The position numbers and the translations under genes were made by a program. A stretch of DNA of 64,000 bases, taken from sequence record MZ501052, one strand, 5' to 3'. Positions 1 through 64,000 of the stretch are shown here, in pieces (position 1 is the first letter of the stretch; the number at the start of each line of letters is the position of its first letter). This stretch comes from Escherichia phage AugustSocin. The notes under the pieces are model-generated. The model was not told where the DNA came from. It was given only the letters and a program-made list of their open reading frames with translations, and did no database searches.

Positions 1-1
1 T

Positions 2-367
2 ATGTATGTTCGTGATAACATTGATGTTAACGACGTTTATATTCGTTCTGATATTCGTTGTAAGTCGGAAATTAAGCTTATTAAGAACGCTCAAGAGAAA
101 TCTAAACTATTGGGCGGTTATACTTATCTGCTTAAAAACTCTGTTACAGACGAAGTTAAACCGTCCGCAGGTTTAATTGCTCAGGAAGTTCAAGAAGTAT
201 TACCTGAACTTGTTTCTGAAGATAAAGAGACCGGACTGCTTCGTTTGAACTATAACGGTATTATTGGTTTAAATACAGCTGCAATAAACGAGCATACAGA
301 TGAAATAAAGGAATTGAAATCTGAAATTGCCGAATTGAAAGCATTAATTAAATCATTGATAAAATAA
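2..367 (+). CDS. 37: long tail fibre distal subunit gp37, C-terminal fragment (5' end outside window) with intramolecular-chaperone-like domain and terminal coiled coil
   Basis: ORF open to window edge; motif EVQEVLPELV plus heptad-rich tail typical of tail-fibre C-terminal chaperone domains; lies immediately upstream of gene 38. Confidence 0.7.
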   Translation: MYVRDNIDVNDVYIRSDIRCKSEIKLIKNAQEKSKLLGGYTYLLKNSVTDEVKPSAGLIAQEVQEVLPELVSEDKETGLLRLNYNGIIGLNTAAINEHTDEIKELKSEIAELKALIKSLIK

Positions 368-397
368 TAAAAGGGCCTTCGGGCCCTGGAGGTTTAT

Positions 398-1177
398 ATG
401 GCAGTAGTAGGAATCCCTGGTTGGATTGGGACTTCAGCCGTTGCTGAAACGGGACAAAGATGGATGACGGCTGCTTCAAGGGAACTTCGTTTAGGAAACC
501 CTTCATGGATGTCCCAATTCGCGGGCCGTTCAAGAGAAATAATTCACACACTTGGAGAAGACCATAACTTCAATGGTCAATGGTTCCGTGACCGTTGTTT
601 TGAGGCAGGTAGTGCACCTATAGTGTTTAATATCACCGGAAATTTGGTATCATATAGTAAAGATGTTCCATTATTCTTTATGTATGGCGATACGCCAAAT
701 GAATATGTTACTTTGAATATTCATGGTGGGGTTCATATGTGGGGACGAGGTGGTAACGGTACTGTAAACGGAAACCCAGGCACAAATGGTGGCGATGTAA
801 TCCAAAATGATATCGGCGGAAGACTTCGTATTTGGAACTATGGCGTTATTGCATCAGGCGGCGGCGGTGGTGGTGCAGTGTCATTACAGAATAGCTGGGC
901 GCCAAATGCTACAGCAGGTGGCGGTGGCGGCAGACCATTTGGCCTCGGCGGAGGCGGCGTTAATTGGCCGGGTGGTAATGCTAGTTATGACGCCCCGGGC
1001 GGAGCCGGTTACACTTCCCAATTCGGCGGAGGCAATGGCGGTGATGCCGGAGGATGGGGCGGAGATGGATGGGGTAATCACTTATCTAGATCTGGCGGTG
1101 GTGCTCCTGGCAGAGCAGTATTCGGAAGTTCACCGTCATGGGGTGCTACAGGCACAATCTACGGCTCCTGGATTTAA
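398..1177 (+). CDS. 38: tail fibre adhesin gp38, T2-type receptor-recognising protein with glycine-rich motifs
   Basis: 259-aa ORF; GGAGG RBS at 388-392; poly-Gly blocks separating variable segments; synteny 37-38-t. Confidence 0.85.
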
Positions 1178-1195
1178 ACGATAATACCTCTCAAT

Positions 1196-1203
1196 TATAA
1201 ATA
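1196..1203 (+). promoter_or_regulatory. late promoter (TATAAATA) for holin gene t
   Basis: exact TATAAATA about 20 nt upstream of the t start codon, followed by GGGAGG RBS. Confidence 0.6.
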
Positions 1204-1222
1204 TTGATAAATGGGAGGTAAT

Positions 1223-1882
1223 ATGGCAGCACCAAAAGTATCATTTTCGCCTAGTGATATTTTATTTGGGTTGCTAGACCGCATTTTCAAAGATAACGCC
1301 TCTGGAAATATTCTTATTTCCAGAGTTGCTGTTGTAGTTCTTTTGTTCCTAATGGCACTAATATGGTACAAAGGGAATATTTTTATGGATTATTACGTGA
1401 GGTCGAAATATGATACTTACACAGAAGTAATTCAAAAAGAAAGAAATACACGATTTGAATCTGCGGCTTTAGAACAACTACAAATAGTCCACGTCACATC
1501 AAGGGCGGATTTTAGTTCGGTGTATTCTTTCAGACCTAAAAATCTAAATTATTTCGTCGACCTTATTGCGTATGAAGGTAAGTTACCTAGCACAGTAACT
1601 GAAAAATCTATGGGAGGATTTCCTGTCGATAAAACGACAGCAGAATATTCGGTCCATTTAAGTGGACTTCACTTTACTTCTAAAACAGATTTTGCTTTCT
1701 TACCTACCAAATCAAAAACTCCGGAACTGGCATATATGTATAGTTGTCCTTACTTCAATTTGGATAACATATATGCTGGAACTGTTTCTATGTATTGGTA
1801 TAAGGGGTCAGATGTGTTAAATGAAGAACGCTTGGCCGCAATATGCAACCAAGCTGCAAGGATATTAGGGCGGGCTAAATAA
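1223..1882 (+). CDS. t: holin t (lysis inhibition holin)
   Basis: about 219 aa from MAAPKVSFSPSDIL; single N-terminal TM segment; recalled T4 holin similarity; ORF-track ORF starts 12 nt upstream in frame. Confidence 0.9.
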   Translation: MAAPKVSFSPSDILFGLLDRIFKDNASGNILISRVAVVVLLFLMALIWYKGNIFMDYYVRSKYDTYTEVIQKERNTRFESAALEQLQIVHVTSRADFSSVYSFRPKNLNYFVDLIAYEGKLPSTVTEKSMGGFPVDKTTAEYSVHLSGLHFTSKTDFAFLPTKSKTPELAYMYSCPYFNLDNIYAGTVSMYWYKGSDVLNEERLAAICNQAARILGRAK

Positions 1883-2155
1883 TTAGTTGTTAGAATACAT
1901 CGTCAAATGGCGATAAATATTTTCAAAACCTTCATTGAATTCACTAATCAGTGTTTTCTTTTCTTCGGCAGTTAAATTTGTAATTAGTTTTCTGAACGAA
2001 TTCTGATTTAGCTGCCGACCATCTTTTTTAATTCCAATCTCATTCAAGAATCCGATGAAATTTGCTCGGTCTTCAACAATATCTTCCCTCGAGAATTTAA
2101 TCAAAATAGAAGCAATAGTAATAATTTCACGTACGATTTCAATGTCTTTATTCAT
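1883..2155 (-). CDS. asiA: anti-sigma70 factor AsiA
   Basis: 90-aa ORF MNKDIEIVREIIT...; size and sequence match recalled T4 AsiA; convergent with t. Confidence 0.9.
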   Translation of the reverse strand: MNKDIEIVREIITIASILIKFSREDIVEDRANFIGFLNEIGIKKDGRQLNQNSFRKLITNLTAEEKKTLISEFNEGFENIYRHLTMYSNN

Positions 2156-2201
2156 AACGTTTTATTCATTCCATTTGGTTGATATGGGTATAGTACCATT
2201 A

Positions 2202-2363
2202 TCAGTGTTGATTGTAAATGGCTTTTTCTACGCTTTTAACGTAATTGGTGTAGTCTTCCTGTTCGTACGAGTGTAAGGCTAAGAACAAAGCTAATAGTTC
2301 ATTATAGACTAAAGCCTCACGCTCACGTTCGGCCTCTATTACGTTCTGAAGATTATGACTCAT
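2202..2363 (-). CDS. hypothetical small protein
   Basis: internal ATG of the 2202..2417 ORF preceded by AAGGAA RBS; overlaps arn stop by about 11 nt. Confidence 0.4.
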   Translation of the reverse strand: MSHNLQNVIEAEREREALVYNELLALFLALHSYEQEDYTNYVKSVEKAIYNQH

Positions 2364-2652
2364 ATTGTTCCTTATAACTATCAATGTAGTCCTGTATGTC
2401 GAAGAATGACATTTCATATTCTAGGGCATTAAGAGCCCGTTCTTCAGTATAGTCAGAACCAAAGACGATAGTGATTTCACCAGGCTTCATGTGATTGAAA
2501 TCAACACTAAAAGGAATACGAGAACATACTTCGTCTGCCATATCTGCAACAACACTACGATATACTTCTCGGTTAACCTGATAAAGCTCTGCAAGTTCTT
2601 CGCATCGAATAACAAGTTCAGTGGCAAGATTTTCTTTGATTTTAGTAAACAT
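2353..2652 (-). CDS. arn: anti-restriction nuclease Arn (McrBC inhibitor)
   Basis: about 99 aa from MFTKIKENLATEL; AAGGG RBS; position between asiA and motA as in T4. Confidence 0.75.
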   Translation of the reverse strand: MFTKIKENLATELVIRCEELAELYQVNREVYRSVVADMADEVCSRIPFSVDFNHMKPGEITIVFGSDYTEERALNALEYEMSFFDIQDYIDSYKEQYES

Positions 2653-2735
2653 AGTCTTTACCCTTATGTTTTTGTTTGCGTTTAGATTGAAGTTCTGATT
2701 TCTTCTTGTCCTTATGAACAGAAGCCTTATTGAAA

Positions 2736-2954
2736 TCATGTTTTGCTACAAGATTGTTCATAATGATTTATAACCTCGTTTAAACATTTGTCTGTGAAAG
2801 AAAACTTTTTAGCCACAGAACATTCGATGATGTGTTCTTTCAAATCTTTAGAGTCAGTATATCCCATCTCAGTAATAAAGTGACGAATTAAAGCTTTATT
2901 CTTATCATTAACAGAATTAAAATAATCTGCTTTAGAATCAATTATTCTCATCAT
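2736..2954 (-). CDS. hypothetical protein (72 aa)
   Basis: ORF-track ORF in a tightly packed minus-strand operon. Confidence 0.45.
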   Translation of the reverse strand: MMRIIDSKADYFNSVNDKNKALIRHFITEMGYTDSKDLKEHIIECSVAKKFSFTDKCLNEVINHYEQSCSKT

Positions 2955-3219
2955 CTAATTTCCTTAACTGATATTGCAATGAGCTAATAATTTCTTCGTT
3001 CATTTTAATATACATGTCACGCAAGAAAGGTTTTAACCCTTCACGAATAATTGCTAATGTATCACCTTTACATAGATTGACCAAATAAGGATGATCTAAA
3101 GCATCCCAACCGGGCTGATTAGCATACATACCATAATTTTCTTCCATCATATGATTAAGACGTTTGATATCTTGGATACGTGATTCAATAGCATCTTTCT
3201 GGAGTTGTTTAATATTCAT
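2938..3219 (-). CDS. hypothetical protein (93 aa)
   Basis: ORF-track ORF; stop/start overlaps with neighbours. Confidence 0.45.
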   Translation of the reverse strand: MNIKQLQKDAIESRIQDIKRLNHMMEENYGMYANQPGWDALDHPYLVNLCKGDTLAIIREGLKPFLRDMYIKMNEEIISSLQYQLRKLDDENN

Positions 3220-3683
3220 TAATAAAGGTCCTCTGAATAAAGTTCTTTTTCACTACCACCACGTTCAATACGTACTTGTCCAGCGTAAGTTGCAATAATC
3301 ATTGCTTCTTCACGTGTCCAATAATTACTGTATTGGTCAATAAACCCTTGGTCATCATCACAAACTTGTTGAGTAACTAATTGAGGTTTAACTACATCTA
3401 AAACTTCTGCCATATCTTTAGAATAATGACGAGCACCAGGAATAACAAGAGTTCGTCCATCTTTTAATTTAAAACGGTTGGCTGCACAGACAATTCGTCG
3501 TTGATACTTTTGGTTTTCATCCCAATACGCAGTCTGCCAACATATTTCAGGAACTTCTTTCAGAACATCTTCTTCCGTATAATTAGTATAACCTGTTGAT
3601 TTAAATTTTTCGGCTAAACTCTCTGGAGTCTCACGAGATAATGCAACGTTTAGCATTTCAAGTCTTTCTTCAAATGTTTTCAT
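3219..3683 (-). CDS. hypothetical protein (154 aa)
   Basis: ORF-track ORF; overlaps stop of upstream gene (translational coupling). Confidence 0.5.
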
Positions 3684-4009
3684 TTAAACCATCCTTTAAT
3701 ACGTTGCCACAAAGTTTTCTGTTGAGCTTTGTTAACACCAATTGAGCGAATAACTGGTTGAGATTCCTGGAATTCTTTATAATCGGCAAGGTAAATTTCG
3801 TAAGCTGCATCTGTAAAGGAACTTATCGCTGCCATGAAATTATTGCGAATACCTACTGGAGCATCTTTACTTTCACGAATAATCATGTATTTACCAGTCT
3901 TAATCTTTACGATACTTCCAAGATAAGCTCCATGGTACCAGATATCCCAACCTTCTTGAGTAGGTTCTGCACAACGACGAAGTTCATTGATAATTTCTAA
4001 CTTGTTCAT
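3680..4009 (-). CDS. hypothetical protein (109 aa), motA.1 position
   Basis: ORF-track ORF immediately downstream of motA. Confidence 0.5.
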
Positions 4010-4019
4010 TATTTATTCC

Positions 4020-4655
4020 TCACAGTTCAGATGCTACAGTGATTACTGCTTCAATGTTTTCTGCCGAGCGTTTAATGTCAAGATACACATTACCGTTTTT
4101 AGCGATTTTACATGACATTCCGATATCGGTAAATTTCTGAATATGATGTTCCATCATTTTGTATCCAAAAATTCGCATATTTCCATTGTTGTTAATTTCA
4201 AAATTACGAATTCCATGAGTACGTTTTTCTAAAATAGCAAGATAGTTACTGCGGTAAGTTTCAACCTTTTTAAGAACAAATCCATTTTCATCTAAAAGTT
4301 TTAACATGAGGTCTTTATCTTCTTCCATATCGGAAGTAATCTCACGAGCTTTACGAGTTGCTCGTTTTTTCAGTAGTTCCGGAGCATTTTCCTGCGCGTA
4401 TAAAGTTGCTGCATTTGAAATAATATCTTGAGCTTCACCAGTAATGATTAATCCATCACCAGATTTCTCTACCAGGCCTTTTTTAATCAATACACCAATA
4501 TTACTATTAACTACTGCATTACCTAAATCTGGATGCACCTCACGAACTTCTGCAGCTGTAATGAAATCTTTCTTAGCAATAGTAATTAAAATCGCAGCAG
4601 TTTTTTCATTCAGAACATCGTTAGAAGCTTTGATGATGTAAGTTACTTTAGACAT
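4020..4655 (-). CDS. motA: middle-transcription activator MotA
   Basis: 211-aa ORF; size and sequence match recalled T4 MotA; early promoter upstream. Confidence 0.9.
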   Translation of the reverse strand: MSKVTYIIKASNDVLNEKTAAILITIAKKDFITAAEVREVHPDLGNAVVNSNIGVLIKKGLVEKSGDGLIITGEAQDIISNAATLYAQENAPELLKKRATRKAREITSDMEEDKDLMLKLLDENGFVLKKVETYRSNYLAILEKRTHGIRNFEINNNGNMRIFGYKMMEHHIQKFTDIGMSCKIAKNGNVYLDIKRSAENIEAVITVASEL

Positions 4656-4696
4656 TTTCTAATCTCCGTAATTCTGTATCAGTAGTTGATAGTTGT

Positions 4697-4726
4697 ATAG
4701 TACCACAGCATGCTTTGGTTGTAAAC
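4697..4726 (-). promoter_or_regulatory. T4-type early promoter (-10 TACTAT, 18-nt spacer, -35 GTTTAC, A/T-rich UP element) for motA
   Basis: plus-strand motif tatagtacc...gtaaac...ttttgtgaaaaaaaatttt recurs upstream of many minus-strand genes. Confidence 0.55.
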
Positions 4727-4755
4727 CGTTTTGTGAAAAAAAATTTTAAAATAAA

Positions 4756-4775
4756 AAAGGGAGAGCCGAGGCTCT
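4756..4775 (-). terminator. intrinsic terminator hairpin after 52.1
   Basis: GGGAGAGCC-GA-GGCTCTCCC stem followed by T-run on the minus strand. Confidence 0.55.
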
Positions 4776-4784
4776 CCCTAAAAA

Positions 4785-4934
4785 TTACTGCATGACTGTG
4801 ATAACTGTCATGATAACACGTTGAATTCCGAACGCAAGAAGACCTCCTGCTACGGCTGGAACAACACCTAAACCCGCCAGTAAAATGCTACCGGATACTA
4901 ATGCAGCGCTTGTAATACCTATGAATGGACTCAT
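4785..4934 (-). CDS. small hydrophobic protein (49 aa), 52.1 position
   Basis: hand-translated MSPFIGITSAALVSG...; ATGA overlap with the gene 52 stop; not in ORF track (<60 aa). Confidence 0.5.
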   Translation of the reverse strand: MSPFIGITSAALVSGSILLAGLGVVPAVAGGLLAFGIQRVIMTVITVMQ

Positions 4935-6259
4935 TTGATTTCCTCTAAATCTTTGGTGTATTCTGTAACTACATCAGTAGTTTTCCAATATTCGTTTTCT
5001 TCTTTTTTAGCTTTAGCTTCTTCAGCAAGTTTCTTTGCTTCATCAGAAGTCATATGAAAAATATTCATTCCAACCAGTTTATCAACATAAGAAGAATACA
5101 TATCAATTTTAGAAAGTTCTTCGGTCAGTTCTTTGCGAGTTTTACCTTGCACAACAATTTCACCTGAAATTACTTTCTTAATGAAATGCGCCTTGGCAAA
5201 GGCTAAACGAAAAGCTGACTCAGTTTCTTTGATTTTGTTATCAATTCGTTTTTGGACATAAGTTTTACGAACTTCAACAAAGTCTTTAATTAAATCAACT
5301 ACGTTATCGTAAACTTGTAGTTTTCCTTTCTCATTAATAACCGTAATATTCTGAGAACGACGCTCAATCAACCCGAAGTCTTTCATAATTTTTGCGTGGC
5401 GTTCTTCTTCATTATCGCTCAAAGAATATTCTTTACGGAATTTAACTTTAAAGCCAAAACCATGCTCACCACAAGCATCATCCCATGTAATGAAGCCTTT
5501 ATCTTCAAGTGGGTCTAAGATTTTACTCACATAAGTTTCACGATCATACTTATACGGAATCTCAGTGATATGCATTTGAGTTCGTGAAGTAAACTTATAT
5601 GTTCCACGAATTTCATATTGCCCATCAATTTCAACGATTTCACCACGAAATTCTGGGAATTCTACCTTCGGTTTAGTTACTTTCTTTCCTTGAAGAGCTT
5701 GTAATACAGCTTTCTTGACAGAAGACACGCTATGAGGAAGAATGTAAGTTGCATAACCAGTTGCAATACCGGAAACACCATTAAGAAGAACAGTAGGAAT
5801 AATAGGCAAATAGAAAGCAGGCGGAATGTGTTCTTTATCTTGATGTACCGGAGCATATTCAGTATCTTTATATACGTTATAGAAATTTTTACTTACACGA
5901 GCAAAAATATAACGACTTGCCGCTGCTTTTTGAACGGTACGAGAACCAAAGTTTCCTTGACCATCTAACAGAGGAAAGTTATTGTTCCAAGTATTCGCCA
6001 TCAAAGCACCTGCATCTTGTGCAGAGTTTTCGCCATGATGATATCCAAGGTCCGCTACACCACCTGCAATAGAAGCGAGTTTGTGAAACTTATCTTTATT
6101 TCCTCGTGCCAAATCAAGAGCTCGAGCAATAACAAATCGTTGAACTGGCTTAAATCCATCAATCATATTTGGAATAGCACGATTTTCAACCGTGTACATA
6201 GCATAAGCCAATGCTTCATTATCAATGATACTTTTTAAATCGCGATTATTCAGTTGCAT
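4931..6259 (-). CDS. 52: DNA topoisomerase II medium subunit gp52
   Basis: 442-aa ORF; size and sequence match recalled T4 gp52. Confidence 0.92.
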   Translation of the reverse strand: MQLNNRDLKSIIDNEALAYAMYTVENRAIPNMIDGFKPVQRFVIARALDLARGNKDKFHKLASIAGGVADLGYHHGENSAQDAGALMANTWNNNFPLLDGQGNFGSRTVQKAAASRYIFARVSKNFYNVYKDTEYAPVHQDKEHIPPAFYLPIIPTVLLNGVSGIATGYATYILPHSVSSVKKAVLQALQGKKVTKPKVEFPEFRGEIVEIDGQYEIRGTYKFTSRTQMHITEIPYKYDRETYVSKILDPLEDKGFITWDDACGEHGFGFKVKFRKEYSLSDNEEERHAKIMKDFGLIERRSQNITVINEKGKLQVYDNVVDLIKDFVEVRKTYVQKRIDNKIKETESAFRLAFAKAHFIKKVISGEIVVQGKTRKELTEELSKIDMYSSYVDKLVGMNIFHMTSDEAKKLAEEAKAKKEENEYWKTTDVVTEYTKDLEEIK

Positions 6260-6396
6260 AAATTTACCATACTAGTGAATGTAGTGCCATAATAACATCA
6301 GAAATGAAAAGCACGACTTGAATTAATCCGAACATTACTCCATAATATAGTGCTACTAATAAAGTAGCAAGGGCTAATGAATAGCCCAAGATTTTC

Positions 6397-6558
6397 TTAA
6401 TCATCTTTAATCATCTTAAGTAAGCCAACAGAAGTAGAAAGCACCCAGCCAATAAACAGAAAACTTAAGAATACTGAACCTGGGGTCCACACGCCTAAAA
6501 AGAAGCAAACCGAACAGACAATAGCCGTAATAAGTTCAATAAAAACCAGAATAACCAT
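6397..6558 (-). CDS. small membrane protein, ac (acridine resistance)-like
   Basis: 53-aa hydrophobic ORF; GAGGAAAA RBS; position between 52 and stp. Confidence 0.5.
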   Translation of the reverse strand: MVILVFIELITAIVCSVCFFLGVWTPGSVFLSFLFIGWVLSTSVGLLKMIKDD

Positions 6559-6565
6559 GTTTTCC

Positions 6566-6646
6566 TCACTGGCGTCCGAAGACGCCTTTGGTTTTAAGAT
6601 TGTTACGATAGAACTGCATCACATGTTCGTTATGGAAATTACTCAT
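6566..6646 (-). CDS. stp: Stp peptide (host restriction system modulator)
   Basis: hand-translated 26 aa [26 protein letters not shown], matching recalled T4 Stp. Confidence 0.75.
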
Positions 6647-7103
6647 TAGTATGCCTGTAAAACAAATTTAAAGTTATCAGCCAACATACGGTTCATTTCT
6701 TCAAGTGTTTGATACTCAGAATGATGATTACGAGTAAACGCTAAAGCTAACTGTCCTTTTCCAAATCCCGTCGTCAGAGGTTTCATCTTAGAAGCAGGCA
6801 GATAAAATACTGTGTATGGAACATTGTTATTTGCAATAGTACGTGCAAGCTGAGACCGACGTTGACGAATATGACTTAGAACCGCGCTGAATCCTTGCTT
6901 AGAACGCTGATTACCTACATAAAATCGTGCAGACACACATGGATTACTAAATGGACGACCATCTAATTTACTCACTAAAAGTAAAATCCAGGTTTAGATA
7001 AAATATCTTTGTGTGGAACTCCCAAAAACCACTCACCACCCTTGATTGTACCAATAACAGTAGCGCCCGCATTATTCAGATCAGTAACAGTCATATATTT
7101 CAT
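6646..7103 (-). pseudogene. ndd: ndd (nucleoid disruption) interrupted by a frameshift at a T-run
   Basis: ATG at 7103 with GAGGAAA RBS opens 42 codons ending in TAG at about 6975; the 109-codon ORF 6646..6975 continues in the -1 frame from GTG with no RBS; 42+109=151 aa. Confidence 0.6.
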
Positions 7104-7162
7104 ATTAATTTCCTCTAAAATTATTTTCTACTCCAAGGCCGCATGAATACACGGCCATTAAA

Positions 7163-7378
7163 TTAATCGTCGCAGTCGACGCTCAATTCCCAAAACTCTT
7201 CTACAGTATAAGTTTCAGTATCATTTTCAATACAGAAACGTTCATTACTGTTATTTGCTAAAGTAGCATTAACTGCCGGTTTCTCGCTAGTGCTCTTAAG
7301 AGGTGAAATACGAATTAACTGATCACCATTATCTAAACAGAAAATTTCACCAACTTTTACATCTTTAAAACTTTTCAT
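7163..7378 (-). CDS. hypothetical protein (71 aa)
   Basis: ORF-track ORF. Confidence 0.45.
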   Translation of the reverse strand: MKSFKDVKVGEIFCLDNGDQLIRISPLKSTSEKPAVNATLANNSNERFCIENDTETYTVEEFWELSVDCDD

Positions 7379-7493
7379 AATTCACCTCAAGGAGTATAAA
7401 ATCCGAATGCAGTTGTTGACCATCCCATCCAATATGGAAAATTTGCACCAATGTAAAACATAAGAATATAAAACCAAATGTTTAGTAAATTCA

Positions 7494-7712
7494 TCATTTT
7501 ACACCATTCCAAATTGTTTCAACTACGGATTTTAAACCATTTTGATGAATATCCATTCCGACTACCGCCATCAAATAGATTCCAACTACAACTGAACCTA
7601 AGGCAAAAAACAGCATGAAAATGAATAAAGCCGGAAAAATATTATCAAAAAACCATTCAATAAATGTAAAAGCACTGCGTTTACGCTTCATATTTTCCTC
7701 ACATAAATCCAA
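7494..7712 (-). CDS. hypothetical membrane protein (up to 72 aa)
   Basis: ORF-track ORF with hydrophobic core; start uncertain. Confidence 0.4.
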   Translation of the reverse strand: MDLCEENMKRKRSAFTFIEWFFDNIFPALFIFMLFFALGSVVVGIYLMAVVGMDIHQNGLKSVVETIWNGVK

Positions 7713-7812
7713 AGTAAGCGTTTAATACATCAATCATTAAAACGATTGGGAATATACTCAAAACTATTAGTATTATAACTACATTCCATATAGCTTTAAC
7801 AATCTTTTTCAT
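7699..7812 (-). CDS. small membrane protein (37 aa)
   Basis: internal ATG of ORF 7699..7908 preceded by GGAGGAACAGAAA; upstream part of the track ORF is promoter read-through. Confidence 0.4.
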   Translation of the reverse strand: MKKIVKAIWNVVIILIVLSIFPIVLMIDVLNAYFGFM

Positions 7813-7840
7813 TTTCTGTTCCTCCGTAGTTGATAGAGTA

Positions 7841-7870
7841 ATAATACCACAGAGGAACAGTCTTGTAAAC
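7841..7870 (-). promoter_or_regulatory. T4-type early promoter
   Basis: -10 TATTAT, 18-nt spacer, -35 GTTTAC, A/T-rich upstream. Confidence 0.5.
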
Positions 7871-8054
7871 AACTTTTTAAAAATATTCGTAATAAATGTG
7901 AATACCAATCACTACTGCCGAAACTTGTGCAACCCACCACGCACAAGCAATAAGTACAGAATTAAAAATTTTCATAATAACCTCATCACAAAAGTAAATA
8001 TTAAACAAATTACTGGAATACTAATTAACCAAACAAAACACCACCATAGTGAAC

Positions 8055-8318
8055 TCATAGCTCAATCTCAGCGATTTTCATTTCATTACTATTAATAGCC
8101 GCTTTAAGACTATCTGAAAGAATTACATTCCAATGGTCATTCATATGACCACTAACTAAGCGTGTAATTTCTTCAGGAGTTGAAAAATAAGGCGTATCAG
8201 ACTCCCAATGCGATAGTCCCAAGCGAGCATAAATCATACCTTCATCATCGCTAGAATATTCAACTGACACAAACTCATCAGTTATTTTATGTTTAGCATA
8301 ATAAAATTTAAATTTCAT
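8055..8318 (-). CDS. hypothetical protein (about 88 aa)
   Basis: internal ATG (MKFKFYYAK...) preceded by GGAGGAGCGGAAA RBS and an early promoter. Confidence 0.5.
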   Translation of the reverse strand: MKFKFYYAKHKITDEFVSVEYSSDDEGMIYARLGLSHWESDTPYFSTPEEITRLVSGHMNDHWNVILSDSLKAAINSNEMKIAEIEL

Positions 8319-8346
8319 TTTCCGCTCCTCCGTAGTTGATAGTTGT

Positions 8347-8376
8347 ATAGTACCACGGTCCTTGTGGTATGTAAAC
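8347..8376 (-). promoter_or_regulatory. T4-type early promoter
   Basis: -10 TACTAT, 18-nt spacer, -35 GTTTAC, UP element. Confidence 0.55.
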
Positions 8377-8392
8377 CGTTTTGTGAAAATTT

Positions 8393-8950
8393 TTAAATGG
8401 AAAGATACCATCCGTTGTAGTTGCTTTTTCTTACAACTTTACGAAGGTCTTCTCTATCACCGATGAACTTCGGAGTGTACTGGATGACACCTGGATGAAT
8501 TTCTTTAGTGTTGAATATAATTATACAGTCCGCGACTTGATGATTTAGAATGGGCCCTAGATTTATTCCAGAACCATATGGATACTCTCCGCTGCATCCC
8601 GTTGTTACCGAAATCCAACGCGAGTCAGTTTGATGTGTCTTAACTTCTACACGGAGCCCACAGTATTTTGGATGTGCTAAAACATCCCATGCATATGTAT
8701 ATGGATCATTGACATCTTCTTGGCCTTTATTGACATATCCGCTTAGCCAATCTGCCACCACATACTCGGCATACACTGCGATACGGCATCTTTCGATAAC
8801 TTCTGCCTTATCCTGATTTGGGTTTTGTTTTAAAGAGTATCTCGCAGTATCAGCAATTTTGACCTTCATTTCACTGGTCAAATCACTGTTCGATAGGGTA
8901 AATGTCGGAATCTGAAATAGTCTCTGTAACCCCGGATTCGTTTTCTGCAT
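8393..8950 (-). CDS. denB: endonuclease IV DenB
   Basis: 185-aa ORF; AAGGAAA RBS; size and synteny (rIIB-denB-ndd). Confidence 0.8.
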   Translation of the reverse strand: MQKTNPGLQRLFQIPTFTLSNSDLTSEMKVKIADTARYSLKQNPNQDKAEVIERCRIAVYAEYVVADWLSGYVNKGQEDVNDPYTYAWDVLAHPKYCGLRVEVKTHQTDSRWISVTTGCSGEYPYGSGINLGPILNHQVADCIIIFNTKEIHPGVIQYTPKFIGDREDLRKVVRKSNYNGWYLSI

Positions 8951-9212
8951 TTAGACTTTCCTTTTTACCGCTGAGATAAGCGTTATATACTTTAAGAGTA
9001 CCATAATAAATTCGGTCATTTTCATCTAAAGACTCGAGGTCAAGTTCATCGAGCTCCTTTTTATCCATGACTATAACATCATTACAGTAAAGAAACCCAA
9101 GTTTTTCGTGACCAAACTCAAATTTATTACAGTACACAATATTAGCGTGATGATTTCCGTGCAGTTTAATCTCTTTTATGTCGGAATCGCCGATATTCAT
9201 ACAATAAATCAT
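8883..9212 (-). CDS. hypothetical protein (109 aa)
   Basis: ORF-track ORF; 68-nt overlap with denB lowers confidence. Confidence 0.35.
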   Translation of the reverse strand: MIYCMNIGDSDIKEIKLHGNHHANIVYCNKFEFGHEKLGFLYCNDVIVMDKKELDELDLESLDENDRIYYGTLKVYNAYLSGKKESLNAENESGVTETISDSDIYPIEQ

Positions 9213-9226
9213 AATTTTTCCTTAAA

Positions 9227-9246
9227 ACAAAAGGGCCGAAGCCCCT
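9227..9246 (-). terminator. hairpin with minus-strand T-run
   Basis: GGGCCGAAGCCCC tetraloop hairpin followed by TTTTGTTTT on the minus strand. Confidence 0.4.
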
Positions 9247-9250
9247 TATT

Positions 9251-9445
9251 TTATTTGAATTGTGCAATTCTTTTCTCTAGACATTCAGCATAAGATTTCA
9301 TTGAGATGAACTGTGAAAGCAGCAGTTCTTGCTCAACTGCACTAACTGTTAGAAACTTTGTGCTTTCTAAAAATTTGCTCAGTGCATTAATTTTGAGCAT
9401 TAATTGATCGTATTCTTCTTTTACTCGTGCTTGATAACCTAACAT
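9251..9445 (-). CDS. hypothetical protein (64 aa)
   Basis: ORF-track ORF between rIIB and denB. Confidence 0.45.
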   Translation of the reverse strand: MLGYQARVKEEYDQLMLKINALSKFLESTKFLTVSAVEQELLLSQFISMKSYAECLEKRIAQFK

Positions 9446-9473
9446 AATTTTCCTTAGTTAAGGGCCGAAGCCC

Positions 9474-10412
9474 TTATTTAAATTGTTCAGTAACGTCTTC
9501 AACTACTTCGTATTGACAGGTACGCATTTTAGCATCGTTGTAATCAATCGGAATTGATACTACATCACGAGGATGAACTTTAACTTTTACAACTCGACTA
9601 GTTGAACCACCAAAGTGACGAATATAAGATTTAGAACATACATGCAAACCGCGAGAACAAGTTTGTGTATCATCGTCATTTACGCGAGTACGCGGCATTT
9701 TAACTACTTTACCAGGACTGTTATCAAAAGTGTTTGAGTGACAATCAAAGTAATTGCTACGAACTACTTTCCAAGCATAGAAGTAACCATCTTCTGTAAT
9801 TTCAATATCGTTTGCTACCAAGAAATCAAAAAGTCGAGATACCGCTTTCTGGCTTGGGTTTTCCAGCAGATTTTCCAAGAACGGAAAATAAAATTCAAAG
9901 TTTTCGCCTTTTTCCATCGAATCAAGAATACGATCAACCAAACCAGACCGCAATTCAATATTTTGATAGAATAAGCTTCCACCTTCAATTCGAACATCGC
10001 CGGAAATATATTTTTCAACAGCGCGGCGAACATTAATTTTTTGTGCAGCTTCTTCCAGCTTATCCGCTACGAGCAGATTAAGAATTTCCTGGAAGTTTGA
10101 ATGAGTATTAGGTGTTGCATTATAAGTTACACCATCAACAGTAATCGAAATGAATTTTTTAGATGCATTCCAAATAATGTCAGATTTAGCAACTGGAGCA
10201 ATAACTGCATCGCTATTAACTTTAACTGTAATATCACCGCTAATAGTAATTTTAGAGTGTTTAGCTTCTTCAGCATTTTTCAAAACACGACGGATTGTAT
10301 CAACCGATACACCTTGCCAATCAGCCAATTCCTGCTGAGTATAATTACCGCTTGAATACAGTTTAACAATTTCAGCTTGTTCGTTTTTGGTCAGGCATTT
10401 AATATTGTACAT
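9474..10412 (-). CDS. rIIB: rIIB protein
   Basis: 312-aa ORF; AAGGAAA RBS; size and synteny downstream of rIIA. Confidence 0.9.
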   Translation of the reverse strand: MYNIKCLTKNEQAEIVKLYSSGNYTQQELADWQGVSVDTIRRVLKNAEEAKHSKITISGDITVKVNSDAVIAPVAKSDIIWNASKKFISITVDGVTYNATPNTHSNFQEILNLLVADKLEEAAQKINVRRAVEKYISGDVRIEGGSLFYQNIELRSGLVDRILDSMEKGENFEFYFPFLENLLENPSQKAVSRLFDFLVANDIEITEDGYFYAWKVVRSNYFDCHSNTFDNSPGKVVKMPRTRVNDDDTQTCSRGLHVCSKSYIRHFGGSTSRVVKVKVHPRDVVSIPIDYNDAKMRTCQYEVVEDVTEQFK

Positions 10413-10423
10413 AATTTTCCTTA

Positions 10424-12601
10424 TTAGGCCGCAAGGGCCTTCATAGTTTTAGCGATTTGGGAGACTTCATCATCGCTTAAAGAGCTGCGATAACCGATGA
10501 AGTCGGAAACAATACGGAATTTCTTGGTAAACTCAGCAACCATTTTATCACTGTTTTTTGAAGCATTATTTGATAATACATCAAAAAGATTAGTTACTGT
10601 CCAGATGTCATGACCGATGGTATCTTTTCCACCATTAAAATATACACCGCGCAATGAACTAACTATATTAGCGAGTCGTGTATATTCTTCAGAAACTTCA
10701 TCGGTACTGAAGTACTTCATCATAAAATCTAGTTCAGGATGCTTGATAATTTTATCAATATATCGTTGAGCTGAACTTGAATAACCTACATACTTATCAT
10801 AATCTACATCATCAAAAGCATCTACATATAAATCACGCAAAGCTTCAAAAATACATTGGCACTGACCAAGCTCTTTTACCTTTTTCTGCAAAAGCGGACG
10901 AATAACATAAAATTCATTAATGCCAATAAGATTAGCCATACGAATCAAAATATTCATAGATGGATGACAAAGCGATGTAGTACCATCCATAGAGAAAATA
11001 TCAGAACGATGCATGTACGCTACATAACCAGTAATTTCATCTGCTTCTGACGTAAGTGTAAATAGTTCCTCTTTTTCCCATCGCCCATCTTTAATTTCAA
11101 ACTTAAATGCTGTAGCAGCTTTAGGACGAGGAGCTTTACTTTTAACTACCTTTGGAATATAGCTTTTAACTAAAGCTTCAATTTCTGACAAATAATGAAT
11201 GTTAACTTCATCACTTTCAAACATCGCCATAATATCAGGGAGTAAATCAATCTGCGATTCTACTTCTGGATTAATAAACAGAAGGCGTTCGTTGTGATGA
11301 ATATTCAAAGTGTTATTAAATTCACTATCATCTAACGCATGTGCTAATCCACGGACAATATTAACACGATTTTTAATATTATCAATAACGATATTAATTT
11401 TTGTTGCATTAATACCAAACAGACGATAACTTGATGCAACGGCTGAAGTTTCATGACTTTGCTTAATACGCTTCAGTCGAGGGTCAAGATTTACTTCATA
11501 CACCACGCCTGCATTGCATAACTTACTGTCAGGTTCAAACATGCTCTGCATCTTCTTATATGACAGATTTTTAGTCGTGAATTTGACTGAATTACTAATC
11601 ATATAATCTCGAGCAGAATAGCCCATTTTCATTAACTCGCGATACGTATGGCGAGGAGATGTAGATTCTTTAAATCGTTTTACATCTTCATTAAATGCTT
11701 TCTCACTGAGTTCTTTAACTCGTTCAATGATATTTTTACGAGTGCGATCATCTAGTGAAAGAGCCTCACGAGATGGAGCAATATCAAGTGAACCCATTGG
11801 AAACTTAATGTAATTCACTTCATTGCGGATGCTTAACCAGTTACGGTCTCTAATAACACCATCGATAGGATAAACAATACCGCCATAGATAGCATATAAT
11901 CCACCACGATCTGGCCAGTATCTTTCTGGATTTACGCCATAATAATCATCAAAATCCGGAAAATAATCAATTTCGCGGTCAAGACCATTAATGATAGCCA
12001 AATCTTTGAACGGTCGCATGATATAAGAAACTTCATAAGCAAAGTTTCTAAAGTCTTTTTCTTCAACTGGAACTACGATTTCAATACCAGTTTTATCATC
12101 TGGACCCATTTCTTTTACGAATGTAGGTTTAATCTGTGGGCCATCACCATCCATGTAAGCTACATAACCACGAATTTCACCTTTATGATACGAAGTAATA
12201 CTAAACGTATCAGTATAACTAAACGGAGATTTAGAACCTAAACCAAATCCGCCAATGAAATCGTTAGATTCAGCCTTAGATGAACTGAAGTATGAATTAT
12301 ACAGTCCAGGAGAATTATCATCACCCTGAATATCAAAATCACTCATACCCGGACCAAAATCTCGGCAAACAAATCGCGGGTCTAATCGTCCTGGAACTTG
12401 AATGATAAATTTTTCAGGATTTCCATTGAGAGCATGGGCATCAATCATGTTAGTAATCAATTCACGAACTACTGCGCGAATCTTGTTTGTATACAAATCA
12501 GATGACAGAATTTTAAATACTTTAGGAGACGCTGTGATGCTAAATGCTTTTGATTTAGAACCATTACCAAGAATTGTTTCTTTTTCAGTGGTGATAATCA
12601 T
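10424..12601 (-). CDS. rIIA: rIIA protein
   Basis: 725-aa ORF; size and synteny match T4 rIIA. Confidence 0.92.
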
Positions 12602-12611
12602 AATTTCCTCA

Positions 12612-12815
12612 TTAATTCATATTACGCTTAATAACTTCAGCAACTTCTAGTAGTTCATCTTTAGTTGCGGTGTCGGATTGAATTTTATCTCTAATATCTT
12701 TAAAGCGGTTTTTAAATTCTTCGGCTTCTCCCATATCGAAAAAGCGTTGAATGATTCTATATTCTCGATGAACTGCTTTATCAAAAAGTTCTAAATTTAC
12801 TTTATATGATTTCAT
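12612..12815 (-). CDS. hypothetical protein (67 aa), rIIA.1 position
   Basis: ORF-track ORF; GAGGA RBS; early promoter upstream. Confidence 0.5.
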
Positions 12816-12840
12816 TTCAATATCCTCATTTGCCCAATTA

Positions 12841-12870
12841 ATTATACCACATCCTTGTGGTAAAGTAAAC
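12841..12870 (-). promoter_or_regulatory. T4-type early promoter for the rIIA operon
   Basis: -10 TATAAT, 18-nt spacer, -35 GTTTAC; overlaps the gene 39 stop. Confidence 0.55.
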
Positions 12871-14687
12871 TACTGGCTCATCCATTCTTTACGAAGGTCA
12901 GCATTATCTCCCATGAGCATTTCAAAAAGCTCTTTCCAGTTCTCAGGAAGTTTAACAACATCATATACTGGGTTTTGAATCATCTCACGATATTCAGATT
13001 TTTCCAAAGAGCCAAGTCCCTTAATATAACGGATGCTATGTTTAGGTAGAGCATCTTTGGCACTCTCATATTCAGCGACTGTATAAAACCATTCTTGTTT
13101 TTTACCGACCTGAGCGATGATTACAGGAGTTTTGACAAAGCGAATTCGTCCTTGCTCAAACAATTCTGGCCAATTACTAAAAAATCCGAGCAGAGAAGGA
13201 TAAATGCTTCCTAGACCATCATGGTCAGCATCAGTCATAATAGCAATATTATGATAATTCAAGTTTTCAGCTTTTTCACCGAGAACTAATCCAGTGATTG
13301 CGCAAATATCAAATAGTTCTTTGTTTTTAAGCATATCTGCATAAGACATACCCCAACTGTTGAGAACTTTACCGCGCAATGGATAACCACCATGAAGTTC
13401 TTTATCACGAACATCAATAAGATATCCGATAGCAGAATCACCCTCAGTCAAGAAAAGAGTAGTATCAGCATCTTTACCGCAAAGATTCGCTTTGATATGT
13501 TTATGAACCTTAGCTTTAGAAGCCTTTTTAGCTGCTTTAGTTTCTGCTGCTTTTTCTGCCGCCAATTTACGAGCCAAAGCAGCTTCAATAATTGGCATCA
13601 GAATTGCTTCATTATTCAAAATAGCACGTGAAATCTTTTTAGCATCAAGCTGAATATGACTACGGATTTCACCAAATGGAGAAGTCAAACGCTCTTTAGT
13701 TTGAGAATCAAATCGCATGTTTTTCATATCACGGACAAACATAACGATAGTCAAACATTCTTTAACGCGTGCTTTAGTCACATCAATTTTGAACTTACGT
13801 TTGATTTGTGGAATAAGGTCTTCACAAATATCATCCATAACACAGTCAATGTGATGGCCACCATTCTTAGTGTGAATGTTATTCACATAAGTTAATTGAC
13901 GAAAACCATCCGGTGAACGACCAACCGCAATAGAGCAATTTTCTTGTTCTTGAACGATAGCATGCTCATCATATTGGCGTGCATATTTCTTAAAATTGCC
14001 CTGAACCTTTTTACCATTAAAGGTAAATTGAATATCAGGATAAACTACTGCAAGTGTCTGGAGACGATCTAGTGTAATGTCAAGATAAACTTGGGACAGC
14101 TCATTAGTTTCAAATGACATAAAATCTGGAATGAAAGTAACACGAGTTCCTTTCCATTTTCCAGGAATAGTTTCCCAGGATTTATTTTCCATGCCATTTG
14201 AACAACGAACTACAATATTATTTTGACCATCGCCAGTTTCACCGACAAACATCACAGAAAAAATGTTAGTTAAACTAGAACCAACACCATTCATACCACC
14301 GGTGACACGTTCTTTATCATCACCAAAGTTACCACCCGCTTTTGGAATAGTCCAGGCAGCAACTGGACCAGGAATTTCTTCACCGGTAGGTGTTTTAACC
14401 ATCGCTTGTGGAATACCACGACCGTTATCTTCAACTGTTACTTGATTGTTTTTGATAGTAACATTAATTTTATTTGCGAATTTAAACTTAGTACGAATAC
14501 CTTCATCTACTGAGTTATCGATAATTTCATCAATAAGCTTAACAAGACCAGGTACATACTGAACACTTTCCCATTTACCAAACAGAAAGCGCTCATGCAT
14601 TTCATTAGCAGAAGAGCCAATATACATGCCGCTACGCTTTTTGATATGTTCAATATCGCTCAGAATTTTAATTTCATTCTTAATCAT
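12870..14687 (-). CDS. 39: DNA topoisomerase II large subunit gp39, contiguous (no gene 60 split)
   Basis: 605/606-aa ORF with GyrB-like ATPase and Toprim motifs; single uninterrupted frame. Confidence 0.92.
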   Translation of the reverse strand: MIKNEIKILSDIEHIKKRSGMYIGSSANEMHERFLFGKWESVQYVPGLVKLIDEIIDNSVDEGIRTKFKFANKINVTIKNNQVTVEDNGRGIPQAMVKTPTGEEIPGPVAAWTIPKAGGNFGDDKERVTGGMNGVGSSLTNIFSVMFVGETGDGQNNIVVRCSNGMENKSWETIPGKWKGTRVTFIPDFMSFETNELSQVYLDITLDRLQTLAVVYPDIQFTFNGKKVQGNFKKYARQYDEHAIVQEQENCSIAVGRSPDGFRQLTYVNNIHTKNGGHHIDCVMDDICEDLIPQIKRKFKIDVTKARVKECLTIVMFVRDMKNMRFDSQTKERLTSPFGEIRSHIQLDAKKISRAILNNEAILMPIIEAALARKLAAEKAAETKAAKKASKAKVHKHIKANLCGKDADTTLFLTEGDSAIGYLIDVRDKELHGGYPLRGKVLNSWGMSYADMLKNKELFDICAITGLVLGEKAENLNYHNIAIMTDADHDGLGSIYPSLLGFFSNWPELFEQGRIRFVKTPVIIAQVGKKQEWFYTVAEYESAKDALPKHSIRYIKGLGSLEKSEYREMIQNPVYDVVKLPENWKELFEMLMGDNADLRKEWMSQ

Positions 14688-14737
14688 CACTTATCCTCGT
14701 TTGGTTTCGGGAATATTATACTCCGGTAATCATAAAG

Positions 14738-14756
14738 CTAAAGGCCCGAAGGCCTT
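14738..14756 (-). other. tetraloop hairpin (possible terminator or RNA stability element)
   Basis: AAGGCC-CGAA-GGCCTT between the lipoprotein gene and gene 39. Confidence 0.4.
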
Positions 14757-15026
14757 TTATTTAAAACGAATAGTTGAATCCTTAAAGAACAGCCCAGAAC
14801 ATACTGTTCCTTCTACTTTCTGCCCAGTAGGTCCAACAGCACGAAATCCAGTATGTTGGAAATCATTTTCAGAGCAACCGAACCAGTTATATCCAGTGAT
14901 TTCAATATTCGTAAAACCACTTGATGATAAAATTTTAGTTGCATTATCAGCATCAGTGCATCCTACTAAAGATACTGCTAATACTAATGCTGCGATAGAA
15001 CGATTAACATATTTCATAATTTTCAC
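14757..15026 (-). CDS. putative lipoprotein (89 aa)
   Basis: signal peptide with lipobox-like LVGC. Confidence 0.5.
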   Translation of the reverse strand: MKIMKYVNRSIAALVLAVSLVGCTDADNATKILSSSGFTNIEITGYNWFGCSENDFQHTGFRAVGPTGQKVEGTVCSGLFFKDSTIRFK

Positions 15027-15394
15027 TTAAATTTAATGGCTTGAAGGAGACTAATAATTCTTAAACGGCTTCTTTCATCTTTAACTGTAAAAGAAAGAGG
15101 GTCGCCAGATTTCATAGTAATAGTGCATTCAAAATCAAAATCTTCTGTGACTTCTTCGAAGAAGTCAAATTCTTCATCATAAATTAGAACACTACTTTGC
15201 AGACTGTGGAGAGTTTTTCCAGCATTTCCAGATGCTGTACCAATCATTGTAACATTATGACCTTTCATATCTTCAACGATAAATTCGTTTGTCAATATTA
15301 CAGCATTAATAGAACTATTCCTATTACTAACAGAAAGTAGAAATTTCTGTTCTTCACCTTCACGAATACGATATTTCTTACCAATTTTAAACAT
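15023..15394 (-). CDS. hypothetical protein (123 aa)
   Basis: ORF-track ORF; stop/start overlap with neighbour. Confidence 0.5.
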   Translation of the reverse strand: MFKIGKKYRIREGEEQKFLLSVSNRNSSINAVILTNEFIVEDMKGHNVTMIGTASGNAGKTLHSLQSSVLIYDEEFDFFEEVTEDFDFECTITMKSGDPLSFTVKDERSRLRIISLLQAIKFK

Positions 15395-15428
15395 AATTAC
15401 CCTTTAAGTAAGTCGTAAAAACCACCAT

Positions 15429-15572
15429 TCACATGCTTAGGAGCAGAAGGCCGACGAGTAGACAGACGATGACATTTAGGGCAAACATCATTTTCTCGTT
15501 CAGAAATCTTTTTAATTTTTTCATATTCATGCCCGCAATCTTCGGATTGGCATTTATAATCATACATTGGCA
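15429..15572 (-). CDS. small protein with C-terminal hydrophobic segment (47 aa)
   Basis: hand-translated; AAGGAAT RBS; not in track. Confidence 0.3.
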   Translation of the reverse strand, partial: CQCMIINANPKIAGMNMKKLKRFLNEKMMFALNVIVCLLVGLLLLSM

Positions 15573-15575
15573 TAA

Positions 15576-16001
15576 TTATTCCTTAAAATGTGCTTTCAAC
15601 ATCTGATACAAGGACCATGCATGTTCATTATTTTCAATAGTAACTTTCATGACCGGGAATTCTGTGAAATCTTCTATTTGTTCTTGCTCTTTCTCTTCCT
15701 GCTCTTGCTCTTCGGCTGCCTGGTATGGATTTTCCACTTCATCAAAGAACACAGCTTCGCTCGTTGAAAGCCAGATAAAATCTTCATCCAAAATATCTTT
15801 ACCAGAAGATAACGCCAATTTTCCACTAGATGTCACAAGTTTAGTAGGACGACCAAGATAGTCAATATCTGTAACTCTAAAAGGTTCCATACCAAGACGA
15901 CGTGCATAAATTCCGTTTTCAGTATGGTCCTTGATAAAATCTTCTTGAGCTTGTTTATTTTTAAATTGATACCATTTATTAACTTCAAATTTAATAGCCA
16001 T
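15576..16001 (-). CDS. hypothetical acidic protein (141 aa)
   Basis: ORF-track ORF; goF/cef region by position only. Confidence 0.5.
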
Positions 16002-16216
16002 TAATAAGTTTCCTTCCAGTAAGTTGTGCCATCTTCAGTAATTTCACGAAATACACCGTAAATTGGTTGTTTATCACCAACCTTTTCATACACATAAACC
16101 GAAGTCAAGTGAGTAAACTTAACGGTATGTTCTTTTTGAACTACTACCAAATCTGGATCGAATAGTACATCTTCAAATTCGTCATTAGTGCAATTCTGAA
16201 CAATTTTACGTTTCAT
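16001..16216 (-). CDS. hypothetical protein (71 aa)
   Basis: ORF-track ORF; start overlaps stop of the upstream gene. Confidence 0.45.
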
Positions 16217-16229
16217 TACAATTTCCTCA

Positions 16230-16499
16230 TTAATTGAACAGTGGAGCGATGCGTTTCAGAAGAGTAGCAGCACCTTTAGCGAATTTTACATCATGAAAAA
16301 CAGTTTCTTCTTCCGTTACAACACGAGCTTTAATGTTTTCACAATCCCAATTTTTGCGAACAATCTTCAAAAGCTGCAGTAAATCTTTACATTCAGCAAT
16401 ATCGATAACACATCCACGAGAATCTTCCATTATCGCACGATAACCGTAAGCCATACCATAATCATTGAAAGATTGCTCGATGATAATTAAATTTTCCAT
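16230..16499 (-). CDS. hypothetical protein (about 89 aa)
   Basis: internal ATG (MENLIII...) preceded by GGAGAATAAA RBS. Confidence 0.45.
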   Translation of the reverse strand: MENLIIIEQSFNDYGMAYGYRAIMEDSRGCVIDIAECKDLLQLLKIVRKNWDCENIKARVVTEEETVFHDVKFAKGAATLLKRIAPLFN

Positions 16500-16542
16500 T
16501 TTATTCTCCAAGTTGTTTTCTGTATCAGTAGTTGATATTGAT

Positions 16543-16572
16543 ATAGTACCATAATCAACTACTGATGTATAT
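16543..16572 (-). promoter_or_regulatory. early-type promoter with divergent -35, -10 bracketed by a 13-bp inverted repeat
   Basis: -10 TACTAT conserved; -35 position reads ATATAC; arms atcagtagttgat / atcaactactgat. Confidence 0.4.
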
Positions 16573-16596
16573 AGTTTTATGAAAAAATTTTAAACT

Positions 16597-17088
16597 TTAT
16601 GCATAGCGAGCTTTGCTATAGTGTTTAATCCAACTTTCAGGAATGACTTTGTATGTTCCTAAAAATACCGCGTTGTATAACTTAACGCCATCTTCTACCC
16701 ATTGATCAGTAATGTATGCACACATAGCGCGAGTACGGTTAACAACACCTTCCTCACCTTCAGTAAATTCAAACTCATAAGGAGCAACGAACTTAATAGC
16801 CTGACCGAGTTTCCACTTAAAGTCTACACCTACATGCGAAGTATCAATCGTTTCAATTCCTTTAGCAGGAACAGCTTTCAAAAACGCAGATTCAAGAAAT
16901 TTCGCACGAACATAGCCAAACTGAGGTTTAGACTTTCCATCTTTAGGAATGATACGCACTTTTACTTCAGAATCTTCATCTTTAACACCGTGTTTAAGCT
17001 GAATGCTTACAACTTCGACCAATTTTCCTGCCGCTTTAGAGCGGGATTTATCAGATACACGAGCTAATTCACCAATATTAATAATCAT
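16597..17088 (-). CDS. hypothetical protein (163 aa), motB position
   Basis: ORF-track ORF; C-terminal domain paralogous to the next gene upstream. Confidence 0.55.
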   Translation of the reverse strand: MIINIGELARVSDKSRSKAAGKLVEVVSIQLKHGVKDEDSEVKVRIIPKDGKSKPQFGYVRAKFLESAFLKAVPAKGIETIDTSHVGVDFKWKLGQAIKFVAPYEFEFTEGEEGVVNRTRAMCAYITDQWVEDGVKLYNAVFLGTYKVIPESWIKHYSKARYA

Positions 17089-17132
17089 AGTTATCTCTCA
17101 CTTGTTAAAAAGATTTTATACTCCACGGGACC

Positions 17133-17162
17133 ATTATACTCTGGTCCCAAGAGTTTGTAAAC
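17133..17162 (-). promoter_or_regulatory. T4-type early promoter
   Basis: -10 TATAAT, 18-nt spacer, -35 GTTTAC. Confidence 0.55.
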
Positions 17163-17599
17163 TAGCTTACACGAACATTAATCACTGCGCTGCGAGGAAC
17201 TACAGAGTACTCTCCAGCATGAACTACGTTCAGAAGTTCAACACCATCTTCAATCCACTGATCAGTCACCCATCCACCCACAGGATTCGCGAATGGACGA
17301 CGAATATAAACTGCCTTACACAGTAGATCAGTTGGATCTTCAGGTTTTTCAATTTCTGTCAATAGACTAAAATCTTTTTCATAAATAATAAGCGGTGATA
17401 CCATTCCATAATAGTTTCTAATTTCAATATACATCATACCGATAAGAATTCCGCTATTAACACTAATAACAGTAAAAGGATATCCGCCAGTTAAACCAAG
17501 AAGTTCACAAAACTTATTATGAACTGTATTAGACAGTACCGAAAAATTCTTAATTTCATCAAATTTTTTCAATTGATAAACAGCATTATTTTTAATCAT
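17162..17599 (-). CDS. hypothetical protein (145 aa), paralog of 16597..17088 C-terminal domain
   Basis: shared motif DQW-EDGV-L-N-V..G-Y-V-P-S. Confidence 0.5.
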   Translation of the reverse strand: MIKNNAVYQLKKFDEIKNFSVLSNTVHNKFCELLGLTGGYPFTVISVNSGILIGMMYIEIRNYYGMVSPLIIYEKDFSLLTEIEKPEDPTDLLCKAVYIRRPFANPVGGWVTDQWIEDGVELLNVVHAGEYSVVPRSAVINVRVS

Positions 17600-17609
17600 A
17601 ATTTTCTCT

Positions 17610-18113
17610 TTAATCTAAGGTAATAAAGCCTTTTAATTCGGCATGTGACTTGCGGAACATTACTTGATGCCCACCAATGATAACTTTATCTTCAGGTACT
17701 TCGTATACAGCGAGATAAAATCCTTTAGAAGCTAATTCTTCACGCTCTTCTCGTGTGAACCATCTCATCATATCATATTCACTAGCAAAAGCAAAATGAT
17801 AAAGAGCTATAAACCATCCTGGAATATAGTGATCTACGCCTACATATTCTTCTTTCTCAAAATTAGTATTAATTGCTATATTAGCATTTTTAACTAATAG
17901 TTTGTCTTCGTGCGGAAGAGGAATTCTTTTATTATCATTACTATGATGCATAAAATTAGGTCTGTCATAACCTACGTGTAATAACCACTCTTCGCTCCAT
18001 GAATCCATTATACTCCTGTACGGCGTTATTTGAACACAAAGATCTCGACGTATTGTTATAGCATCTTCATAATTAAGAATACTAAATGATGATTCAACAC
18101 GATAAATTTTCAT
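17610..18113 (-). CDS. hypothetical protein (about 167 aa)
   Basis: internal ATG (MKIYRVESSF...) with GAGGATAATAAA RBS; the track start lies inside the promoter. Confidence 0.5.
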   Translation of the reverse strand: MKIYRVESSFSILNYEDAITIRRDLCVQITPYRSIMDSWSEEWLLHVGYDRPNFMHHSNDNKRIPLPHEDKLLVKNANIAINTNFEKEEYVGVDHYIPGWFIALYHFAFASEYDMMRWFTREEREELASKGFYLAVYEVPEDKVIIGGHQVMFRKSHAELKGFITLD

Positions 18114-18140
18114 TTTATTATCCTCAGTAGCTATGGTGTT

Positions 18141-18170
18141 ATAATACCACAACTAACCGAGGAAGTAAAC
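18141..18170 (-). promoter_or_regulatory. T4-type early promoter
   Basis: -10 TATTAT, 18-nt spacer, -35 GTTTAC. Confidence 0.5.
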
Positions 18171-18176
18171 AACTTT

Positions 18177-18860
18177 TTATCGTTTTGTTGGAAGAGATAG
18201 AGGATCGCACTCTTCCTCTGACGGAGCATCTTCAAGACCCATAGCATAGCGCAAAGCATACTTCATCATCAGGATGTCTTTCGCACAGTCATGAATAGAA
18301 TCATGTGCAACGAATCCATCTAAAGTTCCCTTTGGAAGAGGACATGTGGTCATATCACGAACAAGCAGAAGTGCTTCAATTCTGGTACGAATATCACGCT
18401 GATTCCAGAATTTACAAGGTTCTAACTTAAACGTATCAAGCTCATTCTCGGAAACGCCGTTAAGACGTTGAATATCGCGAATGAGATCGACTAAAATTGG
18501 AAAATCAAACGACATTCCACGGCACCAACCTTGAGATTTCCAAGGATCGATATTATGTGCATTGATGTAATCATTAAATTTTGCAATACCATCGATAGTG
18601 CTTACATCTTCATCTGATGGTGCAATATTTTTTCGAGCTTCAGGAGATTGATTCTTCCACCATTCGATAGTGCTTTTAGTAAAAAGACGATGTCCTTTTT
18701 GGCTTTTTAAATCAAACTTGATTTTAATGCCGCGTGAAACTAATTCATCAAATGTTTCAACTACTTCTGGATTAGGGTCAAAGGCAATAACAGCCAAATC
18801 AATAACAGCTGCCTTTTCACCGCTTCCCATTGTTTCAAAATCTATAATAAAATCAAACAT
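18177..18860 (-). CDS. dexA: exonuclease A DexA
   Basis: 227-aa ORF; DEDD-type exonuclease motifs (FDFETMG); size and synteny. Confidence 0.85.
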   Translation of the reverse strand: MFDFIIDFETMGSGEKAAVIDLAVIAFDPNPEVVETFDELVSRGIKIKFDLKSQKGHRLFTKSTIEWWKNQSPEARKNIAPSDEDVSTIDGIAKFNDYINAHNIDPWKSQGWCRGMSFDFPILVDLIRDIQRLNGVSENELDTFKLEPCKFWNQRDIRTRIEALLLVRDMTTCPLPKGTLDGFVAHDSIHDCAKDILMMKYALRYAMGLEDAPSEEECDPLSLPTKR

Positions 18861-19102
18861 TAAATTTTCCTCGCTAAATCGCGAATTTGGCCTACAGTAT
18901 AGTCTTGAATATAAACTTTATTAATAGGTTCATCAATAAATTTTGCCATAGATTCAATATCTTTTTGCATCTCTTCAAGACTGTATATTATCTTTAAAGC
19001 TTTTTCGCGAATAGTAATATTTTCAGGACCAGAATTTTTCTCAATGACAGCTTTAACATTTGTCATAAGAGATTTAAACTGACACCAACTTAATTCAATC
19101 AT
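18860..19102 (-). CDS. hypothetical protein (80 aa)
   Basis: ORF-track ORF. Confidence 0.45.
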   Translation of the reverse strand: MIELSWCQFKSLMTNVKAVIEKNSGPENITIREKALKIIYSLEEMQKDIESMAKFIDEPINKVYIQDYTVGQIRDLARKI

Positions 19103-19355
19103 TAATAATCGCCTTATAAAGATAGCTAATTTCGCCTAAAATATAATCATTGATTGTAACAGTTTTCACTTCACCGCAAAAGAATTCTAACGCAATCAAA
19201 TCTCGTTCAATTTCTTCCAATTGAAGCATTAACTTGCCTGATTCAATTTTCACGTTTTTGCGATTTTTACTATAAGCTATTTCATAAATTTCGCTCACTT
19301 TATCTTGAAGCAGATAAAACTGGTCTTTAGTTATTTCCACGAATAGCTTCCTCAA
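19095..19355 (-). CDS. hypothetical protein (86 aa)
   Basis: ORF-track ORF. Confidence 0.45.
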   Translation of the reverse strand: MRKLFVEITKDQFYLLQDKVSEIYEIAYSKNRKNVKIESGKLMLQLEEIERDLIALEFFCGEVKTVTINDYILGEISYLYKAIIND

Positions 19356-19587
19356 ATTTAATCAGCAGCTTACAGACACTTTCATCTAATGTAATTACCG
19401 TGTCTGTATTACTATGATATGATTGTTTTTCAATTCGTTTAATTGCTAGTATAGTATCACTTATAAGATTAAGTTTATAAAGGAGCTCAGCTCCTGTTAC
19501 CATAACACTGAGGTTATCTTGCTTATCAGTATGCTTCTTTATACCATCTATTAGACGATTTAAATATTTTGAATTGATGTTAATCAT
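19327..19587 (-). CDS. hypothetical protein (86 aa)
   Basis: ORF-track ORF. Confidence 0.45.
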   Translation of the reverse strand: MININSKYLNRLIDGIKKHTDKQDNLSVMVTGAELLYKLNLISDTILAIKRIEKQSYHSNTDTVITLDESVCKLLIKFEEAIRGNN

Positions 19588-19593
19588 ATATCC

Positions 19594-20913
19594 TCACACA
19601 TAAAACACATCATAACGACCACGAGTAACACCAACATAAAGAAGCTGCTGAGCTAGTTCAGCGTCTGCATAATGAATACAAGGCGTATAAATGAAAGCAC
19701 GGTCTACAGACATACCTTGAGCTTTATGGAATGTTGATGCAGGAAGTGCTTTCACTTTACTAAACTGTGATTTAGCATCCCAAAAATCACTCCATGGAGC
19801 TTTTCCGCCTTTGTTCCAATTTTTATAAGTTTCTGCCGTTTTACCTAAAAATAGGTTAAACTTATATAACTCTTCATCAGATGAAATTATTTTAATCTTT
19901 TCACGATAATATTCATCATCGCCGTAAGTTTCTACTGTTAAATCCCAATGACGAATTAAGTATTCTCCAGGAACACCACGAGCTTTAACAAACGTCGATG
20001 TATACTCTGCTTCTATAATACGAACTAATTGTCCGTTATTAAAAATAATTTCTGACACAGGCTTTCCATCAATTTTATATGTTTTAATTAATGGTTCCTG
20101 CATTACAATAATTTCACCGACAATAAAATCTTTATCAGTTTCAAAAATCTTTTTACGAATAATGCTATTTAACTTGTCAACAGATTTATTCGTAAATGCC
20201 ATTACGCGATTTTCAAACAAATCATCTAGTGATTTTACGATTGAAAAATAATTTACCATAAAATCGCGTAAAGCGGTATCACCTGTAAATCCACGTACTC
20301 CATGCCCGTCAACAATTTTATCATAAATCCACTTACCGTTACGAACGTCAGTAGCTACATCAATAATAGGAGCATTACTGCGTTTAACTTCAGTGAGTTC
20401 ACACTGATAAAAATCTTTATGTGTAAAGAATGGACTGATATAAGCAGTGTTTTCTCCTGGGTCAACAGGTCTAATTTGCTTATTATCCCCTATTCCAATT
20501 ATAGTACACCATGGCGGGATAGTTGAAAGTAGAATTTTGAATAGCTTTCTATCATACATTGACACTTCGTCGCAGATTAATACTCTGCATTTAGCTAAAT
20601 CCGGTACTTCTTTTTGTTCAAAAAGAACGTTTTCTTCATATGTTACTGGGTTAATTTTAAGAATACTGTGAATAGTACTCGCTTCTTTCCCTGATAGTTT
20701 TGAAAGAATCTTTTTAGCTGCATGTGTAGGAGCTGCTAAAATAATGCCAGTTTCGCCTGTAGATATTAAGGCTTCAATGATGAACTTGGTAAGAGTAGTC
20801 TTACCAGTACCGGCAGGTCCATTAATAGTCACATGATGTTTCTTTTCTTTGATAGCCCTCATAACAATGTTAAAGGCATTTTTCTGACCTTCGGTCAAAT
20901 CATCAAATGTCAT
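19594..20913 (-). CDS. dda: Dda DNA helicase (SF1)
   Basis: 439-aa ORF; Walker A GPAGTGKT; near-identical to recalled T4 Dda. Confidence 0.95.
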   Translation of the reverse strand: MTFDDLTEGQKNAFNIVMRAIKEKKHHVTINGPAGTGKTTLTKFIIEALISTGETGIILAAPTHAAKKILSKLSGKEASTIHSILKINPVTYEENVLFEQKEVPDLAKCRVLICDEVSMYDRKLFKILLSTIPPWCTIIGIGDNKQIRPVDPGENTAYISPFFTHKDFYQCELTEVKRSNAPIIDVATDVRNGKWIYDKIVDGHGVRGFTGDTALRDFMVNYFSIVKSLDDLFENRVMAFTNKSVDKLNSIIRKKIFETDKDFIVGEIIVMQEPLIKTYKIDGKPVSEIIFNNGQLVRIIEAEYTSTFVKARGVPGEYLIRHWDLTVETYGDDEYYREKIKIISSDEELYKFNLFLGKTAETYKNWNKGGKAPWSDFWDAKSQFSKVKALPASTFHKAQGMSVDRAFIYTPCIHYADAELAQQLLYVGVTRGRYDVFYV

Positions 20914-21221
20914 CGTAAATTCCCTGCAATTGGTATACTAACAATACGCCCAGTATCTAAAATTCGCCGATATAATCTTTGTGTGTCTACATCAGGCTTA
21001 ACATGTTTAACTTCTATTTTATTAAACCAAAACTTGCGTGGAGTCTCAACTAATCTCGGAATTCCCATACCTAAAGCTAGTCGATACTGCTCTTTAAGAG
21101 TAGTAAATACTTTATCAGCAATCTCCCTTTCAAAAAATACAGCAGGGCGATGTTCATCAAGCGGAACTGGCGCCGTAAATCCATCTTTATCTCTATAAAC
21201 TATCGCATATACATAAAACAT
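20910..21221 (-). CDS. hypothetical protein (103 aa), dda.1 position
   Basis: ORF-track ORF; stop/start overlap with dda. Confidence 0.5.
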   Translation of the reverse strand: MFYVYAIVYRDKDGFTAPVPLDEHRPAVFFEREIADKVFTTLKEQYRLALGMGIPRLVETPRKFWFNKIEVKHVKPDVDTQRLYRRILDTGRIVSIPIAGNLR

Positions 21222-21222
21222 A

Positions 21223-21969
21223 TTATCCTCGGATAAGTTTAAAAATTGAACAATTTAGCGGGTATCCTCTTTTCAGTTTAAGTTTATCAATAAAAGACAA
21301 GTTTTGATACCGCTCTACACCTTGAATAATTTTATCACACATATCATATTGCATTTCTGCTTCTGACAACTTTTTCACAGTTTTCCAATCCGAGCCTTTA
21401 AGAAGAACGTTCAATTTAACAACTTCAGTTCCTTCTGCTATACGAGAACCATCAATACGAGCTTTGAGTGCTACAATCGTTAGCTTAACGTCAGAGGTCT
21501 GTTTTGATTTAGAAAGCTGAGAAATGTGCTCAATTCGGTTTTCACGTTTTTTCTGTATAGCTTTAATTTGATTATAAGTCTTTTTGATTTTAGCCCATTT
21601 CTTTTCATCTAAATTTAGTTTATAAACTTTTTTCGCAGATGAACGACCAATTCGCAAAGCAAATAAATCACGCTTTTCAATCAACTCTTCTAAAGTATAA
21701 TCAGAACGAAATGTATTGTACTTTTTCTTTACTGCAATAACATTCCCTTTAATGTATCCAACGTTATTATCAAAACGTTCTAATGATAATTTCTCTCCTT
21801 CAATACGATTATCAAAAGGTTCTCCTGAGTAAGCGCAAACTTTCTGATCTAAAATGTTCTTAATGTAATTGAAGTCTAAGTTAAAATCTTTAGAACGTCT
21901 TTTAGCAGATGCCTGAGTGTGCTCTAGACGACGTGTAATTTTACGAATTTGATTTTTAGACAGTTTCAT
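21223..21969 (-). CDS. srd: Srd-like protein (sigma-factor-related)
   Basis: 248-aa basic ORF; size and position between dda.1 and modA. Confidence 0.6.
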   Translation of the reverse strand: MKLSKNQIRKITRRLEHTQASAKRRSKDFNLDFNYIKNILDQKVCAYSGEPFDNRIEGEKLSLERFDNNVGYIKGNVIAVKKKYNTFRSDYTLEELIEKRDLFALRIGRSSAKKVYKLNLDEKKWAKIKKTYNQIKAIQKKRENRIEHISQLSKSKQTSDVKLTIVALKARIDGSRIAEGTEVVKLNVLLKGSDWKTVKKLSEAEMQYDMCDKIIQGVERYQNLSFIDKLKLKRGYPLNCSIFKLIRG

Positions 21970-22084
21970 ATTTTTCTCACGGACGGGTTAACTACTTATA
22001 CTATAACATTTTACTTCAGCTTGTAAACAACTTTATGAAAAATGCTTTAAAACTTTCATGGTATAATGAATCTAAGTCCTTCCA

Positions 22085-22687
22085 TTATAGATTAAATCCT
22101 TCAAAATCAAGAGTATAGATAGTGTATGTTGAATACTTTTTATACTCGTATCTATCCGCAATTCTAAATACACTTCCAGCTGGTATCATTACTTCTTGTT
22201 CATCTGAAACTAATTCCATATTACGATAGCGATGGCTATCCGGAAACTTAAAACTCGGACTATATTCTTTACAACGTAAAGCTTTTATAGCATACTCCTG
22301 GAAATTAAACACCATAGGAGCTTTGAATTCAAAAATAACTTGTGTGTTGTATTCTAATCCAGAAGCAAAATGTAGAGCTATATTTTTATCATATGAAGCT
22401 GATACTACTTTATCAAATGTAATAATATCAATTCCTTGATTTAACACCTGTTTAGTCTCAACTGGAACACCTCTCCAAAGAGGTTTATCGTTTGGAACCA
22501 AACGAGATTTGACTATTTCATTTAACCAAGAATGATCGTCTGGTTTATTAGTAATACAATGAATTAAAAGTTCAATTTCAGATAAATTAAATCCTTCGGA
22601 AAGTAATTCTTCACGAATAGAAGCACGCACAGATGCATCCATTGATTTGATTTTAAAATCTTTTAATTGCATTGCTGAATATTTCAT
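22085..22687 (-). CDS. modA: ADP-ribosyltransferase ModA
   Basis: 200-aa ORF with R / S-x-S / E-x-E motifs (LWRG, SAS, EQEVMIP). Confidence 0.7.
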   Translation of the reverse strand: MKYSAMQLKDFKIKSMDASVRASIREELLSEGFNLSEIELLIHCITNKPDDHSWLNEIVKSRLVPNDKPLWRGVPVETKQVLNQGIDIITFDKVVSASYDKNIALHFASGLEYNTQVIFEFKAPMVFNFQEYAIKALRCKEYSPSFKFPDSHRYRNMELVSDEQEVMIPAGSVFRIADRYEYKKYSTYTIYTLDFEGFNL

Positions 22688-23307
22688 TCAACTACCTCAA
22701 TATCATACACTTTAAATGTTCCAAATGAATCGTGTAATTTTTCTTTTGAAATAGAAGTTATTTTATACTTTCCAATTGGAATCATCCATTCCTGTTCACG
22801 CACAATCATCATTAAGTTATCAGTACGTTCTGAATCTAATCCATCAGTATCTTCATATGTATACTTAAACTCAGTATTAGGAGAAGAAAGTATAATATCG
22901 CTGATATGGTCAGAGTAATTAAAAGCTTTATCAGTTTTTAAACGAAGTATTGTTTCAGTGAAATATTCAGCGTAAGAAAAAGAACATGCTGTGAACAAAC
23001 TAGTAGTAAATGAATCTACTCTGTTCGTTGAAAACACTTCTCCAACTTGTAAATCTTTAATGAGTTCTTTTGTCGATTTTGATATACCACGATATAGCTG
23101 ATAAGGTGATTTAGTTAAATGCTTTTTAATGATTTTATTCAACTGCTGATGAAGAGCTTCATTCTTTTTGGCTTCCATACATTGCCAAAGAATTGACTGT
23201 TCAAAGTCAGTAAATTTTTCACAGACCTTTTTATACATATCATATTGAAAATCAACGCTTTCAGCTTTTATAGATAACTGTTCAACATCTGCAAGATTAA
23301 TAATCAT
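22684..23307 (-). CDS. modB: ADP-ribosyltransferase ModB
   Basis: 207-aa ORF with ART motifs (YRG, STN, EQEWMIP); overlaps the modA start. Confidence 0.7.
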   Translation of the reverse strand: MIINLADVEQLSIKAESVDFQYDMYKKVCEKFTDFEQSILWQCMEAKKNEALHQQLNKIIKKHLTKSPYQLYRGISKSTKELIKDLQVGEVFSTNRVDSFTTSLFTACSFSYAEYFTETILRLKTDKAFNYSDHISDIILSSPNTEFKYTYEDTDGLDSERTDNLMMIVREQEWMIPIGKYKITSISKEKLHDSFGTFKVYDIEVVE

Positions 23308-23333
23308 GATAGCCTCCGTATACTTCAGAAGCT

Positions 23334-23363
23334 ATCATATCATCGTTAGAAAGGAAAGTAAAC
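23334..23363 (-). promoter_or_regulatory. early-type promoter for modB/modA
   Basis: -10 TATGAT, 18-nt spacer, -35 GTTTAC. Confidence 0.45.
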
Positions 23364-23374
23364 AACTTTTTGAA

Positions 23375-23557
23375 TTATTTTGCCCAGGGAGCCCAGGGCG
23401 GAGGGTCAAGATGGTATGAAGCTAGTTCTTCTAGAAGAGCATCTGGGGCTTCAATTCCATAATTCTGTAATACTATACGGTACTCTTTCTTATAATCACT
23501 AGAATCATTCTGGATATTCGTAGAATGATTATCTTCTAACATCTCAAATAAATCCAT
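23375..23557 (-). CDS. hypothetical protein (60 aa)
   Basis: ORF-track ORF. Confidence 0.4.
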   Translation of the reverse strand: MDLFEMLEDNHSTNIQNDSSDYKKEYRIVLQNYGIEAPDALLEELASYHLDPPPWAPWAK

Positions 23558-23565
23558 ATTAATTC

Positions 23566-24036
23566 CTAGCGATAAAAACCAAAGTGACGATTAGCTTCAG
23601 CAATCTTTCTTTCTTCTTCGGACATTCTCCAGCGTAGTCCAACGTCAAAATGAGCCCAGACCATCTTAACAAATGCGTTTATATCTTTAATATCTTCAAT
23701 AATGAATGTTTTACTTTTAAAAGGCTGACTCGCTAATTTAACTTTATCATCTTCAAACAGGTCAAAAAGACCATATTCATGAGCTCTTTTATAGCCTTTA
23801 ATAGTTAAAGCTTCAGAAGAAGAAAATGGTGAATCTGTATTTTGCAAAATATCTTCAGTATGCTTTATAATTAGAATAACATTTTCTGGATATTTTCTTT
23901 CTTTTATATCTTTAATTAAAATATCCGGATTTTCTGCTAAAGGAATAATCAATGAGCAATTTTTATCAAGCGTATTTACTGATTTACCTTCTTTAGACAT
24001 AAATTCTATTGAATAATGTTTTGCTACTTCAATCAT
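23566..24036 (-). CDS. hypothetical protein (156 aa)
   Basis: ORF-track ORF. Confidence 0.5.
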
Positions 24037-24189
24037 GTGATTTCCTTTTGCCTACTAATGGACCGTCGGGAATTTTGTTTTCCTGGATATACTTCTCATT
24101 TTCTTCCATCATTTTACTACCAATTTTAAGAAGCAAATCCATTGCTTCATTTGCTTTAGCTTTAGCCTCTTCTAACGTCATATCTTTGT

Positions 24190-24393
24190 TCATGATTTAT
24201 CACCATAGATGTCTCTCATCAATTTAAGCGCTGAGCGTTCTAATTTCTTTTCTTTCTCAGCACTAATCATTGATTTCATCCATTCTTCCGATTCATTCTG
24301 CATTTCTTTATTTGCTTGTTCAACCCAACCATCATCAATATACATTGAGTTTGGTCTATTGAACCATTCAAGAATCTTCTTCAGAACTTTCAT
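24190..24393 (-). CDS. hypothetical protein (67 aa)
   Basis: ORF-track ORF. Confidence 0.4.
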
Positions 24394-24865
24394 TTGTTTT
24401 ACCTAAAACAATAGTAGGAGCATCGTCAAATTCATGAATTTTTAGCAATTTTGGATTTAAATTATTCCATACATAATAAATGAAGTATGATAAAGCATCT
24501 TCACTCGCAATTATAAATTTATTTCCTTTATCTATTTTCCAGTCATATACTGAATCGTACGAATAAAAAGATAAAGGCTTATCATTATATTGTTCTGCGC
24601 TAACATTAATGTATTCGGATTTAGTAAATGCTTCAATTGCTCTAAACGGACTATTTGGAACAGTTTCAATAATACCAATCTTTTTAAGTTTTATTTCAGC
24701 ATCTTCTGGAACTGGCATTGAAACGAAATTTTCTACGAGATACATAGGATTACGATAACCCTTATCAATAATTACAGCTACAGTAATTGGAACATCTTTA
24801 GCAAATGACATGCTATTACTGCTAATATACATTTCAAACAAAATAGCTTCCATAATTTTCCTCAA
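24368..24865 (-). CDS. hypothetical protein (165 aa)
   Basis: ORF-track ORF. Confidence 0.5.
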
Positions 24866-25203
24866 TCACAAGATGTAGATGAACAACTAGAATCACAAGA
24901 ACTTCCACATGAATCGCCCGTCCATACATGAACAGGAACATTAGTATCATATGAATCAGAACTAGACTGTGTATTCTGTGTGTTAGATGATGTAGTAGGT
25001 ACTGACCAGCGCCAAGGATTTTTATAATATTCTTGGGCTTCTTCATAAGTCATAGTAACTGCTTCTACTGTTCCATCTCCCATATAAACATACTCAACTA
25101 CAGTTAAAGGGAGATAGTCATTTGAAATAGGAACTACACCTTCCCCAGGAGTTGTAGAGAAAAAATCCGTAAAGAAACTTTTAAACCAATTAAAGATAAA
25201 CAT
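24862..25203 (-). CDS. hypothetical protein with Cys/Ser-rich C-terminal tail (113 aa)
   Basis: ORF-track ORF; C-terminus [18 protein letters not shown]. Confidence 0.45.
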
Positions 25204-25409
25204 TACAAAAAGCCTCTTTTGAATTCAACTTGTTTATCGCCATAATCATATCGAATCTCTGCATTAAATTCGACAGAACCATCTGCGTACATCATAAATG
25301 AATGCACAACAACTTCTGTAGACCATGGTTGTAGTTCATATTTCTTCATTACATGCCGTGAAATGATAATATCTAAATCTTCATTTGGTTTAATCCAGCG
25401 ATTTAACAT
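25203..25409 (-). CDS. hypothetical protein (68 aa)
   Basis: ORF-track ORF with early promoter upstream. Confidence 0.45.
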   Translation of the reverse strand: MLNRWIKPNEDLDIIISRHVMKKYELQPWSTEVVVHSFMMYADGSVEFNAEIRYDYGDKQVEFKRGFL

Positions 25410-25434
25410 AGTACTCTCCTCTATAAGATAATTC

Positions 25435-25464
25435 TATTATACCATACTCATTTTGGAAAGTAAA
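25435..25464 (-). promoter_or_regulatory. T4-type early promoter
   Basis: -10 TATAAT, 18-nt spacer, -35 GTTTAC. Confidence 0.55.
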
Positions 25465-25482
25465 CCGGTAAAATGAAAAAAA

Positions 25483-25500
25483 GGACTCCCTAGGGAGTCC
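25483..25500 (-). terminator. intrinsic terminator downstream of soc
   Basis: GGACTCCC-TA-GGGAGTCC hairpin followed by TTTTTTTCATTTT on the minus strand. Confidence 0.6.
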
Positions 25501-25511
25501 TTGAATTATTA

Positions 25512-25681
25512 ACCACCTATTTCTGTAGGCGTAAACATTGCAGCATTCTTAGTTTTCCAAGTTGCTGCATCGGAAACTACATCAGAATAAGCTGCTACCA
25601 CCTATTTCTGTAGGCGTAAACATTGCAGCATTCTTAGTTTTCCAAGTTGCTGCATCGGAAACTACATCAGAATAAGCTGCT
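25512..25681. repeat. perfect 85-bp tandem direct duplication (2 copies) spanning the soc 3' end
   Basis: 25512..25596 and 25597..25681 identical on base-by-base comparison. Confidence 0.85.
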
Positions 25682-25830
25682 TTTTCTGACGGAAAGATTT
25701 GATAATGAGAATCTGCAATACGGTGTTCATTTGAATATACATCAAATGCTACAGAAACTTCCATACCTTTAACTTCTTTGCCTTCACCTGCTGGATGAGT
25801 AAAGGTCTTGATGTTAACGAAACCACCCAT
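25582..25830 (-). CDS. soc: small outer capsid protein Soc (divergent; C-terminus altered by the duplication)
   Basis: 82-aa ORF with VNIKTF, VSVAF and HYQxFPSEKAAYS blocks; AAGGAG RBS; late promoter upstream. Confidence 0.8.
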   Translation of the reverse strand: MGGFVNIKTFTHPAGEGKEVKGMEVSVAFDVYSNEHRIADSHYQIFPSEKAAYSDVVSDAATWKTKNAAMFTPTEIGGSSLF

Positions 25831-25861
25831 AATAAACTCCTTTATTGTTTAATTACAGGTG

Positions 25862-25869
25862 TATTTATA
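25862..25869 (-). promoter_or_regulatory. late promoter (TATAAATA) for soc
   Basis: plus-strand tatttata is the reverse complement of TATAAATA, about 30 nt upstream of the soc ATG. Confidence 0.6.
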
Positions 25870-26011
25870 ACTTACAATTTAGCGGCTTTCCAGAGTTGTT
25901 CAATAATCTCTTGGTCTATTTCTTTAGTTATTTCATTACGTAATAAAGCAGTAAGGGCTTTCGCCCTTTTCTTATTCAACTTTTTGAGTTGACGTTTATT
26001 TAAACGAGACA

Positions 26012-26530
26012 TTAATAACCTCGGTCCTGACGAGCAAAGTTCTCGGCATTTTTCAGATAATAAAGTTTAAAGATTTCTTCTGCTGTAAGACCAAGACCTT
26101 GGAACATGTTCAGAACGAAATGGAGAATATCAATCATTTCAAACTTAATTTCCAGTTGGTCTTGTGGAGACAAATCAGTAATCAGAGTTTCACGACGTTC
26201 ACCATGCTGCGACTTCCAAGGTTTCCATACAGCAGATGCGTCTTTTTCACCATTACTCATACCACCAAGAGAAGTTAGAAGTTCACGGAATTCATCGTCA
26301 ATATAATCTTTCTGATTACGCAACCAATCAACAACTTCACCGGCAGTAGCCAAATCATCAGGATGACGATTATATTCAGGTTTATCTTTAGCTAAACGAA
26401 TCTGCAGAGATTTCTGCATGTCAAGCATTACCTGCAGCGGGTCTTTTTCATCACCGAGAATATCCCAATATTCATTTTGAGCTTTATCAACACCTTCGAT
26501 CAAATGAGCACATTCATTAAAGTGAGCCAT
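26012..26530 (-). CDS. 56: dCTP pyrophosphatase gp56
   Basis: about 171 aa from MAHFNECAHLIEG; AAGGAAA RBS; MazG-like; the track ORF has a 31-codon spurious extension. Confidence 0.88.
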   Translation of the reverse strand: MAHFNECAHLIEGVDKAQNEYWDILGDEKDPLQVMLDMQKSLQIRLAKDKPEYNRHPDDLATAGEVVDWLRNQKDYIDDEFRELLTSLGGMSNGEKDASAVWKPWKSQHGERRETLITDLSPQDQLEIKFEMIDILHFVLNMFQGLGLTAEEIFKLYYLKNAENFARQDRGY

Positions 26531-26601
26531 TATTTTTCCTTTCAATTCATGGGTTAGTAGATTAATTATACAATAAATATATAAAGCAATAAGGAGGACA
26601 T

Positions 26602-26802
26602 ATGGTACAAAAATTAATGGCACTTGTTAATGCCATCAAAGGTAATAAAAAGCGTATAGCTTTTACTATTTCTGCTATGGTAGGAATTTTACTCTGGAAC
26701 TTTATTTTATCACCTGTTGCAATTGCACATGGTATTAATATTCCAGTAGTTACTCTTGATACGTTCGTAGATTTAGCATTTGCTTTAGTTGGGTTAATTT
26801 AA
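26602..26802 (+). CDS. hypothetical small hydrophobic protein (66 aa) on the plus strand
   Basis: strong AAGGAGG RBS 5 nt before the ATG; stop overlaps the gene 61 stop (convergent). Confidence 0.4.
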   Translation: MVQKLMALVNAIKGNKKRIAFTISAMVGILLWNFILSPVAIAHGINIPVVTLDTFVDLAFALVGLI

Positions 26803-27827
26803 ATCTTAGCATATTTAGATAGCCGCATTTTAGCCATCAACCCCTGTGCAATATTATTTTTCATATATTCCATAATTTGTTCAGGGGTTGCACCTTCCTT
26901 TCTAATCATATCATTAACATCTTTTGATTTCCAGGGAGATTTATCCCAAAACATAACCCTTTCTCCTGCATCAACTAATTTAGTCATTCGCTTAATAGTG
27001 TCAGGATGACGAGGTTCATTATCTAAAACCCACACACGTCTATCTTTAAATGGAACAACTTCTAGGTCTAATTGACCACCCGTAATAGCTATACCATTTT
27101 CAATAAAAAGTGAATCTATAGGTCCTTCTAGAACATATACATCACCATCTTTAACTCGTTCGACTCCATAGATTTTTGTTGCCTCAGGATAAGCTTTGAT
27201 GGTGATATATTTTTGAGGAGCATCTTTCTTTAATGCACGTCCTTGAAAAGACTCAGCTTTTCCATTAGCATTATAAATTGGAATAACAAGACGAGGCTCA
27301 GGTATTTCCTTTTTATATGTTCCTGGTGCTATGCTATTAACTAATTTAGGCCATTCAGTTGTAAACCAAAGATATTTCCATTTATCCTTTGGAATACAAC
27401 GAGCTTTTACATATTTTATAATTGGATGGTCTTCCGCCAGTTTATCTAATCTAACACATGACGGAAGAGATTTAATTATTTTCTTCTCAGGTTGTTTAGG
27501 AAGTTCTTTAGGTTTTTCTACTGGACGACTTTTACCTTTTTCTTTTCTTATTTCAAAGATATACTCACGATATAAATCGGGTTCAAACTCCTTTAAATAT
27601 ATTCCGATTGGTGCATGATAGTTACAGTTATAACAATGAATATTTCCTTCATTATTATCACCATAATACCATCCACGAGCTTTATTCTGATCGGTTTTTG
27701 AATCTCCACAAACAGGGCATCTAAACCGCAATTTAAAAGTTGAACTATTATTTACTTGTGTGAATTTAGGTAAATGAGCTAATGCACGATACGCAAACTC
27801 ATTATCAATCCAAGGTATTGATGACAT
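26799..27827 (-). CDS. 61: DNA primase gp61
   Basis: 342-aa ORF; N-terminal zinc ribbon (CPVCGDS...CYNCNYH) and Toprim region. Confidence 0.92.
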   Translation of the reverse strand: MSSIPWIDNEFAYRALAHLPKFTQVNNSSTFKLRFRCPVCGDSKTDQNKARGWYYGDNNEGNIHCYNCNYHAPIGIYLKEFEPDLYREYIFEIRKEKGKSRPVEKPKELPKQPEKKIIKSLPSCVRLDKLAEDHPIIKYVKARCIPKDKWKYLWFTTEWPKLVNSIAPGTYKKEIPEPRLVIPIYNANGKAESFQGRALKKDAPQKYITIKAYPEATKIYGVERVKDGDVYVLEGPIDSLFIENGIAITGGQLDLEVVPFKDRRVWVLDNEPRHPDTIKRMTKLVDAGERVMFWDKSPWKSKDVNDMIRKEGATPEQIMEYMKNNIAQGLMAKMRLSKYAKI

Positions 27828-27829
27828 TT

Positions 27830-27994
27830 TTACTCTTCTTTTTCTTTAGATTCCTCTTTCTTCTTTTTAGGAATCTGTTCAGGACCTTTATTTACTACAG
27901 CGCCCGACGTTGTTCCAGTAGAGATATTTTCAGGATTACCACCTGAATCTCCAGCTACCATATCTTCTTTAATAAATTCTTTATATGTTTTCAT
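27830..27994 (-). CDS. small lysine-rich protein (54 aa)
   Basis: hand-translated MKTYKEFIKED...; GAGG RBS; sits inside a repeated junction sequence. Confidence 0.4.
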   Translation of the reverse strand: MKTYKEFIKEDMVAGDSGGNPENISTGTTSGAVVNKGPEQIPKKKKEESKEKEE

Positions 27995-27995
27995 A

Positions 27996-28352
27996 TTAAC
28001 CTCTATTCATAAAAGCATTAAAAATTTGGTCATCAATAGATGGCACAGTAATATTTTCTGCATCATTTAGCAAATCATTAATTTCATCAGATAGCATAAC
28101 ACATGTGCCTTTATTTCCTGTAATTGTTACTGCACAATTACGAACGTTTTCTTTATCAAATTTTAGGTTAATATTTTCGTAGTGAAAATCCTTTAATGCC
28201 GAATATATCTTTAAAATGAAATTGTCTTTTACTACAATAAACCCAACCTCACTATTAAAACGTGGTTCATGGAAACTGTAATAAACCTTTTCATCTATAA
28301 AATCGTATGAAATTTTTTCCATTTTTAAATATGAAAATTCAGAACTATACAT
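27996..28352 (-). CDS. hypothetical protein (118 aa), paralog of the next gene at the C-terminus
   Basis: C-terminus IDDQIFNAFMNRG shared with the 213-aa neighbour. Confidence 0.5.
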   Translation of the reverse strand: MYSSEFSYLKMEKISYDFIDEKVYYSFHEPRFNSEVGFIVVKDNFILKIYSALKDFHYENINLKFDKENVRNCAVTITGNKGTCVMLSDEINDLLNDAENITVPSIDDQIFNAFMNRG

Positions 28353-28353
28353 A

Positions 28354-28995
28354 TTAACCTTTATTCATAAAAGCATTAAAAATTTGATCGTCAATAGAAA
28401 CATTTACTTTAGACTGTTTTTCTGATGGTAATTCATATCCACATATTACAATTTTGTGATCAATATCAAAATACACAGAAGCAATATGATTAATGATGTT
28501 TTCAGTAAAGTCTAAATCAACATCAATATCTTTTTGACCACAGCCCAAAGGATAAATAATGCGAGTAATTCGATTATCTTTAACAAATATTCCACCGACA
28601 TACTCTGTGCTGCGTTTAAAGTTTACACGTTTCCTAAATGAAAAATATTCAGGTTCTTTATGAGCCCGACTCATAGGACACAATGAGTAGCTAGAATAAG
28701 AGATGTCAAATCCTACACCTTCAATATGAGCCAACGCGTCATGATTAAACCAATTATAATCATATGCCAAATCCATTATATTGTAATATGTGAAAGGCAC
28801 CGGATTAACATCATGTGTTGTACCTTTAAAATCTGCCCAGGCAACGATTTCGTTATCTTTAACAATTACAAAAATTGTGTCAATAAGATATCCACGGTTA
28901 TTTTCATCAGGCGTTATATTATAACATTGTGCATCAGGAAATTTACCGTATTTAAACGGTGGATTTTTGTGCATATAATAAATCATATTATTCAC
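28354..28995 (-). CDS. hypothetical protein (213 aa)
   Basis: ORF-track ORF; C-terminus SIDDQIFNAFMNKG. Confidence 0.55.
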   Translation of the reverse strand: MNNMIYYMHKNPPFKYGKFPDAQCYNITPDENNRGYLIDTIFVIVKDNEIVAWADFKGTTHDVNPVPFTYYNIMDLAYDYNWFNHDALAHIEGVGFDISYSSYSLCPMSRAHKEPEYFSFRKRVNFKRSTEYVGGIFVKDNRITRIIYPLGCGQKDIDVDLDFTENIINHIASVYFDIDHKIVICGYELPSEKQSKVNVSIDDQIFNAFMNKG

Positions 28996-29281
28996 CTGTG
29001 ATTTCGGTTACGATATTTTTGTTATTAAAGTTTTTATCGCAATACAGAACATAATTATACTGCATTACACCACCAGACTTAAGTTGTTTTTGCACTTCAG
29101 CTTTCATTTTAGGACGATCGCGCTCAACAATATTCATAATATCCGCTTCAATTTGAGTTTCAACTTCAGTCTGATCTACAGTCATAGACCATTCACACAA
29201 GTCTTTATCATATCCTGCCATAGCAGGCTGAGCAGCACAAGAAGCCAAAGTAAAAATTGTAGCAAAAATAAATTTTTTCAT
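28988..29281 (-). CDS. sp: Spackle periplasmic protein
   Basis: 97-aa ORF with signal peptide MKKFIFATIFTLASCAAQPAMA; matches recalled T4 Sp. Confidence 0.85.
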   Translation of the reverse strand: MKKFIFATIFTLASCAAQPAMAGYDKDLCEWSMTVDQTEVETQIEADIMNIVERDRPKMKAEVQKQLKSGGVMQYNYVLYCDKNFNNKNIVTEITGE

Positions 29282-29341
29282 GATAATCTCCTCAGTAGTT
29301 TATGTTTATATAGTATCTCAATTTCCAACAAAAGTAAACAG

Positions 29342-29599
29342 CTATTTTAAAACTTCTGCATAATCACATGTTACAAACTGTTTCTCTAGCTTAACGATCT
29401 TACGAAAATGCCTTTTACACTGACGAATCTGCCTCTTCGTAGGACGTACAACAAACTTGATAAATTCCACTCGACCAAATGGAGGGCTTTCTTCTGCTGG
29501 AATATCTAACACCAATTCCCATGTATCCGCAATAAGTGCTTTGAATTGAGTATTTTTCCTGACGTTATACGGAGTAGGTTTAAATAAAACAATATGCAT
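29342..29599 (-). CDS. hypothetical basic protein (85 aa), 61.4 position
   Basis: ORF-track ORF. Confidence 0.5.
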   Translation of the reverse strand: MHIVLFKPTPYNVRKNTQFKALIADTWELVLDIPAEESPPFGRVEFIKFVVRPTKRQIRQCKRHFRKIVKLEKQFVTCDYAEVLK

Positions 29600-29600
29600 A

Positions 29601-29783
29601 TTATCCTCGGCAATCTACTTCACATACTTTCTTGTCATCAATGAAAGCTTTAACTAATGCTTTATTAACTTCAGCATATTGAGTAGTAGCCCATTGAACG
29701 TCATCTTTCATCATTGTGATTTCTTTAGTAAACATGTTTTCATTCTTAAACCACCCCATAAAAACTACCTTTACCAATTCCAT
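29601..29783 (-). CDS. dmd: Dmd (discriminator of mRNA degradation; antitoxin against RnlA/LsoA)
   Basis: 60-aa ORF MELVKVVFMGWFKNE...; matches recalled T4 Dmd; early promoter upstream. Confidence 0.85.
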   Translation of the reverse strand: MELVKVVFMGWFKNENMFTKEITMMKDDVQWATTQYAEVNKALVKAFIDDKKVCEVDCRG

Positions 29784-29812
29784 AACAATCTCCTCATTTA
29801 ACCAACAAGACT

Positions 29813-29842
29813 ACTATACCATAGTCTTGTCAGTTTGTAAAC
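29813..29842 (-). promoter_or_regulatory. T4-type early promoter for dmd
   Basis: -10 TATAGT, 18-nt spacer, -35 GTTTAC. Confidence 0.5.
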
Positions 29843-31269
29843 TAAAATTTTAATTCATTTGCCAAAGCATCTAACTGAGCTCGAGTGGATTCATTTCTTT
29901 GATAGCGATTCTGTTCAGCCTGAATCTGTTGTGAACCTGCTACTTCACTCACTTCAGTTGGAGTAGAATCTTGTTCAATTTCTACCCATTTCTGATTTCC
30001 CTTTTGAACACCCATTAAAAACTTATTCCACTTATTCTTATCGCCATATCGTGATTTGATTTGCTTAATGAGTTGTTGTTCAGCAGCTGCTAGCTCCTCG
30101 GTTTCAATGACCGCAAGCATAAAATCAGCTGTTGCTGGAAGACCAGCAGATTCTGCAATATCGCTCATGTTAACATCGGAAGAGTCCCAAGCTTGTTTAC
30201 CGACCTGTGCTGCAGTCCAAAGAACAGTTTCGGTTTCAACAGCCAGAGCACGCAATTCCTCTGCAATAGCTTTAACAGTTGTGTAACTATTTTCTGAATA
30301 AACTCTGATGCGGCAAGATTTACAAATACCTAGATAGTCGACAATAATGATTGTTGGAACAAAATTCTTCTTGAGCTTCAATTCATTCAAGAGAGACCTG
30401 AATGTGTTAGCATCTGCCCCACCAGTGGGATACTGTTTAACGATTAAACGACCAAGAGTAGATTTCTCACGCCATTTTTCCATTTTTCCTTTATACTCAG
30501 CGTAAGAAATATGCCCATCATCAATGTCATCAAGAGAAACATCAAGCATATTAGCATCAATACGCTTAGCACAGACTTCTTCTGCCATTTCCATGGAAAT
30601 GTAAAGAACATTATGTCCGAGCTGTAAATAATCTGCTGCTAATGAACACAATCCTAATGATTTACCAACGTTAACGCCAGCCATTAAAACGTTCAGTGTT
30701 CCAGTCTCAGCTCCGCCTTTAGTAATTTTGTTTAGAATTCTGAGTTTAAATGGAACCTTACGAGCTTTATTCATATAAGATAGCCAACGTGCTTCGTAGT
30801 CATCCATCCAATCATGACCAACGTAACTATCAAATGAAATTGATAATGCTTGGCGCATGATGTCAGGAATAGCACCAACATCCGGCATTTTCTTATTTCG
30901 TTTTTCCGGAGGAAGTTCAGCATTAGTTTGAATTTCGATTATTTTAGACGTAGCATTAAACATCGCCCTTTGCTGAACATATTTTTCTGTTTCTTTTACT
31001 AACCAGCTGTGGTCTTCCGGAGAATCAGCTAGTTTTGAAATAAGTGTTTTTACACCAGAATATTCTGTTTCAGTAAATGAACTATTTTCTAATGCAACAT
31101 TTAACGCATTAATAGATGGAACGCTATGATACTCATTAACATGAGATTTAATTAATTTGAATGTATTTTTAGCTGGACCACTTTCAAAATATTCTGAATC
31201 CATATATGGCCAAACTTTTGAAAAATAAGCTTGATCAAATATGAGATGAGAAAGAATAATTTCTACCAC
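29842..31269 (-). CDS. 41: replicative DNA helicase gp41 (DnaB-like)
   Basis: 475-aa ORF; Walker A GVNVGKS; size and synteny. Confidence 0.95.
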   Translation of the reverse strand: MVEIILSHLIFDQAYFSKVWPYMDSEYFESGPAKNTFKLIKSHVNEYHSVPSINALNVALENSSFTETEYSGVKTLISKLADSPEDHSWLVKETEKYVQQRAMFNATSKIIEIQTNAELPPEKRNKKMPDVGAIPDIMRQALSISFDSYVGHDWMDDYEARWLSYMNKARKVPFKLRILNKITKGGAETGTLNVLMAGVNVGKSLGLCSLAADYLQLGHNVLYISMEMAEEVCAKRIDANMLDVSLDDIDDGHISYAEYKGKMEKWREKSTLGRLIVKQYPTGGADANTFRSLLNELKLKKNFVPTIIIVDYLGICKSCRIRVYSENSYTTVKAIAEELRALAVETETVLWTAAQVGKQAWDSSDVNMSDIAESAGLPATADFMLAVIETEELAAAEQQLIKQIKSRYGDKNKWNKFLMGVQKGNQKWVEIEQDSTPTEVSEVAGSQQIQAEQNRYQRNESTRAQLDALANELKF

Positions 31270-31278
31270 ACTTACTCC

Positions 31279-31641
31279 TTAAAAGAATTTAAATTTTTTC
31301 TTTGACCTTTTATTAAATGCATCTTGTAGTTGCATTGTAATACATTTTTCTACATGAGGAGCTAACTCAGCTTTTCTTTCTTGGTCAAGAACAGCAAAGT
31401 CCATTACAACCTTTCCATCAACCCAATCCAGTTTTGTTACATACACTATATGTGTAGAACCATCTTCTAGTTTAATGACAATCTCCTGGATAACATTTTC
31501 CATGGCAGATTTAATTATCTTAAGAGATTCATTAAAAAGACGTTCTTTTCTTTCTTCTTCCCCCTCCGAAGAGGGGGATTCATCGATAATTTCTAGATCT
31601 AAATCTAAATCATCTTTATTCATTAAATTCTTCCATATCAC
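31279..31641 (-). CDS. 40: gp40 head vertex assembly chaperone
   Basis: 120-aa ORF between uvsX and 41; start may be internal. Confidence 0.6.
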   Translation of the reverse strand: MIWKNLMNKDDLDLDLEIIDESPSSEGEEERKERLFNESLKIIKSAMENVIQEIVIKLEDGSTHIVYVTKLDWVDGKVVMDFAVLDQERKAELAPHVEKCITMQLQDAFNKRSKKKFKFF

Positions 31642-32797
31642 TTAACTGTTCGAGGTCAGTTTCTAAATCAGCAGCTGATTTACTTTTACTTTCTGGAGAT
31701 TTAAATTTTTCAACCTTTGAGTTAATCAATTCATCAACTTCAGCTTCAACAATTTCATTGCTATCAATAGCACCTAACTGATAAGCACGTTTAATAGCAT
31801 CTCGGAATGGTTGATGCTTAAATAAAGGACCCCAGAATGTAGTGCAGTTGGTATCTTTTGCACGCCAAGATTTTTCTTCGCGAATCATCTCACCGGTTTC
31901 TTCATCAAGAAATTCACGAGCATACCAACCGTTCTTAGGTTTTACCACGAATCCTAATTCTAGAGCCATATCTAACAATCCAGAATAAGGATCGATACCA
32001 CCGTCAAATTTAACATCAATAAAGAATTTACTTTTTTCTTTAACGGTACGAGATTTTTCTACATTTAGAACAAATTGATACCCCTGAAGATCAGAACCAT
32101 CTTTAATCTGGCGTTTACCGATAATGAATACGGTATCAGCCGAATACATTACGCCTGTACCACCTGTCATCACGGTTTTACTAAACATTTCAATTGTTTC
32201 AATTGTATGGTTAACCGCAACACATGGAATATTTTTAATGCTAAAATAAGGAGTAACAATACGGAATAATGACTTCAGTGATTTAGCACGAGTCATATCT
32301 GCCACAGATTTTTCATTCAAGGCATCTTCCGTTTCTTTCTTAGAAGCCATATTACCGATTGAGTCGATGAATACAATAACCTTTTCACCGCGCTCAATAG
32401 CTTCAAGCTGGTTCACCATATCAATTTTCAGCTGTTCAACTGACTGAATCGGCGTATGAATTACTCGTTCCGGGTCAACTCCCATGGATCGCAAATAAGC
32501 TGGAGTAATACCAAATTCACTATCATAGAATAGACAAACCGCGTCAGGATATTTGTTCAAATATGCCGCAACCATAGTCAAAGACATATTTGATTTAAAG
32601 TGTTTAGAAGGCCCTGCGAAAATAGTTAAACCAGACTGCATGCCGCCATCAATCGCACCAGAAATAGCAATATTAAGCATTGGGATTTTTGTACGGATTA
32701 CATCCTTTTCATTAAAGAATTTAGATGTAGTCAGTTCAGCAGTCATTTTAGAAGTGGAAGCTTTAATCAAACGGGATTTTAAATCTGCAATAGACAT
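31616..32797 (-). CDS. uvsX: UvsX recombinase (RecA-like)
   Basis: 393-aa ORF; Walker A GPSKHFKS; near-identical to recalled T4 UvsX. Confidence 0.95.
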   Translation of the reverse strand: MSIADLKSRLIKASTSKMTAELTTSKFFNEKDVIRTKIPMLNIAISGAIDGGMQSGLTIFAGPSKHFKSNMSLTMVAAYLNKYPDAVCLFYDSEFGITPAYLRSMGVDPERVIHTPIQSVEQLKIDMVNQLEAIERGEKVIVFIDSIGNMASKKETEDALNEKSVADMTRAKSLKSLFRIVTPYFSIKNIPCVAVNHTIETIEMFSKTVMTGGTGVMYSADTVFIIGKRQIKDGSDLQGYQFVLNVEKSRTVKEKSKFFIDVKFDGGIDPYSGLLDMALELGFVVKPKNGWYAREFLDEETGEMIREEKSWRAKDTNCTTFWGPLFKHQPFRDAIKRAYQLGAIDSNEIVEAEVDELINSKVEKFKSPESKSKSAADLETDLEQLSDMEEFNE

Positions 32798-32874
32798 TCA
32801 TTTTTTCCATAGGCATCATTATATTTTCCTCACTGGTTAAAGATAAAGTAATTATAACACAATAAATTTAGGCA

Positions 32875-33717
32875 TTAATCAACTGCTATCGGATGAATAG
32901 CATTAAACTTATGAAATGCTTCTGATTTTTCTTTACGTGAAACACACATGCGAAGAACCTTTAATGGCTCATCTTCTTCACCCAACGATTTTCGTTTTTC
33001 AATATTCGATGTTTTCCAACGAGCTTGTTCTGGAAACTCTCTATTGATTTGCTCAAGCGCTCTATTATGTTTAGAATTACTACGAATTGAACTGCACCCT
33101 CCAGGAGCTTGTGCTTTTCCAGATACAACCAGATATTTGAACAAGGCCAAATGCGGATAACCTTGATTAATTAAATTGAGAAATGCATACATATCTTCGC
33201 ACAAATCAATTTTTCCATACCCAATTTGTTCTGTCGTAAGTTTTCCAAGGTCATACCATGTATTCGTGAATCCATATAAATTTTCACGATAATTACCCCA
33301 AGATGAAGTAATTTTAAAAATAGGTAGACGAGCATGACCGTGATAATACCCACAATCCATGGCATCTTCGACGTATTGAATCAATTCATAGAACTGTTCA
33401 CGAGTCAATTGATTGACTTTATCCACACAACGACGATCATCTCTTTTTCGCATTGAACTCATACGAATAGTAGTATCATCGTCAATCATCCAGATTCGTT
33501 GACCTGCATACATATCAGTAATTGCTTTACGAGTACCGGCAATTCCATTAACATCATCAGGAATAGTTACAATTTTAGCTTTAGACCCATAGGCATCATA
33601 ATAAGCTTTTTCTTCATGTTCACGTACTACGATATGAGGTTCATAATCAGTCGGAAACATATCAAGGGCAGAAACTGCCCCTACACGTTGATAGCTCGGA
33701 ATTACGAATTGAATCAT
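32875..33717 (-). CDS. glycosyltransferase at the beta-gt locus, likely T2/T6-type beta-glucosyl-HMC alpha-glucosyltransferase
   Basis: 280-aa ORF with DxD-like motif (MIDDDT); occupies the beta-gt position but is shorter and unrelated to 351-aa T4 beta-gt. Confidence 0.55.
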   Translation of the reverse strand: MIQFVIPSYQRVGAVSALDMFPTDYEPHIVVREHEEKAYYDAYGSKAKIVTIPDDVNGIAGTRKAITDMYAGQRIWMIDDDTTIRMSSMRKRDDRRCVDKVNQLTREQFYELIQYVEDAMDCGYYHGHARLPIFKITSSWGNYRENLYGFTNTWYDLGKLTTEQIGYGKIDLCEDMYAFLNLINQGYPHLALFKYLVVSGKAQAPGGCSSIRSNSKHNRALEQINREFPEQARWKTSNIEKRKSLGEEDEPLKVLRMCVSRKEKSEAFHKFNAIHPIAVD

Positions 33718-34355
33718 TTAAGTGCCTTACATTTGTCAAAATGGTATCTTGTCATATTTGGCCCACGTCCTTTTAGTCCGCAATGCGGACATATTTTTTC
33801 TATCAAATTATGAGGTTTTCCTTTACGATTTTTAGACATCGTTTCTTTAATTATTTTAGCTTTTTCTACGCCAAAAATTTCTTCATAAGTTTTACCAGAA
33901 TTTTCCTTGGCTCGATTTATAATTCCATATGCCTGCTCATTTTTACCATACATTGGATTACCTTCGCCTTTCATTCTTTTAGAATGATCAGGACGCTTGA
34001 TTCCACGAAAGGCATTTCCGCACTTATATCTTTCTTCTGGAGATAGTTTTTTACCGTACATTCCATTTAATTTGCCTGGAAAACTTCCTCCCCATGCTTC
34101 ATTCTTTAAATTATATGAATCCGGACAATTAGCAGCATCTAAACAAGTTAAAATAATTTCTTCAACCTGTCTAAACATTGGTCCTTCATATAATATTTCT
34201 TTATTAAAGGATTTTATTCCATATTTCTTTTTAGCATGTTGCCAAACTACACCCGAACCATCATAATTCGGGTTGTGACCATCATGACTTCCTATATACC
34301 ACTTTTTAGTTTTAGGATGTTTATACTTATAAACATGCGGCACATTTACTTCCAT
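33714..34355 (-). CDS. GIY-YIG family homing endonuclease (Seg-like)
   Basis: N-terminal VYKY...KWYIGSH (GIY-YIG-like); basic C-terminal NUMOD-like repeats; CPHC...C zinc-finger-like end. Confidence 0.6.
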   Translation of the reverse strand: MEVNVPHVYKYKHPKTKKWYIGSHDGHNPNYDGSGVVWQHAKKKYGIKSFNKEILYEGPMFRQVEEIILTCLDAANCPDSYNLKNEAWGGSFPGKLNGMYGKKLSPEERYKCGNAFRGIKRPDHSKRMKGEGNPMYGKNEQAYGIINRAKENSGKTYEEIFGVEKAKIIKETMSKNRKGKPHNLIEKICPHCGLKGRGPNMTRYHFDKCKALK

Positions 34356-35086
34356 TTTCCAGTATAATCCTTTTTAGCAATATGAGTCTCACCGGTGTTC
34401 CACCAATGGTCAACTAAATAAAACTGATTTTCGTACACATGAAGACTTCCAACGTTCCATATAATAGAACCTGCTTTATATTGCCGCGATGGGTCGCCTG
34501 CATTCAAATCAGATACTAATTTATCTAGTACGTATTTTTGCCAAGCATAATCATTACGATAGCCTGCCCAGCAATCATTGCTTCTCATGCTAACAACCGC
34601 ATTGACTTTCTTATCACGAATCAGGTACTGTACTGTATTAGTACACATGAAATCTGACATACCATCTTTATTGTAGTCAAATTGCATGGATGGACGAGTA
34701 TAAATCATGATACCACGTCGAGAATCAGGATTTTGACCAAGTTCAGCTAAACACATATCATACTGGGCATAGTTATCTTCTGACCAAATAGCCCAACCAT
34801 AATTCGAGTTAATTTCGCCTTTAGAAGATGCTACCTGCTGCCAAATCTTTGGTGTTTCGCCTGGAATATCTTTAACAAACAAGCTCTTAGATTTATACCA
34901 TTCAAGTTCACGCTGAATGTATTCATCATTAAGAGCGCCAAAAATAAACGGTTCATCTGCTACAAATGATGCGCCAATAATTTCAATAGTTTTAACACCG
35001 GTTTTATCAACTACGAAATCTTTTTCTTTTAATGCAAGCCCCAAATGAAGACGGATTTCTTCAACTGTCATAGAGTCACTAATCAT
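34346..35086 (-). CDS. 42: dCMP hydroxymethylase gp42
   Basis: 246-aa ORF; thymidylate-synthase-like fold motifs; size and synteny. Confidence 0.92.
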   Translation of the reverse strand: MISDSMTVEEIRLHLGLALKEKDFVVDKTGVKTIEIIGASFVADEPFIFGALNDEYIQRELEWYKSKSLFVKDIPGETPKIWQQVASSKGEINSNYGWAIWSEDNYAQYDMCLAELGQNPDSRRGIMIYTRPSMQFDYNKDGMSDFMCTNTVQYLIRDKKVNAVVSMRSNDCWAGYRNDYAWQKYVLDKLVSDLNAGDPSRQYKAGSIIWNVGSLHVYENQFYLVDHWWNTGETHIAKKDYTGKWK

Positions 35087-35239
35087 TTAAACCTCAATTG
35101 ATACATTCATATTTAACTTGTAACAGTAATAAACCCCAACCTAAAATAATAGTTGGAATCATAAGAGGAACCGTTACACTATAGTATATACTTATTATAA
35201 TCATCAAGATTAAAAGCAACACTGCTATAATTTTGCTTT

Positions 35240-35491
35240 TCATTCCTTCTCTCTGATGATAATTACTTGATTTGGTTGTGCAGACTTTTTAGTTTCACCA
35301 GCAATTGACCAAATAAATGTAATAAACCAACCAATAATTGACCAGTTAAACAGTAAAGATGTGAAAAAGATTCCTACTGTCGATTTTGACCCACGCATCA
35401 AGGCAATAAACCATGGAAGCATGTATATAATAATAGCCAACACACCTGAAACTAAAACCATAAAAATTGAACCTGCTACTAAAGTTTCCAT
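35240..35491 (-). CDS. imm: Imm (immunity to superinfection) membrane protein
   Basis: 83-aa ORF with two TM helices; matches recalled T4 Imm. Confidence 0.85.
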   Translation of the reverse strand: METLVAGSIFMVLVSGVLAIIIYMLPWFIALMRGSKSTVGIFFTSLLFNWSIIGWFITFIWSIAGETKKSAQPNQVIIIREKE

Positions 35492-35498
35492 GTTTTCC

Positions 35499-35879
35499 TC
35501 ACTTAGTCAAATTTTTTACACATGAATTATAAGAATTCACTACATACTCCATCGGAGCATTTTTACCGGTACGCCATTGGTAATTATTAGCCCAATTTGC
35601 CCAAAGCTCGGCGCAGTAGTTTTCAATTTTTTCTTCGCGTGTAATTACATCCGAATTACGATATGCTTGAGCAGATTCATCTGGACGAATAGCTTCGTCA
35701 AAATTTGCCTGCATTTGTTCTACTGTTTGCTTTGGAGCTTCTTTATAACACTTGACATTAGGATTATAAAATTTGCTTGAACAGTTTACAATTTTTCCTA
35801 CATCAGACTGATTTACTACCGGTCCTTGAGCTACACAACCAGTAAGACCTAATGCAATAACCAAAATAGCGATTTTCAT
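35499..35879 (-). CDS. putative lipoprotein (126 aa), imm.1 position
   Basis: signal peptide with LTGC lipobox. Confidence 0.5.
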   Translation of the reverse strand: MKIAILVIALGLTGCVAQGPVVNQSDVGKIVNCSSKFYNPNVKCYKEAPKQTVEQMQANFDEAIRPDESAQAYRNSDVITREEKIENYCAELWANWANNYQWRTGKNAPMEYVVNSYNSCVKNLTK

Positions 35880-35889
35880 AATAATTTCC

Positions 35890-36126
35890 TCAAATGCAAG
35901 TAGTAATTACTCCAGTAGTGCTTATGCAGATATTACCCATTTGCACACCTAAAGATCCATTTGTATTCACATGAAGATTATCATCAATTTTAACTGATAT
36001 TTTACCATTAGTGTGAATAACGGTGCTAGATTCAATCACAGGTTGAGTATCATTTTCAACACTAACAAATGGAACTGCTGCTAATGCAACTAAACAAACT
36101 GCTAAGCATCCCATAACAATTTTCAT
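35890..36126 (-). CDS. small secreted/membrane protein (about 78 aa)
   Basis: internal ATG MKIVMG with GGAGAATAAA RBS; signal-peptide-like N-terminus. Confidence 0.45.
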   Translation of the reverse strand: MKIVMGCLAVCLVALAAVPFVSVENDTQPVIESSTVIHTNGKISVKIDDNLHVNTNGSLGVQMGNICISTTGVITTCI

Positions 36127-36160
36127 TTTATTCTCCAAATCCGTATTAGTTGATAGTTGT

Positions 36161-36190
36161 ATAGTACCATGGAAGAACAGTCTTGTAAAC
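36161..36190 (-). promoter_or_regulatory. T4-type early promoter
   Basis: -10 TACTAT, 18-nt spacer, -35 GTTTAC, UP element. Confidence 0.55.
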
Positions 36191-36274
36191 AGTTTTGTGA
36201 AAATTTTTTAGGGAATTCTAAAGGTCCAGAATCATCTGTTTTTCATAAGTATAGATTTATATTACTTGTATGAA

Positions 36275-36292
36275 AAAGGGACCCGGAGGTCC
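36275..36292 (-). terminator. intrinsic terminator downstream of gene 43
   Basis: GGGACC-CGGA-GGTCCC hairpin followed by TTTTTC on the minus strand. Confidence 0.55.
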
Positions 36293-36306
36293 CTAGATTT
36301 ATTCTA

Positions 36307-39003
36307 TCAGCCAAACAGGAAGTCTAACGAAGCTTTTTCTTCATAGTCCATACCAGCCGATTCACACATGCCTGCAAGCGGTTTAACAAACGATTTTTGG
36401 AACAAAGTTGAGTAGTCAATCCAAGACAGTACGTCAGAACGAATTTCTTTTGGAAGTTCTGTGCCCGACGGCCAAGCAATGCACTTGTCACCAAATGGAT
36501 TTCCCTCACGTAATGGAAGAACCATTACCTTATTTCCATCCAAAATTGGAGCTACACCTAAACCGTTAACAGCTCGACGATAAGTTAGCACCCCACGAAT
36601 ATGGAACGGGCATTTAAATCCTGGCCAACCTTTATCATCATATTTCGCTATATCGTTCGCAGTTTTTACTTCAGCAATAACTTTATAGTCAAGTTGACGA
36701 TATTCTTTCTCGAAGTTTTTGTAATATTCTTGGACAGACTCTTCACCTTCCTGAAGAATACGACGAATACTTTCTTCGAGAGCTTCTTGCACTGCTTTTG
36801 GTGTTGAACTCTGCTGAGTTTCCATACCCATGATTTTTAGATGTGGTTCAGCAAATCGCTTATCTTCCATATCATAAACGTTCAGAGCATAACGCTTTTT
36901 CGCTTTCCAAAATCCACCAACGCCCTTTGAACCAAGTGGAGGGCAAGAAATAGCTTCACGGTCCATATGCATCAGATGCTCGCGGTTATTCATATAATCA
37001 CACAACTCGCGATATGCAACATCAATCATAGGTTCCATCTTTTTCTTACCGAACTGATTCATGAATTCAACTAAATCGTTCTGCTCTTTGAATCGGTCAA
37101 GACCAACTTTTTCAATAACTTTATCTACACAAACATATACCGAATCAGTATCACCTGCTGCGATGAAATCTTCGCCATTAGTTCCACATACTTTATTCAG
37201 ATACTCATTAATTTTACGAGCAATCCACTGAATACCAACTTGGCCGAAAATTGTGATAGCAGTAGCATTTCGCAAATCATAGTAACGGAAATGAATATTA
37301 CCAAGAGCACCATAAAGACTGTTAATAAGAATTTTACGGTTCAGCTGATTTGTGTTAGCAAGTGTAGCTGCTTTTTCACATTCTTCGATCAGACTATTAA
37401 GAACAGATTCAGTGTAATTCGATAATTCATTTAAGAAATCATCGCTGAACTTAACATATCGTTCAACTTCAGGTTTAGTTGAACAAGACCCTGCGCCTTT
37501 CATAATAATCTTTTTAATAGCTTCGGCATTCATTTCTTCAGCGAACATTTTCTTTTTCCAATCTTTACGCTGGAAAAATACTTTAGCAATTTCCTTTGGA
37601 ATGATACCTTCTTGGTGCTTATCATACATCCATCCATTCGGAGAACAAGAATATTCATCACTCGGTTTAGGAGCTGTTCCTGCGATATATTCATGAATTG
37701 GATGAACTTTAAACTGGCCACGAATAGTTTCAGGACTAATGTTAACCTGACGAATAATGCTAGGATACAGAGACGTCAAGTCAAAACTCATAATATATCG
37801 ACGAGCAATTGGTTTAGGTTCAAATACAAATGCACCCGGAAAACTCTGTTTAACGTGTGAACCTTGTTGAGGAATAACCTTATGTTCACCTTTCAATGAG
37901 TTAAAAATAATAGCATCCCAGGTTTTAATAGGACTCATTACACCAGAAAAAGGCATTTTAGCGTAATAAGACATACTTAAAACTAGATCGATAAACCCGC
38001 GAATTTTATCAATTGCTTGAACTGATTCTACGTCAATGATGTTATAACTAATGTATCGTTGATGATTAGTCTCACGAAGTTTATTAATAGGACCGTCGTA
38101 TGGTAATTTACCTTTTTTGGTTTCATGCTGAGCAACTGATTCCAAAGAGAATGACGGCAAATTAGTAAATGCGAATTTCTTATACAAATCTAAATAATCA
38201 AGAATAGATACGCCATCAATAGAATAAATTTCTTTGCTACCGTACATATTTTGAATTAGTTTAGATTTTACTCGACCGATTGGAGAGAAGCGTTTCATAC
38301 TGCGTTCACCAAGAACCATTTTAACGCGATTCATGATATACGGAACGTCAAATCCCTCAATATTCCAACCAGTAAAAATAGCAGGTCGTTTCTGTTCCCA
38401 GAGATTGATATATTCCATGAGCATATCACGCTCATTATCGAATGGCATATAAATTACTCGGTCAAGAATTTCTTGAGGAACTTCATCACCACCTTCACAG
38501 TCAAGCTTAGCAGCTAACTTTACATCCCATTTTGATACTGAACCGTACATTGAATTCAAAAGGTCGAAAACATAAAAACGATCATCAATTGAATCGTAAT
38601 GAGTGATAGCATCAATTTCATATTCAGCTTTCATTGGGTCAGGAAATTTATCACCAGTAACCTCAATGTCACAGTTAGCTACACGAACAAATTTTCGGTC
38701 ATAAACAATTTCTGAACCGTATGTATCACTGATATAAGCGAGTTTAAAATCGTTCATACCGAGAGCTTCGAGACCGATGTCTTCCATTCGTTTCATCCAA
38801 TCTCGAGCATCTTTCATTGATGGAAATTTTTGAGGAGCGCAGTTTTTACCATAGATGTCTTTGTACTTTGACTCTTCCTTACAATGCCTAAACATAGTTG
38901 GAAGATATTCTACTTCACGAGTACGTTCCTTTCCGTTTTCATCAATATAACGTTCAACAATGTTATTTCCGACTGTTTCAATAGAGATATAAAATTCTTT
39001 CAT
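36307..39003 (-). CDS. 43: DNA polymerase gp43 (family B)
   Basis: 898-aa ORF; exonuclease and polymerase motifs (YGDTDS); size and synteny. Confidence 0.97.
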   Translation of the reverse strand: MKEFYISIETVGNNIVERYIDENGKERTREVEYLPTMFRHCKEESKYKDIYGKNCAPQKFPSMKDARDWMKRMEDIGLEALGMNDFKLAYISDTYGSEIVYDRKFVRVANCDIEVTGDKFPDPMKAEYEIDAITHYDSIDDRFYVFDLLNSMYGSVSKWDVKLAAKLDCEGGDEVPQEILDRVIYMPFDNERDMLMEYINLWEQKRPAIFTGWNIEGFDVPYIMNRVKMVLGERSMKRFSPIGRVKSKLIQNMYGSKEIYSIDGVSILDYLDLYKKFAFTNLPSFSLESVAQHETKKGKLPYDGPINKLRETNHQRYISYNIIDVESVQAIDKIRGFIDLVLSMSYYAKMPFSGVMSPIKTWDAIIFNSLKGEHKVIPQQGSHVKQSFPGAFVFEPKPIARRYIMSFDLTSLYPSIIRQVNISPETIRGQFKVHPIHEYIAGTAPKPSDEYSCSPNGWMYDKHQEGIIPKEIAKVFFQRKDWKKKMFAEEMNAEAIKKIIMKGAGSCSTKPEVERYVKFSDDFLNELSNYTESVLNSLIEECEKAATLANTNQLNRKILINSLYGALGNIHFRYYDLRNATAITIFGQVGIQWIARKINEYLNKVCGTNGEDFIAAGDTDSVYVCVDKVIEKVGLDRFKEQNDLVEFMNQFGKKKMEPMIDVAYRELCDYMNNREHLMHMDREAISCPPLGSKGVGGFWKAKKRYALNVYDMEDKRFAEPHLKIMGMETQQSSTPKAVQEALEESIRRILQEGEESVQEYYKNFEKEYRQLDYKVIAEVKTANDIAKYDDKGWPGFKCPFHIRGVLTYRRAVNGLGVAPILDGNKVMVLPLREGNPFGDKCIAWPSGTELPKEIRSDVLSWIDYSTLFQKSFVKPLAGMCESAGMDYEEKASLDFLFG

Positions 39004-39063
39004 AGATATTCCTTAGTTTATAGCCCGAGTTATTAGGCTCTTGATATATTATACTCCAAATAA

Positions 39064-39081
39064 GGGGCCGAAGCCCCTTGC
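39064..39081 (-). other. tetraloop hairpin upstream of gene 43 (terminator or translational-operator region)
   Basis: GGGGCC-GAAG-CCCCTT between the 39082 ORF and the gene 43 start. Confidence 0.4.
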
Positions 39082-39345
39082 TTAAATTAGCGCTATTTGT
39101 CGAGTGAAAATTGTCAATCCATCTACATTAATTGACTTAACGACTGCAGTAAAATGTTTTTGTTCTGGGTGAACTAGTTTTTGAAATTCTACTTGAAATT
39201 TTAGTTGGAGGTTTTCTGGTAAATCAAAAAGTGTTTCTGTTGCAGAAAGATTATATTTTTCTTTAAGAGACGCCATGTATTCTTGTGGAGTTATAGCAGT
39301 CATATTAATTACCAATCGTATATTTAGGAACGAGTTTCCATTCAT
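39082..39345 (-). CDS. hypothetical protein (up to 87 aa) between regA and 43
   Basis: ORF-track ORF; weak RBS; overlaps the regA 3' end. Confidence 0.3.
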   Translation of the reverse strand: MNGNSFLNIRLVINMTAITPQEYMASLKEKYNLSATETLFDLPENLQLKFQVEFQKLVHPEQKHFTAVVKSINVDGLTIFTRQIALI

Positions 39346-39673
39346 GCTTTTGTTTAAAAGAAATAACTCGGAAGTTATTAGTTAAATCTTTCATAAAAGT
39401 TCTTTGACCAGGAACGATTTCAATCAGTCCCCAATCTTCTAACAACCATGCAATCGAATCACGACGAACTTCATCTTCTTCTGTCATTTCAACTTGGCGA
39501 CCATCCATACGAAGCATTTCTTTAAAATGAACGATATAGTATAGTCCTTTTTTCTGAAGAATATGACAGGACTGATACAGAACTTTATCTTTATTATTAG
39601 CAATTCCCATACGAGTCAAAGTTTCTTTTACTTTCAGAAAATCTTCAGGTTTTTTAAGAGTAATTTCAATCAT
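39305..39673 (-). CDS. regA: translational repressor RegA
   Basis: 122-aa ORF; matches recalled T4 RegA. Confidence 0.9.
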   Translation of the reverse strand: MIEITLKKPEDFLKVKETLTRMGIANNKDKVLYQSCHILQKKGLYYIVHFKEMLRMDGRQVEMTEEDEVRRDSIAWLLEDWGLIEIVPGQRTFMKDLTNNFRVISFKQKHEWKLVPKYTIGN

Positions 39674-39674
39674 T

Positions 39675-40238
39675 TTACCATTCCAATGCTAGTTTTTTGA
39701 GTTGTTTCTGTTCTTTTACGTTCTTAGTCACTTCTTTCAAAAAATCATCCGTGACTAAACCTTTTAGTTCTTTTAATACTAAAGGAAGTTTTCCATTTTT
39801 AGTAAGAATTGATTTATAGTTAATTGCATCATTTGTATTAACTTGATACCGCTTAGCAAGTAACTTAATAATCAATACTTCGGTGGAATCTTCAACCAGT
39901 TTTGCCCATTTACCGTATCTTTTACCACGAGGAACAGCAGCCATTAGATAATTAAAATGAGCTTCATCACTTAATCCAGAACCGATTAAATTCATTGCAT
40001 ATACAGCTGGCATGCACTCCGGAAATTGTGATAATGCATTTTCGACCATGAATTTTGAATAATCTTTTTGAGCAATAGAGCATTTAGTTTTATTATTGAT
40101 AGCTCCAATTATTTCAAAAAATTCATTTTCAGCTTTTTCTTTAAAAGAATCAGCAGCGGATTGGACAGCTGTCCAATCTTTTGAATACCAAGCAATCTGA
40201 TGCTCGTTTAATTGAATATCATCTTCAAATAAGCTCAT
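39675..40238 (-). CDS. 62: clamp loader small subunit gp62
   Basis: 187-aa ORF; size and synteny. Confidence 0.9.
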
Positions 40239-40239
40239 A

Positions 40240-41199
40240 TCACTTCCACTGCATTTCGCATGCTAATTGAATGAAAAGATAAGCTAAATGCAATTCAGTA
40301 TTAGCTGCAATACCATGATACTGATTATTTTCGCCGACAATTTCGTACATACGAATAATACTCTGTGGAGTTACACGTGAATAGATTTCTTCGGCAAGTT
40401 TACCTACGAACCACGAATAATCGGCTGCATATTTTGGTGCTAAAGCTCTGAGTTGTTTAACATCTTTATTTTTGAGAGACTCAAGAACATCATCAATAGC
40501 ACCACGATCGTTAGTAACCAGTGATAAAATACCAGCATCCAAAACACCTTTAGATGAATAACTATCGAGCTCGCCAATAGTTTTACGAAAATCAGGAAAA
40601 TTCTTTTTAACCAAAGCTGCTACAACTTTCATATCAGCTATAGCAATACCTTCATGTTTACAGATTTCGGTCAACCGACGAATCATCTGCTTCATCATTT
40701 CAATTTTATCTTCATCGGTCGGTTGACCGAATGTGATAACTCGGCAGCGTGACTGAAGCGGTTTAATAATACCATCAATATTGTTAGCAGTAATAATAAT
40801 ACTACAGTTTGAGCTGTAAGCTTCCATAAAGGAACGAAGATGTCGCTGAGATTCTGCTAAACCTGAACGGTCAAATTCATCAATAACGATTACTTTTTGA
40901 CGACCATCAAATGAAGCGGCGCTGGCAAAATTAGTCAAAGGACCACGAACGAAATCAATTTTACAATCTGACCCATTCACAAACATCATATCAGCATTTA
41001 CATCATGACACAATGCTTTTGCTACAGTTGTTTTACCTGTTCCTGGAGAAGGAGAATGAAGAATAATATGTGGAATCTTACCTTTACTTGTAATAGATTT
41101 AAAGGTTTCTTTATCAAAGGCGGGAAGAATACATTCATCGATAGTAGATGGACGATATTTCTGTTCAAGAATGTGTTCTTTTTCATTTACGGTAATCAT
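40240..41199 (-). CDS. 44: clamp loader large subunit gp44 (AAA+)
   Basis: about 319 aa from [15 protein letters not shown]; Walker [10 protein letters not shown]. Confidence 0.93.
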
Positions 41200-41232
41200 A
41201 ATTTCCTCATTCAAGTTTTAGTGTAAATTATA

Positions 41233-41250
41233 AAGGGCCGAAGCCCTCTA
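41233..41250 (-). other. tetraloop hairpin between genes 45 and 44
   Basis: AGGGCC-GAAG-CCCT stem-loop in the intercistronic gap. Confidence 0.4.
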
Positions 41251-41937
41251 TTAAAAATCGTGGGTAGAATCAGCTTCAAGAGCTACTACATAATTCGCAT
41301 GTTCACCTTCAAATTTAGCAGCGCCTTGTTTACCTTTTGCCCAGAGCAGAAGTTTATAATTTCCTGGTTGCATTTTCATATTTGCCATATTGATAATGAA
41401 ATTAAATGTGTTTTCACCATCATAATCACCAAGAGTCAAAGAATATTTAACACGAGTCAAAGCAGAATCTTCTACTTTATTAAAACCGTTAATTACGATT
41501 TTACCTTCTTTTACTGTGATAGCAATTGTATCAATCTGCAGACCGCGAGATACACGCAACAGCTGTTGAAGGTCTTCAGCTTTAATTTCGGTAACAACAG
41601 ATGCTACCGGGAATGGAATTGGTTTATTAGGAGCAACTACTGTACTCGGATCGGCTGCTGGCCAAAAAATTGTTGAACGGGCATCAGCAATTTTAATATT
41701 TCCATCTTCTGACTGGGAAATTTCTGCATCATCATTAACTAGAGACAGAATACCGAGAAAACCGTTCAAATCGTAAATTGCTACATCAAAATCAATAGTG
41801 TCAGAAATATTTGCTTCCGCGTAAGTTGTACCATTAACTGCGCGAGTCATAATAAATTGACCGGATTTAAGCATAATACCAGAGTTAATAGTAGCGAAAT
41901 TTTTAAGCAGAGCAGTAGTATCTTTAGACAGTTTCAT
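41251..41937 (-). CDS. 45: sliding clamp gp45
   Basis: 228-aa ORF; size and synteny. Confidence 0.93.
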   Translation of the reverse strand: MKLSKDTTALLKNFATINSGIMLKSGQFIMTRAVNGTTYAEANISDTIDFDVAIYDLNGFLGILSLVNDDAEISQSEDGNIKIADARSTIFWPAADPSTVVAPNKPIPFPVASVVTEIKAEDLQQLLRVSRGLQIDTIAITVKEGKIVINGFNKVEDSALTRVKYSLTLGDYDGENTFNFIINMANMKMQPGNYKLLLWAKGKQGAAKFEGEHANYVVALEADSTHDF

Positions 41938-41968
41938 GTAATTTCCTTCAATTCAAATGAGATTTAAT

Positions 41969-41992
41969 TTTATAACTAATTTAATAAAGCAA
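41969..41992 (-). promoter_or_regulatory. candidate middle promoter (MotA box TTGCTTTA plus -10 TATAAA) for gene 45
   Basis: minus-strand aTTGCTTTA, about 10 nt, then TATAAA upstream of the gene 45 ATG. Confidence 0.4.
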
Positions 41993-42382
41993 TTAACGAT
42001 TAAAATCAGCCGCAATTGTTTCCGCAACAATTTGAGCAGCAACAATTAGACGTTCATCTGCATTACCACAATAATCATCTTCAAGGCGTTCACCACATGA
42101 AGTCATAATAAATTTAGCACCGGCGTTTAGGGATTCTGTAGTATGTTTGCGCATTAGTTCAATCCATTTATTACTTACTTCACGATCGATAGCTTCATAA
42201 TACGCATGACGAGCAGGTGCAGATTTAATTTTGTTCTGAATAACTTCCATTGCGTTATCAGAAAGAGACAAAACCCATGCGCGACGAATTTTATTTTGGT
42301 TTTGCGGATTTGAGTCAGAACGCACGTGTTTTGGCTGAATATCTTTTACATCAACAGTATAATTCACAGTAATTTTAGTCAT
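41993..42382 (-). CDS. rpbA: RNA polymerase binding protein RpbA
   Basis: 129-aa ORF; size and position. Confidence 0.75.
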
Positions 42383-42391
42383 AATACACCT

Positions 42392-42580
42392 TTAGTCATA
42401 ATAATCAGTAACAGTCCAAGCTTCATTTCTATTGGACATTATTTTTGTATATTCTGCTTTAAATGCATTCCTAAGCATAGATTCAGTAACTATATGCTCT
42501 TCATTAGAAAAATTATTTCTCAGAATATATCGTTTTATTTCAGGAAAAGTTAATAAATGCTGTCCAGTTGAATATTCCAT
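42392..42580 (-). CDS. hypothetical protein (62 aa)
   Basis: ORF-track ORF. Confidence 0.45.
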   Translation of the reverse strand: MEYSTGQHLLTFPEIKRYILRNNFSNEEHIVTESMLRNAFKAEYTKIMSNRNEAWTVTDYYD

Positions 42581-42635
42581 GTTTTTCCTCCATAGAGATT
42601 ATACTCTAATAAATTAAAGCATAATCTCTTATAAA

Positions 42636-44318
42636 TTAAACCATTACAGTAAATCGACCAACTTTCTTCATTTGAAGATGCTGACCATATTCTTGTGGGT
42701 CATGGTCTTTATGCGAAATTATAAAAACATTAGTATTTTTCATTGAATTTATAATATTCGCTACACCTTTAATACCTTCGGCATCAAATGACCCATCAAA
42801 CACTTCATCGAGTATTAATGTACTAATACTAACACCAGATACAATAGAAGCAATATCACGCCAAGTAAATAAAAGAGCAATATCAATTCTTGCCTTTTCA
42901 CCTTCACTAAATGAAGCATAACTAAAATCTTCACGACCACGGGATTTAATTGTCTCATTAAATTCTTCATCTAATGTAAACACATAATCCGCTTCCATTA
43001 TTTTAAGATAATGGTTAATCTGCTTATTAAATAATGGAATGTACTTTTTAATAATAGCACCTTTAATACCAGAATCTTTGAGCATATCAGTCAAAATTCC
43101 TCGGTGGTATTTTTCCATTACTAAATTAGTTTTTGTCTTAACAATTTTATCAAGTTCTTCTTGAAGCAGTGCTATTTCATCAGCATGGTCAATAAACTCA
43201 GAAGATGCTTTTTCTATAGCTGCTTTAACTTTTTTAGCTTTATCTACCGTCGTGATTAGAGATTGCTTTTTATTGCGAATATCATTTGCCAACGACTGCT
43301 GGGTTTTAATATTATCTCGGTATTCATCAACAAGAACTTTTAAATTATCACGATGTGTTGAAAGCTGTTCAAACGAATGCGTACATTCAGAAACTTTATC
43401 TTTAATTTTAGAAACAACTTTATCACCTGAACTTAATTGTGACAAGCAGGTTGGACATAATCCGCCTTCGTGATACATATTAATGACTTTATTATACGAG
43501 TCAATTTTTGATTTAATTAAAACTGCTTCTTGACCGATTTTATTAAATGCATCAGTCGGGTCTTCATCTAAAACAATATTAACTAATCTTTCATTAGCTT
43601 CTTCTATTTCCGATTTTAGCGTTCTAGCTTCTTTTGCCAAATCATCATACATATTTTGCAGACGAGTAAGGTTGTCACCAGTTAATTTTTTCTGGCGTTC
43701 AACGTTATCATTATATATTTTAATTTGTTGGATAATACTATCTTTTTTAACATCAAGCACTTGGTTCTGCGAATTTAATTCGCGTATTAGTGCTTTATTA
43801 AGCTTATCCATTTCAGCTAATGTTCCTACCTCAAGCAGGTCTTCCACAAGCTTTCTTCGCGCAGGGGTCGACAAACCCATGAAAGGGGTATACCCTGCTG
43901 TACCAAGGACAACAATCTGCTTGAAACTGGCATATGACATTCCGATAAGCTGTTCAAATTCTGCTTGGAAATCTTTACTGCTGGCAGATTCATTAAGACG
44001 TGTACCGTTAACGGTGATTTCGAAAACGTTTGGTTTTTGTCCTCTTTTGATATAGTACTTTTTCTCATCATATTCCATCCACAGTTCAACTAAAAGTTCT
44101 TTCTTATTTGTGCTGTTTATTAATTGACCTTTCTTTACATCACGAAATGGTTTGCCAAAAAGCCCAAATGTGATGGCTTCTAACATAGTAGACTTACCAC
44201 CGCCATTTCGTCCAGTAATAAGAGTTTTTTGAACCTTATCTAGTTGAATGTCAATAGGATTTCCACCTACTGACATTATATTTTGATACCTAACTCGGTT
44301 TAGTTTAAAATTCTTCAC
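42636..44318 (-). CDS. 46: recombination endonuclease subunit gp46 (Rad50/SbcC-like)
   Basis: 560-aa ORF; Walker A GRNGGGKST, coiled-coil middle, CPTC zinc hook. Confidence 0.92.
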   Translation of the reverse strand: MKNFKLNRVRYQNIMSVGGNPIDIQLDKVQKTLITGRNGGGKSTMLEAITFGLFGKPFRDVKKGQLINSTNKKELLVELWMEYDEKKYYIKRGQKPNVFEITVNGTRLNESASSKDFQAEFEQLIGMSYASFKQIVVLGTAGYTPFMGLSTPARRKLVEDLLEVGTLAEMDKLNKALIRELNSQNQVLDVKKDSIIQQIKIYNDNVERQKKLTGDNLTRLQNMYDDLAKEARTLKSEIEEANERLVNIVLDEDPTDAFNKIGQEAVLIKSKIDSYNKVINMYHEGGLCPTCLSQLSSGDKVVSKIKDKVSECTHSFEQLSTHRDNLKVLVDEYRDNIKTQQSLANDIRNKKQSLITTVDKAKKVKAAIEKASSEFIDHADEIALLQEELDKIVKTKTNLVMEKYHRGILTDMLKDSGIKGAIIKKYIPLFNKQINHYLKIMEADYVFTLDEEFNETIKSRGREDFSYASFSEGEKARIDIALLFTWRDIASIVSGVSISTLILDEVFDGSFDAEGIKGVANIINSMKNTNVFIISHKDHDPQEYGQHLQMKKVGRFTVMV

Positions 44319-44575
44319 AAAAGATTCCTTTTAATGTATCTTTTAGACCATTCTATCATATCATAATCTAAAAAGTATTCATCAAATTCAGCCATGCAAA
44401 CAACACCTTGTGCTGCTTTTGATGTGATATAAATTATTCCAACATATCTAGAATCTTCTTCGGTATAATCAATATTTGCTATGAATTCATCATTAATGTC
44501 AAATGTCGAAAACTTCACAGTATGCATCCTTAATACAAGATACAGCCATATCTCGTAATGATTTAGGTGTGTCAT
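44315..44575 (-). CDS. hypothetical protein (86 aa)
   Basis: ORF-track ORF; overlaps the gene 46 start. Confidence 0.4.
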   Translation of the reverse strand: MTHLNHYEIWLYLVLRMHTVKFSTFDINDEFIANIDYTEEDSRYVGIIYITSKAAQGVVCMAEFDEYFLDYDMIEWSKRYIKRNLL

Positions 44576-44762
44576 TATCTAAAATGTTGAAGTTAAAAGA
44601 TACAGCCCAGTCAGTGCAGACTGTAACCTTTTTAATACAATTATCTTCAACCTCTAGCGGTTCAAACCAATATTCAATAATTTCTTTATGACCAATATCA
44701 TCTTTTACTTCGCATTCAAAATGCTGACTCATCATAACATTTTTAAATTCATCAAAAGTCAT
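44499..44762 (-). CDS. hypothetical protein (87 aa or shorter)
   Basis: ORF-track ORF; 77-nt overlap with the downstream ORF suggests an internal start. Confidence 0.4.
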   Translation of the reverse strand: MTFDEFKNVMMSQHFECEVKDDIGHKEIIEYWFEPLEVEDNCIKKVTVCTDWAVSFNFNILDNDTPKSLRDMAVSCIKDAYCEVFDI

Positions 44763-45778
44763 TGTGTTGCCTCTACATATAACTGATTTGCATATTGAAT
44801 AAGTGCTTCACGGTCAGAATCAGTGATGTCTGGAATTGCATTAATGTATTCTTCCATCAACGTCTGAAGCGATTGAACTTCAACTTCTTCACTATCATCT
44901 GACCCGACAGAGTTATCAATCTTTGACACAACTCGTAATGAATGCACAACTTTTTCTAGTTCAGATTCGAACTTCGTCAGATTTTTGTCTACTTCAGTTA
45001 CTATAACACGTACTGATAGATTTGTAAAATCTTTATAGTCAATTTTTCCTTTAAATGGATAATGAATTCTACGATGCCAGGTAGTATTGTTTGGAATAAA
45101 TTCCATTCGTTCTGTTTCTGTATCAAACATCCAGAACCCACGAGGGTCATTCTCGTCACCTGCAGTTAGTGTCCATGGTGTCCCAATATATCTGACGTTA
45201 GCAGCCTCAGAGATAGTATGGAAGTGACCAGACCACACTTCTTTATAAGTCTTAAGGAAATCAGGTTCAAGACCATGAGATTTCATTCCTTTATAAAAAT
45301 AAAATCCGTTCAGTTCCCAGTGACCAACGCAAAAAGAAGCAGATGAAGTTTTGATGTGTTCAAGAATTTCACCAGTATTTTCTTCACACATCCAAGGAAT
45401 TAAATCAATTAAACATCCGTCAAAATCTACTGTAGTAGGCTTATCATACACTTTAACATTAGGATATTTAGCCAAAAGCTCAGTAGAGGCATTTGGATGC
45501 ATTACATTTTTATAGTGGAGATCGTGATTTCCTACAATAGTATGTAATGTAATTCCAGCATCATCAAGCGTTTGAACTATTTCACGAGCGAACTCCATAG
45601 TTTTATGTGTGATTGCTTTTCGCACATCAAAAATATCACCATATTGAATCCATACAGTAATTCCATTTTTCTTAGAATATTCTATCGCTTGCTTAATTCC
45701 ATCAATTTGAATACCGCGAATCCACTCATCATCGGCTTTAACGCCTAAATGCCAATCACCTAAATTTAAAATTTTCAT
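44759..45778 (-). CDS. 47: recombination endonuclease subunit gp47 (Mre11/SbcD-like)
   Basis: 339-aa ORF; phosphoesterase motifs (GDWH, GNHD). Confidence 0.92.
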   Translation of the reverse strand: MKILNLGDWHLGVKADDEWIRGIQIDGIKQAIEYSKKNGITVWIQYGDIFDVRKAITHKTMEFAREIVQTLDDAGITLHTIVGNHDLHYKNVMHPNASTELLAKYPNVKVYDKPTTVDFDGCLIDLIPWMCEENTGEILEHIKTSSASFCVGHWELNGFYFYKGMKSHGLEPDFLKTYKEVWSGHFHTISEAANVRYIGTPWTLTAGDENDPRGFWMFDTETERMEFIPNNTTWHRRIHYPFKGKIDYKDFTNLSVRVIVTEVDKNLTKFESELEKVVHSLRVVSKIDNSVGSDDSEEVEVQSLQTLMEEYINAIPDITDSDREALIQYANQLYVEATQ

Positions 45779-45915
45779 ATATCAAGAACCGTCATTGAAA
45801 TGCAAAATAAAATTATTGAAATAAACCCATCTGGTGTGCTAAAGAACCCAATCCAACATGCTCTAGTGAATAGATAAAATGCAAGAAAAAGTATCACATA
45901 TCCAAGAAATATCAT
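45775..45915 (-). CDS. small membrane protein (46 aa)
   Basis: hand-translated hydrophobic ORF; stop overlaps the gene 47 ATG; not in track. Confidence 0.3.
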   Translation of the reverse strand: MIFLGYVILFLAFYLFTRACWIGFFSTPDGFISIILFCISMTVLDI

Positions 45916-45938
45916 TATATCAAACTCCGTATAAAGCT

Positions 45939-45957
45939 AAAGGGCCGAAGCCCTTTA
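45939..45957 (-). terminator. tetraloop hairpin at the alpha-gt 3' end
   Basis: AAGGGCC-GAAG-CCCTTT with T-rich flank. Confidence 0.45.
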
Positions 45958-47157
45958 TTTTGTAATAATGTCAAACTGTTCTTTAAAGCAGAAGCTTGAA
46001 TCTTGATGCTGATACAAAAATTCATATGCTTTTTCTCGCTCACGGTCATAAAGAGCTCGGTCAGATGACAGTTCTTTAATACGTTCAAATGTTGATTCCA
46101 TATCATTTTCATCAAACCAAATGATACCGCTATCATGCGAGGTCAAAGGAGTATTATCAACACGGAATTTTAAATTTTCGCCAGTAGATTTCCAAAATAC
46201 CGGAATTGTTCCACATGCACCAAGCTCGAGATGAGTATATTCTAAAGAACGTTGTAGATATTTTTTGTCCAACTTACTCAGCTGATAACCAAATCCGGAT
46301 TTACTCATGCGTTCAAGCATTTCGCTATTTACATAACGGTCAAGAATTTGCGTTGGCAAATTAGGAGCAATTTTAATTTGGTCTACTTGATGAAGACGAT
46401 AATACTCGTATGGAATTCCTTTTTCTTTAATAGGAATGAACGCTGGAGAACGTTCCAGACCTTCCATAATAGTACTTAGTCCTGCAGGTTTAAGATGTTT
46501 TTCGTGAAAATCAAACATCTGATAAAAACCTTTCCATGTAGTCGTACGACCAATCCAACGGTTGATATTCATGTTAATTTCAGAAACATCTTTCCAGTAG
46601 GTTGACCGAACCTTCGCAATATCCATAGGAGGCTGAAAGTTATATACTGTCGGTGCTTCTTCAATATCATCAAACAGAGAAACTGTTTCTGGATACCATT
46701 CTTTCATCAGAACTTTATTAAAATCACCATTATCAGAATGGCTAAAAATAACATCAGCTCGACGAACAGTTTCTTCTAATCCCAAATTTCGACGCAAAGA
46801 AAGAGAAGAATGGTCATGTTGATAAACTACAACACGAACAGAAGGTTTAATGTTATCAATAATTTTTTTATAGTTATTAATAGAGTCTTCTTCAACCGAA
46901 GTAGCAGGAACTGAATTGATAATTAGAATATCACAATCATTTACCAGCTTAAGTGTTTTATCATATTCTTTTGCCAATAAAACCGGAATTGAAAATGATT
47001 TATAATCATGCGCGCAATTACGAGTAAATGATTTATCTTTAGCATAAACCAAAGTTACTTCATGACCATTCTTAATAAACCAATCACGTTGCTCAAGAGA
47101 AAATTTAGTTACACCACAACCTTCAAGACCTCGAGCCATAAAAATACATACTTTCAT
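45955..47157 (-). CDS. a-gt: alpha-glucosyltransferase
   Basis: 400-aa ORF; near-identical to recalled T4 alpha-gt. Confidence 0.93.
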   Translation of the reverse strand: MKVCIFMARGLEGCGVTKFSLEQRDWFIKNGHEVTLVYAKDKSFTRNCAHDYKSFSIPVLLAKEYDKTLKLVNDCDILIINSVPATSVEEDSINNYKKIIDNIKPSVRVVVYQHDHSSLSLRRNLGLEETVRRADVIFSHSDNGDFNKVLMKEWYPETVSLFDDIEEAPTVYNFQPPMDIAKVRSTYWKDVSEINMNINRWIGRTTTWKGFYQMFDFHEKHLKPAGLSTIMEGLERSPAFIPIKEKGIPYEYYRLHQVDQIKIAPNLPTQILDRYVNSEMLERMSKSGFGYQLSKLDKKYLQRSLEYTHLELGACGTIPVFWKSTGENLKFRVDNTPLTSHDSGIIWFDENDMESTFERIKELSSDRALYDREREKAYEFLYQHQDSSFCFKEQFDIITK

Positions 47158-47210
47158 TTAATATCCTCTTTGTTTTGGTTTATTTTACCAAAAATTTATA
47201 AAGCAATATA

Positions 47211-47226
47211 GGAGCCGAAGCTCCTA
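47211..47226 (-). other. tetraloop hairpin
   Basis: TAGGAGC-CGAA-GCTCCTA upstream of alpha-gt. Confidence 0.4.
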
Positions 47227-47400
47227 TCTACATAATACGCCATACAGAGGCTCGTTAGAACTTTTAAATTTTATGCGCTTATATTTTATAGTTCCTTCTG
47301 CTTTAGCTTTATCATGAGACGCTTTAAAGAGTCTCATCATTTCCTCTTTAGAGGAACGAATTTTATTATAATCTATTTCAGAAGTCTGGGTGTTCATCTT

Positions 47401-47607
47401 TCATAACTGCCACCATTTTTTGACTTGATAAGAATCAACCCACACTTTCATATTAGGGTCTGCTCTTACAATAGGAGGATTAACTTCTTTAATTGAACTA
47501 TCATGGTATTCTTTTTCAGAAATTTTCACACAAAGATGACCATTCAAAGATTCAGTAAATCCTGCATTAATTTTAAGACGCTTGAATTTTACGTGTGTAA
47601 GCATCAA
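47401..47607 (-). CDS. hypothetical protein (68 aa)
   Basis: ORF-track ORF. Confidence 0.4.
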   Translation of the reverse strand: MMLTHVKFKRLKINAGFTESLNGHLCVKISEKEYHDSSIKEVNPPIVRADPNMKVWVDSYQVKKWWQL

Positions 47608-47890
47608 TCATATCCTCAATTTGCGATCTAGTAGTCTTCCAAAGAATACTGATGAGTTCATCGTTATATGGCTGTTTTAGAATATCCCGACTTTTCTTGA
47701 TAGCATATTCGTATTGAGCAAAATTATTGTTTTCAGCTGCAATCTGAGCGTGCTTATAAAGACGATTCAGTTCGCGTTTGTTTTTAGACAATAACTTATT
47801 TGCTTTTCTTTCTGCTTCAAGACGGTTCTTTTCTTCAATAGAAGAAATAAGCTTTTCCACTTCATCATTAATTTCGGGTTTATCAGTCAT
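47573..47890 (-). CDS. hypothetical protein (105 aa)
   Basis: ORF-track ORF. Confidence 0.45.
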   Translation of the reverse strand: MTDKPEINDEVEKLISSIEEKNRLEAERKANKLLSKNKRELNRLYKHAQIAAENNNFAQYEYAIKKSRDILKQPYNDELISILWKTTRSQIEDMIDAYTRKIQAS

Positions 47891-47891
47891 A

Positions 47892-48110
47892 TTATTTCTC
47901 TAATATAAAATAAAAATCATCATCTGTTAAATGATACCTGTAATTTAATTCTACACCATTAGATTTAAAAGCGGTATCATACGGATTTTCTGGATCAATA
48001 TCAATGTCAAGAGCTAAAACTTCCCTGAGATACATTTTAAGTAAATAGGGAATAGCTTCAACTTCAGGTATTTCTTCCAAGAATCCGGAGAGGTTAATCG
48101 TTAGCCTCAT
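47892..48110 (-). CDS. hypothetical protein (72 aa)
   Basis: ORF-track ORF. Confidence 0.45.
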
Positions 48111-48651
48111 ATAAAAAATCCAAACTAGGAGAATCGTCTACAACACTTTTCTTTTCAGCCCCCGGTGTTCTATAGGTTGATTCTTCGTAATGCGTCATTT
48201 TATCGTAGATGTCTTGAATAAAAGTTTCATCTACTAACGCAACCATATCGTCGTCACGACTGTCATAGACATTGTGAACGAAGTAACTATATTTCTTTGC
48301 AACTTCCTTACGTTCTTTTTTAATACGCTGGACGAATGCATTAAAACAAGCTTGAGTTATATATGCATGTGGGTTTTTATATTTCGTTTCATCAAAATTG
48401 TGAAGCCCCTTAATAGAAGCTTCTATACCATCTGCAATCATTTCTTGTTTCCAAGACTGGGTGTATCCTGAAAAGTTGAAACGCTTAGATAAGCCTTCTG
48501 CAATAAGCATAATGGCTAATCCGATAGTATCATTCTGACGAACTACTTTATTTGGGTCTTTATTATTTGCTAATTCTGTTTTCCAATCAATAATAGCTTG
48601 TAAAAGCTCTTTATTGTTTACGTAATTATATTTAGGCTTAGTTTCTGACAT
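48094..48651 (-). CDS. 55: late sigma factor gp55
   Basis: 185 aa from [17 protein letters not shown]; matches recalled T4 gp55. Confidence 0.93.
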
Positions 48652-48729
48652 TTTCACCTCTTAGCTCAATTCATAGATCTATTATATCATAATATTTGAA
48701 GATCCATCTTAAAGCATAGAGGATATCAG

Positions 48730-48999
48730 TTATCTAAGTAAACAGTATGCTTGGAATACTTTCTCCATCATCTTTTTAAATTCATGAATATCTATATAAT
48801 GACTAGTTAGATCAGCATGATATAAAAAGTCTAAAAACTTTTCATGTGTACTAACATATTCGCTTTCATTTAATTCAGAAACATGGCTTTCCCAATATCC
48901 AACACCAGTCTTATTTGGGAAAAATGAAATTTTCATGTATTGGTCAACATAGAAAATGCCATAATTTTCAATAGTAATAGAAATATTAATAAATTTCAT
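48730..48999 (-). CDS. hypothetical protein (89 aa)
   Basis: ORF-track ORF. Confidence 0.45.
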   Translation of the reverse strand: MKFINISITIENYGIFYVDQYMKISFFPNKTGVGYWESHVSELNESEYVSTHEKFLDFLYHADLTSHYIDIHEFKKMMEKVFQAYCLLR

Positions 49000-49211
49000 A
49001 CATTCATCAACTTAGCCGCTCCAAGAGCTGCATCTAGTGAATCAAATTGGTCAACGTATTCAATCAATTCGCCGTAATTGGCATATAACCACCATTGGCT
49101 AAATTCATACTCAAGGATGAATCCGTTTCCTTCAATTTGAGTTAAACCATTGCCGTTTGTATTTACTTCATATCCGGCAAGACGCAAATCGTTAATAAGA
49201 GCTTCGTTCAT
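48996..49211 (-). CDS. hypothetical protein (71 aa)
   Basis: ORF-track ORF. Confidence 0.45.
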   Translation of the reverse strand: MNEALINDLRLAGYEVNTNGNGLTQIEGNGFILEYEFSQWWLYANYGELIEYVDQFDSLDAALGAAKLMNV

Positions 49212-49213
49212 AA

Positions 49214-49540
49214 TTATACCTTAGTAATTTTCAGGTCTGCAAATTTTTTCTTGCGTTGATTTTTCATGCGACGAATAGTTTTATCGGAAATTTCATGCTT
49301 TTGATAAGCTTTAGATTCTACACCAAAAGCTTTAACATCAAATTCTGACAAGATATATTGAACCAACAATTCACGGACAGTATTGCGTCCAATCTTCTGA
49401 TCATTCTGTTTCATCGTTTGATGAAGCTCTTTTTCCCATTTATCCAAACTTTGAGGAGTTACAATATCGCCTTTTTCTAGCAAAGAAACTACTTTATCAT
49501 ATGCGTAAGAATTGATGGCGTTTTTAATTTGAATAGTCAT
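49214..49540 (-). CDS. hypothetical protein (108 aa)
   Basis: ORF-track ORF. Confidence 0.45.
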   Translation of the reverse strand: MTIQIKNAINSYAYDKVVSLLEKGDIVTPQSLDKWEKELHQTMKQNDQKIGRNTVRELLVQYILSEFDVKAFGVESKAYQKHEISDKTIRRMKNQRKKKFADLKITKV

Positions 49541-49574
49541 ACATTATCCTCAATTACGTTAAAATTTTATTATC

Positions 49575-49592
49575 CAAAAAGGGCCGAAGCCC
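49575..49592 (-). other. tetraloop hairpin
   Basis: AAGGGCC-GAAG-CCCTT. Confidence 0.4.
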
Positions 49593-49793
49593 TTAGCTAA
49601 ACTTTTTGGCACCCTTCCAGCCTTCGTACATCATTGCGACTGACAATAACAAAGCTCCTTCACATGCTGCATACTTATTATTCCAGAACCAATTTAGAAA
49701 AACTTCATCCTCAATACCATTGTGTTTCATGTTCTGGAAAAATTTGGCGCGTTCTTCAGCAATTCGCTGCGATAATTTAGATTCAGGATTCAT
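49593..49793 (-). CDS. hypothetical protein (66 aa)
   Basis: ORF-track ORF. Confidence 0.4.
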   Translation of the reverse strand: MNPESKLSQRIAEERAKFFQNMKHNGIEDEVFLNWFWNNKYAACEGALLLSVAMMYEGWKGAKKFS

Positions 49794-50009
49794 TTAAATT
49801 TTCCAATTACCATTTTCATCAATAAATTTAATCCAGTCATTTACTGACCACTTAGTTGTATCACCTTTTGGAGTAACATTTAAAGTGTATAACCCCTGCT
49901 TAAAAAGCATTCGTTTGATATTCATATTTTCCTCAGCTGTAACGATAACACTCGTTTGATTTACGTTTAGCAACTCGTTGAGAAGTATTATAATCAAAAT
50001 CATCGTCAA
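49794..50009 (-). CDS. hypothetical protein (71 aa)
   Basis: ORF-track ORF. Confidence 0.4.
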   Translation of the reverse strand: MTMILIIILLNELLNVNQTSVIVTAEENMNIKRMLFKQGLYTLNVTPKGDTTKWSVNDWIKFIDENGNWKI

Positions 50010-50226
50010 TGTAAACTGATTTTTTCAACTTTCTTACTTCACCACGTAATTGACGATTTAGCTCATCTTTAACTTCTGAATCAATACCTTTCATTCTACG
50101 CCATTTATCTGAGCGAAAAATGTTTTCAACCATATCTTTATGACTTACACCATCAGGAGCTTTACGCTTTCCGAAATAGTCATAATCACGTACTTTTAAA
50201 TCTTTACGACGATACGTTTTACCCAT
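49933..50226 (-). CDS. hypothetical basic protein (about 97 aa)
   Basis: internal ATG (MGKTYRRKD...) overlapping the stop of the upstream small ORF. Confidence 0.4.
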   Translation of the reverse strand: MGKTYRRKDLKVRDYDYFGKRKAPDGVSHKDMVENIFRSDKWRRMKGIDSEVKDELNRQLRGEVRKLKKSVYIDDDFDYNTSQRVAKRKSNECYRYS

Positions 50227-50395
50227 GGAGTTTAATTTCCTTAGCAACTGAACTAAATACAGCACGATCACAAACCATGCGTTTGTTCCATTTAATCACA
50301 GTATAATGAACATCTAGATCATCGACTGCTGTAACAATAACGATATGTCCGTTAACACGATAGTACTGGTCAATTTTAATCTCTTTATCAACCAT
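50219..50395 (-). CDS. hypothetical protein (58 aa)
   Basis: hand-translated MVDKEIKIDQYYRVNGH...; early promoter upstream. Confidence 0.35.
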   Translation of the reverse strand: MVDKEIKIDQYYRVNGHIVIVTAVDDLDVHYTVIKWNKRMVCDRAVFSSVAKEIKLHG

Positions 50396-50425
50396 ATCAA
50401 TTCCTCAAAGGTAATTCATATGTTA

Positions 50426-50455
50426 ATAATACCACGGTTTGAACCTGTTGTAAAC
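50426..50455 (-). promoter_or_regulatory. T4-type early promoter
   Basis: -10 TATTAT, 18-nt spacer, -35 GTTTAC. Confidence 0.5.
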
Positions 50456-50535
50456 AACTTTGTGAAAAATATTTCAGGGAATGATAAGAAAGGAACGATA
50501 GCTTAGAATGGTAATATACAGAATGTGAGAAAGAA

Positions 50536-50552
50536 AGGCCCAGAGGGCCCGT
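50536..50552 (-). other. GC hairpin downstream of the nrdH-like gene
   Basis: GGCCC-AGA-GGGCC. Confidence 0.35.
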
Positions 50553-50553
50553 C

Positions 50554-50877
50554 TTAATCTTCTATGATATCTCTATCATATCCAAGTGAAATGAGAGTTT
50601 CTTTGAAGTGTTTAATGTTCTTTTGTCTAGAATCATTAATGAAAATGACTGGATAACGAATGTTAAGAGATGTGAATCCAGCGCGTTTAGCAAGAGATAC
50701 AATCAGAGGACGATCATACTCAATCTTACCGTTATTTGTAAGAACTTTATAGAAAGTAAAAGGAGCATTGAGCTCCTTTAGAAGTTTTGTAACTGATTGA
50801 CATCCAGGACAACAACCTACTTCATCTGGAATTCCATAGACTTCAATCTTATTCTTTAAGTTCGAGTTTTGTTCCAC
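50554..50877 (-). CDS. nrdH: glutaredoxin-like protein (NrdH-like)
   Basis: thioredoxin-fold motif with CCPGC; probable GTG start; upstream part of the track ORF overlaps the neighbouring gene. Confidence 0.5.
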   Translation of the reverse strand: MEQNSNLKNKIEVYGIPDEVGCCPGCQSVTKLLKELNAPFTFYKVLTNNGKIEYDRPLIVSLAKRAGFTSLNIRYPVIFINDSRQKNIKHFKETLISLGYDRDIIED

Positions 50878-51160
50878 GAGAAATAATTCCTTGGTAAGCC
50901 CAATAAGGAGGATTAACAGAATCCTCACCAGAGTTTTCTTCAGGAAAATAAACCTGGATAACGAAGCCGGATTCATCAAAGGTAAAATAAACCGTAGGCA
51001 GTTCACCTAACAAATCGGCACGAGCGTTGATTTCTTCGAGGTCTTGTTCACGTCCAGCCCAGAAGCTTGGGTTCAGACTACATTCATAGAAATAATAGTC
51101 ATTACCGAACATATCAAAACCATTCCAACTCTCTACTACATACCGCTCAAAACTAATCAT
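50849..51160 (-). CDS. hypothetical protein (103 aa)
   Basis: ORF-track ORF. Confidence 0.45.
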   Translation of the reverse strand: MISFERYVVESWNGFDMFGNDYYFYECSLNPSFWAGREQDLEEINARADLLGELPTVYFTFDESGFVIQVYFPEENSGEDSVNPPYWAYQGIISRGTKLELKE

Positions 51161-51162
51161 AA

Positions 51163-51378
51163 TTAAGCCTTTTTATCAAGAACCGCATTCAGTTTGTTAG
51201 TAATTTTATCCAGACGCTCATTGAACTCACTAGAAGATAAGCCCTTTTCTGGAGAAATTAAACTAATCACGAAAAATACAACAATAAAAGGAATAAGGAA
51301 AATAGCTCCAACTGCCATAAACAGAAAGAATGTTACAGTTGTAAGAAAATCAGCTAAACCTTTACGAAATTTATACAT
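51163..51378 (-). CDS. hypothetical membrane protein (71 aa)
   Basis: ORF-track ORF with TM segment. Confidence 0.45.
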   Translation of the reverse strand: MYKFRKGLADFLTTVTFFLFMAVGAIFLIPFIVVFFVISLISPEKGLSSSEFNERLDKITNKLNAVLDKKA

Positions 51379-51493
51379 ATTTTACCCTTAATTGATTAAC
51401 CAAGCATTGATAAGCACTAAACTATATTGCGAATAAAATTCTGGACCAAAATGAAAAATCATATCATTTATAGTATCCATAATGTAATTCAAT

Positions 51494-51964
51494 TTAATCA
51501 TGTGTCCACACCCCATCGGTATTTGACCAAAGTCGCTGATTATCTGATCCTCGCCACAGCTTTTTAGTCGGAAGATTTTTCTCATACTTCCCATCAATAA
51601 TAACATCAACATATTTAAGCATTTCTAGTTGTTTAATATCTTCAAACTTATATCCTGTCCACAACCAAATGCTTTTATTGGGATAAAGATTTTTAATAGT
51701 TTGAACCACAGAGTGAATCACGTCTCTGTTATCAGGATAAAGAGGGTCACCTCCGGTTATAGTCAATCCTTCTATATAATCATTATTCAAACATTCAATT
51801 AATTGTTCTAGTGTTTCACCAGTGAATGGAACACCATTTCTAGCATTCCATGTTGATTTATTATAACACCCTTCGCATTTATGCAAACAACCTGTAACGA
51901 AAAGAACGACCCTGCATCCAGGGCCATTCACAAAATCACAGGGATAAAATCTATCGTAATTCAT
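51494..51964 (-). CDS. nrdG: anaerobic ribonucleotide reductase activating protein NrdG (radical SAM)
   Basis: 156-aa ORF; CxxxCxxC-type cluster (CLHKCEGCYN). Confidence 0.9.
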   Translation of the reverse strand: MNYDRFYPCDFVNGPGCRVVLFVTGCLHKCEGCYNKSTWNARNGVPFTGETLEQLIECLNNDYIEGLTITGGDPLYPDNRDVIHSVVQTIKNLYPNKSIWLWTGYKFEDIKQLEMLKYVDVIIDGKYEKNLPTKKLWRGSDNQRLWSNTDGVWTHD

Positions 51965-53778
51965 TGGTGTTTAACCCTATGCATGATTTCTTTATTTTTA
52001 CCGAGATTAAATCCGCGTTCGTTCGGATTTCCCAAATAACCACATGTTCTTCTTATTGTGTTCATCTTTTTAGGATCAGTTTCTCCACAAATAGAACAAA
52101 CAAATCCGTTTTCAGTAGGAGTCATTTCATGGGTACTTCCACATGTAAAACATTTATCTACTGGCATATTAACACCAAAATAATCTAAATGTTGTGCAGC
52201 ATAATCCCATACGGCCTCAAGACCCTTTAAGTTATTTTTCATATCAGGAAGTTCAACATAAGAAATGTGACCACCTGTCGCAATGAAATGATATGGCGCT
52301 TCACGAGAAATCTTTTCAAACGGAGTAATATTTTCTTCTACTGAAACGTGGAAACTGTTAGTGTACCAGCCTTTATCGGTAACATCTTTTACGCTTCCAT
52401 ATTTTTCTGTATCGAGTTTACAGAAGCGATAACACAGGTTTTCAGCAGGAGTAGAATACAAGCTAAAAGCAAAACCAGTTCTTTCAGTCCACTGTTTAAG
52501 ATGAGCATTCATTTTAGTTAAAATTTCTCGTCCAATATCACGACCGACAAGAATATTCAATTCGTGAATACCAATGTATCCTAAAGACACTGAACTTCTA
52601 CCGTTTTTAAATAACTCAATTATGTCGTCATCAGGTTTAAGACGAACCCCGAATGCACCTTCTTGGTAAAGAATAGGAGCAACAGTCGCTTTAACTCCTT
52701 TTAAGGAACTAATTCTACACATCAAAGCTTCAAAACATAAATCCATTCGTTCATTGAACAATTCGATAAATTTCTGTTCATTGAACTGTGTTCCAATATA
52801 AGAATCTAATGCGATACGAGGAAGATTCAGTGTTACAACACCGAGATTATTACGTCCATCAAGAATTTCATTACCGGTTGAATCTTTCCACGCACTTAAG
52901 AAACTACGGCAACCCATTGGAGAAACAGGAATAGATGAACCAGTGATAGCTTTATTGTTCTTAGCTGAAATAATGTCAGGATACATCCTTTTGCTTGCGC
53001 ACTCTAGAGCAAGCTGCTTAATATCATAGTTCGGATCGTCTTTATAAAGATTAACACCTTCTTCAACGAACATAACAAGCTTAGGGAAAATAGGAGTTAT
53101 TCCATCACGACCAAGACCTTTAATACGATTTTTCAGAATTGCTTTCTGAATCATTCGTTCAGTCCAGTCAGTTCCCGTACCAAATGTAATTGTTACAAAA
53201 GGAGTCTGTCCGTTTGAACTAAAGAGAGTATTTACTTCATATTCATAAGCTTGGAATGCATCGTATACATCTTTTTCTGTTTTAGATTGAGCATAATTCA
53301 ACGCATCAGCGATTTGCCATTTTTCTGCATCCTCAATATGTTTTGCATAGGTGCGTTTAACATAAGGAGAAAGTACTTTATCTACATTAGCAAAAGTCGT
53401 TCCGCCGTATTGATGGGAAGCAACCTGTGCAGTAATTTGTGCCATAATTGCAGTAGCAACACCGATTGATTTAGGAGTTTCAATCTGTGCATTACCAAGC
53501 TTAAATCCGTTCTCAAGCATTCCTTTTAAATCTACTAAACAACAATTAGTAAATGGAAGAGCAGGGGAATAATCAATATCGTGGAAATGAATAATTCCGC
53601 TTTCATGCGCTTTCATAATAAAAGACGGGACCATATTTTTGGCAATGTGTTTAGACACAATACCAGCCATAAGGTCCCGTTGAGTTGGAAAAACACGAGA
53701 ATCTTTATTAGCATTCTCGTTTAAAAGGTCTTTATTAGTTTTATGAATCAATCCTTCAATTTCTTTTTCAATTGTCAT
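51961..53778 (-). CDS. nrdD: anaerobic ribonucleoside-triphosphate reductase NrdD, intron-less
   Basis: 605-aa uninterrupted ORF; C-terminal glycyl-radical and Zn motifs (CFTCGS...CSICG, RRTCGYLG). Confidence 0.95.
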   Translation of the reverse strand: MTIEKEIEGLIHKTNKDLLNENANKDSRVFPTQRDLMAGIVSKHIAKNMVPSFIMKAHESGIIHFHDIDYSPALPFTNCCLVDLKGMLENGFKLGNAQIETPKSIGVATAIMAQITAQVASHQYGGTTFANVDKVLSPYVKRTYAKHIEDAEKWQIADALNYAQSKTEKDVYDAFQAYEYEVNTLFSSNGQTPFVTITFGTGTDWTERMIQKAILKNRIKGLGRDGITPIFPKLVMFVEEGVNLYKDDPNYDIKQLALECASKRMYPDIISAKNNKAITGSSIPVSPMGCRSFLSAWKDSTGNEILDGRNNLGVVTLNLPRIALDSYIGTQFNEQKFIELFNERMDLCFEALMCRISSLKGVKATVAPILYQEGAFGVRLKPDDDIIELFKNGRSSVSLGYIGIHELNILVGRDIGREILTKMNAHLKQWTERTGFAFSLYSTPAENLCYRFCKLDTEKYGSVKDVTDKGWYTNSFHVSVEENITPFEKISREAPYHFIATGGHISYVELPDMKNNLKGLEAVWDYAAQHLDYFGVNMPVDKCFTCGSTHEMTPTENGFVCSICGETDPKKMNTIRRTCGYLGNPNERGFNLGKNKEIMHRVKHQ

Positions 53779-54248
53779 TTTAAACTCTTTCTAAGCTGCT
53801 TCTTGAATGAAGCTATTAATTGTGTTTTGGTGTCAGATTCATTATATTCAAATCCTCTTTGAAGCATCTCGGCCATCATTTCCTCTTTTCCTAAACGAGA
53901 AAATTCCTTTGATTTATCTCCAACGAAGTTAGGGTGAATATTATTTTGGGTGTAATCGGATTTTAAATAAGTAAGTAAATTTTCTAACCATTCAAGATAA
54001 TCAACACCTTGTCCCTTTAAGCCAGAACGATTAAATTTATGCTTCATTTGACCTTCTGCGGCATTGCAGAGATTACAGAGCAATCCACGTACCTTTCCTG
54101 CTTTTGGTCCATTTAATTCATGGTCATGGTCGAGGTGATTAGCTTGAACGTCAGGATTTAGTTCTCGTTGGCAAATTAAGCATTTACCATTTTGTGCATC
54201 ATAAAATTTCTGTTTTTCTTCTTTATATAATTTGCCAGTCAATAACAT
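53775..54248 (-). CDS. 49: endonuclease VII gp49 (Holliday junction resolvase)
   Basis: 157-aa ORF; zinc motif CLIC...CNLC. Confidence 0.9.
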   Translation of the reverse strand: MLLTGKLYKEEKQKFYDAQNGKCLICQRELNPDVQANHLDHDHELNGPKAGKVRGLLCNLCNAAEGQMKHKFNRSGLKGQGVDYLEWLENLLTYLKSDYTQNNIHPNFVGDKSKEFSRLGKEEMMAEMLQRGFEYNESDTKTQLIASFKKQLRKSLK

Positions 54249-54290
54249 AATAAAACCCTTACCTTAAATAGATAAGGGTATTTATTATTT

Positions 54291-54776
54291 TCAAGTATTG
54301 TAAAACATTTGATTCAATCGCTTATATTGCCGAATCTTTTGGTCAGAAAAAGAAATTTGGGTTTCAAGCCATTCAATATATTCTGCCGCAGCTTGCATCA
54401 AATTTCCTTCATAGCCATCGTTATTTTCTTGTGCAGCTAATTTAGCTAATGCGTACGGAATACGTTCACCTTGAAAATCGGCTTTAGGCTTCTGAACAAC
54501 TTGATTAGTTCTCTCTACAACTTCCTCGATTTCACCATTTTCTACTGATTCAGTATTCCACAAGCACCAATACGCAGTTGGCTTATCGTAGATGTTAATA
54601 ATCTTTCCATCAGAAAGTTCAATTTCAATAATTCCAGTATCAGGTTCTATATCATCTTCACATTCTTTTACAAGTTCACGAACTTTAAAGACAGTACCTG
54701 CACTAAGTTCCGGCCAGTAATTACATAGCTCTTTATCAGCACGATTAATTCTAAACCACTTATCTACTGTAATCAT
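54291..54776 (-). CDS. pin: Pin (inhibitor of host Lon protease)
   Basis: 161 aa from ATG MITVDK with GGAG RBS; the track ORF uses an upstream TTG. Confidence 0.6.
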   Translation of the reverse strand: MITVDKWFRINRADKELCNYWPELSAGTVFKVRELVKECEDDIEPDTGIIEIELSDGKIINIYDKPTAYWCLWNTESVENGEIEEVVERTNQVVQKPKADFQGERIPYALAKLAAQENNDGYEGNLMQAAAEYIEWLETQISFSDQKIRQYKRLNQMFYNT

Positions 54777-55069
54777 GTCCCATCTCCATATCAATTAAGT
54801 CATTTATCGTTGGTTCATTATACATCGTTTCTTCATCAGTGTAAACCGGTTCTTCCGGCTCTGGCTCTACAGTTTCCCATCTAGCCGCCCACCAAGGTTT
54901 AACCCCGAAGCTTATTAAGTTCTTCATCATCAATCCAGGATTCTAGTCCTGTTGGCAGGTCACATTCAATTTCCCAAAGAAGTTCTTCAATTTTCTGAAG
55001 ACGATCTAGTTCTTCGGCTGGAATAGTAACCATTGACGGAGTTCGTGATACATTAATATCGTAAATCAT
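54760..55069 (-). other. two overlapping short ORFs (55 and 56 aa) that may be one gene split by a frameshift at a G4 run
   Basis: ORF A MIYDINVS...NKLRG stops at TAA; frame +1 continues VKPWWAARWETVEPEPEEP... to the pin start. Confidence 0.3.
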
Positions 55070-55071
55070 AT

Positions 55072-55287
55072 TTACCCCAATTTAGCCATACAATCGCCGT
55101 ATTTCCACTTAGAAATAGACTTTTCACCATTAGAATAATAAACTTCGAGTTTAGCACGATTATTTTTAATTTGAATAACCTTGGCTGTCATCAAAGTTCC
55201 ATACCCATAATAAACTGCAACTTCATCACCTACATATACCGCGCTTCCGCGGTAATCGTGAATATAGTCAGTTCCTTCGAGCATCAT
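55072..55287 (-). CDS. hypothetical protein (71 aa)
   Basis: ORF-track ORF; overlaps the nrdC stop. Confidence 0.45.
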   Translation of the reverse strand: MMLEGTDYIHDYRGSAVYVGDEVAVYYGYGTLMTAKVIQIKNNRAKLEVYYSNGEKSISKWKYGDCMAKLG

Positions 55288-55547
55288 TTAAAATATTCTC
55301 GCAGTTGGTCAAATCCACCAATATGACTTCCATCAGGAGCAAATACCTGGGGCATTGTCAAGCCGATTTGAGTATCACGACCTAGTTTAGTCAGAAGCTC
55401 AGCGATTTTCTCATCATCAAAAACACCTTTTTCCGGCATAATGTTGATAAATTCAAACGGCTGTTTCTTCACGGTCAAAAGACGTTTTGCATTATCACAA
55501 TACACACATTTATGAATGTTGCTATCATAACCATATACTTTAAACAT
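55284..55547 (-). CDS. nrdC: thioredoxin/glutaredoxin NrdC
   Basis: 87-aa ORF with CVYC active-site motif. Confidence 0.85.
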   Translation of the reverse strand: MFKVYGYDSNIHKCVYCDNAKRLLTVKKQPFEFINIMPEKGVFDDEKIAELLTKLGRDTQIGLTMPQVFAPDGSHIGGFDQLREYFK

Positions 55548-55548
55548 A

Positions 55549-55791
55549 TTATTCCTTAATTCCTAGTACTTGTTTAAAAGTCTCGTCGTAATCAAGACTT
55601 TGGCCCGTTTGTTCTTTATGTTTGTATATAATATCACTTACTTCTGATAGCATATTTTTATATGAACGAGTTAAAGCAGATTTAAGCACGCTGTATCTAT
55701 CAGGAAATTTACCGTGTTCATTATAATAAGCTATTGCTAATTCACGGACTGCCTTTTCAGCAGTCTCCATATATTCTTTACGCTTGGTCAT
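55549..55791 (-). CDS. hypothetical protein (80 aa)
   Basis: ORF-track ORF. Confidence 0.45.
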
Positions 55792-55793
55792 TT

Positions 55794-56183
55794 TTAATCC
55801 AAAATATTATTAGGCATTGGTTGAACACTCACAAGTTCTTTAAAGAACTCAGTAGAGTCAGGCAATTTAACCATTTCCGGAGCATGCTTACTGAATTTAT
55901 GTTTACATTGACGGCATTTATATTCAAGCTCTGGTTTACGCCAGTTAATCAATTGAACTTGTTCAGTACCGCATTCAGGGCAATTAGGAACGTTTTTAGA
56001 AGCTCTTTCACGTCGTTCAACCATAGCCATAATAGCATCCCATGCTGGAGGTTTAAAATCTAAATCGTCGCAACCGTGAATCTTTCCACGCATTTCCATA
56101 TCATCTTCCTCACCAGCCATAATAATTTTAATTAGACTAGAATTACTTGAAGCTGCAATGTCTTCTAATAAACACTTTTTCAT
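55794..56183 (-). CDS. hypothetical protein (129 aa) with C-terminal zinc-ribbon-like CPECG...CRQC
   Basis: ORF-track ORF. Confidence 0.5.
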
Positions 56184-57106
56184 TTCAGTACCTCAATAGC
56201 ATCACGTAAACCATTTGCTTTGGCGGTTAAAGCCTTAAGAACTTTAGTATGCTCTTCAATTTGTTTTTCAACTTCAATCAAACGAGCATTGAGATATTCG
56301 CGTTCTTCTTTCATAGTATCATTTCCATGATTGGATTTTGGTGTAGGTTTAAATTCACTAGGGTCCTTTAATTTAATAACAAATTTAGTTTCAAACAGTG
56401 AAAGACCATAATTCGTATTATCATCAAAGGATTTGACTACATCCATATCAGATAATAACACGCGCAAATTATAAGCCAAAGAACTAATAGTTTCATTGTG
56501 TTTATTAGCTTCGAGTGGTTTCATATACGGAAGATTTTTATATATCTCATGCGGAGCGCAAACGATAATTGACAATTCAAATTGTCCATTCTGGGACGAT
56601 GGAATGAATTTAGCCGTAACCCAGTCTTTTACATTCACATTAATAGTACGGTTATCACCATGACAAAACAGTCTACGAGAATGCTTAAAAAGCATATTCA
56701 CGTTATTATTGAATTCGTGTGAAAATTCACTAGCAAATTTTTCTTTACTATCTTTAGAAAACCATTCTTCTAAATAAGTTCTTTTCACGTCATTAATAAT
56801 ATTAAATGTAACAACACTAGCATTTGATACATTAGTCTTAATGTAGCTTGGATACATAAATTTTTTAACATTATTAACAGCTATCACAGAAGATAGTAAT
56901 CGGGAACGTTTGAACCACTCGAGCAAAGAACCAAGAGAATGTGAATACGCATTTTGTGTATCTTTACAAATATGGTTTTCCCATCCAATATAGTCTAAAA
57001 AATCACGAAGAATATTATTGATTACTGCTCTGTGTCCAATCTGATAATTACGATGTTTAGTAATAAGACTGTCAAAATAATCAATATAATGTTTACGAGT
57101 TTTCAT
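56180..57106 (-). CDS. hypothetical protein (308 aa) with C-terminal coiled coil
   Basis: ORF-track ORF; member of a tandem family. Confidence 0.55.
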   Translation of the reverse strand: MKTRKHYIDYFDSLITKHRNYQIGHRAVINNILRDFLDYIGWENHICKDTQNAYSHSLGSLLEWFKRSRLLSSVIAVNNVKKFMYPSYIKTNVSNASVVTFNIINDVKRTYLEEWFSKDSKEKFASEFSHEFNNNVNMLFKHSRRLFCHGDNRTINVNVKDWVTAKFIPSSQNGQFELSIIVCAPHEIYKNLPYMKPLEANKHNETISSLAYNLRVLLSDMDVVKSFDDNTNYGLSLFETKFVIKLKDPSEFKPTPKSNHGNDTMKEEREYLNARLIEVEKQIEEHTKVLKALTAKANGLRDAIEVLK

Positions 57107-57158
57107 GTTCTTCTCACTTGGTTAATGATTTATACTCCGAGCCATCCTTGGCTTTAAA

Positions 57159-58160
57159 TTACTTAATTAACTGTAAAGCTTGTTCCAGACGATCAAGACG
57201 ATTAACAGATTCTTCCCAAATCCTTTTAGCCTGCTCATATTCTTTCTGCGCTTTATTAGAAATTTCTAGAACTTCTTTATAAGCTTTTTCTAGTGCAATA
57301 ACTTCTGGACGAATTTCTACCGGTTCAGGTGAATCATCAAGATTATCCATTAGTTCCTCAAGGGTAGTTTCTTCTTTAGGAGTATTCACAATTTCATCAC
57401 ATTTTTGTTGATAAATTTCTTTATCAGTAGGTGAGTACGCGCACTTTACTTCACGAAGACTAATTACAATTTTATATCCTTCCCAACCACCCATATTTTT
57501 GAAAGGATATGTATGAATACTTTTTACAGTTTCCATACAATCCAAAGCCGTCTCTAATTGATGAGTTATAGTGCTAGCAATTGAGAAAAATTTATTAATA
57601 TTCTTTTGGTTAGCTTCTGGTGTAAAAAATTCATAATTCACAAAAATAGCTGCTTTATTTTTATCGAGTTCATATTCTTTTATGATAATCATATCAGAAG
57701 CCAAAGGATGAATTTGACGATAATCGCCATAACATAATTTAGAAGCTGATTTTAGAATTTGCTTTTTGAAAAGTCTGAAATTACTAATCCAACGACGAGT
57801 AAAAATATTCTTAGGGTCTTCTTTGATATTAAGATGATAAGAATTAACATCACCGAACCAATTGTATCCTATTACACCTTTAGTTCGTTTAATTTCTTTC
57901 CCAAAATTACCAAGAATATCCCGATTAACCAAATATGAAAGAAGACGAGACCCTTTAAAGATTATCTTAATATCATCTTTATCTACACGGCTAGAAATTT
58001 CACGAACTTCATGAATAAATTTACTGGAAGAAACAATACTTGCATCAATACTGCTGAGCCATTGATTGATAATAGAAAGAACAGCGTTCTGACTAGACAT
58101 GGGTTTAACTTTATCATCAATAACGCTATTGAATGATTTGATATATTCGTTACGAGTCAT
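57159..58160 (-). CDS. hypothetical protein (about 333 aa) with C-terminal coiled coil
   Basis: internal ATG MTRNEY downstream of an early promoter; the track ORF starts at TTG inside the promoter. Confidence 0.55.
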   Translation of the reverse strand: MTRNEYIKSFNSVIDDKVKPMSSQNAVLSIINQWLSSIDASIVSSSKFIHEVREISSRVDKDDIKIIFKGSRLLSYLVNRDILGNFGKEIKRTKGVIGYNWFGDVNSYHLNIKEDPKNIFTRRWISNFRLFKKQILKSASKLCYGDYRQIHPLASDMIIIKEYELDKNKAAIFVNYEFFTPEANQKNINKFFSIASTITHQLETALDCMETVKSIHTYPFKNMGGWEGYKIVISLREVKCAYSPTDKEIYQQKCDEIVNTPKEETTLEELMDNLDDSPEPVEIRPEVIALEKAYKEVLEISNKAQKEYEQAKRIWEESVNRLDRLEQALQLIK

Positions 58161-58189
58161 AATAATCTCCTCAGTAGAAAGTAAGAACA

Positions 58190-58219
58190 TTATACCACAT
58201 CCTTGTGGCAATGTAAACT
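58190..58219 (-). promoter_or_regulatory. T4-type early promoter
   Basis: -10 TATAAT, 18-nt spacer, -35 GTTTAC. Confidence 0.5.
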
Positions 58220-59243
58220 AGTTCAGTGCATTTAGTGCATTGTTCAGTTTAGAACGTTGCTTCGTAAGATTTTTGACTTTTTCTTGAGCTTTTTCCAACA
58301 TCTTTTCAGCTTCTAGCACTTCATTAGTTGCTTTAACGAGTTCATCATCTACTGCCTTAAGGGACTTCTCAATCGCATCTGCATGCCATTTTTCAACAGG
58401 TTTAAGACTCGGATTTTCAATAGGAAGAAAATTCACTTTATTAAATTTCCATGCATCTTTATTACCTGAACTATACATCCAAAATTTAGGATCGTTTGAT
58501 AAGTAATTGGATAAATTTAAATTTAAGTTATCTTGTACTTCCTGCTTTTTCTCTTGCGGGACTTCGTCCTTTCTCAAAAAATCATATTTAAATGAAACAA
58601 CCATATCAAGTTCATATGTTGTTGTGTCTAATTTAAATCGTTCAAAACGAGGTAAAATCTTAGATTGAACAGCAGCAACAACATCCATATACTTAAATGC
58701 TTCTGTCAACTGTGATTTAAGGCATTCACAAATTGAAAGAGAATTTTTAGTATTAGGCTTAAAGCTAATTCGTGCAGTTCTATTATTTTCCTTTAATGGT
58801 CTTACTTCCATCTGAAGAGTATAACCATCAAATTTAAGATTCTTTAAGTTAATATCAGAACCTTTTAATCGACTAGCAGTAGACAAAATTTGCTTTAATT
58901 GTCTACGGAATAGAGCAATAAATCTCCATTCAATACGATAATGATTTGGATTGAAAAATCCAGATGATAAATCGACCTTACTTTGACCAACGCCTTGAAC
59001 AAATAGAGGATTTTTATAATCAATAGTTTTACAGAAATCGGTGAGTTGCTCACGAGCAGTCATTTGTGTAATATACCCAGCTTTACTAAAATGACGTAAC
59101 CATTCACTGCTATTCATATATTTAAAGTGAATATCACGATTAACTTTATCAGGGTCTAAATTATTTTGGCACAAAAATGTCATAACATCACGAGTATAGC
59201 TGGCATTACGAACCATATCTTCAATTTGAGAACGAGTTTTCAT
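58218..59243 (-). CDS. hypothetical protein (341 aa) with C-terminal coiled coil
   Basis: ORF-track ORF. Confidence 0.55.
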   Translation of the reverse strand: MKTRSQIEDMVRNASYTRDVMTFLCQNNLDPDKVNRDIHFKYMNSSEWLRHFSKAGYITQMTAREQLTDFCKTIDYKNPLFVQGVGQSKVDLSSGFFNPNHYRIEWRFIALFRRQLKQILSTASRLKGSDINLKNLKFDGYTLQMEVRPLKENNRTARISFKPNTKNSLSICECLKSQLTEAFKYMDVVAAVQSKILPRFERFKLDTTTYELDMVVSFKYDFLRKDEVPQEKKQEVQDNLNLNLSNYLSNDPKFWMYSSGNKDAWKFNKVNFLPIENPSLKPVEKWHADAIEKSLKAVDDELVKATNEVLEAEKMLEKAQEKVKNLTKQRSKLNNALNALN

Positions 59244-59251
59244 GGTGTTCC

Positions 59252-60160
59252 TTAAGATTTAAGTAAATCAACAATTTTAATTAATTTTTCACGCTCAGAT
59301 TTAGCTTTACTACTCAATCCAGATAGTCTGAAAATTTCATCGTCATACTGTTGAATAGAAATATTCAGCTCTTCAATTTGCTTATTAAAATAATCAATTT
59401 GTTCAGAATGTTTTTCGTTACTACGAACTGGTACAGGTTTTGTAGGTAATTTAGATGAACTGGATTCATCCGGGCGATAAATTAAAATACAACTTGAACC
59501 AATCGGGCATTTTGCACCAGACGAATATTCTAATGTTCCGGCTTCTTTTAAAACTTCAAAAGCTAAACAGAGATGATGCCCCATATTAACATAATCTGTA
59601 GAGCGAGCTCTGATATAATAATCATCGCCGCGAATACTAAATTTAAAGCATTTAAGGTCTTCTGTATTATTGGTCTTAAAAATCATTTGTTTATCTAGAC
59701 CTTTAGCTAATCGAGCGCCTAATGCTAATAATCGTCGTTGATTTTCCCACAAATCTGCGATCATTTGGTCAAATGATAATTTCGGCATTAGTCGACCGTA
59801 AAGATCATAGCCTTTATTATAATTGCGAAGAATTTCACTTGCATTAATACGAGACAATGCTCCAATTTTATTAAGGGCTTTCATGATGCGATTAGATAAA
59901 CCCATTCCAGACCCATTTGTTCGCTGTAAATGTTTTTCTAATCCAAATCCAATATCAACTTTAAACTTATCTAAAATTTCTGCATGAACATCTCTGTCAA
60001 TAACATTTAAATTTAGTACTGGGTTAAATCTATGAAAAAATTTATCTGGCTCTCCACGACGAAGTACAGTCCATTCATTCAATTTTTTATTAACTAAAGA
60101 TTTAATTACTGCATTGACATTATTAATTACGACTGACATATTTTCCTCACTCAATTTCAA
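59252..60160 (-). CDS. hypothetical protein (302 aa) with C-terminal coiled coil
   Basis: ORF-track ORF. Confidence 0.55.
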   Translation of the reverse strand: MKLSEENMSVVINNVNAVIKSLVNKKLNEWTVLRRGEPDKFFHRFNPVLNLNVIDRDVHAEILDKFKVDIGFGLEKHLQRTNGSGMGLSNRIMKALNKIGALSRINASEILRNYNKGYDLYGRLMPKLSFDQMIADLWENQRRLLALGARLAKGLDKQMIFKTNNTEDLKCFKFSIRGDDYYIRARSTDYVNMGHHLCLAFEVLKEAGTLEYSSGAKCPIGSSCILIYRPDESSSSKLPTKPVPVRSNEKHSEQIDYFNKQIEELNISIQQYDDEIFRLSGLSSKAKSEREKLIKIVDLLKS

Positions 60161-60554
60161 TTTTACTAAATATACAGAATAAGATGGAACAGACTATATA
60201 AGCACCGCATACAGATTGAACTAATACCATTCCAAAGAACCAAACAATATTATCAAACAATGTCTGTTTTACGTCGAAAGGACGTAAACTTACAGTAATA
60301 TTATCGCCTTTTTCTATTGATGAATACATCTCTGGGGAAATATATTCGCTAAATCTATAACCGTCTTTGAGTTCATATACGGCAATAAACGATAAACTAG
60401 ACCCCTTTCCTTGAGTTCCTGTAAGGGTATTAACTACAGTAACATCATAATCTTTATAATGCATATAATCATTAATAGCATAATAACCATATGCAATTGC
60501 TATACATAAACAACATATCAATAAATTCAATCTTTTAATTATCAACTGTTTCAT
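60147..60554 (-). CDS. hypothetical membrane protein (135 aa)
   Basis: two hydrophobic segments at N- and C-termini. Confidence 0.5.
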   Translation of the reverse strand: MKQLIIKRLNLLICCLCIAIAYGYYAINDYMHYKDYDVTVVNTLTGTQGKGSSLSFIAVYELKDGYRFSEYISPEMYSSIEKGDNITVSLRPFDVKQTLFDNIVWFFGMVLVQSVCGAYIVCSILFCIFSKIEIE

Positions 60555-60609
60555 AATAATCTCAATTAAAAGGGCTTAGAACCATTATACCATCCTTGGT
60601 ATAAAGCGG

Positions 60610-61137
60610 TTATGCGAGTACCGTCTTTAACCGTTCTTCAAACTTCTGAAGAGTATTCTGGCGTTCAGCTCTTTGCTTTTTGTAAGTTTCAATACGCTCT
60701 GAAATGAGAGCGTATCGTTCATTTACTGATTCTTTCATAAAATCAGGAATTTCACGAGAAGCTTTAATCTCGTCAAATTTATCAATAACAGCTTGCTCTT
60801 CAGCAATTAAGTTATCATACATCAAAATATCTTTCTTGATGAACTCAATATCTTCTTGAGTTACACGAGATAATTTAGATGCTTTATCCTTTTTGTACTG
60901 TTCGTTAGTATCACGAGACCAGTGTAATGTACGATTTTTATTCGTATTTTTGTAAATTTCTACAATACCAATCTCATCGATAATAACGATCCAATTCCAA
61001 CGAGATTTATAAACTTGTCCTCCATCAACCGTGATTTCACCACCGATTGAGATGTCATTAAAGAACTTACTTTGTGCTTCAGATTTAAATTTACCATCAT
61101 TGTAGTTTACCAAGTTGAAAATATCTTTAGCGTTCAT
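60610..61137 (-). CDS. hypothetical protein (175 aa) with C-terminal coiled coil
   Basis: ORF-track ORF; GGAGGAACAGAAA RBS; early promoter upstream. Confidence 0.55.
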   Translation of the reverse strand: MNAKDIFNLVNYNDGKFKSEAQSKFFNDISIGGEITVDGGQVYKSRWNWIVIIDEIGIVEIYKNTNKNRTLHWSRDTNEQYKKDKASKLSRVTQEDIEFIKKDILMYDNLIAEEQAVIDKFDEIKASREIPDFMKESVNERYALISERIETYKKQRAERQNTLQKFEERLKTVLA

Positions 61138-61165
61138 TTTCTGTTCCTCCGTAGTTGATAGTTGT

Positions 61166-61195
61166 ATAGTACCACAGAGGAACAGTCTTGTAAAC
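61166..61195 (-). promoter_or_regulatory. T4-type early promoter
   Basis: -10 TACTAT, 18-nt spacer, -35 GTTTAC. Confidence 0.55.
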
Positions 61196-61197
61196 CA

Positions 61198-61512
61198 CTA
61201 AAAGAAACTTCTTTCACAATTTTTTCCACTGAACCACGCGCTAACCGCTTTCTTAGTCTCAGGAGCAGTGTTATCCATAAACCATTCAAAGGCAGCCTTT
61301 TTATGATTCTGGAGGGCTTCTCGGGCTTTAATCTGCTCACGGTCTATTAACACTAACATATGAGCCTTTCTTGTCACCATGGGCTTCTTATGATTTTTTG
61401 AATACTCCCAATCATTTGTCCAACGCATTGTCGTTGCGAACTGATGAACCGCGTCTTTAATTTTAGTTTCGTAAATTTCACGAGCCTTTGAGTATAACAT
61501 CACTACCTCCAT
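61198..61512 (-). CDS. hypothetical protein (104 aa)
   Basis: ORF-track ORF. Confidence 0.45.
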   Translation of the reverse strand: MEVVMLYSKAREIYETKIKDAVHQFATTMRWTNDWEYSKNHKKPMVTRKAHMLVLIDREQIKAREALQNHKKAAFEWFMDNTAPETKKAVSAWFSGKNCERSFF

Positions 61513-61601
61513 TTACCAGTTTAATTCTAATCATCTTTTTGATGGCAGTCCATATAATCTATTTCTGAACTGCCTTTTTGTCATAGAAGTCCTCTTATGA
61601 A

Positions 61602-62570
61602 TTATTTCAGAAGAGTAACCTCAGCGATTTCTTCCCAACCGTTTTTGTCGGTCATAATAAAGTCAGCAAGATAAAGAGCAGTACGCAGTGAAACATTACG
61701 TAAACGATTAACATTGACTTTCATCCATGATAATGCTTTATAAGTTTCTTCATCAGAAAGACCGCGCTTTTGCATCATGTCAGTTGAAAGAATAACATCT
61801 TCAACCCTGACCATAATTTCTTCATTAGTGTGAACACCCAAATCCAAATAAACTGAGCGGGACACTAATGCTTGTAAATGTGGAGCAAGTTTAGTACCAC
61901 GGTCTAATTCGCGGTCAATGTCAACGTTTGTGATAAAAACAATCGTTCCTTTAAATTCAAACTCACGCTCAATGCCTTTTTCTTCTAAGTAAGAAGATGC
62001 AGTGCTCCAGCAGACTTTACGGGTCTCTCCAGTGTCCAGAGCAGCTTTCAGAAGATTAAGAATGTCCATATCAGAGAAAACATCCACATCATCAATCAAA
62101 AGGACAGAATTCTCTTCACGATTATTCCAAAGCTGTTCATAAAGACCAATACCAGAGATTTTACCATTAATGCTTTTATACTCAATGTATCCAATATCAT
62201 TTGCTTTATTTAAAGCTTTATCTAAAGAATACGTTTTACCAATACCTGCTGCTCCCGAGATAATTAATGAACGAATGTTTCCGTTAATAATACCATTCGT
62301 CATCATTCCCATAACATTAAATCTTTTATTAATGCGGGTTTTCATATCTTCATACGATTCTTTAACTTCTTCAACTTTTACACCATCATATGAAATGTCT
62401 GATTTGTAAACCCAAACACCGCGACGTTTACCGTCAATTTCAACAAAAACTTTACCATCTCCTTGTGCATCTACCGGAGCATTATCCGGGAACCATTCGC
62501 CTAAGAGCTCAAAAGTTCCAGAGATTTCTTTACCGAAGTAGATACCCTTATTGATAGTTACAGTTTTCAT
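61602..62570 (-). CDS. putative P-loop ATPase (AAA-like)
   Basis: Walker A GAAGIGKT and Walker B-like VLLIDDVD; start at MKTVTINK with GGAGAATAAA RBS. Confidence 0.55.
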   Translation of the reverse strand: MKTVTINKGIYFGKEISGTFELLGEWFPDNAPVDAQGDGKVFVEIDGKRRGVWVYKSDISYDGVKVEEVKESYEDMKTRINKRFNVMGMMTNGIINGNIRSLIISGAAGIGKTYSLDKALNKANDIGYIEYKSINGKISGIGLYEQLWNNREENSVLLIDDVDVFSDMDILNLLKAALDTGETRKVCWSTASSYLEEKGIEREFEFKGTIVFITNVDIDRELDRGTKLAPHLQALVSRSVYLDLGVHTNEEIMVRVEDVILSTDMMQKRGLSDEETYKALSWMKVNVNRLRNVSLRTALYLADFIMTDKNGWEEIAEVTLLK

Positions 62571-62604
62571 TTTATTCTCCAAATCCGTATCAGTTGATAG
62601 TTGT

Positions 62605-62634
62605 ATAGTACCATAAAGCTTTATGCTTGTAAAC
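62605..62634 (-). promoter_or_regulatory. T4-type early promoter
   Basis: -10 TACTAT, 18-nt spacer, -35 GTTTAC, UP element. Confidence 0.55.
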
Positions 62635-62663
62635 AGTTTTGTGAAAAATTTTTGAAATAAAAA

Positions 62664-62683
62664 AGGGAGCCCGAAGGCTCCCT
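62664..62683 (-). terminator. tetraloop hairpin downstream of the nucleotidyltransferase-like gene
   Basis: GGGAGCC-CGAA-GGCTCCC with A/T-rich flanks. Confidence 0.5.
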
Positions 62684-62684
62684 A

Positions 62685-63698
62685 TCATTTATAATAACTT
62701 CGGTGGTTTTCAAGATAAACCTTCTCAAGGAAGTCATCCCAGAAACCCATGTCTACTTTTTGCTGCATACCGTTCTTAGAAGCTTCAGTAGATGCTGCTT
62801 CTACTTGATCGACCACATCTTCCAAAAACTCTTGAACTGTTTTAAATGGATGCTTACCCAACTTCACGTCGAGAATAAATGGAGCATCTTGGAGTGGATA
62901 AACCAAGTCACCAGTTTTGTAAATTTCCAATAGTTGAAGTCCACCACGACAAGCATGGCTCAGAGCTTTCCAGTCAATGCCTTCGTTGGCTTCGGCCTTA
63001 CGAGCACGTTCACCGTATTCAGCATCTAATTTGTTCAGTGACTGCTTAAGCTCAATAAGAGAAAGAGTTGTCTGATATTTACGACCCAACACAGTGTAGA
63101 ACGTTTGTGGGCCTGTTTTCTCATGATTATGGAACACCCATTCACAGAATTCGTTTTCTGGAAGACGATGCTTAATATCTTCAACTTTAGTACGACGCTG
63201 CTTAATAGAACCATCTTCTTGGTAATCAACCCATTGCTCAGGGATTTGATTAACTACTTTCAATACATCACGTAATGCAGCCAAACGAGAACCCTTGACA
63301 CCGTATTTAGAAGCTTGCTTGCGAACATATCCTAAATAGGATTTCATGTTAGTCGTATAAAAACGAGAACGGTTGTCTTGAATAAACTTCCACACATCAG
63401 GCAAATCAGATTTAACCACTAGTTCAGGTGGAGTGTGAAGCATATCCAATGCTACAGTTTCACCATCTGCTGCTAATTTAAAGAAATATTTAAGACTGTA
63501 TAGTTCATGGTCAATATCATCTTTAGTGTTTTTAGATGATGTGTTGTTAGTGTTTTTACTCATGTGCTCTTTGACATTTCCGATAAGAATATCACGAGCA
63601 GGAGGAACAAAAATTTCTTTAAAATCTACATCAGATTCTGGGGTAGAAGTTCCATAAAGATGACTACCAAAATAGCTTTTCATTACTGTTTTCATCAT
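62685..63698 (-). CDS. putative nucleotidyltransferase-fold protein (337 aa)
   Basis: N-terminal GSHLYGTSTPESDVDF fits the pol-beta-type NTase motif G[SG]x9-13DxD. Confidence 0.45.
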   Translation of the reverse strand: MMKTVMKSYFGSHLYGTSTPESDVDFKEIFVPPARDILIGNVKEHMSKNTNNTSSKNTKDDIDHELYSLKYFFKLAADGETVALDMLHTPPELVVKSDLPDVWKFIQDNRSRFYTTNMKSYLGYVRKQASKYGVKGSRLAALRDVLKVVNQIPEQWVDYQEDGSIKQRRTKVEDIKHRLPENEFCEWVFHNHEKTGPQTFYTVLGRKYQTTLSLIELKQSLNKLDAEYGERARKAEANEGIDWKALSHACRGGLQLLEIYKTGDLVYPLQDAPFILDVKLGKHPFKTVQEFLEDVVDQVEAASTEASKNGMQQKVDMGFWDDFLEKVYLENHRSYYK

Positions 63699-63916
63699 TC
63701 AGCCTTATATTCAATAACAGGACATACTTTAGCTTTACGAGCTTTTAAAAATTCGACGATAATCGATTTCTTGGGTTGAATAGGAGGTAAACCTTTATAC
63801 GCCCTATCAATATTTTCTACGTGTAAAGCATAATCCTTTTTCCATTTATAATCTTTATATTTTTCACGCAAATGTGCAGGAATAACAAATGAACCGATAA
63901 TAAGTAAAACAACCAA
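63695..63916 (-). CDS. hypothetical protein with N-terminal TM segment (73 aa)
   Basis: ORF-track ORF near the window end. Confidence 0.4.
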   Translation of the reverse strand: MVVLLIIGSFVIPAHLREKYKDYKWKKDYALHVENIDRAYKGLPPIQPKKSIIVEFLKARKAKVCPVIEYKAE

Positions 63917-64000
63917 AAGTGCAAGTATAAATGCCGATGGAAGAAGAGTCCATAAACTACCGAAAATAAGCCAACGTTGTAAGCTTTCTGCACAAATAAT

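What the first reader, a model, noticed from the sequence alone, without database searches (positions are those of the whole stretch)
6646..7103. ndd (nucleoid disruption gene) is split by a frameshift at a short T-run
An ATG at 7103 with a strong GAGGAAA RBS opens 42 codons ([42 protein letters not shown]) that end at TAG. The rest of the protein ([10 protein letters not shown]... 109 codons) continues in the -1 frame with no RBS or ATG of its own. The two pieces sum to 151 aa, the size I recall for T4 Ndd. The junction is ...GGATTTTAC TTTT AGTGAG...; one extra T would restore a single frame. This is either a genuine ndd-null allele (ndd is non-essential), a homopolymer sequencing error, or less likely a recoding site.
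Basis: partly seen in the sequence, partly recalled or inferred. Interest (0 to 1): 0.6.

Follow-up and report, generated by a model that had tools for sequence, protein, structure and literature searches.

The report
Frameshifted ndd gene in phage AugustSocin
The T4-like phage in this window has lost one T from a run of five in its non-essential host-nucleoid-disruption gene (ndd), splitting it into 42- and 109-codon pieces; the lesion is almost certainly real, but the GenBank record of this phage already annotates it, so it is ordinary.

Summary
On the minus strand, ORF 7103..6975 (42 aa) and ORF 6975..6646 (109 aa) are the two halves of Ndd (Pfam PF06591). They are separated by a 1-nt deletion in a T5 run (T4 at 6977-6980). 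Adding one T back gives a 152-aa protein identical to intact Ndd of related phages.

Exact protein look-ups identify the window as Escherichia phage AugustSocin (Bas38, MZ501052). Its depositors already annotated "Ndd part 1" and "Ndd part 2". That genome was sequenced on Illumina at 86x. No other gene in the 64-kb window is broken, so a sequencing artefact is unlikely.

The same T5-to-T4 deletion arose independently in an unrelated metagenome contig. Two other ndd lesions exist in public data: an 11-nt deletion in FL33/FL34, and a +1 at another T-run in an SRA contig. More than 100 other relatives are intact, so this is recurrent loss of a dispensable gene, not a conserved split gene or recoding site. 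The break lies inside the most conserved beta-strand of the family (GFYF).

Verdict: a genuine, recent null allele, already known, of low interest.

Side observation: a high-confidence model gives Ndd a GIY-YIG nuclease-like fold, closest to T4 EndoII.

The parts
6975..7103 (-). ndd 5' fragment, 42 codons plus TAG. It is identical to QXV76312.1 'nucleoid disruption protein Ndd part 1 [Escherichia phage AugustSocin]'.
   Evidence: Pfam PF06591 positions 1-43, E 7.5e-18; exact identity to P0164
6646..6975 (-). ndd 3' fragment, 109 codons from GTG 6975-6973 to TAA 6648-6646, in the -1 frame relative to the 5' fragment. It is identical to QXV76311.1 'Ndd part 2 [AugustSocin]'.
   Evidence: PF06591 positions 47-154, E 2.6e-70; exact look-up
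6977..6980 (-). Frameshift site: a T4 run where relatives have T5 (TAC TTTTT AGTG). The last T begins the premature TAG (6977-6975). The G of that TAG is the first base of the GTG of the 3' fragment.
   Evidence: a 1-nt gap against the intact homologous loci; the frameshifted ENA contig L024 shares the T4 run; 105 exact T5-junction records
7109..7115 (-). Shine-Dalgarno sequence GAGGAAA of ndd, 5-8 nt upstream of the ATG at 7103.
   Evidence: conserved in all relatives
6566..6646 (-). stp (26 aa, [26 protein letters not shown]). Its ATG overlaps the ndd TAA (TAATG). It may be exposed to translational or Rho polarity from the premature stop 330 nt upstream (inference).
   Evidence: T4 and RB27 annotation

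Best explanation
This is a genuine, evolutionarily very recent loss-of-function allele of ndd in Escherichia phage AugustSocin (Bas38, MZ501052).

How it arose (inferred): replication slippage removed one T from a T5 run spanning codons 42-43.

What follows (inferred from sequence): translation from the normal ATG and RBS stops after Phe42 at a TAG. At most a small amount of a 109-aa C-terminal fragment could be made by termination-reinitiation at the overlapping GTG. The break lies inside the central, most conserved beta-strand (GFYF) of a single compact domain, so neither fragment is expected to fold or act alone. The phage should therefore fail to move the host nucleoid to the cell periphery, yet remain viable because ndd is dispensable.

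Shown here: the lesion, its uniqueness among close relatives, its recent origin, the cleanness of the assembly, and the recurrence of ndd lesions.

Inferred only: loss of function, and origin by slippage.
For: 1. Lesion: a 1-nt deletion relative to the intact homologous loci examined and 105 exact T5-junction records.
2. Source identified: the 42-aa and 109-aa products and gp52 are exact matches to AugustSocin proteins QXV76312.1, QXV76311.1 and QXV76307.1, each on one 167,411-bp contig. MZ501052 is missing from the searchable phage collection. This explains why the best hits over 25 kb were only 94-96% identical.
3. Sequencing quality: Illumina NextSeq, Geneious assembly, 86x for Bas38, with ambiguities resolved by Sanger sequencing (PMC8594841).
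4. Clean window: tblastn of 171 Aplg8 ORFs finds no other interrupted gene. Of 342 shared homopolymer runs of 5 or more, 5 differ in length. Four of these are intergenic, and at least two of the intergenic differences are polymorphisms shared with ESh24 or T4.
5. Recency: the restored ORF differs from the intact ndd of bov9_1 and of an SRA contig by 7 synonymous and 0 non-synonymous changes.
6. Recurrence: the same T5-to-T4 deletion occurs in ENA contig ERZ18533897 NODE_1378. It is in a different lineage: 19 mismatches to the window, against 8 to intact RB27. FL33/FL34 carry an 11-nt deletion at codons 38-41. SRR19918129 carries a +1 at another T-run.
7. Structure: the break lies within strand 39-45. 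G39, Y41 and F42 are the most conserved residues across a 39-member diverse family. The second model has pLDDT 91.6.
8. Dispensability: the region-D deletion saDelta9, which removes ndd, still gives about 50% of the wild-type burst (PMC6071114).
Against: No reads were available to me, so the call rests on the published coverage and on indirect tests. The mutation may have arisen during laboratory propagation rather than in the wild isolate. Loss of function is inferred, not measured. A TAGTG stop/start overlap, and a -1 slip on C-UUU-UAG that would recreate the exact wild-type sequence YFLVSK, leave room for trace expression.
Confidence: 0.86

Rival explanations
1. Sequencing or assembly artefact: the phage really has T5, and the consensus dropped one T in the homopolymer.
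For: The lesion is a 1-nt change in a homopolymer, the classic artefact site. The restored ORF shows no decay at all, which is also what an artefact would look like. The second occurrence is in a metagenome contig with only about 5x coverage.
Against: The genome was sequenced on Illumina at 86x with Sanger resolution of ambiguities. No other gene is broken among about 100 genes, and 374 runs of 5 or more bases lie in ORFs of at least 60 aa that are all intact. Four of the five run-length differences relative to Aplg8 are intergenic, although most runs are coding. That is the signature of selection on real variation, not of random error. The depositors deliberately annotated 'part 1/part 2'.
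Confidence: 0.07
2. Ndd is still expressed and functional. Either -1 ribosomal slippage on C-UUU-UAG gives exactly the wild-type YFLVSK, or a two-piece protein forms: the 42-aa fragment plus a 109-aa fragment reinitiated at the GTG that overlaps the TAG.
For: The TAG and GTG overlap (TAGTG). A -1 shift of tRNA-Phe with a stop codon in the A site would restore the wild-type sequence (reasoned from the sequence). A small hairpin starts about 8 nt downstream. The same T4 allele recurs in a second phage.
Against: There is no X-XXY-YYZ slippery heptamer. The downstream fold is not significant (z -1.06), and the hairpin is simply coding sequence shared with intact relatives. No SD precedes the GTG, and no internal promoter or RBS signal was found. 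The second T4 allele has GTA instead of GTG, so it lacks the restart codon. The arrangement is not conserved: more than 100 intact alleles, with the two T4 alleles nested in different clades. Ndd is needed in bulk, about 4000 molecules per cell (PMC6071114). The split cuts the most conserved strand.
Confidence: 0.05
3. The split form is a conserved natural 'short Ndd' architecture of a sub-lineage, that is, a normal gene organisation rather than a mutation.
For: One further contig (ERZ18533897) has the same two-ORF layout.
Against: The two alleles differ by 19 substitutions, and each is closest to an intact allele. All eight contigs encoding the identical neighbour Ndd.1 have an intact ndd. 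Among the 120 listed Ndd homologue clusters, all but three are 147-167 aa.
Confidence: 0.02

Closest known systems
GenBank MZ501052, Escherichia phage AugustSocin (Bas38): CDS 'nucleoid disruption protein Ndd part 1' (QXV76312.1) and 'part 2' (QXV76311.1)
   Same: Both products are identical in sequence to the window's two ORFs, including the GTG-initiated 109-aa piece. The neighbouring gp52 is also identical.
   Different: Nothing differs: this is the same locus. The BASEL paper text does not discuss the split (no occurrence of 'ndd' or 'frameshift').
Classical T4 ndd mutants and region-D deletions (Snustad and co-workers; saDelta9, NB5060, T4GT7)
   Same: Loss of Ndd in a viable T-even phage. 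ndd lies in the dispensable rIIB-52 region (PMC6071114, PMC12115623, PMC5241400).
   Different: Those are laboratory point or deletion mutants of T4, often combined with denB loss. Here a single natural or stock-borne 1-nt deletion occurs in another Tequatrovirus, with denB apparently intact (no break flagged).
Other disrupted ndd alleles in public data: ERZ18533897 NODE_1378 (T5 to T4), FL33/FL34 (11-nt deletion), SRR19918129 contig (+1 at a T5 run near codon 26)
   Same: Independent frame-breaking lesions in the 5' third of ndd. Two are at the very same T-run.
   Different: They are in different ndd lineages and, except for ERZ18533897, at different positions. The ERZ allele has GTA, not GTG, after the stop.
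Homopolymer frameshift hot spots of T4 (e.g. the rII A-run hot spots; established knowledge, not re-read here)
   Same: Loss or gain of one base in a short A/T run by slippage, recurring at the same site.
   Different: The run here has only 5 T. The recurrence frequency is unknown: two events in the public data I could reach.

Membership tests
Phage_T4_Ndd (Pfam PF06591) | Significant full-length match to the family profile | tested here: met
   The restored 152-aa sequence scores E 5.5e-95 over profile 1-154. The fragments cover 1-43 and 47-154.
Phage_T4_Ndd (Pfam PF06591) | One uninterrupted ORF of about 147-154 codons | tested here: not met
   The gene is split into 42 + 109 codons by a 1-nt deletion. 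Nearly all of the 120 listed homologue clusters are 147-167 aa.
Phage_T4_Ndd (Pfam PF06591) | Conserved position between ndd.1 and stp/ac/52.1/52 | tested here: met
   The window gene order 52, 52.1, ac, stp, ndd, ndd.1 matches T4, RB27, KIT03 and Aplg8.
Phage_T4_Ndd (Pfam PF06591) | Nucleoid-disrupting, DNA-binding activity | not testable with these tools
   Needs DAPI microscopy or biochemistry.
Programmed -1 ribosomal frameshift site | Slippery heptamer X-XXY-YYZ | tested here: not met
   The site reads UAC-UUU-UAG. Only the P-site codon is slippery, and re-pairing on CUU mismatches at the first position.
Programmed -1 ribosomal frameshift site | Stimulatory downstream RNA structure | tested here: not met
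   MFE -22.2 kcal/mol against shuffles at -19.2 +/- 2.8, z -1.06.
Programmed -1 ribosomal frameshift site | Conservation of the two-frame arrangement among relatives | tested here: not met
   105 exact T5-junction records. All intact loci in hand carry T5. Only one other T4 allele was found, in a different lineage.
Homopolymer sequencing artefact | Error-prone platform or low coverage | tested here: not met
   Illumina NextSeq 550 at 86x, with Sanger sequencing for ambiguities (PMC8594841 and its S5 Table). Taken from the paper; reads were not inspected.
Homopolymer sequencing artefact | Other genes in the same assembly broken at homopolymers | tested here: not met
   No other interrupted gene in 64 kb.
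GIY-YIG nuclease superfamily (side observation on Ndd itself) | GIY-YIG alpha/beta fold | tested here: met
   [not shown]
GIY-YIG nuclease superfamily (side observation on Ndd itself) | Conserved GIY...YIG...R...E...N catalytic motif and detectable sequence homology | tested here: inconclusive
   G39-F-Y41 is nearly invariant. (Y/F)62-V-(G/A)64 and (R/K)67 are only semi-conserved. There is no Pfam GIY-YIG hit, and hhalign against the window's own Seg-like GIY-YIG ORF gives probability 0.1.

The most novel reading that the evidence does not exclude
The T5 run at ndd codons 42-43 could be a recurrent and possibly selected off-switch. T-even phages would repeatedly inactivate Ndd at this spot. 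The known cases are two independent T5-to-T4 events, an 11-nt deletion four codons upstream in FL33/FL34, and a +1 at the neighbouring T-run. Losing nucleoid disruption might be advantageous on some hosts, for example by escaping a defence that senses Ndd or nucleoid perturbation, or during growth on E. coli K-12. On this reading the split gene marks adaptive, reversible loss rather than neutral decay.
Probability: 0.07. Interest if true: 0.45.

Novelty: already known. Interest (0 to 1): 0.12.

Why it matters
It matters little in itself. The finding is a null allele of a dispensable, well-known accessory gene, and the public record of this phage (BASEL collection Bas38) already annotates it.

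Practical relevance:
1. Users of Bas38 should know it is very probably Ndd-negative. Infected cells should keep a central nucleoid, and this may slightly affect host-DNA fate. In T4, ndd loss together with denB loss raises transduction and plasmid release (PMC12115623, PMC5241400). Here denB appears intact, so a large effect is not expected.
2. Bas38, compared with a close ndd+ relative, is a ready-made natural pair for studying what Ndd contributes.
3. Four independent ndd lesions in public data show that the gene is under weak or conditional selection.

The side observation is of more biological interest than the frameshift: Ndd is predicted with high confidence to have a GIY-YIG fold most like T4 EndoII.

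Tried and rejected
1. Exact-pattern scans for the T4 junction in IMG/VR, JGI metagenomes and GTDB genomes, and junction-specific megablast in the phage collection, all found nothing. For a while I read this as 'allele unique'. That was too strong. Those collections lack the AugustSocin record and ENA assemblies. The allele surfaced only through the profile search of protein representatives.

2. The look-up of encoding contigs reported both fragments and gp52 as 'not on record', although listing of cluster members later found them. The first tool's index evidently lacks that record.

3. The WL-3 'truncated' Ndd (117 aa, P0083) is only a mis-called start. Its DNA is intact.

4. The 168-bp extra segment in phage Solly is an additional small ORF between ndd and stp, not a disruption.

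5. A frameshift-stimulating RNA structure was not supported.

6. No internal promoter or RBS for the 3' fragment was found.

7. Classical papers were not held (Bouet 1998, PMC107561; Miller 2003, PMC150520). Statements on classical ndd mutants therefore rest on secondary sources and on memory.

8. A weak profile hit of Ndd to YegP/DUF1508 (E 0.085) is not significant. It was superseded by the GIY-YIG fold result.

9. hhalign of the Ndd profile against the window's Seg-like GIY-YIG ORF showed no similarity.

Full report
**1. The observation**

Reading the minus strand, an ATG at 7103-7101 lies behind a GAGGAAA Shine-Dalgarno sequence (7115-7109). It opens 42 codons that end at TAG 6977-6975. 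A second ORF of 109 codons runs from GTG 6975-6973 to TAA 6648-6646, in the -1/+2 frame. Both are parts of Pfam PF06591 Phage_T4_Ndd: profile positions 1-43 at E 7.5e-18, and 47-154 at E 2.6e-70. The joined sequence scores E 5.5e-95 over the full profile.

Alignment with KIT03, ESh24, BECP11, RB27 and T4 shows the only structural difference. The window has TAC TTTT AGTG where every relative has TAC TTTTT AGTG. The T-run is at window 6977-6980.

First, the 3' piece does have a potential start: a GTG overlapping the stop as TAGTG, without an SD. Second, the restored protein is 152 aa, as in the nearest relatives. T4's own 151 aa reflects a separate one-codon deletion.

**2. What the window is**

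No record in the phage collection exceeded about 96% identity over 25 kb. The profile search of protein representatives returned a 42-aa protein ending at the same Phe42. Its 90% cluster contains QXV76312.1, 'nucleoid disruption protein Ndd part 1 [Escherichia phage AugustSocin]'. That protein is identical to the window's 5' fragment.

Exact look-ups then matched two more window proteins to AugustSocin. The 109-aa ORF is QXV76311.1, 'Ndd part 2'. The window's gp52 is QXV76307.1. Each is on a single 167,411-bp contig.

The BASEL paper's S5 Table lists AugustSocin (Bas38) as MZ501052, 167,411 bp, 86x coverage, from sewage inflow at Lenzerheide. MZ501052 is absent from the searchable collection, while its alphabetical neighbour MZ501051 is present.

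So the window is AugustSocin, and the split is already annotated in GenBank. The paper's text does not mention it.

**3. Real mutation or artefact?**

According to the paper, genomes were sequenced on Illumina NextSeq 550, assembled at 50-100x, and ambiguities were resolved by Sanger sequencing. Bas38 had 86x.

Independently of the paper, I tested the window for signs of a homopolymer-error-prone assembly.

- A base-level indel census against Aplg8, over about 58 kb of alignable sequence, found the ndd deletion to be the only isolated frame-breaking indel inside a real gene.
- tblastn of 171 Aplg8 ORFs found no other interrupted gene. The remaining flags were antisense ORFs, 5' extensions produced by my ORF definition, or a 3-codon C-terminal difference in a small arn-region ORF.
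- Of 342 shared homopolymer runs of 5 or more bases, five differ in length. Four of them are intergenic. The run lengths at 7874 and 62659 are shared with ESh24 (and T4 for 62659), and the separate A3/A4 difference at 7120 is shared with BECP11.

Most runs lie in coding sequence: 374 of 428 in the window. Random errors would therefore hit genes preferentially. The observed bias towards intergenic sites is what purifying selection on real variation produces. An artefact is thus unlikely; I estimate about 7%.

**4. Age and origin**

With one T restored, the ORF differs from the intact ndd of phage bov9_1 and of an SRA contig by 7 synonymous and 0 non-synonymous substitutions. The protein is 100% identical. 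There is no sign of decay, so the event is very recent. It may even date from propagation of the isolate.

All eight contigs that encode the identical neighbour Ndd.1 carry an intact ndd.

**5. Recurrence**

ENA metagenome contig ERZ18533897 NODE_1378 (25.3 kb) carries the same T5-to-T4 deletion. Its ndd differs from the window's by 19 substitutions but from intact RB27 by 8. The window's ndd differs from intact bov9_1 by 7. The nearest differing sites flank the run at 28 nt upstream and 8 nt downstream of it. The two alleles are therefore best explained as independent slippage events.

Two further lesions exist:

- Phages FL33 and FL34 carry an 11-nt deletion (CTGGATTTTAC) at codons 38-41. 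I predicted this from a 41-aa product and confirmed it by a 100% junction match in exactly those two records.
- An SRA contig carries a +1 at the T5 run near codon 26.

Against these stand 105 records with the exact T5 junction. Of the 120 listed homologue clusters, all but three are 147-167 aa. ndd is thus occasionally and repeatedly lost. It is not organised as a split gene in any lineage.

**6. Consequence for the protein**

Two AlphaFold models were made: pLDDT 69 with a shallow alignment and 91.6 with a diverse one. Both place residues 39-45 in a central beta-strand. Across 39 diverse family members, the nearly invariant residues are G39, Y41, F42, G71, F147 and Q150. The frameshift cuts directly after F42.

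The protein is a single compact domain, so two separately made pieces are unlikely to be active.

Bypass is conceivable. A -1 slip of tRNA-Phe on C-UUU-UAG would give exactly YFLVSK, and the TAGTG overlap could allow some reinitiation. However, several points argue against meaningful expression:

- There is no slippery heptamer.
- There is no significant downstream structure (z -1.06).
- No SD or promoter signal precedes the GTG.
- The second T4 allele lacks the GTG altogether.
- Ndd is reported to be made at about 4000 molecules per cell (PMC6071114), so trace expression should not suffice.

Viability is expected, because a deletion removing ndd and its neighbours still yields about half the wild-type burst (same paper).

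A possible secondary effect is polarity on stp, whose ATG overlaps the ndd stop codon. This is inferred, not tested.

**7. Comparison with what is known, and verdict**

This is a member of the Ndd family by sequence and synteny, but it fails the 'intact ORF' criterion. It is an ndd pseudogene or null allele. It resembles classical T4 ndd mutants and region-D deletions in effect. It does not meet the criteria of a programmed frameshift site.

Because the depositors already annotated 'Ndd part 1/part 2', the finding is a rediscovery, and its interest is low. The least ordinary reading not excluded is that this T-run is a recurrently used, perhaps selected, off-switch for Ndd. I give that about 7%.

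**8. Side observation**

The family's 'GFY ... (Y/F)VG ... R' pattern resembles a GIY-YIG signature with a long spacer. Sequence methods do not detect the relationship. I found no paper linking Ndd with GIY-YIG in the held library.

This rests on a predicted structure. If it is right, the nucleoid-disruption protein is a derivative of the same nuclease fold as the phage's host-DNA endonuclease II.

Noticed in passing
[not shown]
   Followed up: partly
L024 2501-2960 (ENA ERZ18533897 NODE_1378): An unrelated metagenome contig carries the same T5-to-T4 deletion in ndd. It is in a different lineage (N22, T29, GTA instead of GTG), which indicates an independent event at the same run.
   Followed up: yes
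PP400788.1 about 102023-102073 and PP400789.1 about 161306-161356 (phages FL33, FL34): These sibling phages carry an 11-nt deletion (CTGGATTTTAC) in ndd codons 38-41, giving a 41-aa product ending ...ILSKLFSK*. This is a third independent ndd lesion, within a few codons of the AugustSocin one.
   Followed up: yes
L013 1457-1913 (Logan SRR19918129 contig): This contig has an independent +1 frameshift in ndd at the other T5 run (GGGTTTTT(T)GG, near codon 26). The gene caller produced a 141-aa chimeric-frame product, P0082.
   Followed up: yes
P0013, P0036, P0043, P0066, P0089, P0169, P0179 (NCBI protein names): Several Ndd homologues from assemblies labelled E. coli or Klebsiella are named 'naphthalene 1,2-dioxygenase' by NCBI. 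This is an evident naming error for phage Ndd.
   Followed up: no
L014 1399-1854 (phage vB_EcoM_WL-3, MT968995.1): The deposited Ndd of WL-3 is 117 aa only because an internal start was chosen. The full 151-codon ORF from the normal ATG is intact.
   Followed up: yes
window 33714-34355 (-): A 213-aa Seg-like GIY-YIG homing-endonuclease ORF (…HVYKYKHPKTKKWYIGS…) sits between the beta-glucosyl-HMC-alpha-glucosyltransferase gene and gene 42. It is absent at this position in Aplg8, and the identical protein is widespread in other Tequatrovirus genomes.
   Followed up: partly
window 4780, 7120, 7874, 22009, 25476, 62659: Single-base length differences in A/T runs relative to Aplg8, all intergenic. 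The run lengths at 7120, 7874 and 62659 are shared with BECP11, ESh24 or T4. Those at 4780 and 22009 are found only in this phage among the relatives checked, and 25476 differs in all three phages compared.
   Followed up: partly
window 2730-2954 (-): A small arn-region ORF ends three codons earlier than its Aplg8 counterpart (a stop opposite R73 of 75). It is otherwise 96% identical.
   Followed up: no
P0143 (745 aa) and P0147 (106 aa) from the representative search: P0143 is a roughly tenfold tandem-repeat protein that matches Ndd profile positions 69-125 in 10 stretches (E 6.6e-15); this is unexplained. P0147 joins about 70 unrelated N-terminal residues to the last 36 residues of Ndd, so it is probably another rearranged ndd locus.
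   Followed up: no
PMC8594841, Tevenvirinae section: The BASEL paper reports an unexplained weak EcoRV sensitivity for AugustSocin and T2. T2 has an intact T5 junction, so a link to ndd is not suggested.
   Followed up: no

Follow-up and report, generated by a model that had tools for sequence, protein, structure and literature searches.

A perfect 85-bp tandem repeat at the 3′ end of soc in the genome record of Escherichia phage AugustSocin: finishing artefact or very recent neutral duplication

The small outer capsid protein Soc binds between the gp23 hexamers on the expanded capsid and is represented, e.g., by the RB69-type protein (PF16855; 3IG9/3IGE). Engineered C-terminal fusions of Soc, made for T4 display, place extra residues on the exposed C-terminus of the protein, and capsid binding is tolerant of them (PMC3012670).

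Short repeats can be compared with two further known phenomena. Short tandem duplications that arise spontaneously in bacteria and T4-type phages, through slipped mispairing or illegitimate recombination, are arranged head-to-tail, measure tens of base pairs, shift the reading frame, and are expected to revert by recombination; their endpoints typically have a direct repeat of a few base pairs. The other phenomenon is the untrimmed end-overlap, an assembly artefact recognizable as a perfect two-copy repeat with a homology-free joint at an arbitrary site, below read length and private to one record. The Phage Annotation Guide cautions that contigs may exceed 100% of the genome, that such redundancies may become internal, and that these faults are common (PMC8785237).

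Escherichia phage AugustSocin (Bas38 of the BASEL collection), a sewage isolate from Lenzerheide, is represented by the record MZ501052 (167,411 bp, 86x coverage); its DSMZ stock has the number DSM 112916. The stretch analyzed here, referred to as the window, comprises 64,000 nucleotides of this record. It harbors an open reading frame whose product is, on the grounds of sequence, the small outer capsid protein Soc (PF16855): the Pfam profile matches with 68 bits vs. a cut-off of 27 (E = 1e-18), and residues 1–78 align end to end with residues 1–78 of RB69 Soc 3IG9 (E = 1.1e-41). The gene is situated between gene 56 (dCTPase) and mrh.2 and is accompanied by late-promoter and terminator elements, as judged from the wV7 annotation and the neighbors in 20 loci; the gene 56–mrh.2 setting is another likeness to the RB69-type Soc. 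In contrast to the latter, the AugustSocin protein possesses four extra C-terminal residues, SSLF, representing out-of-frame soc sequence. An exact look-up retrieved the same 82-aa sequence as QXV76352.1 of AugustSocin, “small outer capsid protein”. The elements of the locus, in the order in which the minus strand is read, are as follows:

25862..25869, minus strand: late-promoter motif TATAAATA, upstream of the soc Shine–Dalgarno sequence and ATG; conserved in wV7 and DBKEOH010000011
25582..25830, minus strand: soc coding sequence as deposited, 82 aa, with the new stop TGA at 25582-25584 (ORF translation)
25597..25681, minus strand: copy read first, comprising the third base of the Lys50 codon and the codons Ala51–Gly78, i.e., the native Soc C-terminus (Tandem Repeats Finder, ORF translation, alignment to wV7 and DBKEOH010000011)
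25596..25597, no strand: novel junction, ...AAGCTGCT followed by ACCACCTA..., with 0 bp of microhomology (sequence)
25512..25596, minus strand: second copy; translation continues into it in the +1 frame, the initial 12 nt (25585-25596) giving SSLF, and the rest is an untranslated 3′ extension (not present in wV7 or any of the other loci)
25509..25511, minus strand: ancestral soc stop TAA, 70 nt further downstream than the new stop, adjoining the left edge of the unit, 6 nt before the hairpin
25474..25502, minus strand: terminator-like hairpin AAGGACTCC-CTAG-GGAGTCCTT with a T-run; the hairpin occupies 25481-25502 and has a 9-bp stem (terminator scan)

The original prediction, made from the letters of the window, placed two identical copies at 25512-25596 and 25597-25681, and this turned out to be correct to the letter in a string comparison. 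Tandem Repeats Finder describes the head-to-tail array at 25512-25681 by a period of 85, 2.0 copies, 100% matches, 0 indels, and a score of 340. A chance origin of 85 consecutive matches is excluded (odds of ca. 4^-85 by our own estimate). No other long tandem repeat is present in the 64-kb window. Short imperfect tandem repeats are located at 5011-5050 and 15681-15722 (periods of 21 and 15/21 bp, 80–88% identity). The soc repeat is not extendable in either direction (25511 a vs. 25596 t; 25682 t vs. 25597 a). Given these mismatches at either flank, the unit is exactly 85 bp long, and the new joint lacks microhomology.

The coding consequences likewise agree with the prediction that the Soc C-terminus is encoded by the copy which the minus strand presents first and that, 85 not being a multiple of three, translation runs out of frame into the second copy, adds SSLF, and stops (TGA, 25582-25584). 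As 85 nt correspond to 28 codons plus 1 nt, a ribosome that has passed Gly78 continues into the second copy in the +1 frame, where it meets the codons AGC AGC TTA TTC TGA (25585-25596 and the stop). The resulting protein, MGGFVNIK...AAMFTPTEIGGSSLF, ends with TEIGG followed by SSLF; its C-terminal peptide would have the form NAAMFTPTEIGGSSLF or, without SSLF, NAAMFTPTEIGG. No conserved extension or slippery signal indicative of programmed recoding (frameshift or readthrough) was found at the end of soc, the homologues ending with GG or GE followed by a stop; the duplication explains the SSLF tail entirely. A leftover 30-aa ORF starting with GTG (25509-25601), for which no convincing ribosome-binding site was found, was treated as non-coding.

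Without the second copy, the gene would end TEIGG-TAA just before the terminator hairpin, as also anticipated earlier; this is evident from the sequence and from wV7, where precisely such an arrangement is present. The duplication leaves the soc terminator hairpin intact, and the RNA fold retains it, displaying otherwise only duplicated local hairpins. No Rfam or tRNA matches were detected in the window. The T-run past the terminator (25474-25480), ca. 30 bp from the duplication, consists of 7 T in the window and of 6 T in wV7 and DBKEOH010000011. Upstream of the gene, TATAAATA is taken to be the T4-type late-promoter consensus, an identification based on established T4 knowledge.

The interval between gene 56 and soc (window 25872-26012; loci L008-L027) represents a variable cassette: it contains a 46-aa ORF in the window and in wV7, and 66- and 57-aa ORFs, a 224-aa ORF (L027:1446-2120), or nothing in other relatives. 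Inside the 46-aa ORF, a palindromic terminator-like hairpin, AAGGGC-TTTC-GCCCTT, is present at 25953-25968 on both strands. In several relatives, a Dam-like methyltransferase (PF02086) is encoded upstream of gene 56. The homing endonuclease SegF of T4 presumably acts in the gene 56–soc region.

The structure of the joint bears on the origin of the second copy. Duplications generated by slippage or via microhomology are characterized by a short direct repeat common to both endpoints; at the soc joint, this repeat amounts to 0 bp, and neither microhomology nor templating repeats were found at the endpoints of the unit. The nearest shared hexamer, TTTCTG, was discarded as a templating repeat because its spacing gives a unit of 78 bp, not 85. 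In this respect, the AugustSocin repeat differs from typical spontaneous short tandem duplications, although it shares with them the head-to-tail arrangement, the length of tens of base pairs, the frameshift, and the expected reversion by recombination. The lack of microhomology, unusual for duplications of the slippage type, is expected at ca. 56% of arbitrary joints (our own estimate); it thus supports the view that the second copy arose during finishing of the record and argues against a genuine duplication.

The position of the unit is peculiar in another respect: its left edge (25512) adjoins the soc stop (25509-25511) to the base, leaving the last sense codon in and the stop codon out. 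This is regarded as a post hoc coincidence, with a probability of roughly 1% under random placement by our own estimate, and no mechanism explains the match. The exact fit to the last sense codon, at ca. 1% under random-position models, speaks for a slip of hand-editing or merging during curation, e.g., a copy-paste error or the merge of a Sanger contig anchored on the soc annotation, unrelated to the point of circular closure; for the collection, the authors do describe refining assemblies by hand in Geneious and patching them by Sanger sequencing (PMC8594841). However, the annotation of a coding sequence normally includes the stop codon, so such an anchor would not coincide with the annotation boundary; furthermore, nothing else indicates editing, and the coincidence was noticed only after the fact. 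Overall, a slip of this kind is considered improbable.

Comparison with related phages reveals that the duplication is private to the AugustSocin record. Its closest relatives compared are Tequatrovirus phages, e.g., wV7 and T4_ev151, with 95–98% identity; wV7 has one copy of the unit and a 78-aa Soc in an otherwise identical context. A total of 22 related soc loci was considered, comprising wV7, DBKEOH010000011, and 20 further loci with soc genes of 78–85 aa. In all 22, gene spacing is normal and soc is free of long tandem repeats; direct counting of the 85-mer gave at most one copy in 12 of the 12 loci so tested (wV7, DBKEOH010000011, and ten others). Searches with the junction itself gave a concordant picture: a 40-nt query, which cannot seed on single-copy DNA, returned 0 matches in 50,697 phage records; every match of an 80-nt query to phage records consisted of two pieces overlaying a single 85-bp stretch; and the 35-nt junction was not found in viral, genome, and metagenome contig collections. 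By exact look-up, the un-duplicated 78-aa Soc (JLBYU22 and others) is present on ca. 99 contigs and the 82-aa form on one.

The soc nucleotide allele of the window was encountered, in a single copy, in DBKEOH010000011 (99.6% over 274 bp). This TPA contig (DBKEOH010000011.1; 163,502 bp) is that of a T4-like phage and belongs to the “Escherichia coli” assembly GCA_052600215.1. The sole difference of its soc (L002:5001-5165) from the window allele is one extra C (GAACCACC vs. GAACACC), leading to a frameshifted product of 54 aa which ends with KSSLF and points to a sequencing error or, alternatively, to a pseudogene of soc. P0046 (54 aa, ending ...KSSLF) was considered as a second instance of the AugustSocin tail and rejected: it stems from a single-copy soc in which a 1-nt insertion shifts translation into that same alternative frame.

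The C-termini of the 21 intact Soc homologues from these loci are GG or GE, and none bears a tail resembling SSLF. Among 46 clusters of Soc homologues, the sequences read (P0001-P0004 and P0030) also end with Gly; P0030, the sole other 82-aa Soc in the 46 clusters, has a Gly run at its end and not an SSLF tail.

These comparisons are relevant to the suggestion that the duplication is both real and adaptive, i.e., that SSLF alters the capsid surface, or the longer 3′ UTR alters the fate of the soc mRNA, and that the change was kept by selection. The intactness of the protein and the surface-exposed position of its C-terminus are in line with this suggestion, but the duplication is confined to one record, the un-duplicated allele being widespread, none of the 21 intact homologues has a comparable tail, the 82-aa P0030 of the 46 clusters ends with its Gly run, and the perfect identity of the copies means that there was no time for selection to show. 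An adaptive origin is, therefore, very unlikely. Specifically, a homology-independent join retained for the advantage of a hydrophobic SSLF on up to ca. 870 Soc per capsid, or of the longer 3′ UTR, is hardly to be expected; if true, it would be a case of a natural decoration protein gaining a C-terminal tail by out-of-frame self-duplication.

The choice offered by the original prediction between a very recent event and an assembly artefact stands, narrowed by the uniqueness of the repeat to one record and by the circular assembly and re-linearization of the genome. In the BASEL workflow, Illumina NextSeq 550 reads were fed to the Geneious assembler, which “usually” gave circular contigs easily or automatically; these were then linearized at the small-terminase gene (PMC8594841). 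The authors also refined the assemblies manually in Geneious and settled ambiguities by PCR and Sanger sequencing (PMC8594841). In the BASEL paper, there is no mention of soc or of any duplication.

We favor the reading in which the second 85-bp copy is a finishing artefact of MZ501052, not present in virion DNA, over a real neutral duplication, and give it about an even chance of being correct. According to this scenario, a circularly permuted genome of the T4 type would yield a short-read contig with overlapping ends, so that the linear contig would start and end with the same 85 bp. Circularization with the overlap left untrimmed, followed by re-opening of the circle at the small-terminase gene, would render the overlap internal in the form X-S-S-Y, i.e., as a perfect two-copy tandem at an arbitrary place with a homology-free joint. 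The actual phage would then encode an ordinary 78-aa Soc ending TEIGG-TAA.

The AugustSocin repeat fits the untrimmed end-overlap in many respects: the identity is 100% over exactly 2.0 copies, the joint is homology-free, and the junction is private to one record, absent from close relatives and independent sequences, while the single-copy allele is widespread (ca. 99 contigs for the 78-aa product). The genome is circularly permuted, and its contig was circularized and re-opened elsewhere. The repeat is shorter than a read, NextSeq 550 reads being presumably longer than 85 bp. The documented workflow of circular assembly and re-linearization can yield such repeats (PMC8594841). How the repeat is built, that it is unique, and how the genome was assembled are directly documented; under the artefact reading, we infer that the closure point would have lain at soc and that no reads would support the junction. 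Unlike in the classic form of this artefact, a k-mer-length signature is not applicable, the Geneious assembler being overlap-based; the same consideration led us to drop the idea of a k-mer overlap suggested by 85 being odd, like the k of de Bruijn assemblers.

The finishing artefact also differs from its known counterparts in that no second case was found in the collection. In the other BASEL records scanned, ca. 5.7 genome-equivalents made up of 50-kb portions of large genomes (four in number) and four small genomes in full, no perfect out-of-frame tandem duplication was found. The recurrence in genomes from the same pipeline would be supportive of an artefact and not defining for it; since there is none, the artefact, if it is one, is a one-off and not systematic. 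The large T-even genomes (4 x 50 kb) contained only old hoc domain repeats of 288 bp with 77–79% identity. These are two-copy tandem repeats, found in hoc of AdolfPortmann (L004:13865-14446) and AlbertHofmann (L005:14281-14855), and presumably represent repeated Ig-like domains. In the four small genomes, tandem repeats of 21–96 bp with 73–94% identity were detected, every period being a multiple of three. One of them, an in-frame 2 x 96 bp tandem duplication with 94% identity in the hypothetical-protein gene bas01_0044 of AugustePiccard (MZ501051; L028:36489-36677), looks like a genuine young duplication. Exact direct repeats were also encountered, e.g., of 86 bp in JeanPiccard (L029:32368 and 32679; 311 bp apart) and of 50 and 56 bp in TheodorHerzl (L030:11301/38652 and 11385/38736; 27 kb apart).

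Several of these observations weigh against the finishing artefact and for a genuine duplication. Apart from the lack of any like case in the same-pipeline records, young tandem duplications of 78–96 bp exist in other phage genomes, the 2 x 96 bp repeat of AugustePiccard being an example of similar size. By our own reasoning, reads of ca. 150 nt suffice to assemble a true repeat of 2 x 85 bp, and the depositors annotated the 82-aa protein as such. Local ambiguities were settled by the authors with PCR and Sanger sequencing, and a true tandem repeat is the type of ambiguity they would check (PMC8594841). The duplication preserves the full Soc sequence along with the terminator; an artefact at a random position would spare the whole protein in ca. 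20% of cases (our own estimate).

The competing reading is that the Bas38 stock used for sequencing really carried a tandem duplication, very recent and nearly neutral, generated by homology-independent rejoining or template switching involving the last 85 nt of soc; we consider the chances of this reading appreciable, somewhat short of even. Candidate routes include illegitimate recombination mediated by topoisomerase or ligase and a repair error in the recombination-prone 56–soc region. Nothing would select against such a change: Soc is non-essential, and its C-terminal fusions are without significant effect on capsid binding (PMC3012670), in agreement with the use of the C-terminus for display fusions noted in the original prediction. 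Compared with the engineered fusions, the AugustSocin protein has no foreign insert or linker, its tail being soc read out of frame, and comes from an environmental isolate. With slightly less than even probability, the 3′ UTR of the soc mRNA would thereby have grown by ca. 73 nt upstream of the terminator, itself unchanged, and the copy would later be lost by homologous recombination.

On the other side, the genuine duplication has to be reconciled with its absence from every other sequence collection searched, with the perfect identity of the copies, and with the instability expected in a hyper-recombinogenic phage of the T4 type. Singer et al. (1982, Cell 31:25) are reported to have found that T4 recombination is efficient on homologies of ca. 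50 bp or more, so a real perfect tandem of 85 bp should be unstable. No independent re-sequencing of Bas38 confirming the repeat was found, including in published work using this phage. Exact look-ups of the neighboring 113-aa and 439-aa proteins matched other phages only (at most 96.4% identical where measured), and the 82-aa Soc had no entry in the contig index.

Either way, the repeat is ordinary, an assembly leftover or a very recent neutral mutation, and biologically minor. The practical value of the finding lies in curation, and the understanding of T4 biology is left unchanged by either outcome. If the second copy is an artefact, MZ501052 and QXV76352.1 (82 aa) carry an error, and the true Soc of the widely distributed Bas38 is 78 aa long. 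If it is real, the record captures a very young duplication, unstable and near-neutral, in the gene of a non-essential decoration protein, and natural Soc tolerates a short C-terminal tail, as the display work already implies.

Follow-up and report, generated by a model that had tools for sequence, protein, structure and literature searches.

For lysis and for the temporal control of genes, T4 serves as the reference phage. Its lysis proteins, the holin T and the antiholins RI and RIII, are small to medium-sized proteins located in, or associated with, the inner membrane. Holin T has a single N-in transmembrane helix and a large periplasmic domain, and the late-promoter motif TATAAATA is found just upstream of its gene, t. 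The late promoter of T4 consists of TATAAATA at positions -13 to -6, of which the commonest variant, A(-13), accounts for 9 of 50 T4 late sites (PMC2988020; PMC1524935). Late T4 transcripts of either polarity have been documented (PMC2988020).

The GTA-type three-transmembrane (3TM) holins (PF11351), which include the rcc00556 family and a protein of Rhodobacter phage RC1, are proteins of ~120-170 amino acids with three hydrophobic segments. It has been reported that the rcc00555-rcc00556 locus, encoding a putative lysozyme and a holin, is required for lysis and for the release of RcGTA (PMC3423380, PMC5026251). Type I toxin-like peptides of the Ldr and Hok types are short and hydrophobic, have a single transmembrane segment and are encoded opposite neighbouring transcripts.

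The closest described relative of the ORF considered here is dam.1, the name under which it is annotated in T4T (HM137666, ADJ39749.1). Dam.1 of T4T, the family PHROG 2024 and gp16.1 of Gelderlandvirus S16 represent the same gene, with the same strand, length and position at the gene 61 stop; the T4T protein has ~97% amino acid identity to the one analysed. No paper on the dam.1 gene was found in the literature searched. In T4 and T2, dam lies upstream of dam.1, with or without a further gene of 186 amino acids, whereas in the DNA analysed gene 56 is the direct neighbour and its predicted promoter overlaps the region upstream of the ORF.

The window, the whole 64-kb stretch of phage DNA that was analysed, is part of a Tequatrovirus (T4-like) genome, with a best public match of 96.8% identity over 10 kb. 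The ORF (MVQKLMALVNAIKG...) extends on the plus strand from an ATG at 26602 to a TAA at 26800-26802 and encodes 66 amino acids. The features of the locus are listed below with their coordinates and strand.

26012-26530, minus strand: gene 56 (dCTPase), left neighbour of the ORF (phrog_173, E 1.9e-46)
26565-26588, minus strand: predicted MotA-type middle promoter of gene 56, from consensus only; TGCTTTA (26588-26582), an 11-nt spacer and TATAAT (26570-26565)
26572-26579, plus strand: predicted late-promoter motif AATAAATA, matching the T4 late promoter TATAAATA at 7 of 8 positions, with A at -13
26591-26597, plus strand: Shine-Dalgarno (SD) sequence AAGGAGG, 4 nt (ACAT) before the ATG
26602-26802, plus strand, end including the TAA: dam.1-type CDS (PHROG 2024), probable small membrane protein of 66 amino acids (phrog_2024, E 1.4e-31)
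26604-26639, minus strand: intrinsic-terminator-like hairpin, stem 26639-26614 with a TTTTTGT tail, within codons 5-13 of the ORF (-12.7 kcal/mol, z -2.7)
26799-26802, no strand: TTAA palindrome common to the convergent stops (TAA of dam.1 and TAA of gene 61)
26799-27827, minus strand: gene 61 (DNA primase), right neighbour, convergent with the ORF (phrog_47, E 7.9e-107)

The initial annotation described a 66-codon plus-strand ORF inside the minus-strand 56-61 block, with a stop overlapping that of gene 61, and both are found at 26602-26802. The gene 61 stop is the reverse complement of 26799-26801, which gives an overlap of 4 nt with the stop of the ORF; the identical overlap is found in T4, Mosigvirus, Potts1, S16 and L029. 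The start had been placed at 26531, which is where the intergenic gap begins and not the ORF. The AAGGAGG motif is present as described, but its spacing was called ideal; the 4 nt between GGAGG and the ATG are functional but shorter than ideal, and the spacing in the T4 copy is 6 nt. It had also been stated that dam and gene 69, present in this interval in T4, are absent here. Neither dam nor segF (the old 'gene 69') was found in the whole 64-kb window, so the absence holds; the comparison with T4 does not, as in T4 gene 56 lies between segF and this interval. In addition, T4 carries both dam and the ORF, and the ORF is therefore not a stand-in for dam.

The length of the ORF by itself is not beyond chance and is uninformative, because the window contains 99 plus-strand ORFs of at least 50 amino acids. 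A strong SD precedes only two of these 99, the dam.1-type ORF and the gp38 gene (398-1177), and AAGGAGG occurs only twice in the 64-kb window. The GGAG(G) element is kept at all homologous loci. When combined with conservation, these signals are far beyond chance.

The gene is already catalogued, as PHROG 2024, as a CDS in hundreds of GenBank records and as dam.1 in T4T. Residues 2-66 of the protein align to positions 1-65 of the 65-position PHROG 2024 profile, which also matches all 19 diverse members of the family alignment (A3). A tblastn search with the protein reached 692 phage records, of which 686 had at least 80% protein coverage. At a minimum of 90% identity the ORF was found in 502 records, the same number as match the 3′ part of gene 61, and it is therefore present in essentially every Tequatrovirus of the collection. 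Annotation as a hypothetical protein is found in AR1 (ar1_033), SA21RB and hundreds of Tequatrovirus records. The T4 reference, NC_000866, contains an ORF of identical type between dam and 61, at 17738-17938 (NC_000866.4; L003 3239-3439), without annotation. This copy is intact, with 97% identity to the window protein. The CDS is also missing from the annotation of AF158101, MT984581 and KJ477684-6.

The order of gene 56 (minus), ORF (plus) and gene 61 (minus) is kept in Mosig-, Gapriver-, Gelderland- and Jiaodavirus, in Klebsiella phage Potts1 and in metagenomic T4-like contigs. Homologues in the same place and on the same strand have ~50-57% identity in Mosigvirus and Gaprivervirus, and 27-36% identity in Potts1, Jiaodavirus JD18, Gelderlandvirus S16 (gp16.1) and the metagenomic contigs. 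The family comprises two subtypes, A and B, and some Gapriverviruses carry both in tandem. A single-sequence, word-indexed protein search recovered only relatives of at least 91% identity; the distant members required an alignment as query and a full profile search. The latter, over 1.84 billion representative proteins, gave 16 hits, all of 33-70 amino acids, with the common motif W-N-[FY]-x3-P...G-x2-LP-x-[VI]-x-[LI]-[DE].

A number of arrangements were observed among these loci. The B-type paralogue follows the first copy in tandem and has no promoter motif of its own (L012 1701-1901; L018 and L019 2201-2401). In UPEC01 and Klebsiella phage SAKp28 the B-type copy is labelled 'DNA packaging ATPase', almost certainly a mis-annotation. 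The second copy is degraded in the Gapriverviruses DK-13 and TH40 (L010 and L011, downstream of 1692), and in DK-13 a homing endonuclease is inserted before gene 61. A third arrangement places the 186-aa gene between dam and dam.1 (L008 1841-2401, minus strand; also T2, Lutter and slur03-type records); as it adjoins a methyltransferase, it may be asked whether it encodes a restriction-like or nuclease partner. Outside the T4-like phages, distant members occur at L027 129-1383 and L026 2553-3749. One lies directly upstream of a 352-aa RelA_SpoT-domain protein. Another belongs to a contig resembling a temperate siphophage, where an Endonuclease VII gene and a minor-tail-like gene flank it and a serine recombinase is nearby. 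One database 'homologue', P0114 (MVFVNVIKGNKKCIVFIIFVMVGILFWNF...), shows the changes A>V, T>I, P>L, H>Y and S>F along its whole length relative to the T4 protein. Such a pattern marks a contig assembled from bisulfite-like reads, in which C has been converted to T, so that P0114 is an artefact and not a variant.

That the ORF is a real, conserved coding gene is close to certain, as two opposing explanations of the open frame show when set against the comparative data. The frame could be open by chance within a region conserved for minus-strand elements, such as the 3′ UTR or terminator of gene 61 or the promoters of gene 56 or dam. A terminator-like hairpin and a middle-promoter-like site do lie within or beside the ORF on the minus strand, 99 plus-strand ORFs of at least 50 amino acids arise by chance in the window, and the T4 reference record leaves the ORF without annotation. 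The substitutions are nevertheless frame-specific. Within Tequatrovirus the Nei-Gojobori dN/dS is 0.12-0.2 for most pairs, and within Mosigvirus 0.07-0.16; variable sites at codon positions 1, 2 and 3 number 8, 2 and 13 in Tequatrovirus, 7, 0 and 13 in Mosigvirus and 13, 4 and 11 in Gaprivervirus. Values of 0.24-0.73 in Gaprivervirus suggest a weaker constraint in that genus, and between genera dS is saturated, with a dN of ~0.4. The frame stays open at ~27-57% amino acid identity in at least six lineages, without conservation of the nucleotide sequence or the hairpin, and W32, N33, P38, G44 and P48 are invariant amid hydrophobic positions that vary freely. These comparative data effectively refute a chance frame, which is extremely improbable.

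The initial annotation had offered two readings, an antisense-encoded membrane peptide or the coding remnant of a replaced segment. For a pseudogene decaying since the loss of dam, it can be said that dam and segF of T4 are missing from the window, and that the upstream motif of the ORF directly adjoins the junction with T4-homologous sequence. The same ORF is intact in dam-bearing T4, though, and is full length in 686 of 692 records under purifying selection, while the degraded B-type copy of some Gapriverviruses illustrates what decay at this locus looks like. On its presence in T4 and on dN/dS the remnant was rejected, its probability being smaller still than that of a chance frame. The membrane peptide is the reading that is supported, by purifying selection, deep synteny, a conserved module of promoter and SD, and a predicted transmembrane helix. 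Two of the checks put forward with it, comparison of the 56-61 interval across T-even phages and transmembrane prediction, gave an ORF kept in place and strand in several genera and a single predicted transmembrane helix, respectively. Taken as a whole, the best explanation, held with good confidence, is that dam.1 (PHROG 2024) is a genuine protein-coding gene in reverse orientation within the early 56-61 block.

The signals upstream of the ORF point to expression late in infection. From the motif at 26572-26579, transcription is predicted to start at ~26585, leaving a leader of 17 nt. Matches to WATAAATA are depleted about five-fold in the window (5 sites against 24.4 expected), and of these five, one precedes soc and one precedes holin t. 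In 9 of 10 lineages the ATAAATA core precedes the ATG by 12-33 nt, against a background of ~0.005 per 30 nt; the exception is S16, with only TATTAAATA upstream of the ORF. The first base of the 8-mer is A, G, C or T depending on the lineage. An 8-bp plus-strand promoter is annotated at the equivalent place in the record of phage Lutter. Promoter motif, SD and ORF behave as one module whatever lies upstream, be it gene 56, dam, or dam with the 186-aa gene. Because the core is kept in nine of ten lineages despite its depletion in the window, gp55-dependent late transcription of the ORF, antisense to the early block, is likely.

Perfect copies of the late motif occur elsewhere in the window. A plus-strand late block at its start contains a glycine-rich, 259-aa gp38-type adhesin (398-1177), a perfect TATAAATA at 1196-1203 and holin t (1211-1882, an ORF of 223 amino acids). 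On the minus strand, a perfect TATAAATA at 25862-25869 lies just upstream of soc (25582-25830), in keeping with the known late expression of this small outer capsid protein.

Signals of opposite direction are packed closely at the locus. The spacer of the predicted gene 56 promoter is the complement of the plus-strand late motif, and the promoter fits the T4 middle pattern GCTT(N13-15)TATAAT quoted in the SA21RB record. Some 33 bp (26565-26597) thus contain the late-promoter core and the SD on the plus strand, and the MotA box and -10 element for gene 56 on the complement. This packing suggests possible interference between middle and late promoters. The minus-strand hairpin at 26604-26639, for which the record of phage SA21RB has a terminator annotation, probably terminates or attenuates the transcripts of gene 61. 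The hairpin is confined to Tequatrovirus and is not kept in Mosigvirus, Gaprivervirus or Potts1, for which reason it cannot explain the conservation of the ORF. On the plus strand, no intrinsic terminator was found for 3.2 kb downstream of the ORF, so late RNA should run antisense into gene 61.

Dam.1 is highly likely to be a membrane protein. Its Kyte-Doolittle hydropathy peaks at ~2.0 over residues 19-41, and an AlphaFold2 model from a 23-sequence alignment (mean pLDDT 78) places helices at 2-12, 16-42 and 52-63. In this layout a basic helix at the N-terminus is followed by one membrane-spanning helix and then by a short, acidic helix at the C-terminus. The five basic residues all lie before the hydrophobic helix, and after it come only the acidic D53 and D57, a charge pattern that holds across the whole family; a single-pass inner-membrane topology, N-in and C-out, is predicted on this basis. 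No Pfam or NCBIfam family matched the window protein even at E 10, and PADLOC gave no matches. Searching PDB sequences with the family profile, and PDB and BFVD with Foldseek, returned only family members or insignificant matches; one BFVD match bears the name 'Holin', with no evidence stated for the name. Matches to Ldr-toxin, MASE7, Syndecan and Mlo at E 0.02-0.13 were rejected as hydrophobic noise.

Profile comparisons indicate that Dam.1 is weakly but specifically similar to the C-terminal module of the GTA-type 3TM holins. Three family members (P0109, P0115 and P0119) matched the same C-terminal region of PF11351 (GTA_holin_3TM) at 13.6-15.3 bits, below the gathering threshold of 24.8 bits. 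P0119 also matched PHROG holin family 3427 (E 5e-4), and P0113 and P0116 matched PHROG holin family 11161 (E 0.012-0.065). A tblastn search with P0119 reached weakly to the 'GTA-like holin' of phage Pan1 and to the PF11351-type protein of phage RC1. A GTA 3TM-holin alignment was built from RC1 and Rhodobacter capsulatus-type proteins and compared as a profile. In hhalign, A3 matched it with 83% probability (P 8.7e-6); the match covers 41 columns, all in the C-terminal module, and pairs family positions 24-64 with holin positions 111-152. The real score was 34.8, and none of 200 column shuffles or 200 within-segment shuffles scored above 20.1; with T4-like members alone the probability drops to 54%. 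The shared core has the same order in both, namely a transmembrane helix with W-N, an LP(P)xP loop, an acidic residue and a short hydrophobic helix ending in G-L.

In other respects Dam.1 differs from these holins. At 66 amino acids it is much shorter and lacks their ~100-residue N-terminal part; in place of three hydrophobic segments it has a single transmembrane helix, followed by a short helix at the C-terminus. Among the features by which holins are recognised, small size and at least one transmembrane helix are present in Dam.1; the hydrophilic, highly charged C-terminal tail is absent, as the protein ends in ...DLAFALVGLI, without basic residues and with only D53 and D57 as acidic ones. 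Nor is there an endolysin partner in a lysis cassette at the window locus, where the neighbours are the dCTPase and the primase. This last feature carries little weight in T4-like phages, because t and e of T4 are themselves unlinked. Near the non-T4 members P0117, P0119 and P0120 lie genes for tail or unknown proteins, for a RelA_SpoT protein and, at a distance of 1.5 kb, for a lysozyme, with no clear lysis cassette.

Compared with the lysis proteins of T4, Dam.1 has no detectable sequence similarity. It shares with holin T a single N-in transmembrane helix, predicted in the case of Dam.1; in the window, t together with its TATAAATA occupies 1196-1882. Only ~24 residues of Dam.1 extend beyond the membrane, in contrast to the large periplasmic domain of T. 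The type I toxins resemble Dam.1 in size, hydrophobicity and orientation to neighbouring transcripts, and one family member matches Ldr_toxin at E 0.1, which is insignificant. Dam.1 does not have their antitoxin-RNA architecture, and its strong SD and predicted late promoter point to programmed expression and not to repression.

The following course is proposed for the expression and action of dam.1. Late in infection, RNA polymerase with gp55 would start near 26585, directed by the ATAAATA-core promoter at 26572-26579, and the ORF would be translated from the short leader with its strong SD; the coding type of evolution is observed, and translation is proposed. The product is predicted to enter the inner membrane with its basic N-terminal helix in the cytoplasm, residues ~19-42 spanning the membrane and its acidic C-terminal helix, with D53 and D57, in the periplasm. 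It may then oligomerise in the membrane and influence envelope integrity or the timing of lysis as an accessory to holin T, which is speculative. Such an oligomerising role is proposed because W32-N33, P48, D53 and G64-L65 form a core similar to the final transmembrane segment, loop and helix in the GTA 3TM holins. The late transcript would continue antisense into gene 61.

A holin-like or lysis-related role of Dam.1, to which the profile matches point, is the preferred mechanistic guess but is held with low confidence. The fuller version, in which T4 and nearly all T-even phages encode a second, miniature holin-like protein related to the GTA holins, expressed late to tune the timing of lysis, lysis inhibition (LIN) or permeabilisation of the envelope alongside T, with a transcript that is also antisense to the primase message, is doubtful. 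A late membrane microprotein with no part in lysis has a somewhat less than even chance; it might serve a membrane function in superinfection or defence, take part in membrane-associated head assembly or modulate a host membrane protein. This would agree with a holin similarity that is sub-threshold for curated models, with the missing charged tail and endolysin neighbour, and with the presence of the canonical lysis genes elsewhere, holin t being in the same window. The majority of microproteins of this size in bacteria and phages exert their effect by binding to larger membrane proteins. Against such a role, holins are the only characterised family for which a specific similarity was found, while the PADLOC and PDB searches offered nothing significant in its favour. 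Dam.1 is at least as likely to have some other membrane role as a holin-like one. The main function could also be exerted by the RNA, the late antisense transcript silencing gene 61 and neighbouring early messages with the peptide being secondary. The overlapping stops and the 3.2 kb without a plus-strand terminator lead read-through antisense to gene 61 to be expected, and late transcripts of either polarity have a precedent in T4. Silencing by the RNA does not account for conservation at the amino acid level, for the presence of a strong SD in all lineages or for A and B paralogues in tandem, and as the main function it is very unlikely. The protein and antisense RNA roles are not mutually exclusive.

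The finding of a conserved dam.1 protein-coding gene is correct but largely ordinary, and does not represent a new kind of system. What is added here is the annotation gap in the T4 reference, the conserved place of the gene across genera of the Tevenvirinae, the conserved late-promoter core and the weak C-terminal likeness to GTA holins. This universally conserved gene is missing from the annotation of the T4 reference NC_000866, and omics data mapped to that annotation are blind to it. If the link to the GTA holins reflects function, the lysis system of T-even phages would have an uncharacterised component, one that is simple to test genetically; if the link is without function, dam.1 would join the other conserved microproteins of phages. 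In both cases the practical result is a correction to the annotation.

Follow-up and report, generated by a model that had tools for sequence, protein, structure and literature searches.

In lambdoid phages, the modular theory of Susskind and Botstein is said to place conserved boundary or "linker" sequences between exchangeable modules. Among T4-type phages, modular shuffling has been described for promoter-early stem-loop (PeSL) cassettes (Arbiol et al. 2010, PMC2839356; Comeau et al. 2014, PMC4122927). T4 is also documented to delete and amplify DNA between microhomologies of 6-10 bp that flank dmd-tifA (Srikant, Guegler, and Laub 2022; 10.1101/2022.04.14.488369). In that paper the region, which lies two genes from the repeat studied here, is called an anti-toxin-antitoxin (anti-TA) island. 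A third line of work concerns the anti-DarT factor AdfA (LeRoux et al. 2022, as cited in PMC11257639). AdfA with His164 binds and neutralizes DarT1 (RB69 R164H), deletion of adfA from T4 gave no phenotype against that DarTG1, and T2 was described as lacking adfA (PMC11257639). Here, we describe a short repeat in the same island, formed by the ends of two adjacent genes, and ask how it relates to the presence and absence of one of them among relatives.

The DNA analyzed is a stretch of 64,000 nucleotides from Escherichia phage AugustSocin (MZ501052), hereafter the window. It belongs to Tequatrovirus: over the 1.6 kb around the repeat its identity is 99% with Shigella phage Sf23 and 96-98% with RB51, RB68, and AR1. 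The locus is the T-even "anti-toxin-antitoxin island," with the order 41-dmd-tifA-sp-adfA-61.1-61, and it holds the genes dmd, tifA, and adfA. Every gene of the repeat region is carried by the minus strand, and the features are as follows.

Helicase 41: first in the minus-strand order, before dmd
29601-29783, minus strand: dmd
29342-29599, minus strand: 61.4 (tifA)
28988-29281, minus strand: sp (spackle), the upstream edge of the variable locus
28354-28995 from a GTG, or 28354-28986 from an ATG (210 aa), minus strand: adfA, the 213-aa ORF
28350-28398, minus strand: repeat copy R1, with the last 14 adfA codons (SIDDQIFNAFMNKG), a weaker Shine-Dalgarno (SD) sequence AAGG, TAA, one base, and the ATG of the 118-aa gene
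28033-28390: the 358-bp unit, i.e., the 118-aa gene body plus one repeat copy, absent from the near-isogenic vB_EcoM-G157lw and from T4-type genomes
27996-28352, minus strand: the 118-aa ORF, a presence/absence cassette among relatives
27992-28040, minus strand: repeat copy R2, with the last 14 codons of the 118-aa gene (SIDDQIFNAFMNRG), the SD sequence GAGG, TAA, one base, and the ATG of 61.1
27830-27994, minus strand: gene 61.1 (54 aa), with its ribosome-binding site (RBS) and ATG within repeat copy R2
26799-27827, minus strand: primase 61

An earlier note on this DNA had pointed to near-identical 3' ends of 45-50 bp in the two genes, running on to the next ATG. They form one direct repeat of 49 nt (27992-28040 against 28350-28398, spacing 358 nt) with 46 of 49 positions identical (94%), and the nucleotide identity is extended, not confined to a few codons. 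The sites had been placed correctly to within 1-2 nt (27991-28040 and 28351-28400), and the GAGG reported for both junctions does stand ahead of 61.1, with AAGG in its place ahead of the 118-aa gene. In a repeat search this pair was the sole long repeat within 27000-30000. Its 30-nt core, with up to 3 mismatches allowed, occurs at two sites only in the 64-kb window, both of them the repeat copies, and gave no match in 100 shuffles. On the coding strand both copies read TCT ATT GAY GAY CAA ATT TTT AAT GCT TTT ATG AAT A(G/A)A GGT TAA T ATG, and the last 14 codons of each encode SIDDQIFNAFMN(R/K)G; the three differing positions are two synonymous Asp codons and a Lys/Arg change. The repeat can be divided in two. 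Some 36 nt encode an amphipathic short helix at the C terminus, (S)(I/V)DDQIFNAFM(N/K)(R/K)G, and the remaining ~12 nt, (G/A)AGGTTAATATG, comprise the SD site, the stop, and the start of the next gene. These final 12 nt are a generic T4 translational-coupling junction: near-copies of GAGG(A/T)TAATATG occur elsewhere in the window (e.g., 29597-29608 and 21219-21230), and the sp-adfA junction, GGTGAATAATATG, has the same TAA-N-ATG coupling design as the repeat junctions.

The larger of the two genes encodes AdfA (T4 gp61.2, anti-DarT factor A). Its product matches Pfam PF23813 over model positions 1-211 with 453 bits (cutoff 27) and is 96-98% identical to the AdfA clusters in the database. The length of 213 aa given earlier came from an upstream GTG (28995); since all database homologues begin at the ATG at 28986 and have 210 aa, the latter is probably the real start. 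In the alignment, the window protein has a His at the equivalent of RB69 R164H (TENIINHIASVY, versus TENNINRIASVY in Mosigvirus ST0). The 118-aa ORF is RB32ORF033c, called "61.2" in the T2 annotation. Its product scores 32.2 bits against Pfam AdfA (cutoff 27), at model positions 113-211 only, and tail-only matches already give 16-21 bits. The resemblance to the C-terminal half of AdfA appears to lie mostly in the tail, outside of which amino-acid identity is ~25%. The AF2 model of AdfA, of moderate confidence (pLDDT 71), has two beta-rich repeats, each ended by a helix, with a low-confidence linker and a tail helix at 198-206, and the poorer, low-confidence model of the 118-aa protein (pLDDT 57) has a tail helix at 106-116. 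A Foldseek search of the AdfA fold against the PDB returned nothing with an E value below 0.29.

Why do two adjacent genes share this end? The tail occurs in three kinds of proteins: AdfA, of 208-216 aa, in Tequatrovirus and Mosigvirus; a family of 117-125 aa that includes the window's 118-aa gene, genes of Gaprivervirus, and more distant contigs; and a family of 143-148 aa in Dhakavirus and Gaprivervirus. It is thus spread over Tequatrovirus, Mosigvirus, Dhakavirus, Gaprivervirus, and more distant metagenomic T4-like contigs, and the genes of all three kinds always lie just downstream of sp, in the sp-to-61.1 locus. An exhaustive search of 1.84 billion representative proteins with a tail-centered profile returned 9 clusters, all from these three families, and no further tail-bearing family. 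Word-indexed searches that used the 118-aa protein, AdfA, or a tail alignment as the query gave few clusters (mostly fragments with the tail alignment), and a pattern scan of IMG/VR gave only 16 loci. We found the motif DDQIFNAF in none of the papers of our literature search, and the literature searched held no mention of the shared C-terminal tail, of the two shorter tail-bearing families, or of the tandem layout.

The bodies in front of the tail are much less alike. The two genes of the window had been called paralogous, which holds mainly for the tail: once the tails are removed, hhalign aligns the 118-aa family to the C-terminal half of AdfA over 45 columns with a probability of 45% (E = 2e-4). 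The corresponding values are 1.3% (E = 0.04) for the ~146-aa family against AdfA and 2.7% (E = 0.017) for the 118-aa family against the ~146-aa family. Homology of the ~146-aa family with the N-terminal half of AdfA or with the 118-aa family was thus not significant by hhalign, and in BLASTP the 143-148-aa proteins match AdfA by the tail alone. The gene order in Gaprivervirus, and nothing else, prompts the speculation that a 146-like gene and a 118-like gene were fused to give AdfA. The core DDQIFNAFM is unchanged in all of 21 distinct tail DNAs, and synonymous variants occur at 8 of its 9 codons (Met excepted), a count that is biased because the DNA search pattern itself fixed the core peptide, and with which the independent protein search agrees. 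We infer that the tail forms a functional helix kept by strong purifying selection, and it may be a binding or packing helix needed by these anti-defense proteins. Because the tail is common to three families with dissimilar bodies, selection on the tail peptide accounts for the existence of the repeat, which arises mainly from a conserved peptide plus a translational-coupling signal and not as a dedicated recombination site.

In Tequatrovirus, the tail DNA is nevertheless more alike than the peptide requires. Taking the codon-match expectation from the codon usage of 45 long ORFs of the window, 10 of the 12 degenerate codons are identical in the window pair (expected 6.5, P = 0.03) and 12 of 12 in the Sf22 pair (P = 4e-4). 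In the gene bodies, codons are shared at 9 of the 23 identical residues (expected 11.9), which amounts to saturation. Compared over 45 nt, the tandem tails differ at 1 position in Sf22, 2 in L026, and 3 in the window (all Tequatrovirus), at 3 in L015, 7 in L016, and 9 in L008 (Gaprivervirus), and at 12 in L035, a distant T4-like contig. That the copies are nearly identical in Tequatrovirus and in L015 points to exchange or conversion between them, of recent date, in some lineages. Homogenization of the tails is not general, since those of L035 and L008 have diverged at most synonymous sites.

The organization of the locus varies among relatives. Three layouts were common among the ~500 Tequatrovirus records surveyed. 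The first, sp-adfA-118-61.1, is that of the window, RB51, and Sf22, and its adfA-to-118 junction was found in 156 records. The second, sp-adfA-61.1 (T4, EC121, CM8, and G157lw), was found in about 167-228 records, the upper count being inflated by the joining of separate aligned pieces of adfA+118 genomes; our estimate is ~170-200. The third, sp-118-61.1 (T2, G2540, and BF15), has its sp-to-118 junction in 141 records. The first and third layouts add up to 297 records, close to the 298 of 655 that hold the 118-aa gene at a coverage of at least 80%. Roughly 30% of sequenced Tequatrovirus have both genes, 40% adfA only, and 30% the 118-aa gene only.

Some of these differences correspond to exactly one unit. 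The window and vB_EcoM-G157lw differ over 1.95 kb (27460-29407) by 3 mismatches and a single 358-bp gap (28033-28390) placed inside the repeat, and the same single gap separates Sf22 from CM8 and EC121. In Gaprivervirus, L024 has one unit fewer than L016, whose tails are 361 nt apart; the missing unit is bounded by equivalent tails, and the flanks are near-identical. In L008, also of Gaprivervirus, the next gene is missing, with a breakpoint at the AATATG junction. The earlier note had proposed the repeated junctions as candidate recombination sites, and relatives with breakpoints in the repeat, differing by one repeat period in two genera, support this proposal. We think it probable that crossovers in the 49-bp repeat, which is the shared 3' module of two tandem AdfA-group genes, remove or add one 358-bp unit. 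Both genes end in the module and are arranged head to tail, so that the genome carries a 49-bp direct repeat stopping exactly at an ATG. A crossover between R1 and R2 would then cause the loss or gain of one complete unit of gene body and junction, 358 bp long, and would leave intact the upstream ORF with its tail as well as the downstream gene's RBS and start. The unit differences may have arisen by UvsX-type homologous recombination or by replication slippage between the copies, and occasional gene conversion may keep the copies alike in Tequatrovirus. Singer et al. reportedly found in 1982 that ~50 bp of homology is enough for efficient T4 recombination. If a repeat removes or adds whole anti-defense genes that can still be translated, the observed presence/absence polymorphism would have a simple origin.

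The layouts could also result from ordinary homologous recombination in the flanking genes of co-infecting phages, the repeat being purely a by-product of conservation. We give this explanation a minor but real chance. In its favor, the tail peptide is invariant across families and genera and its DNA varies synonymously, the tandem tails of L008 and L035 differ at 9-12 of 45 nt, no chimeric repeat was found, all adfA+118 junctions share AAAGG, and adfA is itself mosaic, a sign that flanking recombination is rife. Against it, the synonymous identity of the Tequatrovirus tails exceeds what the peptide needs (P = 0.03 in the window, 4e-4 in Sf22), the indels span exactly one repeat period, in two genera, between near-identical flanks, and documented recombination of T4 in the same locus used repeats that are far shorter (10.1101/2022.04.14.488369).

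Some findings tell against crossovers between R1 and R2. In both near-isogenic pairs the surviving repeat is wholly of one parental type, R2-type at 3 of 3 variable sites in G157lw and R1-type at 4 of 4 in L024, which implies either a crossover confined to the outer 8 nt of the repeat or an ancestral state without the cassette. We found no chimeric repeat and no adfA-to-61.1 junction with the R1 variants of the window: a constructed chimera (the Asp codons of the window's R1, AGAGG, and 61.1) had no exact match, and its best full-length matches carried the 2 expected mismatches. All the adfA+118 junctions examined have AAAGG (NKG), as though the junction had arisen once and then been spread by ordinary recombination in the flanks, and all the adfA-only junctions seen have AGAGG (NRG). 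This split fits crossovers upstream of the variable site and equally fits a single origin of the tandem junction. The history cannot have been a single event without reassortment, since both adfA alleles (with a T4-like or a Mosigvirus-like N terminus) are found with and without the 118-aa gene, and both alleles of the latter (AENITV-type and AEKVAI-type) are found with and without adfA. A given 358-bp difference could reflect deletion by exchange between the repeats or, through flanking crossovers, gain of the unit from another phage, and the data fit either.

The layout with the 118-aa gene alone is not a product of crossover between R1 and R2, because only ~14-18 nt of tail-like sequence remains ahead of the gene (TAATTAGAGGTTA(A/G)TATG, 16 of 18 nt as in the tail end). 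We also rejected a simple deletion at microhomologies (TGAATAA or TAATATG), whose predicted junction is unlike the one observed. The stretch TAGAGGTTAATATG is a candidate for crossovers between adfA-only and 118-only phages. Returning to crossovers within the 49-bp module, the repeat is most aptly regarded as a by-product of tandem genes with a selected helix and a coupling junction, one that happens to suit the clean, in-frame loss or gain of a cassette.

A more ambitious proposal would see in the invariant DDQIFNAFM(N/K)RG a portable functional peptide, e.g., a toxin- or partner-binding helix, of three otherwise unrelated anti-defense families. The coding end together with the RBS, stop, and start would then make a seamless in-frame exchange junction for anti-toxin cassettes at sp-61.1, and the 118-aa and ~146-aa families would be uncharacterized anti-DarT or anti-TA factors. 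We regard these propositions, taken jointly, as quite unlikely. If they held, the exchange junction would be a coding-sequence counterpart of PeSLs and of integron attC sites.

We consider it very improbable that the nucleotides of the repeat are conserved because they themselves function in RNA or DNA, whether as a promoter, a nuclease site, or a coupling hairpin hiding the SD. The 118-to-61.1 copy can indeed fold into a hairpin in which UCUAUU pairs with AAUAGA and the GG of the SD with CC (-9.4 kcal/mol, z = -1.75), yet 13 of 200 shuffles fold equally well, the adfA-to-118 copy has no hairpin (z = +0.95), and the paired bases are changed synonymously in other genera. We discarded RNA structure as the cause of the conservation, the hairpin being weak and present in one copy only. 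The repeat contains no sigma70-like promoter, promoter-like sites in the region occur at chance frequency (14 versus 11.8 expected), and there are no terminator-like sites in the repeat or elsewhere in 27700-29900. Finally, a recent partial tandem duplication of the 3' half of adfA, with the identical end as the least-diverged remnant, would fit two adjacent, co-oriented genes that diverge unevenly along their alignment and of which the smaller aligns with the C-terminal half of AdfA, but it is hardly credible given that codons of identical residues outside the tail match at chance (9/23) in proteins ~25% identical there, that the short family is of long standing (45% identity in Gaprivervirus orthologues, with more divergent members in distant T4-like contigs), and that the 118-aa gene stands alone beside sp in T2-type phages.

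Two uncharacterized families, of 117-125 aa and 143-148 aa, carry the invariant C-terminal helix of AdfA, and T2 has a member of one of them. For learning how AdfA-type proteins work, the tail offers itself plainly to mutagenesis. Compared with the described AdfA family (PF23813), the larger gene of the window is full-length and has a His at the DarT1-neutralizing position, and the 118-aa gene passes the Pfam threshold for the C-terminal half of AdfA. T2, described as lacking adfA, nonetheless carries this 118-aa relative.

How does the repeat compare with the other systems known to reshuffle phage genes? As with PeSLs, short repeats flank small non-essential ORFs, close relatives differ by the ORF between two copies, and the proposed mechanism is recombination between nearby copies. 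Unlike this repeat, which consists of a coding tail with RBS, stop, and start, PeSLs are intergenic and combine a strong sigma70-like promoter with a terminator stem-loop; lacking promoter and terminator, the repeat was ruled out as a PeSL. PeSLs supply transcription signals, whereas an exchange here would be in frame and keep translational coupling. The T4 dmd-tifA events took place in the same locus, two genes upstream, and there too direct repeats flank anti-defense genes and recombination gains or loses whole genes. Those events used fortuitous microhomologies of 6-10 bp under laboratory selection, whereas the repeat described here is 49 bp long, conserved, functionally constrained, and tied to a standing polymorphism in natural isolates. 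The lambdoid linkers, too, are short and conserved and lie at gene boundaries, where crossovers that exchange modules are proposed to fall preferentially; they act between genomes and are intergenic, whereas here a coding tail is duplicated within one genome. The novelty is modest: repeat-mediated cassette shuffling at this locus would be a coding-tail variant of a kind already known in T4-type phages. It does not overturn current views of the plasticity of T4 genomes, and the locus provides a specific, testable instance of it.

Comparison with relatives points to an exchange inside adfA. The N-terminal 286 nt of the gene (window 28701-28986) are 92% identical to the Mosigvirus phage ST0, whereas the window's sp and 61.1, which flank adfA, reach only about 75% identity to ST0, and the match of T4-type adfA to the 5' part of the window gene is no better than about 81% across 172 nt. 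The gene is thus a mosaic, which implies an exchange between genera with a breakpoint within it.

Mosaic segment, defined by its identity contrast against ST0 and T4-type adfA:
28701-28986, adfA 5' part, together with the sp 3' end

The C-terminal tail of AdfA also ends an uncharacterised family of 143-148 aa, found in Dhakavirus and Gaprivervirus. In one record it carries the annotation "serine/threonine protein kinase," a label without support from Pfam.

Tail-bearing members in relatives' loci:
L008 (Gaprivervirus EAWsc9), 2171-2608
L004, 1801-2241
L035 (a distant T4-like contig), 560-991

In Gaprivervirus, the 143-148-aa gene lies upstream of a gene of the ~120-aa family, an order that matches the two halves of AdfA. 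Downstream of the tails, a 63-aa "MFVLTQF..." gene is missing in EAWsc9 when compared with L016, L015, and L024 of the same genus, and the breakpoint falls at the RBS-ATG junction (GGTTAATATG / AACAATATG).

The window also holds a perfect tandem duplication of 85 nt within the 3' end of soc, the gene for the small outer capsid protein.

25512-25681, tandem duplication (25512-25596 and 25597-25681, 100% identical)
25582-25830, minus strand, soc ORF

Of a 501-nt query, just 415 nt are covered in the nearest relatives (among them Sf23 and CAM-21), which thus lack the second copy. Since 85 is not divisible by 3, the Soc C terminus would read ...TPTEIGG+SSLF, not ...TPTEIGG. This could be a genuine recent duplication or else an assembly artefact. 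Elsewhere in the window, there are five terminator-like GGGCCGAAGCCC hairpins and a repeat family with seven copies, which we take to be T4 early promoters when read on the opposite strand.

AGTTGATAGTTGTATAGTACCA...TGTAAAC repeat: 4684-4756, 8334-8406, 16530-16602, 36148-36220, 50413-50485, 61153-61225, 62592-62664

Several phages (protein entries P0024, P0026, and P0027; e.g., FL12) have called ORFs of 33 aa that match the C terminus of the 118-aa protein. In FL12, the match to the 354-nt gene extends over 353 nt of DNA, suggesting a copy that is frameshifted and pseudogenised. Phage T2, described as naturally lacking adfA (PMC11257639), encodes immediately after sp a half-length 118-aa relative with the AdfA tail, annotated "61.2" (L002, 1501-1853). 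The same succession occurs in L009 and L010, and in ~141 records. The T2 sp (L002, 1886-2164) has 279 nt, versus 294 nt elsewhere, and differs by one base close to the 3' end, which alters the C terminus to ...NNKNNHR*.
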